Origin: a virus
Virus record (IMG/VR): IMGVR_UViG_3300014638_000001
Length of the DNA: 22,211 nucleotides
Reading direction: 5' to 3' (one strand)
Both the position numbers and the translations under genes were made by a program. This document shows positions 1 through 22,211 of this stretch, piece after piece. The notes beneath the pieces were generated by a model. The model saw only the letters and a list, made by a program, of their open reading frames with translations. It ran no database searches and was not told the origin of the DNA. How positions within the stretch are numbered: position 1 is the first letter of the stretch; every line of letters starts with the position of its first letter.

Positions 1-57
1 GCTCGCCACTTTGACCACGGTTGGATCTGTGATCACGTATTCTTTGGTGTCAGGCAT
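1..57 (-). CDS. hypothetical protein, 5' part only (MPDTKEYVITDPTVVKVAS..., runs off the window start)
   Basis: ATG at 57 lies just downstream of the KTSC gene stop; open to position 1. Confidence 0.5.
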   Translation of the reverse strand, partial: MPDTKEYVITDPTVVKVAS

Positions 58-62
58 CGTCC

Positions 63-272
63 CTACACCTTCGATGCCGGCTTCTTGCCGCGGATGAGCT
101 GCCGGAAAAACCCGTTCTTACTGCCGGCCGCCATGAGCCCTTCGTAGAGCGCCTGATCGACCTGCTCGTATTCCCACAAAGCGCCGTCGTGGAACTCGAC
201 GCGGAGCCGCTCTTTGCCAGGATCGTAGCCGATCTTGGCGATGTTCGATGACGTGACTGCGATCATATCCAT
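63..272 (-). CDS. KTSC-domain protein
   Basis: 69 aa with the KTSC pattern V.SSNI..IGYD....LRVEF..G..WEY..V....YEGLM.A.SK..FF...IR. Confidence 0.9.
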   Translation of the reverse strand: MDMIAVTSSNIAKIGYDPGKERLRVEFHDGALWEYEQVDQALYEGLMAAGSKNGFFRQLIRGKKPASKV

Positions 273-275
273 GGC

Positions 276-629
276 TTAGACCTTTCTCTTTAAAAATTGC
301 TCGTGCAAATTGCCGGCGATGTCGCACACTGGTTCCTGGTTCCCTGGCCGCCGGCTAAGCCATGGCCTGAATTCCGGAAACCAGTTGCTTCCTTCTTCAA
401 TGTGGTAGAGTTTGTCATCTTGGTGTGGCGCAGGCACCACAGCGAAGGCTGGCAACTCGATGGAAGAACCGTCAAGCATTGCCAAAATGGAAAACGCTAG
501 ACCGTCGAAGCGATCACTCGTCGGGTTTTCGACGGTGCGCCAATAGTGGCAGAGGCTGTGTATGTATTGCAGGAACTTCTCGCGGACCTCGTCAGTGGTG
601 TATTGGCGCGGCTTAGGTTTTCTGGCCAT
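276..629 (-). CDS. hypothetical phage protein (MARKPKPRQYTTDEVREKFL...)
   Basis: ORF in a tightly packed run; start moved to ATG 629, which overlaps the upstream gene end. Confidence 0.75.
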   Translation of the reverse strand: MARKPKPRQYTTDEVREKFLQYIHSLCHYWRTVENPTSDRFDGLAFSILAMLDGSSIELPAFAVVPAPHQDDKLYHIEEGSNWFPEFRPWLSRRPGNQEPVCDIAGNLHEQFLKRKV

Positions 630-864
630 AGTTGCCCCCGATCGTTGCCTTGAACCGGTCGATGCGCGTTTTGATGTCCACATTCAACTTCGCTAGCATT
701 TGGCGCATCGCGGCAGGCTGATTGTGCTGGTCGATCCACATGTCTACGTCGGCGAGAGCTCGCGCGAGTGACGTCGTATCGTGACCGTGCGCTGTAAATT
801 CATGAATGGCGCGCTGAAGTTCGCCTTTCGTGCGTATCAGTGCCGTGTAGTATGCGTCAGGCAT
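613..864 (-). CDS. hypothetical protein
   Basis: 83-aa ORF packed between neighbours on the same strand. Confidence 0.7.
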   Translation of the reverse strand: MPDAYYTALIRTKGELQRAIHEFTAHGHDTTSLARALADVDMWIDQHNQPAAMRQMLAKLNVDIKTRIDRFKATIGGNYGQKT

Positions 865-866
865 GC

Positions 867-1064
867 TTACTTCTTCTTTCCGCGTGAGGTTTCCGTGACC
901 GCATACGGCGTTTGTGGTTGCACGTGGTAGGTCACGTTATTGTGGATCACGTACAAGTGGTCGATGCCAAAGGCTTCTTGGATCTTGAGCGCTTCACGGC
1001 AAAGTTGGTCCAGCGTAGCGCCGCCGTGCCCTTCGAGCGTGATTCTGTAAACGATATTAGGCAT
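867..1064 (-). CDS. hypothetical protein
   Basis: 65-aa ORF with AAGGAG SD; overlaps the upstream stop. Confidence 0.75.
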   Translation of the reverse strand: MPNIVYRITLEGHGGATLDQLCREALKIQEAFGIDHLYVIHNNVTYHVQPQTPYAVTETSRGKKK

Positions 1065-1302
1065 TTATTCTCCTTGCCCGCCGTCTTTTGATGCGTTCCT
1101 GCCGTTTCGCTTCGTGCTCCGCCATCACGGCGGCCCGGTAAGCCGCCTCATAGCCGAGCGTGAAGGACCTCCGGCAACCTTTCAGCCGGAGATCCATAAA
1201 GCCGGGGTGCAGTGTGACGATGACGGGCCTAAACTGGCGCCGCTCGCGGATGTTGGTCGCGGTTTCGCGCTTCACGTACTTGCCGGTGGTGAGCTGAGTC
1301 AT
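1057..1302 (-). CDS. hypothetical basic protein
   Basis: 81 aa with GGAGG SD; ATGA overlap with the upstream ORF. Confidence 0.75.
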   Translation of the reverse strand: MTQLTTGKYVKRETATNIRERRQFRPVIVTLHPGFMDLRLKGCRRSFTLGYEAAYRAAVMAEHEAKRQERIKRRRARRINA

Positions 1303-1403
1303 TTGTGCCTCCAGTATTGAGAGTAGTGGCAGTACGCGCGGATCAAGGTGCTAACCACGAGCAGCGCGGCGCCGATGATAATCAGCCAAATCGAAGTTTC
1401 CAT
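1299..1403 (-). CDS. small single-pass membrane peptide (METSIWLIIIGAALLVVSTLIRAYCHYSQYWRHK, 34 aa)
   Basis: Translated by hand (below the ORF-track cutoff); GGAGG SD; abuts the upstream stop and has an ATGA overlap downstream. Confidence 0.65.
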   Translation of the reverse strand: METSIWLIIIGAALLVVSTLIRAYCHYSQYWRHK

Positions 1404-1613
1404 TTACTGTGATCCTCCGAACATCACGTGACGTACAATTGCCGTCATGATCGGCGTTAGAATCGCCAAAATCAAGAGCAGCAGAGGGAAAAAGAGCGCA
1501 AAACCGCACATCCAGCCAAGGGCTTGCTTAACAGAGTGTCCAAAGATCGGATCATTTGCGCTGTCCGTGGCCCGTTGATGGGCATCGTCGTTAGATTTTT
1601 CTACCATTGCCAT
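1404..1613 (-). CDS. small membrane protein
   Basis: GGAGG SD before ATG 1613; hydrophobic C-terminal half. Confidence 0.7.
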   Translation of the reverse strand: MAMVEKSNDDAHQRATDSANDPIFGHSVKQALGWMCGFALFFPLLLLILAILTPIMTAIVRHVMFGGSQ

Positions 1614-1706
1614 TGCGTTTTTCCTCCAGTTGAAAAATCGGGGCACCCGGAGAGAGTGCCCCAAGTAACCCGGCGGAAGACTTCGCGAATCCCGCCGGGC
1701 AAACCG

Positions 1707-2897
1707 TTACGCCGCCAGCTTCTTGCTTTCTTTCAGCAAATCTTCCCAGTCTGTATCCGCCAGTTGGATGACCTGGCCGCCAGCACGTTCGAGCTCGGTA
1801 GAGCGCTCGTAATCCGAGACATCGCCAGCCAGCGCGGTAACAGCTTGCGCAAGGCCATACTGCGAGAGATCGGCGCCAGTGATGAGATTGGCTAGGATTT
1901 TGGCTTCCTCGTCATCGGTCAAGACGTAATCGTTCTTGATGACTTTGACGACGCTCACTGGGTTAGCGTCGATCGTACGTTTTGTGGATTCGTCAAGCTT
2001 GCCAGATATCTCCGCGAGCTTATTGGGGTCAAAATAGGCTTTCACCATGTCGCGAACTTTGCCGAAGAATGCGACATCATCGGCTTTACGGGTCTCATCG
2101 CTCAGCCACTCTTCAGGAAGCTGGCCACTGCCGCCACCAACCGCAACATCACCCGCCGCAAGATTTCCGCCGCGGCGCCAGGAACGCTTACCGATGTGAG
2201 TACGCCGGAAAGCGAAATCATCGATTATCATGCCATTTGAGCAGGCCAGCCGCTTCAGAAACGGCCCGACTACCAGCCGACCCATGCCGACCTCGGAATT
2301 CTGAATCAAGACGCCAGCTTCGATGATGTCGCCAACTTTTGGCTGGCAAGTGATTTTGTGCGAGGTGCACTTAATGTACAGCCTCGTTTCAGTCAATTCA
2401 CAGGAATCGATAACAGCGCCAACCTCGACCAGGGTGTCCTTGATGGCGATAACCAAATCGATATTGTCCAGCGGCCGGTAGATGTCTGAGAGAAACGCGC
2501 GAGCGTGGCCGTCGAGAGTCCGAATCATGCGCACCATGTTCGGGTTTTCGTGAGCTGATCTGTTGAGCCAAGTCTGCACGTTGTGGATGAGCAGCTCAGG
2601 CTCTTCAGTTCGCATCCGATCGTAATAAGGCTTCGGGATTCCGCAGAATTCGCGGAGCTGATCGTGAAACAGCTTGCGCATGTGGAACCTGCCGGTATCG
2701 CCAATTCGCATTGAGAACTGGACCGGCGGTCTATCCTCGGTGTTGCGGATGGCAGCATCCAGGTTATTGATGTTCTGTACTGCGCCTGCGTCGATCAGCA
2801 TTTGCAAGGTAGGTAGAGGAGCGAGATAGTCTTTCTTGGTTGCGGCTTGCCTAACCACTTCCTTGGCGAAGTCGGGGAATGTTCGTCCTACGTTCAT
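1707..2897 (-). CDS. DUF932/DUF945-type phage/plasmid protein
   Basis: 396 aa with GGAG SD; family-like motifs RTLDG.ARAFLSD.YRPLDN, GVLIQNSEVG.G, RLACSNGMI, RRTHIG. Confidence 0.8.
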   Translation of the reverse strand: MNVGRTFPDFAKEVVRQAATKKDYLAPLPTLQMLIDAGAVQNINNLDAAIRNTEDRPPVQFSMRIGDTGRFHMRKLFHDQLREFCGIPKPYYDRMRTEEPELLIHNVQTWLNRSAHENPNMVRMIRTLDGHARAFLSDIYRPLDNIDLVIAIKDTLVEVGAVIDSCELTETRLYIKCTSHKITCQPKVGDIIEAGVLIQNSEVGMGRLVVGPFLKRLACSNGMIIDDFAFRRTHIGKRSWRRGGNLAAGDVAVGGGSGQLPEEWLSDETRKADDVAFFGKVRDMVKAYFDPNKLAEISGKLDESTKRTIDANPVSVVKVIKNDYVLTDDEEAKILANLITGADLSQYGLAQAVTALAGDVSDYERSTELERAGGQVIQLADTDWEDLLKESKKLAA

Positions 2898-3147
2898 GTT
2901 ATTGTCTCCGTTAGTGTTATCTAAACTGCTCGTTTCAAAACGCTTGCGTTTTTGCAGCGCCGAGAAAAGAATCTCACAGCGCCGCGCTTTGTGTCAACAA
3001 AAATCGTGCAACCCGTTGAATCCCCAGCGAAAAACGGCGGCACCGCGCCGTCGAACTGCTTTGCATTTGCAGCGCGGCGCCGCCCAACTGGAGACAGGGT
3101 GGCGTATGATAGGCCGGGCTCACGGCCACCCACGCGGCCCGGTAAAG

Positions 3148-3333
3148 TCAAGCTCCGCCAGGTAAGAAGCCGCCCTTGGTAATCCAGCCATCGAGAGCCT
3201 CGACCAGCTCCGACATGCGGGTAACTTTAGTGGCATAGACATCGCATTCGTCCACTTCGTCGAAGTTCACCTCTAACTCAACCAGCTCGGCTGCCAGGGC
3301 CAGCAATTCACGTAAACATTCATCCGGGTCCAT
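3148..3333 (-). CDS. hypothetical protein (MDPDECLRELL...LDGWITKGGFLP)
   Basis: GGGAG SD before ATG 3333; operon packing. Confidence 0.7.
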   Translation of the reverse strand: MDPDECLRELLALAAELVELEVNFDEVDECDVYATKVTRMSELVEALDGWITKGGFLPGGA

Positions 3334-3335
3334 GA

Positions 3336-3623
3336 CTAATGTCTCCCTTCGTTGAAACATGGCCGGCAGATCTCCGCGCCATCAGGGCAGCCTACCAGCG
3401 ACCCAGTTGCGGCGCCGCAGTCGTCACACTGTTGCCGTTCCTCCTGGTCACGGATGCGCTGGGCATGGCGGATCGCGCCATCGAGCGATTTGAGAAAACT
3501 GCAATACTTGCGGTAAGTCCCGCGGGCGCCGGCTTCGAGTAGAATTGGCCGCATGTCGAGCGGCAGCCGACCGTAAGCGATGGAGAGCAGATCGCAGCGC
3601 TGTTGGCCAGTGGGTTTAGGCAT
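3336..3623 (-). CDS. hypothetical protein with a C-terminal Cys cluster (CDDC...CRPC, putative Zn finger)
   Basis: GGAGGA SD before ATG 3623. Confidence 0.7.
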   Translation of the reverse strand: MPKPTGQQRCDLLSIAYGRLPLDMRPILLEAGARGTYRKYCSFLKSLDGAIRHAQRIRDQEERQQCDDCGAATGSLVGCPDGAEICRPCFNEGRH

Positions 3624-4080
3624 GTGGTTCCTCCAGTGGTGCTGGTGAAATATGGATGATCTTTCTGACGGCTGCGGCATTCCAGATGCAGCCGCTTGCG
3701 CAGTCCCACGGATAATACCAATCGACGCCAGGATAAAGCCTTCGACCCCAAAGGTATGGCGCGATGATAATGCCGTGGTGTTGTGTAGCAATCTTCGGCC
3801 AGTCCATCCGATAGCTGCCAAGGCCATATTGCTCGGTAAGTGTGTCGAGATCGCTGGCATTACGGATTCGCAAGATATTGGCTCCCTTGTGGAGGAGTAT
3901 CCGGCTTGCGTGGGTTAATTTGTCCAGAGCGAACCCTTCGTTGAGGCACCATCCCTTCCAGTCAGCAGGCCCGTCCACTGATACCCATAAGCCGGTTGGT
4001 TTGAAGTATATTTCCTGCTTGGCAATCGGCGTCGAATAGATTGTTGTCAGCGGTTTATCGCTGTAGTGGGTAAGACTCAC
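3616..4080 (-). CDS. conserved viral hypothetical protein, possibly ADP-ribosyltransferase-like fold
   Basis: 154 aa; H-Y-S near the N-terminus, KPTGLWVS, WD.ASGCIWN; the fold call is inference. Confidence 0.7.
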   Translation of the reverse strand: MSLTHYSDKPLTTIYSTPIAKQEIYFKPTGLWVSVDGPADWKGWCLNEGFALDKLTHASRILLHKGANILRIRNASDLDTLTEQYGLGSYRMDWPKIATQHHGIIIAPYLWGRRLYPGVDWYYPWDCASGCIWNAAAVRKIIHISPAPLEEPHA

Positions 4081-4280
4081 TGGCCCTCCAGTTTTGACAG
4101 CCGTGTTTCGTGGCTAGTGAGCAGATCGTAAGCCCGATCGAGAGATCGGGCCACGGTTTGCAACGCACCGGCGATAGTCTGGATGGCAGCGTTGGTGCTG
4201 CGCTCGTTATCGCGGTGCATGTGGGCAAGCAGCTCGACAGACTGCGTGAGCGCTTCGATGCGTTGGTCGATATCAGCCAT
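4077..4280 (-). CDS. small coiled-coil protein
   Basis: 67 aa with a heptad pattern; overlaps both neighbours. Confidence 0.7.
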   Translation of the reverse strand: MADIDQRIEALTQSVELLAHMHRDNERSTNAAIQTIAGALQTVARSLDRAYDLLTSHETRLSKLEGQ

Positions 4281-4767
4281 TCCATTCCGCCGCGGTCAGG
4301 AAACGCTGCGCCTCCGTTGCTAGTGCATAGGCATTGTCGGGCGAGTAAGTCTTCGCCAAGCCAAGGTCAACCCACTTCGCGTCGCCATTGGGATTCTCTT
4401 TGCTCATATGTTGCTGGACCATGGCGCCGATGTGGATGTAAAAGCCTTCAGATCCACCTTCGACCACGAAGGCAATGAGGTGCCACCACTTTTCAGGCAA
4501 GCGTGGCTCAGGTGCGCCGTATAACGGCCGCCAAGAATCGAAGCCGTATTCATCGGGCTGCAAGCCTTTAGATTTGCAGTACGCTGTCACGGCTTTGCAT
4601 AGCTCGCGACACGTCGCCGTGGTGACTTTCTTGACGATGCAGTCTTTGCCGAGATCGGCCTTGTGTACCGCGGCGTCGGCGTCAGCGTGCCAGTTGAAGG
4701 TGCCGACAGGCGTCTCGAAGACTGTGACCCGCGGCTTGAAGTCTGTGACCATTTCGGCGCTAGTCAT
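4273..4767 (-). CDS. hypothetical protein
   Basis: Long ORF; ATG 4767 overlaps the upstream stop (alternative start 4752). Confidence 0.7.
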   Translation of the reverse strand: MTSAEMVTDFKPRVTVFETPVGTFNWHADADAAVHKADLGKDCIVKKVTTATCRELCKAVTAYCKSKGLQPDEYGFDSWRPLYGAPEPRLPEKWWHLIAFVVEGGSEGFYIHIGAMVQQHMSKENPNGDAKWVDLGLAKTYSPDNAYALATEAQRFLTAAEWNG

Positions 4768-5071
4768 GGGCCACCGACTTGACGTCGTCATACGCCAGCG
4801 TGCCGTCTTCAATATTGGCTTCCACGGCCGTGCGCAGGACCACCGCCTTCGGCCCTATCCAGGTAAGCAGGTGTTCGTTTGACTCCTCGACCAAGCGGGC
4901 GGTCTTGAGCAAGCCAATGATTTGTTCGTAGCGATCCAGGCGCATTTGGTCCATGAGACGCGCGTAGAGCGTGCCGGAAGGCACTGAGCCAAGCTCCTGA
5001 ATGGCTTCGCCCACAGCGTGCACAATCTGCAACGCTGCGAAGATTTGTTGTTGCCGGTCAACGTGTTGCAT
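4760..5071 (-). CDS. hypothetical protein, possibly winged-helix
   Basis: GGAG SD before ATG 5071; helical region followed by LVEE..HLLTWIG, a wing-like pattern. Confidence 0.65.
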   Translation of the reverse strand: MQHVDRQQQIFAALQIVHAVGEAIQELGSVPSGTLYARLMDQMRLDRYEQIIGLLKTARLVEESNEHLLTWIGPKAVVLRTAVEANIEDGTLAYDDVKSVAHD

Positions 5072-5257
5072 TGTCTTTGTCTCCAGTGTTGAGTGTTTCG
5101 CAGCGTCCAACGTGCAGCGCTGCACCGTGCGATTCGATTGTAACCGAAACGCAAGCGTTTCGAGCGAAAAAAGTCCGGATCGCGTTGATTCTGCTCGCAA
5201 AAAAGCGTGTCGGAACCGAACGTGCATCGCGCGTGCACGTGCTATACTGTTACTGTC

Positions 5258-5923
5258 ATGTCACGAGAGATTGTACCAGTGTTAGTCCCGGTCGTGTTGC
5301 CGACGATCGAGCCGATCAAGTCAACGGATTACAAGGTCAACCCGATCACTGGATGCTGGATCTGGTTAAAGCATTCTGATCCAGAAGGCTATGCGCTCGA
5401 TGACTTTGGCCGGTTTATCGAGCGCCAAGTCTACCGTGAGCACAAAGGCGAGATCCCGGACGGCTATGAGATCGATCATCTGTGCTGGCATCCGAGGTGT
5501 ATCAATCCAGAGCACTTACAGGCTATTACCGGTGTGGAAAACAACCGCGCAAAGCCGACAAATGTGCTCACAATGGAGAAGGCGAAGCAGATCCGTGAGA
5601 AGGCTGCTGCTGGCGTGCCGACCGTAGCCCTAGTGCAAGAATTCGGCGCCGCGCCATCAACTATCCGCAGTGTGCTGCACAACGTGAGTTGGACTGACCC
5701 GGACTACAAGCCAGTTTTGAACTATCACAGCAAGCGAGAAGCTAACCCGCGGACCGTGCGAAGAGTTCGAGCACTTCGCGCAGGCGGGATGTCTTACGGT
5801 GAGATCGTAGACCAGACGCACATCAGGCGCAGCAAAGTGATCGCATACTGCTCTGGTCGATACCTCGGCGAAGAGTTCAACACAGTCTTCACCGACGCAT
5901 CGCCTAGCCAAAAGATAGACTAA
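5258..5923 (+). CDS. HNH homing-type endonuclease with C-terminal HTH-like repeats
   Basis: GCWIW...GY...IPDGYEIDHLCWHPRCINPEHLQAIT..ENN motif; TGcTATACT extended -10 at 5240-5248. Confidence 0.85.
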   Translation: MSREIVPVLVPVVLPTIEPIKSTDYKVNPITGCWIWLKHSDPEGYALDDFGRFIERQVYREHKGEIPDGYEIDHLCWHPRCINPEHLQAITGVENNRAKPTNVLTMEKAKQIREKAAAGVPTVALVQEFGAAPSTIRSVLHNVSWTDPDYKPVLNYHSKREANPRTVRRVRALRAGGMSYGEIVDQTHIRRSKVIAYCSGRYLGEEFNTVFTDASPSQKID

Positions 5924-5924
5924 C

Positions 5925-5953
5925 TTGACAAGTGGCAAATCTGGCGTTATGCT
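5925..5953 (+). promoter_or_regulatory. sigma70-type promoter TTGACA-17-TATGCT
   Basis: Near-consensus boxes with ideal spacing, in an intergenic region. Confidence 0.7.
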
Positions 5954-6024
5954 GAGGCAGCCAAGCCGAGCTCGCTCGGATTGGCTGGTCCAGCCCTAGT
6001 TTAGACACACTTCACCCCTGTGTT

Positions 6025-6040
6025 ACTCCCATATGGGAGT
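6025..6040. repeat. 16-bp palindrome ACTCCCATATGGGAGT (copy 1 of 4)
   Basis: Perfect palindrome; related copies at 10940, 12754, 18429. Confidence 0.85.
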
Positions 6041-6257
6041 GTTTTTGCCCTGGTTTGACGTGGTTTCGAGGGTGTTTCGGTAGGCTTTCGGCAGGTCTGT
6101 TTCGATTCGGGACGCTGGGACAAACAAAAACCCCAATGACCAGCTCACGCCAGTATCGGGGTTCTTGCGAGGTAATGATGTTCCTGAGGATTTGCTACTC
6201 AGGACTGGGTACAGCTTGGCTGGCAGTCTATCACCACGGCTGCCAGCCGTCAAGAGT

Positions 6258-6578
6258 CTACTGGCGGGTGAGCTTACGTGAAACCTGCACTCCGTCAACC
6301 GTGCGCATTTCAGCCACGTGTTCATGCTTGGCGATAAACGCCTTGATTTCAGCGCTGTAGCCAAGTAGACGTTCCCACTGCTCGGAGTAGAGCGTGACGG
6401 GGAATCGTCCCAGGCCATAGACGGACAAGGCCCCTTTCTCCGAGACGTGCGGAGTTAGAGTGCCAGCCGTGGTAGACTTGGCCGCTTTGGCCCTAAGTGC
6501 CGCATTTTCAGCCTTCAAGCGCTCAATCTCCGATTGCACGGGGTCTACCGGTTTGCCCAGGGGCACGGTCGAAACCAT
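6258..6578 (-). CDS. conserved hypothetical protein (VSEKGALSVYGLGRFPVTLY family, possible nucleic-acid binder)
   Basis: N-terminal coiled coil plus a recognisable conserved motif; function unconfirmed. Confidence 0.75.
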   Translation of the reverse strand: MVSTVPLGKPVDPVQSEIERLKAENAALRAKAAKSTTAGTLTPHVSEKGALSVYGLGRFPVTLYSEQWERLLGYSAEIKAFIAKHEHVAEMRTVDGVQVSRKLTRQ

Positions 6579-6598
6579 GCCCCTGGCGCAAGCCCACT

Positions 6599-6823
6599 TC
6601 AGTCTTTCATCTCACGAATTCGCTGAACTGCAGTGCTGTAACAGAACAACGCATCCGAACGTGAGCAGTCCGGGCATCTGTGGCCATGGGCGGGCACTGC
6701 TAACTGGCCAAGGCGTGCCAAGTTTTCCTGCATAATTGCAAAACCAGTGCTGTTGTGTCGATCGAGCTTGGCAACCGAAATCATTATCTCGATAGCCTCA
6801 GCCTTCGTCATTATCGCTTTCAT
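6599..6823 (-). CDS. hypothetical protein
   Basis: GGAGG SD; 74 aa. Confidence 0.65.
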   Translation of the reverse strand: MKAIMTKAEAIEIMISVAKLDRHNSTGFAIMQENLARLGQLAVPAHGHRCPDCSRSDALFCYSTAVQRIREMKD

Positions 6824-7274
6824 AAAATGCCTCCAGTGTGGTTAGTGAGCTTACGCTCGATGCCAATGCCATGCCGCGGTTACCCCGTCGGCGCCAAACT
6901 GCCATGCGAAAACCCTTGTCAGCATTCCGAGACTTCACACCCTGCCATCAACCGTGCAGTGGCAATAGCATCAGCCAAGTCTGTCGTGAAGTACACCCCC
7001 TTCCGACGCCGAAACCCTATCCCCCCTGGTTTGATGGGGTACGGCATGGCTACGAGGTATTCTTGCGTGTCCGGTAGCCATGTCAGACTGCCCCCTAGAC
7101 CACGCACGTGGCGCTTGGCGTCGATGAACCGAGTCCCACCGCGCCCACTGTGGTGTCTAACCCCCAGCCCGTGGCCCATGTCTTGTGCCTGTCCTCCCAT
7201 CGCGTTGATTCCGTTACCGTTCTCCATCCGTGCCGCACTCCGTTTTGCGGTGACCCCACTATGCGGCAGACTGC

Positions 7275-7308
7275 GAACGACTTGCAAGCGATTGCTTGCA
7301 AGTCGTTC
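7275..7308. repeat. perfect 15-bp inverted repeat GAACGACTTGCAAGC-gatt-GCTTGCAAGTCGTTC
   Basis: Read directly from the sequence. Confidence 0.9.
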
Positions 7309-7562
7309 AATCGGCGGCAGATATAGTTCGCTTGACAACCCCGTGGCAGGCGATCGGCAGTAAGAGAACGCGCGTGCGGGGTCAGGCTACTGCCGGTAGT
7401 GCAGGCTCGAGCTGGGAGGCACAGGGGGTGGGGGTAACCCCGCGCGCGGCGCGTGAAAGAGCGATCGGTTCCACGGCGCCATCTGAATATCATTCACAAA
7501 ATCAAAATGAAACTTGAATATCGACCCAGAAATCACATTTTGAATATTTTTTCGAAATCAAC

Positions 7563-7591
7563 TTGTATATCGCCGTTGGCGGAAGTACACT
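7563..7591 (+). promoter_or_regulatory. putative promoter TTGTAT-17-TACACT for the rightward gene run
   Basis: Downstream of an AT-rich tract and upstream of ATG 7618. Confidence 0.5.
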
Positions 7592-7617
7592 TTGATTTCC
7601 GAAGCGATAATCAACAT

Positions 7618-8031
7618 ATGGGTGGAAAACGCGAAGGGGCGGGGCGGCCGAAGAAGGAAGTCGGGGAGCGGATAGCGGAGCAATTAGGGCGGTTAGTGAG
7701 TGTGTTGGAGGAGTTACGTGACCGAGGAGGGATGGATGTGGTTGGTGATGGCGTTAGCGACGATCGGGTCGGTGGGGATCCTGGCGGTCGTGGTGACGTC
7801 GATCACGCACGAGCTGGAGCGGATCGCGGTGGCACTGGAGACCTTGGCGCGGGTGGGGGTACTGGGGTCGCCGGTGGCGCGGGGCGGGGAGATGGCAGTG
7901 AAGTATCAGAGCCAGCAGGTAGGGTTGCCAAGCGAGAGCGGCGGGGGAAGCCGGTTTTCGGGCACGTAGAGGGGCGGGAAGACGTGGTGAAGGACGTGCC
8001 GTGGGAGCCTGGGGATAGCGGAGGGGCCTAG
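7618..8031 (+). CDS. Gly-rich hypothetical protein with an N-terminal GGKREGAGRPKK motif
   Basis: GG.R.GAGRP N-termini are common in small phage DNA-binding proteins; the rest is low-complexity. Confidence 0.55.
   Translation: MGGKREGAGRPKKEVGERIAEQLGRLVSVLEELRDRGGMDVVGDGVSDDRVGGDPGGRGDVDHARAGADRGGTGDLGAGGGTGVAGGAGRGDGSEVSEPAGRVAKRERRGKPVFGHVEGREDVVKDVPWEPGDSGGA
7736..7969 (+). CDS. nested-frame small membrane protein (MWLVMALATIGSVGILAVVV...LERIAVALE)
   Basis: GAGGAGG SD 5 nt before ATG 7736; TM helix followed by an amphipathic helix. Confidence 0.5.
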   Translation: MWLVMALATIGSVGILAVVVTSITHELERIAVALETLARVGVLGSPVARGGEMAVKYQSQQVGLPSESGGGSRFSGT

Positions 8032-8100
8032 ACTTCGGGGTGAGTTGGCGGGAGCCCTGGAGCGGACCGCCGTTTGCGCCTGAAGAATCGCGAGGGTTTA

Positions 8101-8427
8101 GTGGAAGTCCAATACAAGTCGAAAAACGGCCGGCTGCTCTTTAAGATCGAAGGTGCCGGGCCGAAAGAGCTCTTCAAGGGAATCGCCGCGGTGCAGGAAG
8201 TCTTCGAGATCGACGACACCTGTGGGTGCTGTAAGTCGAATGACGTCGTCTTCCGTGTGCGGACGATCGACAACAATGATTTCTACGAGATTGCTTGCCG
8301 GGCCTGTCATGCGCAGTTGTCCTACGGGCAGCGCAAGACCGGCGGCGGTTTGTGGGTGAAGCGGTTGGATGAGGAGAAGCGGCCGCTGCCGGATCGTGGC
8401 TGGTCAGTTTACCGCGGAGGGGCCTAA
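8101..8427 (+). CDS. Zn-ribbon protein (CGCC...CRAC)
   Basis: GAGGG SD before GTG 8101. Confidence 0.75.
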   Translation: MEVQYKSKNGRLLFKIEGAGPKELFKGIAAVQEVFEIDDTCGCCKSNDVVFRVRTIDNNDFYEIACRACHAQLSYGQRKTGGGLWVKRLDEEKRPLPDRGWSVYRGGA

Positions 8428-8810
8428 TGCCCTCACTTTTATTAGCCGACTTCAGCGATGATGAATTGGACGGTGAACTCCGTCATCGCCAGAACGCGAG
8501 ACGGATCACAGTAGAAGATCAGCGGCGGGCTGGGCTACACTCGAAGATTCCGGCGTGCTGTGTCGACTTTTTCTGTAAATATCTGTCTGTCGAATCACAG
8601 ACTTGCAGCCGCATTGAGTTGTATCGCGAAGCTGTGTTTGTGAGTAATTGGCAAGGGCAATACTTCCCGTGTTTTGATTGTTGGGTACACGATCGGCATG
8701 TGGAAATTCACGAGTGTGATGATTCGCGGGCGTGCCGTGAGCTGTTGGTGCCGGGGAAGAAGCCGCGGGCGAAAGTCAGACAGGGGCATTCTGGTATAGG
8801 GACGAGATGA
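8427..8810 (+). CDS. Cys-rich hypothetical protein
   Basis: TAATG coupling with the upstream gene; GGAGG SD. Confidence 0.7.
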   Translation: MPSLLLADFSDDELDGELRHRQNARRITVEDQRRAGLHSKIPACCVDFFCKYLSVESQTCSRIELYREAVFVSNWQGQYFPCFDCWVHDRHVEIHECDDSRACRELLVPGKKPRAKVRQGHSGIGTR

Positions 8811-9091
8811 GCGGGCCGCGGCCAGGGGATGTGGTGGCGTACTGCCGGCATGCACACCTCGAGGCTGGGGAGTCGAGCGCGCGGTGGTTAAGCAGAGAGT
8901 GGCACTGGTACTCGGGGCCGGTCGGCGGGCGCCCGATCGGGGAAGCGCGGAACGGCCGGAAGAAGGTGCAGTTCCAGTGGGCGTGTATTTGCGCAGCGTG
9001 TCATCTGATCAACCCGAAGAATCCACAGCCGGCGCTGGCGCAGCACGCGGCCTGGGAAGGCCCGGAAATTGAGATCGACGGCGTGCATTGA
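8807..9091 (+). CDS. hypothetical protein
   Basis: ATGA coupling. Confidence 0.65.
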   Translation: MSGPRPGDVVAYCRHAHLEAGESSARWLSREWHWYSGPVGGRPIGEARNGRKKVQFQWACICAACHLINPKNPQPALAQHAAWEGPEIEIDGVH

Positions 9092-9100
9092 AATTAGTAG

Positions 9101-9128
9101 TTGACAAAAACGCAAGTGAAAGTAGAAT
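9101..9128 (+). promoter_or_regulatory. sigma70 promoter TTGACA-16-TAGAAT
   Basis: Near-consensus boxes in the intergenic gap; AAACGCAAGTG motif in the spacer. Confidence 0.7.
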
Positions 9129-9140
9129 TGGGATTCCACT

Positions 9141-9326
9141 ATGACCACGACGGAGCTGATTCACCGGTTGATCATAGCCCGGCGGTACTATAACGAGGGC
9201 TGGACCTGGTACGATCTACAGTGTCAGATGGAAGAGATTTTCGACGGGTTGGGGCCGGAGGAAGAAAACCGGGAAAAACCGGATCTGCCGATCGCGCAAA
9301 GCTATCGGCTGGACATGGGGGAGTGA
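9141..9326 (+). CDS. hypothetical protein
   Basis: Follows the promoter; coupled to the next gene. Confidence 0.65.
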   Translation: MTTTELIHRLIIARRYYNEGWTWYDLQCQMEEIFDGLGPEEENREKPDLPIAQSYRLDMGE

Positions 9327-9730
9327 TGACACAGAAACTACCAGATCCACACTTCGTAGCAGTCGACAGACAAACCGGCGAGCCAGGAGACACGGCTGTT
9401 CTTGAAGAGCAGGGTATCGCCTACGATCCAACCAAGATGACGGTCGACCTCACAAAGGAAGAGAAGCGGCGCACGACCGCACTGATGTTGGCGATCAACG
9501 CTTACGACCACCTGATCATCAAAGACGCGGAGATGTATAACGCGATTAGCCGTGACGCGGATCGTAAGGGCGGCCCAGTCATTCGGCCGGCGACAATGAT
9601 CGCGATGGTCGAAGCTGCGATACAGTTCGACGCGTTCATTTCCGGCGCGCTCCAGGCGGTCGCCGCGAAGGCCCCGACGGAGCCCGAGCAGGATTCTTCC
9701 CAGTCCGGGGAGAATGGTCCAGGGGAATAA
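9326..9730 (+). CDS. hypothetical protein (MTQKLPDPHF...)
   Basis: TGATG coupling; GGGGAG SD. Confidence 0.75.
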   Translation: MTQKLPDPHFVAVDRQTGEPGDTAVLEEQGIAYDPTKMTVDLTKEEKRRTTALMLAINAYDHLIIKDAEMYNAISRDADRKGGPVIRPATMIAMVEAAIQFDAFISGALQAVAAKAPTEPEQDSSQSGENGPGE

Positions 9731-9776
9731 ATCTCGGGGGAGGTGATTCCCCTGGGCCAAATTTCAGGAGATAGAC

Positions 9777-10007
9777 ATGGCAAAGGCGAACTTGGATATC
9801 GAAGCGCGCCGCGAGAAGATTCTGTTTGTCGCGGCGGTAGTGACGCCCGGCCTGTTGCAGGCGAATGGCATGCAGCCAATGGATTACCAGGCGCACCTGT
9901 CGGTTGAGTTGGCGCTGGCGATCGAGCAGGAAGTGCAGAAACAGCTCCCGGTTCCCGCTGAGGATCCTGCCGTGACGGTAGCTGCCGATGCCGATACCGC
10001 CAAGTGA
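9777..10007 (+). CDS. hypothetical protein
   Basis: AGGAG SD. Confidence 0.7.
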   Translation: MAKANLDIEARREKILFVAAVVTPGLLQANGMQPMDYQAHLSVELALAIEQEVQKQLPVPAEDPAVTVAADADTAK

Positions 10008-10347
10008 GGATCTGATCGATGAAGCGCGCGACCTCGCGAACCGGCTTGGCATCCGGATCTTACCCGACGGCGCGATCGGCGTCTGGAGCGAAGACAAAGA
10101 TTCGAAACAGCTCCAGACCGTGCTCGATGTGCTGGGTCTGGCGGGCCAGCCTGTACTGATGCTCGATGGCCCCGGTGTGCCTGATCGCTTCAAGCTTCGC
10201 CGCGGCAAAGATCGTCCCGGAATGCCTTTTAAGCAATGGCGAGCGGAGCGGCTGAATCGCTTGTTTGAAAAGGAGGGGCGAAGTGGCGAACCGGCGCATC
10301 TTACAGCGAAGACCCTTGCACACGGTTTGGTGGAGCGCGAGGATTAA
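9988..10347 (+). CDS. hypothetical protein
   Basis: 119-aa ORF coupled to the next gene. Confidence 0.7.
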   Translation: MPIPPSEDLIDEARDLANRLGIRILPDGAIGVWSEDKDSKQLQTVLDVLGLAGQPVLMLDGPGVPDRFKLRRGKDRPGMPFKQWRAERLNRLFEKEGRSGEPAHLTAKTLAHGLVERED

Positions 10348-10643
10348 TGCTATTCTACTTAGCTTTTGCCACTGCGACGATGTCTTTTACGATCTCGCGC
10401 AGCTCGATGCCGGTATTCGAGTCCGTGCGCATGTGGGCCGGTAAGAAGAGCCCCTTCTGGCGAGAACTCTTGTGCTGCCCGTACTGTTGCTCGCACTGGG
10501 TCGCCGCGGCGATCTGTCTGGTCTATCGGCCGCTGTTTGTGCACTCCGGCATCGCGCCGGTGGACTACTTCGTTTCCTGGCTGGCGCTCGTCGGCGCCTC
10601 GATGGTGCCGATCTATTTGTTAATGTTTATCGGGAGGAACTGA
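10347..10643 (+). CDS. DUF1360-like membrane protein
   Basis: Hydrophobic, with FESVR and ELLCCPYCCSHWVA (CPxC.S.W) motifs. Confidence 0.75.
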   Translation: MLFYLAFATATMSFTISRSSMPVFESVRMWAGKKSPFWRELLCCPYCCSHWVAAAICLVYRPLFVHSGIAPVDYFVSWLALVGASMVPIYLLMFIGRN

Positions 10644-10934
10644 ATGGCCGAACGTTTATTTGCTGGGATGACTATTAAAGCCTACTTCGCTCACATGGTC
10701 CAAGTGATCTGGCTGGCTAATCAGTTTAAGAATGTGCCGCTTGACAAGATACTAGCTGCCACCAAAGAGATCATCGATTGTCCGGTACTGGATTGGAATC
10801 CAGGCTTGGAAGATTCGGAAAAGGCGGTCCTGGATTTAATCGAAACTGCGGTTAAGCTCAGGGCCACTGTGGAGACATTATCCGCGAATGGCTTCAGACT
10901 CATAGCGAAAGCGGAATCGGCACAGAATAATTAG
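10644..10934 (+). CDS. hypothetical protein
   Basis: GGAGGA SD; abuts the upstream stop. Confidence 0.7.
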   Translation: MAERLFAGMTIKAYFAHMVQVIWLANQFKNVPLDKILAATKEIIDCPVLDWNPGLEDSEKAVLDLIETAVKLRATVETLSANGFRLIAKAESAQNN

Positions 10935-10939
10935 AGAGC

Positions 10940-10955
10940 ACTCCTATATGGGAGT
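10940..10955. repeat. 16-bp palindrome ACTCCTATATGGGAGT (copy 2 of 4)
   Basis: One mismatch from a perfect palindrome; intergenic. Confidence 0.85.
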
Positions 10956-11038
10956 AACATGACACGGGTTCAAACGGTCAATAGTCATATATATAATTTG
11001 GAAAGACAAAGTGCCCTGCATGGGCACGCCGGAGTTCG

Positions 11039-11227
11039 ATGAACGACTCGTCGCCAGAGCTGAATAAGCTGCCGATTATTGAAGACAAGTACCTGCCGCC
11101 GCAGACGATGTACCTCATCACCCGTGCGCAGCAGCCAGACGAGTCTTTCGAGGAGTGGGTCAAACGAGCTGTGTGTGTGGTGACGAACGTTCGCATGCCG
11201 AACAGACCGCCATGGAACGGGAAATGA
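11039..11227 (+). CDS. hypothetical protein
   Basis: GGAG SD; TATAAT at 10992 upstream. Confidence 0.6.
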   Translation: MNDSSPELNKLPIIEDKYLPPQTMYLITRAQQPDESFEEWVKRAVCVVTNVRMPNRPPWNGK

Positions 11228-11235
11228 GGAGATTA

Positions 11236-11430
11236 ATGGATGACTATTTGGCTAAGGCTGATGTTTGGAAAGTTCTCGATTTGATTGTTGCTGAATTCGA
11301 GTCAGATCCAATGTCGGTGCAGTGCTTTGACGTGAGGCTTGTCAAGCGAGCGATTGAACTTAATCGTGAGCACAAGACTGGTAGCCCCGAAGGGAGTCGA
11401 ACCCTTACGCCCGAAGGCCACGGCTTTTGA
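11236..11430 (+). CDS. hypothetical protein (MDDYLAKADVWKVLDLIVAEFESDP...); 3' end antisense to tRNA-Leu
   Basis: GAGGAG SD before ATG 11236. Confidence 0.6.
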   Translation: MDDYLAKADVWKVLDLIVAEFESDPMSVQCFDVRLVKRAIELNREHKTGSPEGSRTLTPEGHGF

Positions 11431-11462
11431 AACCGGCGCGTCTGCCATTCCGCCACGGGGCT
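11379..11462 (-). tRNA. tRNA-Leu(CAA)
   Basis: Cloverleaf; loop TT-CAA-AA; long variable arm; A73; CCA. Confidence 0.92.
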
Positions 11463-11467
11463 AAGTC

Positions 11468-11557
11468 TGGTGGGCAGCGAGGGATTCGAACCCCCAGCGT
11501 CTCCGAAGAGATCCAGTTCTACAGACTGGCGCAGTCAACCGTATCTGCATGCTGCCC
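11468..11557 (-). tRNA. tRNA-Tyr(GTA)
   Basis: CCAGT-CTGTAGA-ACTGG anticodon arm; long variable arm; CCA. Confidence 0.9.
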
Positions 11558-11565
11558 AAGCTTGT

Positions 11566-11658
11566 TGGCGGTGAGGGTGGGATTCGAACCCACATGGCCG
11601 GCTCTTCGCCAGTCCGGCAGTTTAGCAAACTGCTCCAATACCGTTATGGGACCTCACC
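11566..11658 (-). tRNA. tRNA-Ser(GCT)
   Basis: GCAGT-TTGCTAA-ACTGC; long variable arm; G73; CCA. Confidence 0.92.
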
Positions 11659-11692
11659 GCAAGGTGTGACTAATCAGCCACACCACATTCTC

Positions 11693-11705
11693 ATTTCAAA
11701 GAACT
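11693..11705 (-). promoter_or_regulatory. boxA-like antitermination element AGTTCTTTGAAAT
   Basis: Resembles rrn boxA (GYTCTTTAANA); same motif at 12561 and 20105. Confidence 0.6.
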
Positions 11706-11752
11706 TAACTAGCCATTCCGGGACACATTCCAGGAATTTCTAGTTTGAAACT

Positions 11753-11830
11753 TGGAACGCGGGGTGGGACTCGAACCCACGCATATTCTCCCTTCGGAGG
11801 GGAGCGCCTAATCCTCTCGGCCACCCGCGC
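11753..11830 (-). tRNA. tRNA-Arg(CCG)
   Basis: CTCCC-CTCCGAA-GGGAG; GGA in the D-loop; CCA. Confidence 0.92.
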
Positions 11831-11831
11831 T

Positions 11832-11907
11832 TGGAACCCGCCGCCGGAATCGAACCGGCCTGATCCACTACGGCTACCGGTTTAGGAAACCGGACCGGTA
11901 GGCGGGC
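11832..11907 (-). tRNA. non-canonical tRNA-Arg(CCT): no D-arm, D-loop-like segment 3' of the anticodon arm
   Basis: GCCCGCC-TACCGGT-CCGGT-TTCCTAA-ACCGG-TAGCCGTAGTGGATCAG-GCCGG-TTCGATT-CCGGC-GGCGGGT-TCCA. Confidence 0.8.
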
Positions 11908-11910
11908 TCA

Positions 11911-11986
11911 TGGTGCTCCCGGCGAGACTCGAACTCGCATGTCCATTTACAGTTACCGGTTTAGAAGACCGGGCTGGTACGGGAGC
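11911..11986 (-). tRNA. non-canonical tRNA-Arg(TCT): no D-arm, D-loop-like segment 3' of the anticodon arm
   Basis: GCTCCCG-TACCAGC-CCGGT-CTTCTAA-ACCGG-TAACTGTAAATGGACAT-GCGAG-TTCGAGT-CTCGC-CGGGAGC-ACCA. Confidence 0.8.
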
Positions 11987-12360
11987 GAACTCTTGCTTCT
12001 TTTCATTCCTTTTCGGCGTGTCTCCCGGTGGAGCGCTTCGCTTTTCCATGCTCTGCAAATTGCGCATCTACAGCCTGCCGCATACCTCGCGCCGCCGTGC
12101 CTCATTTTTGGAACGTTATGACGTTTCTTGTGACATCGATGGCAACGCACTTCACATTTCAGTAACTCAGCGTCTCGCCTGTGCTTGGACCAACTCCAGA
12201 TCCGATGATCTACTTTTTGAGATGGCTCCATGTGATCAAGTTCAAGATTTTCAGTGCTCGAACAATCCTTGCAACGCTTACCGGCGAACCATTCTCTACG
12301 TCTACGAGCCATCCACTCACGTTGATATTCTGCCTGCAGTTCCGGGGTAGCCATCGGCAT
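11953..12360 (-). CDS. HNH endonuclease inside the tRNA array
   Basis: CKDC....NLELDH..P..K...I......ELLKCEVRCHRCHKKRH, then HG...Y..GCRC..C; TGaTATCAT -10 is 6 nt before the ATG. Confidence 0.85.
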   Translation of the reverse strand: MPMATPELQAEYQREWMARRRREWFAGKRCKDCSSTENLELDHMEPSQKVDHRIWSWSKHRRDAELLKCEVRCHRCHKKRHNVPKMRHGGARYAAGCRCAICRAWKSEALHRETRRKGMKRSKSSLPYQPGLLNR

Positions 12361-12384
12361 GGAGGAATGATATCACATGAACTT

Positions 12385-12474
12385 TGGCAGAGGGGGTGGG
12401 ATTTGAACCCACGACACCAGGAGGTGTGGCAGTTTTCGGGACTGCTGGCATAAACCGGACTCGCCCACCCCTCT
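12385..12474 (-). tRNA. tRNA-Ser(CGA), C33
   Basis: GCAGT-CCCGAAA-ACTGC; long variable arm; G73; CCA. Confidence 0.88.
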
Positions 12475-12475
12475 G

Positions 12476-12549
12476 TGGAGCACCGGGCCAGAGTCGAACT
12501 GGCCACCGCGGAGTTGCGGTCCGCTGGCTTGCCGATTGCCTTCCGGTGC
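12476..12549 (-). tRNA. tRNA-Cys(GCA), C33
   Basis: GCGGA-CCGCAAC-TCCGC; U73 (Cys identity); CCA. Confidence 0.85.
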
Positions 12550-12560
12550 ATTGAATTCAC

Positions 12561-12573
12561 TTGTCAAAGAACT
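12561..12573 (-). promoter_or_regulatory. boxA-like element AGTTCTTTGACAA
   Basis: Lies in the spacer between tRNA-Leu and tRNA-Cys. Confidence 0.6.
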
Positions 12574-12574
12574 T

Positions 12575-12657
12575 TGGTGGCCCGCCAGGGAGTCGAACCC
12601 TGACCCCGGAGGACTGGTTCCTAAGACCAGCGCGTCTGCCAATTCCGCCAACGGGCC
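12575..12657 (-). tRNA. tRNA-Leu(TAG)
   Basis: CTGGT-CTTAGGA-ACCAG; Leu-type D-loop; CCA. Confidence 0.93.
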
Positions 12658-12753
12658 TAGATTTTACAGGGAATACGAACACAAGCAGAGCGATGACCTG
12701 AGTGCTCTACTTAACAGGCGGGGCCGAAGGATGGTTGCCATGGAATAGATGTT

Positions 12754-12769
12754 ACTCCTATATAGGAGT
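12754..12769. repeat. 16-bp palindrome ACTCCTATATAGGAGT (copy 3 of 4)
   Basis: Perfect palindrome. Confidence 0.85.
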
Positions 12770-13105
12770 GTCGGTCAAGGAAGAAAGTTTGAAGCCGCTA
12801 CGCTCATTGGGTACCATGATGTTGCTGGCCGCAATGATCTGTGGTGAGTGCCCACAGTAAGTGCAATGGCACCCGTGATATACCAAGCAGCCAGGACGAT
12901 TCTCTGGACATGGTATGTCTTCGAGCGTTGGGTTTCTACAGACTGGGCAGACGTTCCGCGGGATGTCCAGGATCTTAATGCTCTCCGCGCGATAGGCGAT
13001 TTCGGTACCGAATTGTCGCATTTGTAGGTAAGCTGCGTCGTCGTCGAAGGCCATGATGGCGACCCGCATACCGTCTAGCACGTAGAAGAAAAGGCGCTCT
13101 CTCAT
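12758..13105 (-). CDS. Cys/His-rich hypothetical protein (CPVC...CP...GC.V.H.CHCTYC) within the tRNA array
   Basis: ORF from ATG 13105; the upstream part of the track ORF overlaps a structured RNA. Confidence 0.55.
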   Translation of the reverse strand: MRERLFFYVLDGMRVAIMAFDDDAAYLQMRQFGTEIAYRAESIKILDIPRNVCPVCRNPTLEDIPCPENRPGCLVYHGCHCTYCGHSPQIIAASNIMVPNERSGFKLSSLTDTPI

Positions 13106-13113
13106 GAGTTGAA

Positions 13114-13273
13114 TCGCCGGCGGCCGAGATTCCCGATTCTCCACTCGGCATCTCCTGGTGGCTGGATTTCCACGTCCAGCTTCTAGCCTCATCCGGCATC
13201 AAGCTCCAGGCGCACTATTTTGTTTATCGTCTCTATGGAAGGAGCAATCCTTCAGTTTGTGCTACGCCGGCGA
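13114..13273 (-). ncRNA. expanded tRNA-shaped RNA (about 160 nt, no CCA)
   Basis: Acceptor TCGCCGGCG/CGCCGGCGA, D stem GCAC/GTGC, anticodon stem CCTGG/CCAGG, T stem GCCGAG/CTCGGC; all three loops enlarged. Confidence 0.65.
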
Positions 13274-13277
13274 ACTT

Positions 13278-13351
13278 TGGTGGAAGCGAAGGGAATCGAA
13301 CCCTCATCGGCTGGGTGCAGACCAGCAGTCCTCCCGTTGAACGACGCCCCC
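13278..13351 (-). tRNA. tRNA-Ala(TGC), C33
   Basis: G3:U70; A73; loop TCTGCAC; CCA. Confidence 0.88.
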
Positions 13352-13358
13352 ACGAACT

Positions 13359-13433
13359 TGGCAGCCGGTGCTGGACTCGAACCAACGTGACGACGTTCAG
13401 AGCGTCGCATCCTTGCCACTGAATGAACCGGCC
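13359..13433 (-). tRNA. tRNA-Gln(CTG)
   Basis: CGACG-CTCTGAA-CGTCG; G73; CCA. Confidence 0.9.
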
Positions 13434-13434
13434 G

Positions 13435-13508
13435 TGGCTCCAAGGGAGGGAGTCGAACCCCCATAGCGCGGTTAACAGCCGCGTGCTCTACCGTTGAGCT
13501 ACCAAGGA
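13435..13508 (-). tRNA. tRNA-Asn(GTT), two U-U mismatches in the acceptor stem
   Basis: CGCGG-CTGTTAA-CCGCG; G73; CCA. Confidence 0.88.
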
Positions 13509-13522
13509 ACAAACAAAACTTT

Positions 13523-13597
13523 TGGTACCCCGCTCCGGATTTGAACCGGAATTCACAGCTTCGTAGACTGTAGTCCTGTCCGTTGAACGAACGGGGC
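13523..13597 (-). tRNA. tRNA-Arg(ACG)
   Basis: ACAGT-CTACGAA-GCTGT; A20; CCA. Confidence 0.92.
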
Positions 13598-13621
13598 GCT
13601 AACCAAATACTACCAGAACTT

Positions 13622-13699
13622 TGGGGTGGGTGGCCGGTGTCGATCCGGTCGCTGAGAGGTTCACAGCCTCCCGTGCAGAGCCGCTACACTACACCCACC
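13622..13699 (-). tRNA. tRNA-His(GTG)
   Basis: G-1:C73 pair; loop CTGTGAA; atypical T-loop ATCGACA; CCA. Confidence 0.88.
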
Positions 13700-13702
13700 G
13701 TG

Positions 13703-13930
13703 TCAAACCTTTCCCTTCAACGCGATCGCCGCGTTCGCCGTCATCACGGTTTCCCGGAGTAGCCGCATCGCTGCAAATTGATCAGCGCATAACGGCGTTT
13801 CCTCCGCCAGCACCTTCGCAAACTCCTTCGCAGCGGCGCGCAGGCGCTCGTATTTCCCTCGCTGTTCTTCGTCTGGCGCGTGGTACGTGAAGACGTCTTC
13901 GATCCATTCTGCTGTCATCGGTTGTGCCAT
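13703..13930 (-). CDS. Acb2/Tad1-like helical hairpin protein (putative cyclic-nucleotide sponge)
   Basis: FTYHAP..EQ..KYE.LR.AAKEFA......P..AD...AMR.LRE.VM.ANAAIA pattern; TGgTACGAT -10 is 6 nt before ATG 13930. Confidence 0.7.
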   Translation of the reverse strand: MAQPMTAEWIEDVFTYHAPDEEQRGKYERLRAAAKEFAKVLAEETPLCADQFAAMRLLRETVMTANAAIALKGKV

Positions 13931-14046
13931 ACCAGGATCGTACCACAACTTCTGCGATTTTGCTTGCGTTTTCCGTTACACCCTGATAATCTGTTGACTT
14001 AAATTCGGAGGCGAAATGGTTATCGACTCCCATGAGGCGGGACGCG

Positions 14047-14280
14047 ATGAACGGCATCTTCGATAAAGAGTCGATCGACAAGGCGGCGCGCGCGGCGCTG
14101 AATCCGTTCATCGAGGAGATCTCGCCCGAGACTTACGCGAAGATGGTCGAGAGCGTGAGCGCGGCAATTCGCCACCGCGAAAAGCTCGTTCTCGATGAGG
14201 TTTCTGTTCGAATCGCTGCCATGGATTACGAATTCACGCAAACAGTGAAAGCGGTTGATGCCGACATTTCAGGAAAGTAG
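14047..14280 (+). CDS. hypothetical protein
   Basis: GAGG SD; first gene of the divergent rightward run. Confidence 0.7.
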   Translation: MNGIFDKESIDKAARAALNPFIEEISPETYAKMVESVSAAIRHREKLVLDEVSVRIAAMDYEFTQTVKAVDADISGK

Positions 14281-14291
14281 GAGGAGAATCG

Positions 14292-14570
14292 ATGTCACAA
14301 ACTTTCAGCCAGATCATGGCGACCGAGCGCGAGCCCGGTCAGCACCTCATGGCGACAATGAACTCGTCTGGCGACCTAAAGACGATGTGGAACTCGGACA
14401 AAACAGCCGAGGTTGAGGTCGCCCGCGCACAGTTCCAGAGCATGAAAGCCAAAGGCTACATGGCCTACCGCGTCAACCGCAAGGGTGACAAAGGCGAGGT
14501 GATGGACAAGTTCGATCCGGAGGCCGAGACTGTCATCCTCGCCCCGCCGCTTCAGGGTGGGAGTCGGTAG
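14292..14570 (+). CDS. small protein ending ...LAPPLQGG-SR (possible ubiquitin-like protein)
   Basis: AGGAGGAG SD; near-terminal GG. Confidence 0.75.
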   Translation: MSQTFSQIMATEREPGQHLMATMNSSGDLKTMWNSDKTAEVEVARAQFQSMKAKGYMAYRVNRKGDKGEVMDKFDPEAETVILAPPLQGGSR

Positions 14571-15325
14571 TGGCTGGTCTTGGGAGTTGCCTTGGGTCGC
14601 TGCTTGGGATGTCTAACGGGCCTTACACCTGTGGCGTCGATCCCAGTGGTTCGCAGCCATACACCTCTGTCACATCCGGCTGTATTTCGAACAACTACGT
14701 GTACTACAATGTCGCGGTCTCTTACAGCACCGCCACGGCCAGCTACGTCACTGTGCCGGCGGCTGTATGGGGAAACTGGGTAAATGACTATTACGTCATG
14801 ACGAGCGACGGTATCTGGCAATCTTGGGCACAAGGGATGGGAAGTGGCGCGCAGGGCACACAGGCGGCTGGCGCCGGGCAAGCCCAGCAACAACAAGCAG
14901 CGTGGAATCAGATGGCCATCCGTCCTTACCGAGCTGCCGAAGCCACCCGTTTGGCACAAGAAGCTGCAGCACAGCAACAAGAGAGGTGGCGCCAAGTTGA
15001 GGAAACAAAGAAGATTGCGGTAACCGCTGAATCCACGGCTGAAAAGCTTCTGGCCGAGCACTTGGACGACAAGCAACTCGAGCAGTTCCGCAACCATCGG
15101 TACTTCGAAGTCATTCGCGACGCCGGCAAGCGTGTCTACCGGATCAAGCACGGTTGGGCTGGGAATATTGAAGTGTTCGAAGGCGGCCGGTTGGTCGAGA
15201 CCATGTGCATCCACCCATCGGCACAGGTGCCATTTTCGGACAATCTACTCGCGCAGAAATTACTCCTCGAAGCGGATGAGCAGCGCTTCCGGCGGATCGC
15301 GAACATTACGAGGCGTGCGGCCTGA
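14570..15325 (+). CDS. hypothetical protein with a low-complexity N-terminal half and a globular C-terminal domain (YRI..G...N...MCIHP...P..D.LLAQKLLLE.DE..F..IAN)
   Basis: Coupled on both sides; exact start uncertain. Confidence 0.75.
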   Translation: MAGLGSCLGSLLGMSNGPYTCGVDPSGSQPYTSVTSGCISNNYVYYNVAVSYSTATASYVTVPAAVWGNWVNDYYVMTSDGIWQSWAQGMGSGAQGTQAAGAGQAQQQQAAWNQMAIRPYRAAEATRLAQEAAAQQQERWRQVEETKKIAVTAESTAEKLLAEHLDDKQLEQFRNHRYFEVIRDAGKRVYRIKHGWAGNIEVFEGGRLVETMCIHPSAQVPFSDNLLAQKLLLEADEQRFRRIANITRRAA

Positions 15326-15525
15326 TGCATACAGCTCCGATACCAGAAAGCGCCGGCGAATTTACGGGCGGCTGGCGTAAGAGTACTTATCCGTGCCGAT
15401 ATTGCGGTGACGCCGAGCATCATCGTTGGCTCTTGTGGGAATCGGAAGATGGCGCGTACGAAGACGAGAAACACGAATGCACCAAGTGCGGTAAGGTTTG
15501 GTGGATAGACGGGATTGATTCCTGA
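15325..15525 (+). CDS. small Zn-ribbon protein (CRYC...CTKC)
   Basis: TGATG coupling. Confidence 0.7.
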   Translation: MHTAPIPESAGEFTGGWRKSTYPCRYCGDAEHHRWLLWESEDGAYEDEKHECTKCGKVWWIDGIDS

Positions 15526-15737
15526 TGCACTGGGCGGAAGGATCGGTCTCCTGCACACTGTATGACGGGGACAGGTTGTTGGGTTACGCCATGCGGTACA
15601 ACTGCTGCAGGTGGGTGATTTATGACCGGTCGGCTTTCCCAGCCGACCGGGGTGGTTTCGGTCAGCTTCTTCCGGGCCAGTACGCTGGACAGAAGGAAGC
15701 TCAGGACGCGCTCGAAGAGCACTTCAAAAACAAATGA
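15525..15737 (+). CDS. hypothetical protein
   Basis: Coupled on both sides. Confidence 0.65.
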   Translation: MHWAEGSVSCTLYDGDRLLGYAMRYNCCRWVIYDRSAFPADRGGFGQLLPGQYAGQKEAQDALEEHFKNK

Positions 15738-16201
15738 CGATCAGTAAGCAATCATGGATCTACCGTGCGTATGTGCGCGCGTTGGACTTGTTGGATGAGT
15801 TCAACCTTCGGGATTACCAGGATCGAGAGGCCCGCGAGCACACGGATTTGTGTCGTTTCATGCGAGTCTTCTTGATCTGGATCCCGTTTATGTTTCTTTT
15901 CCAGTTTGCCGTTTTGGGTGCGGTGGTCGTCGCTTTCGTGTACTTGCCGATTCGCTACAACGGTTTGCGGGCGTACCTGGAAGCTCTCGCGTGGGTTATC
16001 GGCGTGATCGTAGGTCTACTCGGGATCGTTTACGTCTGCATTTTGCTCTCGGAACGAGAGCCCCCGCTGTGGTTGGTCGAATGGCTAAATCGTCAGCGAC
16101 CAGAAAAACTGAAAAAATCACCTGGCCCGGCGAAAATCATCTTCACCTACATCAAGGCCAAGAAAGCCAAAATCTGTCCGTTAGTAAGGTTCACGGAATG
16201 A
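15734..16201 (+). CDS. two-TM membrane protein
   Basis: ATGA coupling; two hydrophobic helices; C-terminal KAKKAKICPLV. Confidence 0.8.
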   Translation: MTISKQSWIYRAYVRALDLLDEFNLRDYQDREAREHTDLCRFMRVFLIWIPFMFLFQFAVLGAVVVAFVYLPIRYNGLRAYLEALAWVIGVIVGLLGIVYVCILLSEREPPLWLVEWLNRQRPEKLKKSPGPAKIIFTYIKAKKAKICPLVRFTE

Positions 16202-16572
16202 AAACACATGTTATCGCAGGTCCGTTCTGCCTGATTATCATAGTCGTCTCCTTGCTTGTCAGCTTGGTCGAATCGTGTGTGCACGACGATTCCGTCAGGG
16301 CGACGCAGCTTGAGTACCTAGCCCAGAAAGCGTTTGATGCAAAGTGTAGCGGGACTTCGATCAAAGATGTGAAAGACCAGGGGCTGAGCCTGTTCCTGGA
16401 TTGCGGAGTGTCACACGCCAAGGAAAAGATATTCACGCGCCAGGAAAGCATGATCATCGATTGGGCGCAAAACAAACCCGGACCATGGGACTGCGCGGTT
16501 TCGCGCGGTGGTGAGGCAACTTGTAAGGGATCAAAAAAATGGCAGAAAATGAGACGATCAAAGAGCAAGTGA
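16198..16572 (+). CDS. membrane-anchored or secreted protein (MKTHVIAGPFCLIII...)
   Basis: ATGA coupling at 16198; N-terminal TM helix. Confidence 0.7.
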   Translation: MKTHVIAGPFCLIIIVVSLLVSLVESCVHDDSVRATQLEYLAQKAFDAKCSGTSIKDVKDQGLSLFLDCGVSHAKEKIFTRQESMIIDWAQNKPGPWDCAVSRGGEATCKGSKKWQKMRRSKSK

Positions 16573-16940
16573 AGGTCAAGCTGTTCGACCAAGACAAAGC
16601 GATTCTCGGCACCGAACTGGCGCAAGTGTGTCAGGAGATCGATGACATTGAGTCGGCCAAGAAGGCTTCCAATAAGGAATTTGCGGCGACCCTGGAAACG
16701 CTGACGAACAAAAAAGAGGATCTCCAACACAAAATCAACCGAGGCTACGATCTCAAGGAAATGGATTGCATGTGGATCATGGGCACTCCTGGTTCTGGCC
16801 AGAAGACGCTCGTGCGCGTGGACACCAACGAGGAGATCCGGGTCGAGGCAATGACCCAGGCCGACGCTCAGCTCGGGATGAACCTGCAGCCGCCATCCGA
16901 GGAAGAGCCGCCGGCCGATGAAGAAGCGAGCACTGACTAA
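16539..16940 (+). CDS. coiled-coil phage hypothetical protein
   Basis: AAGGGA SD; 133 aa. Confidence 0.8.
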   Translation: MAENETIKEQVKVKLFDQDKAILGTELAQVCQEIDDIESAKKASNKEFAATLETLTNKKEDLQHKINRGYDLKEMDCMWIMGTPGSGQKTLVRVDTNEEIRVEAMTQADAQLGMNLQPPSEEEPPADEEASTD

Positions 16941-17126
16941 GTGAATGACGCGCGAAAGACCATCTACCGCGCGCTGGGGCTCATTATGGATGAGTTGCGG
17001 GATTCGATGGACTGCGGCCCGCCGCATGTCCGAACCTGGGTGAAGGTGCGCCGGGATTTGGCGAGGCTCTCAGGGAAAATCAAACTGCCACGGCGCCGCC
17101 GGCGGGCGCGGACGTGGTCAAGGTAG
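16941..17126 (+). CDS. hypothetical basic protein
   Basis: Abuts the upstream stop. Confidence 0.6.
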   Translation: MNDARKTIYRALGLIMDELRDSMDCGPPHVRTWVKVRRDLARLSGKIKLPRRRRRARTWSR

Positions 17127-17139
17127 AACGGAGCGGATT

Positions 17140-17517
17140 ATGAACTACGTGAAAGTGAATCGTAACGAGCTTTTGGATGTGGTTCGAAAGAATCGCGAAC
17201 AACATCGGAAGATTTTCGAAGAGGCGATTGAGGGCTACCGCAGTGCGGCGATCAAGGAACTCGACGCGATGTTGAATGAAGCCAAGGCGGGTAAACGCAT
17301 CCGGCGAACGGTTAGCCTTGTGGAGCCGGTCGACCAGACGCGCGAATACAACAAAGTCATTCGTATGTTGGAGATGTCCACGGAGGACGTGATTGAGCTC
17401 CAGGAGCACGAGTTCAGCCAATACGTGCTCGACGATTGGGGCTGGAAAGGACAGTTCCTAGCTTCGAATTCGGCGTACTCCTCAACGGCCATGGGCCTAT
17501 TTGCGGCGGAGCAATAA
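17140..17517 (+). CDS. conserved phage hypothetical protein
   Basis: GGAG SD; 125 aa. Confidence 0.8.
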   Translation: MNYVKVNRNELLDVVRKNREQHRKIFEEAIEGYRSAAIKELDAMLNEAKAGKRIRRTVSLVEPVDQTREYNKVIRMLEMSTEDVIELQEHEFSQYVLDDWGWKGQFLASNSAYSSTAMGLFAAEQ

Positions 17518-17559
17518 AAAAGTGCCTGGTCAGGGCCAGGCTTGCTGTACAATGTCTCC

Positions 17560-18126
17560 ATGAAAAGAAACATCGGCAGCAAACTCTTCGTTCTGGCCCT
17601 CGTGGCATTGACCATGATCGGGTGCACCGCCTCTCAACTCACTGTGGCGCTCGACGTCGTTTCCGATGCTGCGGCTGCAGCCGCTGTGACGGCGCCGCTT
17701 CTGGCAGCCTCGGGTGTCATCCCGGTTCCAGTAGCCACCTTGATCGTTGATTACACCGGCGATGTCTCCGCGGCAGTTGTGAAAGTGGACGCGGAGCTGG
17801 CCAGCAGCGACAGTAATGCGATCAAAGCGTCGAGCATCATTGCGGACTTTGCGGCTATCGTGGTCCCGAACATCCCCGGTGCCCCGGCGAATGCGGTCGC
17901 GCTCGTGAATGGGATTGCCAACGCCGTGGCTGCGTTTATAACCCAAGTCCAGCAACAGCTTGGGACTACGACCAGTGGGATCAGTTCCAATGCGATCTCG
18001 TCGTTCAATAAGAAAACGGCGAACTGGAAGCCATCCTACGGCGATCGTCAGAAGCTGAAGAAATCGGTGGCAACCGCCAAGGACACACTGACCAAAGTCG
18101 CTGCCTGGAAGGCCGCGCACAAGTAA
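17560..18126 (+). CDS. Ala-rich putative lipoprotein
   Basis: MKRN...hydrophobic...MIG-C lipobox-like signal; TACAAT is 6 nt before the ATG. Confidence 0.75.
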   Translation: MKRNIGSKLFVLALVALTMIGCTASQLTVALDVVSDAAAAAAVTAPLLAASGVIPVPVATLIVDYTGDVSAAVVKVDAELASSDSNAIKASSIIADFAAIVVPNIPGAPANAVALVNGIANAVAAFITQVQQQLGTTTSGISSNAISSFNKKTANWKPSYGDRQKLKKSVATAKDTLTKVAAWKAAHK

Positions 18127-18428
18127 TGGTAATGTTTTTAACGAGATACCATAACAGAGAGGCTGTAGTTCCGGGCGGTGTGAGCCTGCCGAAGTCGATT
18201 GGCGCAGGTCTAGAGGCAAGCGTTAACCGGGCGCATCCGGTTGCTGAGCTGCTCGTCGTAAGATCGACACCGGAAGCCAATCACCATAGCGAAGAGTCGG
18301 AATGATGCGCCATCTCCGGCTCGCTGTTTCACGCCCCCATCGAGACCAACACAACATGGCATGATCGTGATCAGCCGATGGTGCGTCAGCTCACAAACGA
18401 CCGAGCATGGGGGCTAACCCACCAAAAC

Positions 18429-18444
18429 ACTCCTATATAGGAGT
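18429..18444. repeat. 16-bp palindrome ACTCCTATATAGGAGT (copy 4 of 4)
   Basis: Perfect palindrome, 13 bp upstream of a -35 box. Confidence 0.85.
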
Positions 18445-18457
18445 GATGAATTTCCCC

Positions 18458-18486
18458 TTGCTTCCTATTATTTCCTATCGTATGAT
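18458..18486 (+). promoter_or_regulatory. promoter TTGCTT-17-TATGAT, leaderless type
   Basis: The -10 is 6 nt before ATG 18493; no SD. Confidence 0.65.
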
Positions 18487-18492
18487 AGGTGC

Positions 18493-19338
18493 ATGACAAC
18501 CACACAAGAGCCGGATACCGCTACGGCGCCGGCCACCGCAACCGCTAAAGAAATTCTCGTCAACGTTGTTCTCGATCGTTCCGGATCCATGCAATCCTGC
18601 CAGGATGGCACCATTTCCGGTTACAATGAATATCTGAAAGGGCTGAAGGCTGACAAGGACAACAACTACAACGTCAGTCTGATCCAATTCGACACGCCGG
18701 CTAACCAGCCGGAGCTGACCGTTAGCTACGTTGACAAGCCGCTTGCCGATGTTCCCGAACTCAACAACACAACCTACCAGCCACGTGGGATGACCCCGCT
18801 ATACGACGCGATCGGCGAATGCGTCCGCCGGGTGGACGCCAAGTCCCGCGGCGTGCTCACGGTGATCATCACTGACGGCATGGAGAATGCCAGCCAGGAA
18901 TTCAACCTGGGATCAATCAAGAAGCTGATCAGCGAGAAAGAAGCCGAAGGTTGGAAGTTCATCTTTTTGGGCGCCAACATCGACAGTGCTGCGGTCGGCG
19001 GATCGATGGGGATCGCCGCAACGGACTGCGCAAACTACATGGTTGGCAACGAAGCGAGCGTTTATGCTAACGTTTCGAACAGCGCCATGCGCTATGCGAG
19101 TGCCACAACTTCACACGGTGTTGGCTCAGCGCATGCCCGCATGATGGCATGCTTTACCGTGGATGAGCGGAATTCGATGATCGGAGGTCGGCCTGCTGAG
19201 CCGAGCACGTTTCATATTCCCGCCACCGTCCATATTCCCTCCATCGTCACCAACCCGACCGGGAGTATCACTTTCGATCCGGCCAAAACGAAGCGGCCTA
19301 CGAACAAGCCAAGAACACAGTGGAAGGTTCGCAGTTAA
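18493..19338 (+). CDS. von Willebrand factor A (vWA) domain protein
   Basis: MIDAS motifs VLDRSGSM, GMTPLYDAIG, IITDGMEN; FIFLGAN. Confidence 0.9.
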   Translation: MTTTQEPDTATAPATATAKEILVNVVLDRSGSMQSCQDGTISGYNEYLKGLKADKDNNYNVSLIQFDTPANQPELTVSYVDKPLADVPELNNTTYQPRGMTPLYDAIGECVRRVDAKSRGVLTVIITDGMENASQEFNLGSIKKLISEKEAEGWKFIFLGANIDSAAVGGSMGIAATDCANYMVGNEASVYANVSNSAMRYASATTSHGVGSAHARMMACFTVDERNSMIGGRPAEPSTFHIPATVHIPSIVTNPTGSITFDPAKTKRPTNKPRTQWKVRS

Positions 19339-19342
19339 GTAC

Positions 19343-19489
19343 ATGGCGCCGGAAGCGGTGGCCTCTGAGTTGGGGGTCACCCGGCGCACCGTATACAACT
19401 GGGTTCGCTCCGGCGAATTGCCTGCGACCAAGATCGGTCGTACCTGGCGTGTAAACCGTCAGGACATCGAAGACAAGAAGAGCGGCTAA
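19343..19489 (+). CDS. excisionase/MerR-type HTH protein (MAPEAVASELGVTRRTVYNWVRSGELPATKIGRTWRVNRQDIEDKKSG)
   Basis: Translated by hand; classic HTH_17 pattern. Confidence 0.8.
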   Translation: MAPEAVASELGVTRRTVYNWVRSGELPATKIGRTWRVNRQDIEDKKSG

Positions 19490-19542
19490 ACCGGTGAAAA
19501 GGTTGACGTTTATGTTACCGCAAAATAGCGTATACTGCGGCC

Positions 19543-19902
19543 ATGGCGTTACCAAACGCACTCCCGTTCAAGACTGCCATGGTGCCGACCGGCATCCTGA
19601 AACCGCCGGCGGCTGGCAGTGCCATTTCATTGACTAGCAACTATGCCGATCTCGGGTCGAGCCAGCAGCAATTCGCGTTATTGCAGATTCGGGCGGCCCC
19701 CGGAAACGGCAGCAGCGTCTATCTGATCAATACCAGCGGATCCGCGGATGTCACGAGTTTTACAAACGTTCTTGATATTATTCCGCCGGGTGGGCAGACG
19801 CAGATCAACTTGACGCCATCGCAAGTAATCCTTCCAGGTCAATACTATATCGACGTTGCCAAGACCGGAGATTTCGCGGTGGCGCTGCTCGGGCAAATTT
19901 AA
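19543..19902 (+). CDS. hypothetical beta-rich protein
   Basis: 119 aa; TATACT is 6 nt before the ATG. Confidence 0.75.
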   Translation: MALPNALPFKTAMVPTGILKPPAAGSAISLTSNYADLGSSQQQFALLQIRAAPGNGSSVYLINTSGSADVTSFTNVLDIIPPGGQTQINLTPSQVILPGQYYIDVAKTGDFAVALLGQI

Positions 19903-19915
19903 TTCAAAATTTCAC

Positions 19916-19945
19916 TTGCGTTTCAAAAAAGTCTGCTGTTATAGT
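19916..19945 (+). promoter_or_regulatory. promoter TTGCGT-18-TATAGT with extended TG
   Basis: Upstream of the RNA/TROVE cluster. Confidence 0.65.
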
Positions 19946-20104
19946 TGAAATGCAGCCAGCTTTGCGGACGTGAGTTCGGCAAATGGCGCGGTTAGCAGCT
20001 CCGGGTAAAAAGCTTGCCATTGTGTGTGCTCCTCCGGTGGCCCGGCGGGGTCGCCAAAAACGCACACCGGGGCGTCAACGTTTGAGAGCGGGGCGCCCCC
20101 ACCA

Positions 20105-20117
20105 AGTTCTTTGAGAA
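20105..20117 (+). promoter_or_regulatory. boxA-like element AGTTCTTTGAGAA
   Basis: Same motif as in the tRNA array; just before tRNA-Met. Confidence 0.6.
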
Positions 20118-20129
20118 TTGAAAGTTTGT

Positions 20130-20206
20130 AGCGCGGTGGAGCAGGCTGGTAGCTCGTTTGCCTCATAAGCAAAAGGTCGGTGGTTCAAATCCACCCCGCG
20201 CCACCA
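20130..20206 (+). tRNA. tRNA-Met(CAT), initiator-like
   Basis: A1xC72 mismatch; fMet-type D arm TGGAGCAG..TGGTAGCTCG; T-loop TTCAAAT; CCA. Confidence 0.9.
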
Positions 20207-20210
20207 AGTT

Positions 20211-20352
20211 TGGGCTGATACTGTTTGAAGTGCCATACACGAAGGGCCACCAAGGAAGCGGGCGCGGCGGCCGCTGACCCTTCCACCGTCGCGAGGCGTA
20301 AGCCTTCGGGGAGATAAACCCTAGCGGAAGCTCCAAGCGATTTAACAGCCCA
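20211..20352 (+). ncRNA. Y-RNA-like RNA 1
   Basis: Terminal stem TGGGCTG/CAGCCCA; internal loop ATACT/GATTTAA; second stem GTTTG/CAAGC. Confidence 0.6.
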
Positions 20353-20358
20353 TTGATT

Positions 20359-20488
20359 TTGGCGGATACTGTTCGGGCTCACACGTAGCTCATTTGGTAG
20401 AGCGCTTCGCCTTCGCTTGAGACGAAGATGTAACTGGTTCAACTCCAGTCGTCCCCGCAAGGGGTTGCTCGAGCGATTTAACCGCCAA
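20359..20488 (+). ncRNA. Y-RNA-like RNA 2 with a tRNA-like domain
   Basis: TTGGCGG/CCGCCAA; ATACT/GATTTAA loop; internal D arm GCTC-ATTTGGTA-GAGC and T arm ACTGG-TTCAACT-CCAGT. Confidence 0.7.
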
Positions 20489-20494
20489 GTAAGT

Positions 20495-20735
20495 TTGGCT
20501 CGTATACTGCGGCTGGTCACACGTTTTCAGCTTAGTAAGCTGAAAATCCAGGTTCGAATCCTGGTCCCTCCACCGGGGAGGTTGAGCGGGGTCTCTCTGC
20601 GGCCCACAGAGAGATTTGTGGAACCGTTCAACCCTCGCGGTGGGGGGATCGTCCAACGGTAGGACATCAACGTCTTTCGGGTGCCGGTGAAAGCTGGTGC
20701 TTGATTGAAAACCAGAAGCGATTTACGCGAGCCAA
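20495..20735 (+). ncRNA. YrlA-like Y RNA 3 (permuted tRNA domain)
   Basis: TTGGCTCGT/GCGAGCCAA; ATACT/GATTTAC loop; T arm (20548-20564), then a closed acceptor-like stem (20565-20648), then a D arm GTCC-AACGGTA-GGAC. Confidence 0.75.
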
Positions 20736-20768
20736 TTAAAAATGTCAACTTTATGAAACGAGACAGCC

Positions 20769-22211
20769 ATGATCGAACAAGCGCTCAGCAAGACAGCCAT
20801 CATTTCGCAGCTCGCGCAATCGCCGCATGGCAAACTCGAAGCCTACCTCCCTGTTGGTGAAGTTGCCGCCCGGCAGGAGCCGGAATTTCTCTCGCATCTC
20901 ATCGCCTATAACCGGATCCACGGCCAGGTGCGCGACGCCAAGGTTGCCTTGCCGGTTGTGTTTTTGGCGAAGGGTGCGCTGAATGTCGAGTACATCGACA
21001 ACGCATTGGCGCATCTGGCATTGCTCGATGTTCGAAACTTCGAGCAGGCCGTACGCTTCGCGAAGACGCAGCATGCCCGAATGCACCGGGTGAACGATGT
21101 AGTGCGGCGCTACGTCCGTGTGCGCGAAGCCAACACGTTTCGCTGGGAAAAGGCAGCGGTGCAGCATCGCGAGACACTGACCAATTTGTATGCTCTCGCG
21201 CGTGTACGCCCGGCGCCATGGGCGAACGAGATTCTGTTCAAGCAGAAGTATCCGCGCGGCTCGGTTTTTGAGGCGATCGACAACCTGAAGAATATGACAC
21301 CACTCGAGGCGGCCGGCACGATCGCCGCTCGCAAGATTCCGTTTTTGATTGCCGTCGGCGCCTTGGGCGCCAAGTCGAAGGATCCGGACCTGGTGTTGGC
21401 GATGATCAACCGGATGTCGCCATCGGAGCTAGTCAACAACACAACCATGCTGCAGCGCATGGGAGTGAAGACGGTCCCGGCACTTCGTGCAGCTTATGAC
21501 GAAGCTCTGGCGAAGGCCGCTGGCAGCAAGAAGAACACGCTGAAGGTGACGAAGATCATCGAGAATGCCGAAGAGGAGCTCGATGAAGGCACTGTCGAGA
21601 AACTGAAGGTGCTCCAGGAGAAGCAGATCAAGACCCTTGGCGGTATCGATGGCAATTGGCTCGTGTTGGCCGATAAGTCTGGCTCGATGACGATGGCGAT
21701 CGAAGCATCGCGGCACATCGCGGCAACGCTTGCCCGGATGGTGAAGGGTAAAGTGTGGCTGGTGTTCTTCGATACGATGCCGCGGGGCACGGAAGTGACC
21801 GGCATGACCTATGAGCAGATTCGCGACAGAACCAAGGGCGTGACCGCGAATGGTGGCACGTCGATCGGTTGCGGTTTGCTCGGGATGCTGGAAGCTAATG
21901 TCGAGGTTGACGGCATCGCCATCGTGTCGGATGGCGGTGAAAACCAGCCGCCCTTGTTCCCGGCGGTCTACAAGTTGTACTGTGAGAAATTCGGCAAGGA
22001 ACCGCCGGTGTATTTGTACCGGCTGAACGGCGAAATCGATTACCTAAGCCATGAGATGCAGCAAGTTGGACTCGATTTGCAGAAGTTCGATTTGGCCGGC
22101 AACACGGTGGATTATTACGCGCTGCCGAATCTGGTCCAGACCATGTCGTGTCAACGCTACGGTTTGATACAGAAGATCTTGGACACGCCGCTCTTGCGGC
22201 TGGACGACATT
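20769..22211 (+). CDS. divergent Ro60/TROVE-like protein with a C-terminal vWA domain (3'-truncated by the window)
   Basis: Translated by hand: open for 481 codons from MIEQALSKTAIISQLAQSPHGKL; helical N-terminal region, then vWA motifs LADKSGSM, GGTSIG, IVSDGGEN; adjacent to Y-like RNAs. Confidence 0.75.
   Translation, partial: MIEQALSKTAIISQLAQSPHGKLEAYLPVGEVAARQEPEFLSHLIAYNRIHGQVRDAKVALPVVFLAKGALNVEYIDNALAHLALLDVRNFEQAVRFAKTQHARMHRVNDVVRRYVRVREANTFRWEKAAVQHRETLTNLYALARVRPAPWANEILFKQKYPRGSVFEAIDNLKNMTPLEAAGTIAARKIPFLIAVGALGAKSKDPDLVLAMINRMSPSELVNNTTMLQRMGVKTVPALRAAYDEALAKAAGSKKNTLKVTKIIENAEEELDEGTVEKLKVLQEKQIKTLGGIDGNWLVLADKSGSMTMAIEASRHIAATLARMVKGKVWLVFFDTMPRGTEVTGMTYEQIRDRTKGVTANGGTSIGCGLLGMLEANVEVDGIAIVSDGGENQPPLFPAVYKLYCEKFGKEPPVYLYRLNGEIDYLSHEMQQVGLDLQKFDLAGNTVDYYALPNLVQTMSCQRYGLIQKILDTPLLRLDDI

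What the first reader, a model, noticed from the sequence alone, without database searches (positions are those of the whole stretch)
11832..11986. Two rewired tRNA-Arg genes (CCU, UCU): D-arm absent, D-loop moved 3' of the anticodon arm
Seen: both are exactly 76 nt with normal acceptor, anticodon and T arms and CCA. Only 7 nt (TACCGGT / TACCAGC) sit where the D-arm belongs, and 17 nt sit in the variable position (TAGCCGTAGTGGATCAG / TAACTGTAAATGGACAT). The connector can pair with the 17-mer across a TA bulge, with a compensatory change between the two genes (CGG:CCG versus CAG:CTG), and both keep TGGA in the remaining loop. Established: G18G19 docks on the T-loop, and A20 is a major ArgRS identity element. 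Inference: an alternative topology that rebuilds the L-shape and keeps Arg identity for the AGA/AGG codons, rather than two pseudogenes. I cannot confirm whether this has been described.
Basis: partly seen in the sequence, partly recalled or inferred. Interest (0 to 1): 0.88.

Follow-up and report, generated by a model that had tools for sequence, protein, structure and literature searches.

The report
Phage arginine tRNAs with re-threaded core
These two phage genes are very probably working arginine tRNAs whose D-arm is not a hairpin but is rebuilt from two strands on either side of the anticodon arm, a layout shared by hundreds of mostly unannotated phage genes that I found described in no paper.

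Summary
Confirmed. Two 76-nt genes (UCU 11911-11986, CCU 11832-11907, minus strand) sit in a phage tRNA array, are identical in three other assemblies, and are missed by ARAGORN. The D-arm is re-threaded, not lost: blocks 10-21 and 22-46 have changed places, so the D-stem encloses the anticodon arm (three-way junction, no pseudoknot). I collected 277 distinct relatives, nearly all from viral or metagenome contigs. Two of the three new stem pairs are Watson-Crick in 156/156 sequences and beat a tree-aware null. Tertiary contacts follow the moved loop: A15-U48 versus G15-G48/C48, and A19-U56 replacing G19-C56 (probably one event). A20 tracks identity: 85/86 unforced Arg members, 0/51 Ile/CAU members. 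The genes fill missing anticodon slots (2 overlaps with ordinary genes, 19.7 expected), including the AGA tRNA reported missing from Felix O1. Best reading: working tRNA-Arg for AGA/AGG (0.8). No expression, charging or structure data were obtained. This scan has reported the same family before on other genomes (at least 15 notes; one linked check said part fell). I found no paper describing it, but the library is incomplete.

The parts
11911..11986 (-). Gene A: re-threaded tRNA-Arg(UCU), 76 nt, discriminator A73, encoded CCA; A15-U48 Levitt pair equivalent
   Evidence: family alignment
11832..11907 (-). Gene B: re-threaded tRNA-Arg(CCU), 76 nt, G1.U72, discriminator U73, encoded CCA; G15.G48 Levitt pair equivalent
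11973..11979 (-). Gene A connector: U8, A9, then the 3' strand of the D-stem (canonical 22-25) and position 26
   Evidence: covariation; numbering is inferred
11956..11972 (-). Gene A anticodon arm (anticodon UCU at 11963-11965; U33, A37, A38)
11939..11955 (-). Gene A 17-mer: 3-nt linker (44-46), 5' strand of the D-stem (10-13; 11949-11952), D-loop (14-21; G18G19 at 11943-11944, A20 at 11942), position 48
11894..11900 (-). Gene B connector (U8, A9, D-stem 3' strand, 26)
11877..11893 (-). Gene B anticodon arm (anticodon CCU at 11884-11886); stem identical to that of gene A
11860..11876 (-). Gene B 17-mer: linker, D-stem 5' strand, D-loop (A20 equivalent at 11864), G48
11753..11830 (-). Ordinary cloverleaf tRNA-Arg(CCG), 1 nt downstream of gene B; with tRNA-Arg(ACG) at 13523-13597 it completes the Arg set
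11953..12360 (-). HNH endonuclease ORF (135 aa) directly upstream; its last 34 nt overlap the 5' end of gene A. Context only, no link to the fold was found
   Evidence: phrog_4234, E 9.5e-35; relatives next to ordinary tRNAs in 2 other loci

Best explanation
The two genes are working phage tRNA-Arg for AGA (UCU) and AGG (CCU) with a re-threaded core. Relative to a cloverleaf, two adjacent blocks have changed places: [1-9][22-46][10-21][48-76] instead of [1-9][10-21][22-46][48-76]. Length (76 nt) and helices are unchanged; only three backbone links differ (9 to 22, 46 to 10, 21 to 48). SHOWN by comparison: the D-stem forms between the connector and the 17-mer and stacks on the anticodon stem; the 15-48 and 19-56 contacts covary; U8, A14, A21 and G18 are kept. 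INFERRED: the RNA folds to an ordinary L shape; it is co-transcribed with the array and cut by host RNase P and 3' nucleases; host ArgRS charges it through A20, C35, U36 and A/U73; EF-Tu delivers it through a normal acceptor/T arm; it supplies the rare AGA/AGG codons during infection. SPECULATIVE: why phages keep this form (evasion of host tRNA-targeting defences, or neutral spread after one rare rearrangement), and that it is tolerated in Arg, Ile and CAU tRNAs because class I synthetases approach from the side away from the variable region (from memory).
For: Covariation in 156 distinct sequences: 12-23 and 11-24 equivalents Watson-Crick in 156/156 with all four pair types, 10-25 in 74%; scores 177, 275, 140 against a null maximum of 104 in 60 tree-based null alignments; 9 of 9 and 17 of 21 changes on the tree are joint. 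The same holds in the 63 metagenome sequences where no paired position was in the search pattern (100%, 100%, 95%). RNAalifold predicts the same structure unaided. Levitt pair: A15 goes with U48 in 199/199, G15 with G or C in 15/18 (5 joint changes). G19-C56: 275/275 members with C56 have GG (57/57 where GG was not in the pattern); the 2 with U56 both have A19. A20: 85/86 unforced Arg members versus 0/51 Ile/CAU members, which have U20/C20 and A73, matching the identity table in PMC9976931. Slot filling: 2 of 169 genes share a locus with an ordinary gene of the same anticodon, 19.7 +/- 3.0 expected; two complete phage genomes with 31 and 27 ordinary tRNAs have only Arg-ACG plus re-threaded UCU and CCU. 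Felix O1 has an unannotated member and its genome paper notes that an Arg[AGA] tRNA was expected (PMC3185647); Sf14 lists an ordinary Arg-TCT in the same order, after Ile-GAT (PMC12482277). Swapping the blocks back in silico makes ARAGORN call the right tRNA in 204/217, against 0/217 native and 121/217 with the D block shuffled.
Against: The 15-48 pair does not pass the all-pairs null (E about 0.85) because changes are few, and position 48 was limited to G/T in several patterns. The 19-56 change is probably a single event (both carriers are similar CCG genes). The third D-stem pair is broken in 26% of Arg members. Search patterns forced U8, A9, U13, A14, R15 and usually GG and TTC, so their invariance is partly built in. 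AGA+AGG are only 20% of Arg codons in 15 ORFs of the window (38/191), so there is no strong local codon need. The geometry of the three new links could not be modelled.
Confidence: 0.8

Rival explanations
1. Same fold, but not used for decoding: a tRNA-shaped decoy or donor (bait for anticodon nucleases or other tRNA-targeting defences, an ArgRS sponge, or an Arg donor for non-ribosomal use).
For: All structural and identity evidence fits a charged mimic equally well. The family was not found in 150 other sampled alphaproteobacterial genomes. Local AGA/AGG use is modest.
Against: Members cover six Arg anticodons and three Ile/CAU anticodons with a standard 7-nt loop, U33 and purine 37, and they replace rather than accompany ordinary genes of the same anticodon (2 versus 19.7 expected). 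A decoy would more likely sit beside a working copy.
Confidence: 0.12
2. The transcript is cut and re-joined into a normal cloverleaf, as with permuted or split tRNA genes of algae and archaea.
For: Swapping two blocks gives a canonical 76-nt tRNA-Arg. Permuted and split tRNA genes exist (own knowledge).
Against: It needs three cuts and three ligations inside a folded core; no intron, extra sequence or bulge-helix-bulge motif is present, since the gene is already 76 nt. Known permuted genes need one re-joining.
Confidence: 0.03
3. A simple D-armless tRNA with a long unstructured variable loop, like mitochondrial tRNA-Ser(AGY); the connector/17-mer helix is incidental.
For: No D hairpin can be drawn; the helix is only 3 bp and adds about 2-4 kcal/mol.
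Against: Two pairs are kept in 156/156 sequences through all four pair types, and slid partners fall to 7-50%; 15-48 and 19-56 covary.
Confidence: 0.03
4. Pseudogenes or an assembly artefact.
For: ARAGORN misses both.
Against: Identical in three other assemblies; 277 distinct relatives with intact stems; slot filling.
Confidence: 0.02

Closest known systems
Ordinary bacterial and phage tRNA-Arg (Rfam RF00005; E. coli argU/argW type; the tRNA-Arg(CCG) at window 11753-11830)
   Same: 7/5 acceptor-T branch, 5-bp anticodon stem with 7-nt loop, 76 nt, CCA, identity set A20, C35, U36, A/U73 (PMC9976931), core nucleotides U8, A14, R15, G18, G19, A21.
   Different: Order of segments: no D hairpin; the D-stem encloses the anticodon arm and the D-loop is a junction strand before the T arm, giving a three-way instead of a four-way junction.
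D-armless mitochondrial tRNA-Ser(AGY/UCU) (reviewed in PMC7609411)
   Same: A short connector in place of the D hairpin; not a cloverleaf.
   Different: Those have lost the D-stem, D-loop and the D/T-loop contacts and work with relaxed mitochondrial machinery. Here nothing is lost and the tertiary partners covary.
Allo-tRNAs and 8/4 or 9/3 tRNAs (Mukai et al., PMC5389517); tRNA-Sec
   Same: Non-standard tRNAs of bacteria and phages found by metagenome mining; the weak Rfam hits here are to tRNA-Sec.
   Different: They remain cloverleaves and alter the acceptor/T-stem split; these genes keep 7/5 and alter the core connectivity. The paper mentions no tRNA-Arg or displaced D-loop.
Circularly permuted and split tRNA genes; tRNA-like domains of tmRNA and bacterial Y RNA (from memory, not tested)
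   Same: tRNA parts encoded in a non-standard order, or a D-loop/T-loop elbow built without a normal D hairpin.
   Different: Permuted and split genes are processed back to a cloverleaf; tmRNA and Y RNA lack a decoding anticodon arm. Here the order is an internal block swap with normal 5' and 3' ends and an intact anticodon arm.

Membership tests
Cloverleaf tRNA (RF00005) | 7-bp acceptor stem, discriminator, CCA | tested here: met
   7/7 pairs in both genes (G1.U72 in gene B), encoded CCA
Cloverleaf tRNA (RF00005) | 5-bp anticodon stem, 7-nt loop with U33 and purine 37 | tested here: met
Cloverleaf tRNA (RF00005) | 5-bp T stem, 7-nt loop with T54 Psi55 C56, A58 | tested here: met
   (sequence only; modifications not testable)
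Cloverleaf tRNA (RF00005) | D-arm as a hairpin between acceptor and anticodon arm | tested here: not met
   only 7 nt there; the D-stem pairs across the anticodon arm; ARAGORN 0/217 in native order
Cloverleaf tRNA (RF00005) | Tertiary core: 15-48 Levitt pair and G19-C56 | tested here: inconclusive
   both covary in the expected way, but on about 5 and 1 independent events; 15-48 does not pass the all-pairs null
Cloverleaf tRNA (RF00005) | L-shaped fold, maturation, EF-Tu binding, decoding on the ribosome | not testable with these tools
Bacterial tRNA-Arg identity | A20 in the D-loop | tested here: met
   present in both genes in the displaced loop; 85/86 unforced Arg versus 0/51 Ile/CAU members
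Bacterial tRNA-Arg identity | C35, U/G36, A/G/U73 | tested here: met
   C35, U36 in both; A73 and U73 (PMC9976931 Table 1)
Bacterial tRNA-Arg identity | Arginylation by ArgRS | not testable with these tools
   needs an assay
D-armless mitochondrial-type tRNA | Loss of D-stem and of D-loop/T-loop contacts | tested here: not met
   D-stem pairs and GG loop are retained and covary
Allo-tRNA / tRNA-Sec (8/4, 9/3, 8/5) | Acceptor/T-stem split other than 7/5 | tested here: not met
   7/5 in both genes and the family; tRNA-Sec scores 29 bits against a cut-off of 47
Pseudoknotted tRNA-like structure | Crossing Watson-Crick helices | tested here: not met
   pairs 11-37, 12-36, 13-35 enclose the anticodon stem without crossing any helix

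The most novel reading that the evidence does not exclude
Phages carry a second, non-cloverleaf architecture for tRNA that is charged by host synthetases and decodes on bacterial ribosomes; it arose by an internal block swap, spread to at least nine anticodons (Arg, Ile, CAU) and across unrelated phages, has been invisible to gene finders, and has not been described.
Probability: 0.6. Interest if true: 0.9.

Novelty: new variant of a known kind. Interest (0 to 1): 0.82.

Why it matters
The cloverleaf is treated as universal for tRNAs outside mitochondria. If these RNAs decode, the cloverleaf is one of at least two ways to wire the same L shape, and the translation machinery reads shape rather than connectivity. 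Phage tRNA inventories and codon-usage studies would be missing Arg and Ile tRNAs (Felix O1 is a documented case). The claim is directly testable in a classic laboratory phage and E. coli. A working alternative scaffold also bears on tRNA origins, on how modification enzymes and anticodon nucleases recognise tRNA, and on orthogonal tRNA design.

Tried and rejected
The covariance-model search of 150 other genomes of that class found none, but only 31 candidates per genome were scored. The model's scores for the window genes (93, 89 bits) are circular and not used as evidence. The plasmid hit in pMPPla107 was an ordinary tRNA array. 'Pseudoknot' (wording of some earlier notes) rejected: the helices are nested. 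A fourth pair 14-34 rejected as a family feature. A link between the upstream HNH gene and the fold was not found. A promoter-like match at 12749-12778 is at chance level (1 found, 1.2 expected). Ten literature searches and reading of PMC7609411, PMC5389517, PMC9976931, PMC3185647 and PMC12482277 found no description; subscription journals are largely absent from the library. The host of this phage was not identified. No tree of re-threaded against ordinary tRNAs was built, so a single origin is untested.

Full report
OBSERVATION. The window is part of a 32-kb IMG/VR phage fragment with about 30 tRNA genes. On the minus strand lie gene A (11911-11986, anticodon UCU) and gene B (11832-11907, CCU), each 76 nt, 3 nt apart, followed after 1 nt by an ordinary tRNA-Arg(CCG). 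Both have a 7-bp acceptor, a 7-nt connector, a 5-bp anticodon stem with a 7-nt loop, a 17-nt segment, a normal T arm and CCA. ARAGORN misses them. Rfam cmscan gives weak tRNA-Sec hits, while RF00005 scores gene A at 38 bits in the contig search. The stretch is identical in three other assemblies.

A FAMILY, NOT A ONE-OFF. Pattern scans of viral and metagenome contigs, filtered for the three ordinary stems, gave 277 distinct members: 225 Arg (UCU 101, CCU 55, UCG 33, ACG 28, CCG 7, GCG 1) and 52 Ile or CAU (UAU 23, CAU 17, GAU 12) (two misparsed ordinary tRNAs removed). Cultured phages carry it too: Felix O1 (unannotated), VpaE1_ev78 (annotated 'tRNA' without isotype) and Limnohabitans phage DC31 (unannotated).

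SECONDARY STRUCTURE. I aligned 156 members by anchors that do not use the disputed pairs and scored covariation against null alignments made by re-dealing substitutions on the tree. Connector position 4 pairs with the base two before the TAR anchor's A in 156/156 (CG 121, GC 21, UA 11, AU 3), position 5 with its partner in 156/156 (GC 94, CG 32, AU 21, UA 9), position 6 in 74%. Their scores (177, 275, 140) exceed the largest null value (104) and rank among the acceptor, anticodon and T-stem pairs. In the 63 metagenome members, where none of these positions was in the pattern, the figures are 100%, 100% and 95%. RNAalifold returns the same structure from a plain alignment, and slid partners pair in only 7-50% of cells. 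The helix encloses the anticodon arm and crosses nothing, so this is a three-way junction and not a pseudoknot.

WHAT WAS MOVED. The layout is explained by one swap of adjacent blocks: canonical 10-21 (5' D strand and D-loop) and 22-46 (3' D strand, 26, anticodon arm, short variable segment). This keeps the length at 76 nt and the number of steps from core to anticodon. Swapping back in silico turns 204 of 217 members, and both window genes, into tRNAs that ARAGORN calls with the right anticodon; native order gives 0 and a shuffled D block 121 (ARAGORN is permissive, so this is a moderate control). From general knowledge of tRNA structure, residues 9, 21, 46 and 48 are stacked neighbours in the core and 9 and 45 form triples with the D-stem, so the new links 9-22, 46-10 and 21-48 join residues that are already close. 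I could not model this.

TERTIARY SIGNS. A21 is invariant in 166/166 Arg members where it was not forced. A15 goes with U48 in 199/199; G15 goes with G48 or C48 in 15/18. Gene A has A15-U48 and gene B has G15.G48, the unusual Levitt pair known from E. coli tRNA-Cys (PMC9976931). This rests on about five joint changes and does not pass the all-pairs null. All 275 members with C56 have GG in the displaced loop (57/57 where GG was not searched for); the only two with U56 have A19, which is the compensation expected if the loop docks on the T-loop, though probably a single event.

IDENTITY AND FUNCTION. Bacterial Arg identity is A20, C35, U/G36 and A/G/U73 (PMC9976931). Both genes have all of these. 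A20 is present in 85/86 Arg members whose pattern left it free and in 0/51 Ile/CAU members, which have U20 or C20 and always A73. The two groups are related by descent, so the Fisher value overstates the case, but the direction is what synthetase recognition predicts. The genes fill empty slots: only 2 of 169 share a locus with an ordinary gene of the same anticodon, against 19.7 +/- 3.0 after permutation (loci are partial). In this contig the ordinary Arg genes are ACG and CCG and the re-threaded ones UCU and CCU. Two complete phage genomes have Arg-ACG as their only ordinary Arg gene. The Felix O1 paper remarks that a tRNA for AGA was expected (PMC3185647); the missing gene is there, unannotated, and Sf14 lists an ordinary Arg-TCT at the matching place in its gene order (PMC12482277).

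MECHANISM. Most likely (0.8): co-transcription with the array, trimming by host enzymes, folding to an ordinary L shape, charging by host ArgRS, and decoding of AGA and AGG. The pairing is shown by comparison; the fold, charging and decoding are inferred. The main rival is a charged, non-decoding decoy (0.12). Why phages keep the form is open.

COMPARISON AND NOVELTY. It works like a tRNA-Arg but fails one defining feature of the cloverleaf, the D hairpin, so I do not file it under RF00005. It is not the mitochondrial D-armless type, an allo-tRNA or a permuted gene. The 2020 review of non-canonical tRNAs does not mention phages (PMC7609411), and ten searches found no description, but the library lacks most subscription papers; I put the chance of a prior description at about one in four. 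This scan has already reported the family on other genomes. Those notes are unchecked and are not counted as support; a check linked to one of them says part of the claim fell, without saying which part, and I could not confirm their 'pseudoknot' wording. Class: new variant of a known kind, a new structural class of tRNA. Interest 0.82.

Noticed in passing
window 11953-12360 (-): HNH endonuclease ORF (phrog_4234) inside the tRNA array; its stop codon is the TAA just after the anticodon stem of gene A. A second HNH gene lies at 5207-5923 (+).
   Followed up: partly
window 20375-20460 (+): tRNA-like element with good D and T arms and an anticodon hairpin (loop CTTGAGA), but a 6-7 nt extra segment before the anticodon stem (CTTCGC occurs twice) and a poorly paired acceptor; Rfam 36 bits, missed by ARAGORN. 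Probably decayed, not tested.
   Followed up: no
window 20498-20575 (+): tRNA-like remnant: an 8-bp hairpin with loop TTAGTAA (anticodon AGU) followed by a T arm and CCA, with no clear D arm.
   Followed up: no
window 12755-12770: Perfect 16-bp palindrome upstream of the Leu-Cys-Ser-HNH-Arg cluster, overlapping the only sigma70-like match (chance level).
   Followed up: no
L604:1509-1585 and L642 near 1046-1122: Re-threaded tRNA-Arg(CCG) genes with A19 and U56 in place of G19 and C56.
   Followed up: yes
L481-L596 (e.g. L572:4089 and 4761, L588:4884 and 4970): An Ile/CAU branch of the family (UAU, GAU, CAU) with U20, A73, often a U.U or A.U-type mismatch at 27-43 and a GAAA linker; whether CAU members are Met or lysidine-Ile was not determined.
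   Followed up: partly
L157:2183-2260 (Allorhizobium MAG contig, 122 kb) and L013:1392-1467 (provirus): Lone members outside tRNA arrays; could be integration-site copies or cellular residents. Not examined.
   Followed up: no
G004 (L603-L609): This complete 136-kb phage has a tRNA with anticodon UCA (ARAGORN 'SeC') beside a normal Trp-CCA gene.
   Followed up: no
window contig G000:C1:5440-5518: Ordinary tRNA-Ile with anticodon UAU, rare in bacteria; outside the window.
   Followed up: no

Follow-up and report, generated by a model that had tools for sequence, protein, structure and literature searches.

The question raised by this locus is whether a 160-nt stretch, which lies among the tRNA genes of a phage and has the outline of a tRNA with enlarged loops, is a decayed tRNA gene or an RNA kept by selection in another role. 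The DNA that was analysed (the window) is 22,211 nt long and is contained in a 32-kb IMG/VR virus record with an estimated completeness of 32%; the same phage species is found as contigs of ~101 kb in many peat and soil samples. The element occupies positions 13114–13273 on the minus strand and is housed by a minus-strand tRNA operon with 12 tRNAs (ARAGORN, Rfam). The operon is split by an HNH endonuclease gene and opens, ahead of tRNA-His, with the gene of an Acb2/Tad1 hairpin-domain protein (13703–13948, minus strand; Pfam E = 9e-12). The upstream neighbour of the element is tRNA-Ala(UGC) (13278–13351, minus strand; ARAGORN and Rfam), and a reading of the sequence confirms that the element begins 4 nt past the CCA of this tRNA, at 13278, as an earlier note made from the sequence had stated. 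A Cys-rich ORF of 115 aa (12758–13105, minus strand) lies 8 nt downstream and outside the RNA, its start (MRERLFFY) being fixed by the homologue P0005. Public gene calls stretch this ORF spuriously into the RNA and so misread the element as the N-terminus of a 'protein' of 128–144 aa. No convincing promoter or terminator is found inside the element on the minus strand, and there are no paralogues of it elsewhere in its genome. Eight sampled copies of the same phage species carry an identical element, and the short contig L108 has a single substitution, at an unpaired loop position; since the element is almost invariant within this nearly clonal species (5 SNPs in 5.4 kb across 7 copies), such copies are uninformative.

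The minimum free energy (MFE) fold of the element is a four-way junction (−58.5 kcal/mol, z = −2.66) with stems of 9 (closing), 4 (D), 5 ('anticodon') and 6 bp ('T') and spacers of 2, 1, 4 and 0 nt. The earlier note had described a cloverleaf skeleton with tRNA-like linkers, and the sequence matches that description exactly, the MFE fold giving the same junction. All 24 skeleton pairs are Watson–Crick in the window copy, and the four skeleton helices have pair probabilities of 0.5–1.0. Concerning the individual parts, all on the minus strand, the closing ('acceptor-like') stem is formed by its 9-nt 5' strand UCGCCGGCG (13265–13273) and its 3' strand CGCCGGCGA (13114–13122), after which there is no unpaired CCA. 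The spacer UA (13263–13264) stands at tRNA positions 8–9, and its first base is U in 27 of 33 members of the family described below. The D arm (13212–13262) has the stem GCAC/GUGC (13259–13262 with 13212–13215) and a 43-nt loop, which contains an optional hairpin, GAAGGA-UUGC-UCCUUC (13238–13253; pair probability ~0.48), an A-rich tract and the conserved D-loop motif (13216–13234; AGAGACGAUAAACAAAAUA in the window, AGAnACGAUnnAnAAAUUA in the family). A single G (13211; tRNA position 26, G in 23/33 and A in 8/33 members) separates the D stem from the 'anticodon' arm (13154–13210), which consists of the 5-bp stem CCUGG/CCAGG (13206–13210 with 13154–13158) and a 47-nt insert folding into two hairpins, with no 7-nt anticodon loop. 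The 'variable region' is the 4-nt AGAU (13150–13153), the last base of which varies with the second base of the D loop, and the 'T' arm (13123–13149) has the 6-bp stem GCCGAG/CUCGGC and a 15-nt loop, UGGAGAAUCGGGAAU (13129–13143). Within the D loop and the 'anticodon' domain, the inner hairpins are less well determined than the skeleton, with alternative pairings at a probability of 0.2–0.5. The palindrome CGCCGGCG, which forms the closing stem, was also considered as a dispersed DNA motif and rejected (8 copies in the genome against 6.25 expected).

Because all skeleton pairs of the window copy are Watson–Crick, the opposite strand folds as well; the reverse complement of 13114–13273 in fact folds even better (−63.4 kcal/mol, z = −4.15), and the strand was assigned from the context and from G–U pairs in other members. 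We used a purpose-written scan for all-Watson–Crick cloverleaf skeletons, with loop limits of up to 60, 60 and 20 nt. In the 32-kb record it gave four matches, which are three true tRNAs and the element, and in 40 dinucleotide-preserving shuffles of the record it gave none. Elsewhere, the scan marked three tRNA-sized cloverleaves not called by ARAGORN in the tRNA array of an unrelated phage (L012:1225–1295, 1535–1608 and 4014–4083, plus strand). Two 'expanded cloverleaf' matches in the high-GC contig L004 lie within ORFs and were judged to be chance.

As a tRNA the element is recognisable only in part. The cloverleaf with spacers of 2/1/4–5/0 nt is present. A 7-nt anticodon loop with U33 and an anticodon is absent, its place being taken by 47 nt here and by 24–106 nt in the family. 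The corner signature G18G19 with T54-psi55-C56 is also lacking, the T loop being 15 nt long and the D loop having no free GG, and instead of a 7-bp acceptor and a 5-bp T stem with discriminator and CCA there are stems of 9 and 6 bp. An encoded CCA was found within 6 nt downstream in none of 35 members. ARAGORN is negative on the element in standard, relaxed, intron, organellar and tmRNA modes. An Rfam 15 scan, one of the checks proposed in the earlier note, gave no match on the element at E up to 10, whether to the tRNA model RF00005 or to any known ribozyme or riboswitch. The element does not qualify as a tmRNA, with one 12-bit sub-threshold match to the permuted tmRNA model, nor as an RNA of the RF02553 type, the sole match to that model (E up to 10) lying over the tRNA genes at 13457–13574. 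In 12 member loci nothing reached the Rfam gathering score. Unusual tRNA-like stretches were noted in other places too. One of ~55 nt with a T arm, in another phage (L008:385–440, minus strand), directly follows a tRNA-Ala which shares the 3' end of the window's tRNA-Ala; it is seemingly one arm short, and ARAGORN makes no call.

A homologue in the same position is found in phage L110, a 103-kb JGI contig which was reached via P0137, a 62%-identical homologue of the operon-head gene. The order of its tRNAs equals that of the window (His, Arg, Asn, Gln, Ala, then Leu, Cys, Ser and so on), and the Acb2/Tad1-like gene precedes tRNA-His there as well. The segment L110:7169–7331 matches a model built from the window element alone (R1) with 149.6 bits (E = 5e-38) and likewise starts 4 nt after tRNA-Ala, repeating the arrangement of the window. 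The 5' third of the element is nearly unchanged between the two phages and the remaining differences preserve the fold, with 4 pairs altered on both sides. The 'anticodon' stem CCUGG/CCAGG becomes CCCAG/CUGGG through two double compensatory changes; the T stem GCCGAG/CUCGGC lacks one base pair in L110, through deletion on both sides, and has C–G in place of an A–U pair. An inner stem is longer in L110 through matching insertions on both strands, and another hairpin differs in sequence and stays a hairpin. Downstream of the L110 element there are only 129 nt to the next tRNA. The Cys-rich ORF is absent, the shared sequence resuming at the last codons of the window's ORF, which is thus an insertion or a deletion relative to L110. 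Relatives of this ORF are found in the same species, in one 80% relative and as remote homologues, which share only the Cys/His-rich C-terminal part and lie in ordinary phage gene rows. In L110 ARAGORN also calls tRNA-Arg(UCU) and tRNA-Arg(CCU) with an 11-nt overlap (L110:7732–7886, plus strand); the corresponding window positions 11832–11986 are uncalled.

The T loop was chosen as the key for a wider search because it is identical in the window phage and L110. The pattern, 17 bases long (the 15-nt loop and one flanking base on each side), was searched in IMG/VR and in the species genomes and gave 70 viral loci. A covariance model built from the window and L110 (R2) scores 204 bits on the window element, which shows the marks of the family, namely four covarying helices, the D-loop motif AGAnACGAU..A.AAAUUA and the 15-nt T loop. 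Full-length R2 matches, from 96 to 20 bits and with a GC content of 0.29 to 0.60, were obtained at ~40 of the 70 viral loci, and further matches in nine MAG contigs (Planctomycetales, Omnitrophota, Eremiobacterota, Vulcanimicrobiota, Sterolibacterium, Erysipelotrichia and an unclassified bacterial bin). In total there are ~45 further members from very different phages and a few MAG contigs, with a GC content of 29–61%, and several of them sit on contigs of 100–550 kb. Many Xanthomonas loci were rejected as members, since they match in the loop only.

Other routes to the family gave little. The element and three other members had no blastn match among GenBank phages, the conserved parts being too short for BLAST, and the exact 27-mer of the T arm had no match in IMG/VR because the stem covaries. 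A 15-mer across the variable region and the T stem gave 88 chance matches, none of them confirmed by the model. With the 3' end of tRNA-Ala as an anchor only unrelated phages were found, and a terminase fragment had no match in IMG/VR; relatives of the terminase protein exist, the best of which either come without a DNA record or stop short of the array. Overall, the searches from the element, the downstream ORF, the tRNA-Ala end and the terminase yielded no homologue of the element beyond the same near-clonal species. One phage with an 80% identical terminase, L109, holds a weak full-length model match of 16–17 bits (L109:4735–4901, minus strand), in a gap of 195 nt lying immediately upstream of the terminase region. 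The closing stem is similar and an ACGAU motif is present, but the T loop differs; the match may be a diverged member of the family. Our literature searches found no description of this RNA family, and a string search with the loop sequence returned only an unrelated primer. The family is apparently new to catalogues, as it is missing from Rfam 15, from ARAGORN calls and from the literature searched.

Conservation of the pairing was assessed in an alignment (A7) of 37 rows, 35 of them distinct. Standard pairs are formed in 94.9% of its cells, compared with 55.4% in shuffled controls and 38–43% with slid partners, and both partners vary in 40 of 41 pairs. Because the alignment was made by fitting to the model, the pair counts are somewhat inflated, yet they exceed the controls by a wide margin. 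A covariation score of 0.621 was obtained, against 0.145, and none of 500 shuffles reached 0.621. Based on each helix separately, standard pairs make up 94.9% (closing), 92.4% (D), 96.0% ('anticodon') and 99.5% (T) of cells, and 9/9, 4/4, 5/5 and 5/6 pairs covary, respectively. RNAalifold on the same alignment returns just the four skeleton helices, with 24 pairs, 23 of which have compensatory changes. The alignment thus shows four helices, in the order and with the spacing of a tRNA, which are maintained by compensatory evolution. The check by homologues and covariation which the earlier note had proposed was run, and the refuting outcome, an absence of homologues with conserved pairing, did not occur; the selection on structure and the non-decoding tRNA shape which that note had argued for are supported by homologues with compensatory changes.

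The members are 119–195 nt long, with a median of 146 nt. A closing stem of ~9 bp is followed by a spacer of U and then a purine, and by a D stem of 4 bp, which is often GUGU/GCAC. The D loop begins with A in 28/33 and ends with A in 27/33 members, and its last part is the motif, also given as AGAUACGAU..A.AAAUUA, in which conservation among the 35 distinct members is 94% or more at 13 columns; this motif was absent from the search pattern. After the D stem come one G or A, the 5-bp stem with its variable insert of 24–106 nt, and then 3–4 nt. The T stem has 5–6 bp with an invariant loop-closing G–C, and its 3' strand abuts the closing stem. The 15-nt T loop is identical in all members, an invariance which is partly ascertainment because this loop was the search pattern. 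The closing and T stems add up to 14–15 bp, whereas enzymes that measure tRNAs expect 12 bp. The 15-nt T loop and the lack of a CCA had been described in the earlier note, and both are read directly in the sequence. Its other remarks on the loops stand in part. The D-loop hairpin is present here and in L110; it is an optional insertion, however, and many members have a D loop of 22 nt only, without it. The two-hairpin insert on the anticodon side is seen, with less certain inner pairings, and is the variable part of the family. Its statement that all loops are expanded needs refining, since nothing in the family is more conserved than the T loop and part of the D loop. Across the members, then, the alignment shows the loops of the tRNA corner to be replaced by a near-invariant 15-nt T loop and a D-loop motif of ~20 nt, and the anticodon loop to be exchanged for a variable domain, with no encoded CCA.

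The bases of the tRNA tertiary core are kept. U8 is found in 27/33, A14 in 28/33, A21 in 27/33 and a purine at position 26 in 31/33 members, and the loop-closing G–C of the T stem (G53–C61) is present in 35/35. The second D-loop base and the last base of the variable region are associated in a manner resembling the tRNA 15:48 pair (A–U in 10, G–C in 4/4 and A–C in 3), with a Fisher value of ~0.015 which is not corrected for relatedness. Also, the CGAU of the D-loop motif could pair with the AUCG of the T loop, both of them invariant, and could thereby rebuild the contact at the corner; we offer this as a conjecture from the letters of the two loops.

Concerning the neighbourhood of the members, 18 of 37 lie within 500 nt of a tRNA, on the same strand save for one undetermined ARAGORN call. 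For twelve of the 37 a tRNA is no more than 30 nt away, upstream or downstream of the member, a distance of 0–8 nt being frequent. For 13 of the 37 there is no tRNA in the DNA examined, which means that processing linked to tRNAs is not the whole story. Within 3 kb of the members no recurrent protein family is found except for HNH endonucleases, at 5 loci, so that no partner is indicated by a shared neighbour protein.

Two readings of the locus are contradicted by these data. A dead tRNA gene, decayed or riddled with insertions, or else a chance fold without function, would agree with the absence of the tRNA sequence signatures; the near-zero variation within the species (one loop substitution in nine copies) could be cited for it too and is uninformative by itself. 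It would leave unexplained why 40 of 41 pairs covary among 35 distinct members from very different phages, why the motifs are conserved and why the skeleton did not occur once in 40 shuffles, and we consider it hardly credible. It is about as improbable that the element is a cis-acting leader of the Cys-rich ORF, serving as a protective 5' structure or a translational switch. The position would suit such a role, since the element ends 8 nt before the ATG and the ORF has neither a Shine–Dalgarno sequence nor a promoter of its own. L110, however, keeps the element without the ORF, with the next tRNA 129 nt away, and the element is therefore not the leader of this ORF. The relatives of the ORF lie among ordinary genes, the closest (P0005) having an upstream gap of 113 nt, too short for the element, and other members of the RNA family have unrelated neighbours.

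Our best guess from the sequence comparisons is a processed, stable tRNA mimic with a rebuilt corner that would bind a conserved partner, and we place such a trans-acting mimic ahead of a decoy, and a decoy ahead of a ribozyme. The earlier note had offered a decoy or a scaffold as possible roles, and both are guesses. Phage tRNA arrays counter tRNA-cleaving defences, and a tRNA body stripped of its translation parts might act as a decoy or sponge, titrating a tRNA-directed host defence nuclease or another tRNA-binding enzyme. The kept tRNA core fits a decoy, as does the anti-defence (Acb2/Tad1-like) gene at the head of the tRNA operon in both the window phage and L110. We nevertheless judge it unlikely, because the element has neither the anticodon loop nor the CCA end at which the known tRNA-directed toxins act, and because two new loops that are near-invariant among phages of very different hosts would be superfluous in a simple decoy. 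A new self-cleaving ribozyme class would account for such loops as a catalytic core, on a multi-helix junction, which would cut at one end of the element and free neighbouring tRNAs or mRNAs. HDV-like theta ribozymes act next to phage tRNAs, and the frequent placement at 0–8 nt from a tRNA, on either side, and the lack of a partner protein nearby point the same way. Against a ribozyme are the absence of any Rfam 15 ribozyme match on the element (E up to 10) or in the 12 member loci (gathering score), the third of the members that have no nearby tRNA, and the two ends of the element, which would be the place for a cleavage site and have no conserved nucleotide. The kept tRNA core nucleotides are also better explained by mimicry of shape, and we hold a ribozyme to be a little more doubtful still than a decoy.

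That phage tRNA operons encode small stable RNAs is long established, RNAs C and D of phage T4 being the classic case and the nearest precedent by kind. These RNAs (species 1 and 2; rnaC and rnaD) are stable, 139 and 119 nt long, and lie inside the phage tRNA operon at 1–6 nt from a tRNA or from each other, in an array which also has a homing endonuclease gene. The element shares their position, as a gene abutting tRNAs in a phage tRNA operon, and rnaC, too, has tRNA-like parts. It keeps a standard T arm (GGGUUCGAAUCCC), however, whereas the family has the 15-nt loop and its own D-loop motif. R2, run with filters off on L013:1909–2172, did not match rnaC or rnaD; there is no homology in sequence or structure, and the best R2 matches in T4 are true tRNAs at ~10 bits. 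The roles of the two T4 RNAs are still unknown (PMC3014915).

The family resembles tRNA itself (RF00005) in the order of its four helices, in the spacers of 2, 1, 4 and 0 nt, and in having a 4-bp D stem and a 5-bp anticodon stem. It differs in having no 7-nt anticodon loop, G18G19, T-psi-C, CCA or discriminator, with a closing stem of ~9 bp and a T stem of 5–6 bp. The YrlA-type Y RNAs (RF02553) resemble it as non-decoding RNAs with a tRNA-like module which are found in phages, but the element is without their long Ro-binding stem bearing an internal loop of the AUACUG/CGAUUUA type. Y-RNA-like genes are also present in the window phage, 7 kb from the element, and these keep standard D and T loops, unlike the element. 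At 20207–20735 (plus strand) there are three tandem RNAs with terminal stems broken by AUACUG/CGAUUUA-like loops, one of which has a tRNA-model match at 20383–20452. They are followed by an open frame of at least 481 codons (20769–22211, plus strand) with a weak match to phrog_850, 'RNA-binding protein'; the region 20207–22211 is consistent with a Y-RNA/Ro-like module. A further parallel is offered by the tRNA punctuation model and by the t-elements of plant mitochondria, non-decoding tRNA shapes beside genes, which are cut by RNase P and RNase Z (PMC1920247). The t-elements are lineage-specific relics with ordinary tRNA loops, whereas the family has conserved loops of its own and no tie to a downstream gene.

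The comparative evidence shows that selection maintains the element as a structured, non-decoding RNA built on a tRNA core, and that it belongs to a family widespread in phages. Beyond this, we think it probable that the locus is a gene for a stable RNA of this kind, processed and acting in trans via its rebuilt corner. The RNA would be transcribed with the tRNA operon, from a promoter region ahead of the Acb2-like gene, and would fold into an L-shape. The enzymes that trim its tRNA neighbours could release it, by RNase P-type cutting at the 5' end and RNase E/Z-type cutting at the 3' end. It would then act in trans via the corner, where the two conserved loops probably touch, possibly through the CGAU/AUCG pairing, and would form a binding surface for one conserved partner. 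This partner may be a factor, from host or phage, whose normal task is to read the tRNA corner or the T arm, or it may be a small ligand. That both loops are so strongly conserved in phages whose hosts are unrelated speaks for a conserved target or for a self-contained active site. A bolder version, to which we give only tentative credence, is that the family is a new class of functional RNA in very different phages, which would be a ribozyme of a new kind or else supply the RNA to a ribonucleoprotein not yet described. With its rebuilt tRNA corner, formed by the 15-nt T loop and the D-loop motif, it might engage a universally conserved host machine, for instance the ribosome, RNase P or a tRNA-modifying enzyme, and so redirect it during infection.

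For phage biology, the finding means that tRNA operons hold small RNAs which here follow clear rules, namely a tRNA core, two near-invariant loops and an arm that is free to vary. It also means that a recurrent class of phage RNA genes escapes both tRNA detectors and Rfam, and that its members at present pass in annotations for intergenic DNA or spurious ORFs. The family offers a ready covariance model and dozens of natural variants for biochemistry.

What the first reader, a model, noticed from the sequence alone, without database searches (positions are those of the whole stretch)
20495..20735. Circularly permuted tRNA mimic with large insertions (YrlA topology)
Seen: the order is T arm (CCAGG-TTCGAAT-CCTGG), then an 11-bp acceptor-like stem capped by a roughly 60-nt hairpin, then TC, then a D arm (GTCC-AACGGTA-GGAC), with extra hairpins on either side. 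The neighbouring RNA 2 has its tRNA arms in the normal D-anticodon-T order with a 13-nt anticodon loop. Two different tRNA-mimic topologies on the same end stem suggest independent captures of tRNA sequence (inference).
Basis: partly seen in the sequence, partly recalled or inferred. Interest (0 to 1): 0.7.

Follow-up and report, generated by a model that had tools for sequence, protein, structure and literature searches.

The report
Phage Y RNA with permuted tRNA mimic
This 240-base stretch encodes a small RNA of a known type (a YrlA-like "Y RNA" with a rearranged tRNA look-alike inside), sitting just before a very divergent phage version of the Ro60 RNA-binding protein. It is a real and well-conserved feature, and a variant of something already described rather than a new kind of thing.

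Summary
From 5' to 3' there is a hairpin, a T arm (20548-20564), and an 11-bp acceptor-like stem capped by a 62-nt hairpin. Then come UC, a D arm (20651-20665) and another hairpin, all closed by a terminal stem.

The ORF 34 nt downstream (495 aa) has no Pfam TROVE hit. Its AlphaFold model matches Ro60 structures over the whole length (Z 17-20.5).

Upstream of homologues of that protein, 73 of 73 covariance-model hits lie on the gene strand. They show the same V-T-acceptor-D order, and all seven acceptor pairs covary. Tertiary pair 15:48 switches between A:U and G:C.

A model built without the window finds RNA 3 (E 6e-12). It also finds units next to TROVE or Ro-annotated genes in five cultured phages.

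So this is a YrlA-type Y RNA. The differences are:
- The published GNCGAA motif is replaced by an AUACUG/GCGAUUUA internal loop.
- The partner Ro60 is very divergent.
- The 70-nt acceptor loop is the longest seen.

I rate it a new variant of a known kind, of moderate interest.

The parts
20496..20510 (+). 5' strand of the terminal stem of RNA 3. The outer helix is 20496-20503. The conserved internal-loop strand AUACUG is 20504-20509.
   Evidence: MFE helices. All three RNAs of the window share the same loop, AUACUG / GCGAUUUA, on outer stems of different sequence. In relatives the outer 6 nt pair 6/6 in 67% of units, against 7% when partners are swapped.
20513..20523 (+). Inner closing helix strand CUGGU (20513-20517) and junction motif UCACACG (20517-20523). 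The motif is the counterpart of UUACAUG in relatives.
   Evidence: The letters ACA and G of this motif are invariant in the 38-sequence alignment A3.
20523..20547 (+). V (anticodon-arm-like) hairpin. It folds as 11 bp with a 3-nt loop, or as 5 bp with the 7-nt loop UUAGUAA. U20547 takes position 48.
   Evidence: Fold z = -5.0. Rfam's tRNA model aligns it as an anticodon arm (21.9 bits, below threshold). Most relatives have a hairpin at this place.
20548..20564 (+). T arm CCAGG-UUCGAAU-CCUGG.
   Evidence: The T stem is 100% paired, with changes on both sides in 3-4 of its 5 pairs across relatives.
20565..20571 (+). Acceptor 3' strand UCCCUCC. It pairs with 20642-20648.
   Evidence: 7/7 pairs in the window. 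All seven pairs change on both sides across 72 relatives and are 97% paired.
20572..20641 (+). 70-nt acceptor loop. ACC(G) at 20572-20575 pairs with CGGU at 20638-20641. A 62-nt irregular hairpin (20576-20637) forms a long rod.
   Evidence: Fold z = -5.8. The loop has a median of 8 nt and at most 43 nt in relatives, so this is the longest seen. No relative carries the insert, so it has no comparative support.
20642..20650 (+). Acceptor 5' strand GGGGGGA (20642-20648) and linker UC (positions 8 and 9).
   Evidence: U8 is present in 37 of 38 relatives, and the linker is UA in most of them.
20651..20666 (+). D arm GUCC-AACGGUA-GGAC followed by A26.
   Evidence: A15 pairs with U48 (20547). The 15:48 pair is A:U in 23, G:C in 12 and other in 3 of 38 units, Fisher p = 1.7e-7.
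20673..20708 (+). Hairpin B, at the place of a tRNA anticodon arm. It has 12 bp, about half of them G-U, and a GAAA loop.
   Evidence: Fold z = -2.9. Some relatives carry an anticodon-like hairpin at this place instead of the V hairpin. This particular hairpin has no comparative support.
20711..20734 (+). 3' strands of the closing helices: ACCAG (20711-20715), the internal-loop strand GCGAUUUA (20718-20725) and the outer helix (20727-20734).
20769..22211 (+). Gene for a divergent Ro60-like protein. It runs past the window end and is 495 aa in full. It has helical repeats at residues 8-290 and a vWA domain with a DxSxS MIDAS motif at 297-457.
   Evidence: Full ORF from the contig. AlphaFold mean pLDDT 87. 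The 13 best Foldseek hits (ranks 1-13) are all Ro60/TROVE. VIA-align Z is 17-20.5 over 417-439 residues, against 14.4 or less for vWA-only hits. Pfam TROVE does not match.
20212..20487 (+). Sister RNAs 1 (20212-20351) and 2 (20360-20487) on the same kind of terminal stem. RNA 2 holds a tRNA-like body in the normal order.

Best explanation
RNA 3 (about 20496-20734, + strand) is a Y RNA of the YrlA type. It is the third of three tandem Y-like RNAs that precede a phage gene for a very divergent Ro60 protein.

Shown here:
- The RNA folds into a terminal stem with a conserved asymmetric internal loop (5' AUACUG / 3' GCGAUUUA).
- The distal module is a tRNA body read in permuted order: anticodon-arm-like V hairpin, U48, T arm, closed 7-bp acceptor stem, U8, D arm.
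- It keeps the nucleotides needed for the tRNA elbow and for the 15:48 pair.

Inferred by analogy with Xenopus, Deinococcus, Salmonella and Thermus-phage Ro60 particles:
- The RNAs are made as one precursor together with tRNA-Met and perhaps the Ro60 mRNA, then cut apart.
- The terminal stem and loop dock on the phage Ro60 ring.
- The tRNA-like module recruits a host tRNA-binding factor or exoribonuclease such as PNPase, giving the phage a hand in host RNA turnover or quality control.

The 70-nt acceptor loop makes the acceptor arm a rod of about 34 base pairs. In this RNA the arm is therefore most likely closed and uncharged, as in Salmonella YrlA and as predicted for the long-stemmed cyanobacterial YrlAs.
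For: Structure:
- Significant folds.

Comparative evidence:
- 38 hand-picked units and 72 model-found units upstream of homologues of the protein are 92-93% paired, against 59-60% when shuffled and 30-57% when slid.
- 14-15 of the 16 pairs change on both sides, including all 7 acceptor pairs.
- The 15:48 pair covaries.
- 73 of 73 hits are on the gene strand and 69 of them lie upstream of the gene.
- The terminal stem covaries around fixed loop motifs, YACUG and NCGAYUU.

Independent detection:
- Model R2, built without the window, gives 54.6 bits.

Partner protein:
- Ro60 fold over the full length.

Cross-family test:
- R2 finds same-strand units directly upstream of TROVE or Ro-annotated genes in Caulobacter phage CcrColossus (5 units), Streptomyces phage BRock, Xanthomonas phage 10KY502B, Rhizobium phage RHph_TM39 and Gordonia phage VanLee.

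Literature:
- YrlA element order, closed acceptor stem and variable stem length (PMC4201824; 10.1101/312249).
- A phage Ro60 binds phage Y-like RNAs and host PNPase (PMC12135203).
Against: - There is no expression, end-mapping or binding data. No RNA run was listed.
- The published 5' motif GNCGAAN0-1G is absent from RNA 3 and its relatives.
- The window RNA departs from the family at two conserved spots: UCAC instead of YUAY, and UC instead of the UA linker.
- The Ro60 assignment rests on a predicted structure at 12-15% identity. Pfam TROVE gives nothing, even at E 10.
- The insert and hairpin B are supported by thermodynamics only.
- The covariance models also score true tRNA-tRNA junctions (41 bits).
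- Units for alignment A3 were chosen for at least 6 of 7 acceptor pairs, and alignment A4 is fitted to the model.
Confidence: 0.8

Rival explanations
1. RNA 3 has the same YrlA-type module but is a precursor. RNase P cuts 5' of GGGGGGA (20642), the insert is trimmed back to ACC, and CCA is completed. The result is a two-piece Y RNA with a free acceptor end that might be charged, as reported for Mycobacterium smegmatis YrlA.
For: - The acceptor stem is exactly 7 bp and is followed by ACC.
- Of the 46 relatives whose acceptor loop has 7 nt or more, 23 begin it with NCC and 17 of those with NCCA. About 6% would be expected by chance.
- M. smegmatis YrlA, which also has a 7-bp stem, is cut by RNase P and receives CCA (PMC4201824).
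Against: - In the window the ACC is paired (ACCG/CGGU) and the stem runs on as a continuous rod. That should be a poor RNase P substrate (inference from general knowledge of RNase P).
- About a third of the relatives close the stem with 2-6 nt and no CCA.
- There are no RNA-end data.
Confidence: 0.12
2. It is not a stable trans-acting RNA. Instead it is a structured 5' leader of the Ro60-like mRNA, for example an autoregulatory binding site for the protein.
For: It ends 34 nt before the start codon. No terminator-like site was found between it and the gene.
Against: - In relatives the same units stand in arrays of several tandem copies (up to about 7), as far as about 2 kb upstream.
- Bacterial Y RNAs are known to be processed from polycistronic precursors upstream of rsr (PMC4201824).
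- The tRNA-like core is conserved far beyond what a binding site would need.
Confidence: 0.05
3. It is a junction of two decayed tandem tRNA genes, or a permuted tRNA gene that matures into a decoding tRNA.
For: - The models score a true tRNA-Arg/tRNA-Asn junction at 41 bits.
- NCCA follows the acceptor 3' strand in many relatives.
- The V hairpin has an anticodon-like 7-nt loop.
Against: - ARAGORN calls no tRNA here.
- The T-side half has no D arm or 5' acceptor strand of its own.
- The two acceptor strands pair with each other 7/7 and covary across 72 units, whereas the true junction shows mismatches.
- The unit is enclosed by a covarying terminal stem.
- V hairpins are short, variable or absent.
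- I know of no bacterial pathway that re-joins permuted tRNA halves (own knowledge).
Confidence: 0.03

Closest known systems
YrlA RNAs of Salmonella Typhimurium, Mycobacterium smegmatis and about 250 bacteria and 22 phages (Chen et al. 2014, PMC4201824; crystal structure 6CU1, preprint 10.1101/312249)
   Same: - Encoded next to a Ro60 gene and on the same strand.
- A terminal stem carries a permuted tRNA-like module in the order V, T, closed acceptor stem, D.
- Conserved T and D loops, U8 and the 15:48 covariation.
- Variable acceptor-stem length.
- A 7-bp stem followed by C residues, as in M. smegmatis.
   Different: - No GNCGAAN0-1G motif. A different conserved internal loop (AUACUG/GCGAUUUA; YACUG/NCGACUU in relatives) takes its place.
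- UCAC instead of YUAY, and UC instead of the UA linker.
- A 70-nt acceptor loop.
- An extra hairpin after the D arm.
- The partner protein is not recognised as TROVE by sequence.
Tandem YrlA-like units upstream of the TROVE gene gp139 of Caulobacter phage CcrColossus (NC_019406.1, 108.5-109.5 kb)
   Same: - An array of several units on the gene strand, with the same V-T-acceptor-D order.
- One unit (L076 4657-4768, minus strand) has ACCA followed by a hairpin inside the acceptor loop, like the window's insert.
   Different: - The junction motif is UUACUUCG rather than UUACAUG/UCACACG.
- The terminal stems are different (GGUGGCGUAGA... / ...UUCCCCCACC).
- The protein there is a sequence-recognisable TROVE protein.
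Thermus phage phiLo Ro60 with Yrl1 and Yrl2 (PMC12135203; PDB 9KOP, 9L5Y)
   Same: - A phage-encoded Ro60 with Y-like RNAs encoded just upstream.
- It is among the best structural matches to the window's protein.
- It shows that a phage Ro60 particle can engage host PNPase.
   Different: The Yrl RNAs were picked by a CGAA motif and a stem-bulge-stem shape. That paper describes no tRNA-like module.
Deinococcus radiodurans Yrn1 (PMC4201824)
   Same: A Y RNA whose T and D elements lie in the opposite orientation to YrlA, with an anticodon-arm-like hairpin between them. That matches the layout of the neighbouring RNA 2.
   Different: Yrn1 lacks a full D arm and occurs in a different organism. Here both layouts sit in one operon on the same kind of stem.
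Circularly permuted tRNA genes of Cyanidioschyzon merolae (own knowledge, not checked here)
   Same: The 3' half of a tRNA body is encoded before the 5' half.
   Different: Those genes mature into ordinary decoding tRNAs through a circular intermediate. Here the ends stay in a long protein-binding stem, and the acceptor stem is closed.

Membership tests
YrlA-class Y RNA (Chen et al. 2014) | Encoded within about 4 kb of a Ro60 orthologue and on the same strand | tested here: met
   RNA 3 ends 34 nt before the ORF at 20769. The model of that ORF matches Ro60 structures at Z 17-20.5. In relatives, 73 of 73 hits are on the gene strand. Caveat: the protein has no Pfam TROVE hit.
YrlA-class Y RNA (Chen et al. 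2014) | Element order: end stem, (V), T stem-loop, closed acceptor-like stem-loop, D stem-loop | tested here: met
   with covariation.
YrlA-class Y RNA (Chen et al. 2014) | tRNA tertiary-interaction nucleotides, including compensatory G15:C48 / A15:U48 | tested here: met
   The window has U8, A14, A15:U48, G18 G19 and the T loop UUCGAAU. In relatives 15:48 is A:U in 23, G:C in 12 and other in 3 (p = 1.7e-7).
YrlA-class Y RNA (Chen et al. 2014) | GNCGAAN0-1G motif near the 5' end (presumed Ro60 contact) | tested here: not met
   No such motif occurs in 20495-20530. RNA 2 comes closest with GGCGGA. The family instead conserves 5' YACUG and 3' NCGAYUU.
YrlA-class Y RNA (Chen et al. 2014) | Conserved YUAY before the V region, and the UA dinucleotide between the acceptor stem and the D arm | tested here: inconclusive
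   Relatives have UUAC and mostly UA. The window RNA has UCAC and UC, keeping U8.
YrlA-class Y RNA (Chen et al. 2014) | Recognised by a YrlA covariance model | tested here: inconclusive
   The authors' model is not available, and no Rfam family other than tRNA matched. As a proxy, my model R2, built from this family without the window, hits RNAs beside TROVE or Ro-annotated genes in five cultured phages at E 1e-8 to 7e-14.
YrlA-class Y RNA (Chen et al. 2014) | Bound by Ro60; carries pseudouridine 55 and dihydrouridine | not testable with these tools
   This needs immunoprecipitation and modification mapping.
Ro60 / TROVE protein (partner gene) | Ring of HEAT-like helical repeats followed by a vWA domain with a MIDAS motif | tested here: met
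   Helices at 8-290 and an alpha/beta domain at 297-457. D302, S304, S306, T364 and D388 are invariant in 54 homologues. The ten best VIA-align hits are all Ro60.
Ro60 / TROVE protein (partner gene) | Match to Pfam TROVE (PF05731) | tested here: not met
   No hit to the protein at E 0.01 and none in the whole contig at E 10. There is only a weak PHROG 850 'RNA-binding protein' match, E 4e-5.
Canonical tRNA gene | Cloverleaf in the normal order with a free acceptor end and an anticodon | tested here: not met
   ARAGORN finds none in 20207-20760. Rfam's tRNA model gives 21.9 bits, below its 29-bit threshold, for 20511-20572.

The most novel reading that the evidence does not exclude
The permuted units are not closed mimics. 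[quoted passage not shown] The Ro60 ring would then carry a two-piece RNA with a free, possibly aminoacylated, NCCA end. Such a particle could serve the phage as a decoy or sensor for host enzymes that attack or use tRNAs. The frequent NCCA-plus-spacer loops would also be direct relics of the proposed origin of YrlA from tandem tRNA genes.
Probability: 0.12. Interest if true: 0.7.

Novelty: new variant of a known kind. Interest (0 to 1): 0.45.

Why it matters
Y RNAs and Ro60 are well studied in animals but poorly understood in bacteria and phages.

- **A hidden Ro60 clade.** A large clade of phage Ro60 proteins escapes sequence-based annotation. At least 993 proteins in metagenomes match, and none is labelled TROVE.
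- **A different docking motif.** This clade comes with arrays of Y RNAs that keep the YrlA tRNA-like core but use a different conserved motif in the terminal stem.
- **Comparative material.** About 70 covarying permuted units and 28 normal-order units are available. They can help work out which parts of the tRNA mimic matter, and test the tandem-tRNA origin idea.
- **Annotation.** Some "tRNA" annotations upstream of Ro genes in cultured phages probably need correction.

For the single RNA under review, the news is modest. It is a recognisable YrlA-type RNA with an unusually long acceptor arm.

Tried and rejected
- **Rfam.** Both the gathering and the permissive scans returned no family except tRNA for this region. 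A direct alignment to curated YrlA seed sequences was therefore not possible.
- **Closer relatives.** An exact 24-mer scan of viral contigs found nothing. An exact 20-mer of the insert, scanned in metagenome contigs, found only a contig 100% identical to the window over the 2,690 nt they share. The insert is not repeated in the phage record.
- **Expression.** No RNA holder was listed for the region.
- **Type YrlA.** A Salmonella contig in the phage collection has no TROVE gene, so the type YrlA could not be tested directly.
- **Reviews.** Two reviews (PMC10870794, PMC6047535) are not held.
- **Promoter and leader.** The sigma-70 scan found no promoter upstream of the tRNA-Met. The TTGCGT...TATAGT near 19917-19946 that I saw by eye fails the scan's criteria. 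The leader at 19950-20135 is not unusually structured (z = -0.7).
- **Origin of the two topologies.** Comparing T and D stems within and between phages gave no signal on whether the two topologies arose separately.
- **crAss001, Bacillus phage G and Microcystis phage loci.** In crAss001 the model found nothing. In Bacillus phage G the better hit (5593-5678) lies across the annotated tRNA-Asn/tRNA-Gln junction. In the Microcystis phage two hits lie in the annotated tRNA array, and one weak hit (3994-4074, 35 bits) lies in unannotated sequence just downstream of the gene and was not followed up.

Full report
**Observation.**
- The minimum-free-energy fold of 20495-20735 is -123.1 kcal/mol. The slightly longer stretch 20485-20745 gives -123.8 kcal/mol and z = -7.5 against shuffles.
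- A terminal stem pairs 20496-20510 with 20718-20734. An inner helix pairs CUGGU (20513-20517) with ACCAG (20711-20715).
- Five hairpins sit inside, in this order:
  - a hairpin at 20523-20547;
  - the T arm CCAGG-UUCGAAU-CCUGG at 20548-20564;
  - an 11-bp stem (20565-20575 with 20638-20648) capped by a 62-nt irregular hairpin;
  - after the linker UC, the D arm GUCC-AACGGUA-GGAC at 20651-20665;
  - a hairpin at 20673-20708.
- The sub-hairpins are individually better than chance, with z = -5.8, -5.0 and -2.9.
- The 11-bp stem is a 7-bp acceptor stem (UCCCUCC/GGGGGGA) extended by ACCG/CGGU. A discriminator-plus-CC is therefore encoded just where a tRNA would have it.
- ARAGORN calls no tRNA here. 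Rfam's tRNA model gives a sub-threshold partial match only.

**Setting.**
- The window is part of a 32-kb IMG/VR viral contig. The same DNA occurs in peat, wetland and lake metagenomes.
- RNA 3 is the last of three tandem RNAs: 20212-20351, 20360-20487 and 20498-20732.
- Their outer stems differ in sequence, but all enclose the same internal loop, AUACUG on the 5' side and GCGAUUUA on the 3' side.
- A normal tRNA-Met lies just upstream.
- An ORF starts 34 nt downstream of RNA 3. Its full length, read from the contig, is 495 aa.
- Pfam gives this protein only a weak vWA hit and no TROVE hit. TROVE is not found in the whole contig even at E 10.
- The protein has at least 993 homologues in metagenomes, none labelled TROVE.
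- An AlphaFold model built on 54 homologues (mean pLDDT 87) shows helical repeats followed by a vWA domain with an invariant DxSxS motif.
- The 13 best Foldseek hits (ranks 1-13) are all Ro60/TROVE proteins over the full length: Deinococcus Rsr, Xenopus and human Ro60, and Thermus phage phiLo Ro60.
- VIA-align gives Z 17-20.5 over 417-439 residues. vWA-only proteins follow at Z 14.4 or less.
- The gene therefore encodes a very divergent Ro60.

**Comparative RNA evidence.**
- I fetched 69 viral loci that encode homologues of the protein.
- Upstream of the gene, many carry a T-arm motif followed 36-56 nt later by a D-loop motif, which is the permuted order.
- In 38 distinct units the layout is the same:
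  - terminal stem;
  - junction motif UUACAUG;
  - a short hairpin and a 5-7-nt linker, often GAGGUC, like a tRNA variable loop;
  - T arm;
  - 7-bp acceptor stem;
  - a loop;
  - UA;
  - D arm.
- On that alignment, 92% of cells pair, against 60% after shuffling and 38-53% after sliding.
- 14 of the 16 pairs change on both sides, including all 7 acceptor pairs.
- A covariance model built from it found 73 hits at E of 1e-4 or lower in 47 of 61 loci. All 73 are on the gene strand and 69 lie upstream of the gene.
- Those 72 distinct sequences give the same picture: 93% paired, and 360 cells changed on both sides against 96 expected.
- The nucleotide before the T stem (position 48) tracks the second D-loop nucleotide (position 15). 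The pair is A:U in 23, G:C in 12 and other in 3 units, Fisher p = 1.7e-7. This is the Levitt pair that Chen et al. used as evidence for a tRNA fold in YrlA (PMC4201824). The window RNA has A15 and U48.
- The terminal stem also covaries. The 6 nt outside the loop motifs pair 6/6 in 67% of units, against 7% when partners are swapped.
- Caveats: the 38 units were chosen for at least 6 of 7 acceptor pairs, and the 73-sequence alignment is fitted to the model. The T-stem, D-stem and 15:48 signals were not selected for.

**Is it a YrlA?**
- The published description gives the order V, T, acceptor-like stem-loop, D on a Ro60-binding stem. It also gives a conserved YUAY, a UA linker, the tRNA tertiary nucleotides, variable acceptor length, and location beside Ro60 on the same strand (PMC4201824).
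- The structure preprint describes most YrlA RNAs as likely resembling circularly permuted tRNAs with closed acceptor stems. It notes that some stems, predicted in certain cyanobacteria, are much longer (10.1101/312249).
- A model built only from relatives, without the window, finds RNA 3 at 54.6 bits (E 6e-12).
- The same model finds same-strand units immediately upstream of sequence-recognisable TROVE or Ro-annotated genes in five cultured phages:
  - Caulobacter phage CcrColossus, five units;
  - Streptomyces phage BRock;
  - Xanthomonas phage 10KY502B;
  - Rhizobium phage RHph_TM39;
  - Gordonia phage VanLee.
- The phiLo paper cites CcrColossus among phages with Y RNA-like RNAs (PMC12135203).
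- One CcrColossus unit even has ACCA followed by a hairpin inside its acceptor loop, like the window's insert.
- The tRNA-like module is therefore of the YrlA kind.
- Three features differ:
  - The GNCGAAN0-1G motif is absent. The loop YACUG / NCGAYUU stands in its place.
  - The window RNA has UCAC for YUAY and UC for UA.
  - The partner protein is outside sequence-detectable TROVE.
- For these reasons I file it as a variant rather than a plain member.

**The insertion.**
- The acceptor loop has a median of 8 nt in relatives, and 43 nt at most in one doubtful hit. The window's 70 nt is the longest.
- No relative shares the insert. Its structure therefore rests on energy alone.
- Among the 46 units whose acceptor loop has 7 nt or more, 23 start with NCC and 17 of those with NCCA. 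About 6% would be expected by chance.
- This fits two ideas:
  - descent from tandem tRNA genes, the origin model quoted in 10.1101/312249;
  - RNase P and CCA processing, as shown for M. smegmatis YrlA (PMC4201824).
- In the window the ACC is base-paired within a continuous rod. I therefore think a closed, unprocessed arm is the likelier state.

**Mechanism.**
- Shown: the fold, its conservation, and its linkage to a Ro60-fold gene.
- Inferred by analogy:
  - co-transcription with tRNA-Met and the gene, since no terminator-like site lies between them;
  - processing into separate RNAs;
  - docking of the terminal stem and loop on the phage Ro60;
  - use of the tRNA-like end to engage a host tRNA-binding protein or an exoribonuclease. 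The phiLo Ro60 particle binds host PNPase and dampens its activity (PMC12135203).

- RNA 2's normal-order tRNA-like body is also conserved: 28 distinct units in 27 loci. Nearly all have 7-nt anticodon-like loops, whereas the window's loop is 13 nt.
- Chen et al. already noted that YrlA and Deinococcus Yrn1 have opposite arm orientations, and suggested that they evolved independently (PMC4201824).
- Here both layouts share one operon, one kind of stem and one junction motif.
- Their arm sequences are no more alike within a phage than between phages.
- I cannot tell independent capture from rearrangement of a tandem tRNA ancestor.

**False-positive class.** The models also score a real tRNA-Arg/tRNA-Asn junction in the window's tRNA array at 41 bits, with mismatched acceptor strands. 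The hit in Bacillus phage G across tRNA-Asn/tRNA-Gln, and two hits in the Microcystis phage tRNA array, are of this kind. Scores alone should not be used to call such RNAs inside tRNA arrays.

**Verdict.** This is a real, conserved, non-coding RNA. It is a YrlA-type permuted tRNA mimic on a new kind of Ro60-docking stem, beside a hidden clade of phage Ro60 proteins. It is a new variant of a known kind, of moderate interest.

Noticed in passing
window 20360-20487 (RNA 2); relatives such as L018:1895, L028:798, L004:2472: A second class of Y-like RNA holds a nearly complete tRNA body in the normal order (UACAUG-UA-D arm, anticodon arm, T arm, then a small GNRA-type hairpin) inside the same kind of terminal stem. 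It occurs as 28 distinct units in 27 loci, nearly all with 7-nt anticodon-like loops. The window's copy has a 13-nt loop. The layout resembles Deinococcus Yrn1.
   Followed up: partly
window 20212-20351 (RNA 1): A third RNA sits on the same terminal stem and loop but has no recognisable tRNA-like arms. It was not studied further.
   Followed up: no
L076 4718-4785 (CcrColossus 'tRNA-Gln'), L080 2301-2368 (Xanthomonas phage 10KY502B 'tRNA-Thr'), L081 1793-1864 (Gordonia phage VanLee 'tRNA-Arg'): Annotated tRNA genes just upstream of Ro or TROVE genes overlap hits of the YrlA-type model. In CcrColossus, ARAGORN finds no tRNA in that region. These are probably Y RNA modules mis-annotated as tRNAs.
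   Followed up: partly
L067:2800-2830, L050:2830-2855, L011:2429-2455, L071:2929-2950, L069:2156-2180, L072:168-190: Some permuted units lack the hairpin before the T arm. They carry instead an anticodon-like hairpin (7-nt loops such as CUUGUAA and CUCAUAA) after the D arm. The point where the terminal stem enters the tRNA body therefore differs between units. The window's RNA 3 has hairpins at both places.
   Followed up: partly
window 18493-19338 (+): A 281-aa ORF encodes a vWA-domain protein (PHROG 7371, E 3e-51). It lies about 1.4 kb upstream of the Ro60-like gene, which also has a vWA domain. A 119-aa ORF with no matches follows at 19543-19902.
   Followed up: no
window 13482-13573 (-): The junction between two real tRNA genes (Arg, then Asn) scores 41 bits with the permuted-mimic model. 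This shows how closely a tandem tRNA junction resembles a YrlA module.
   Followed up: yes
LR756511.1 285810-287216 (uncultured 595-kb phage): This is the only record in the GenBank phage collection with a homologue of the window's Ro60-like protein (31% identity). Its flanks were not examined.
   Followed up: no
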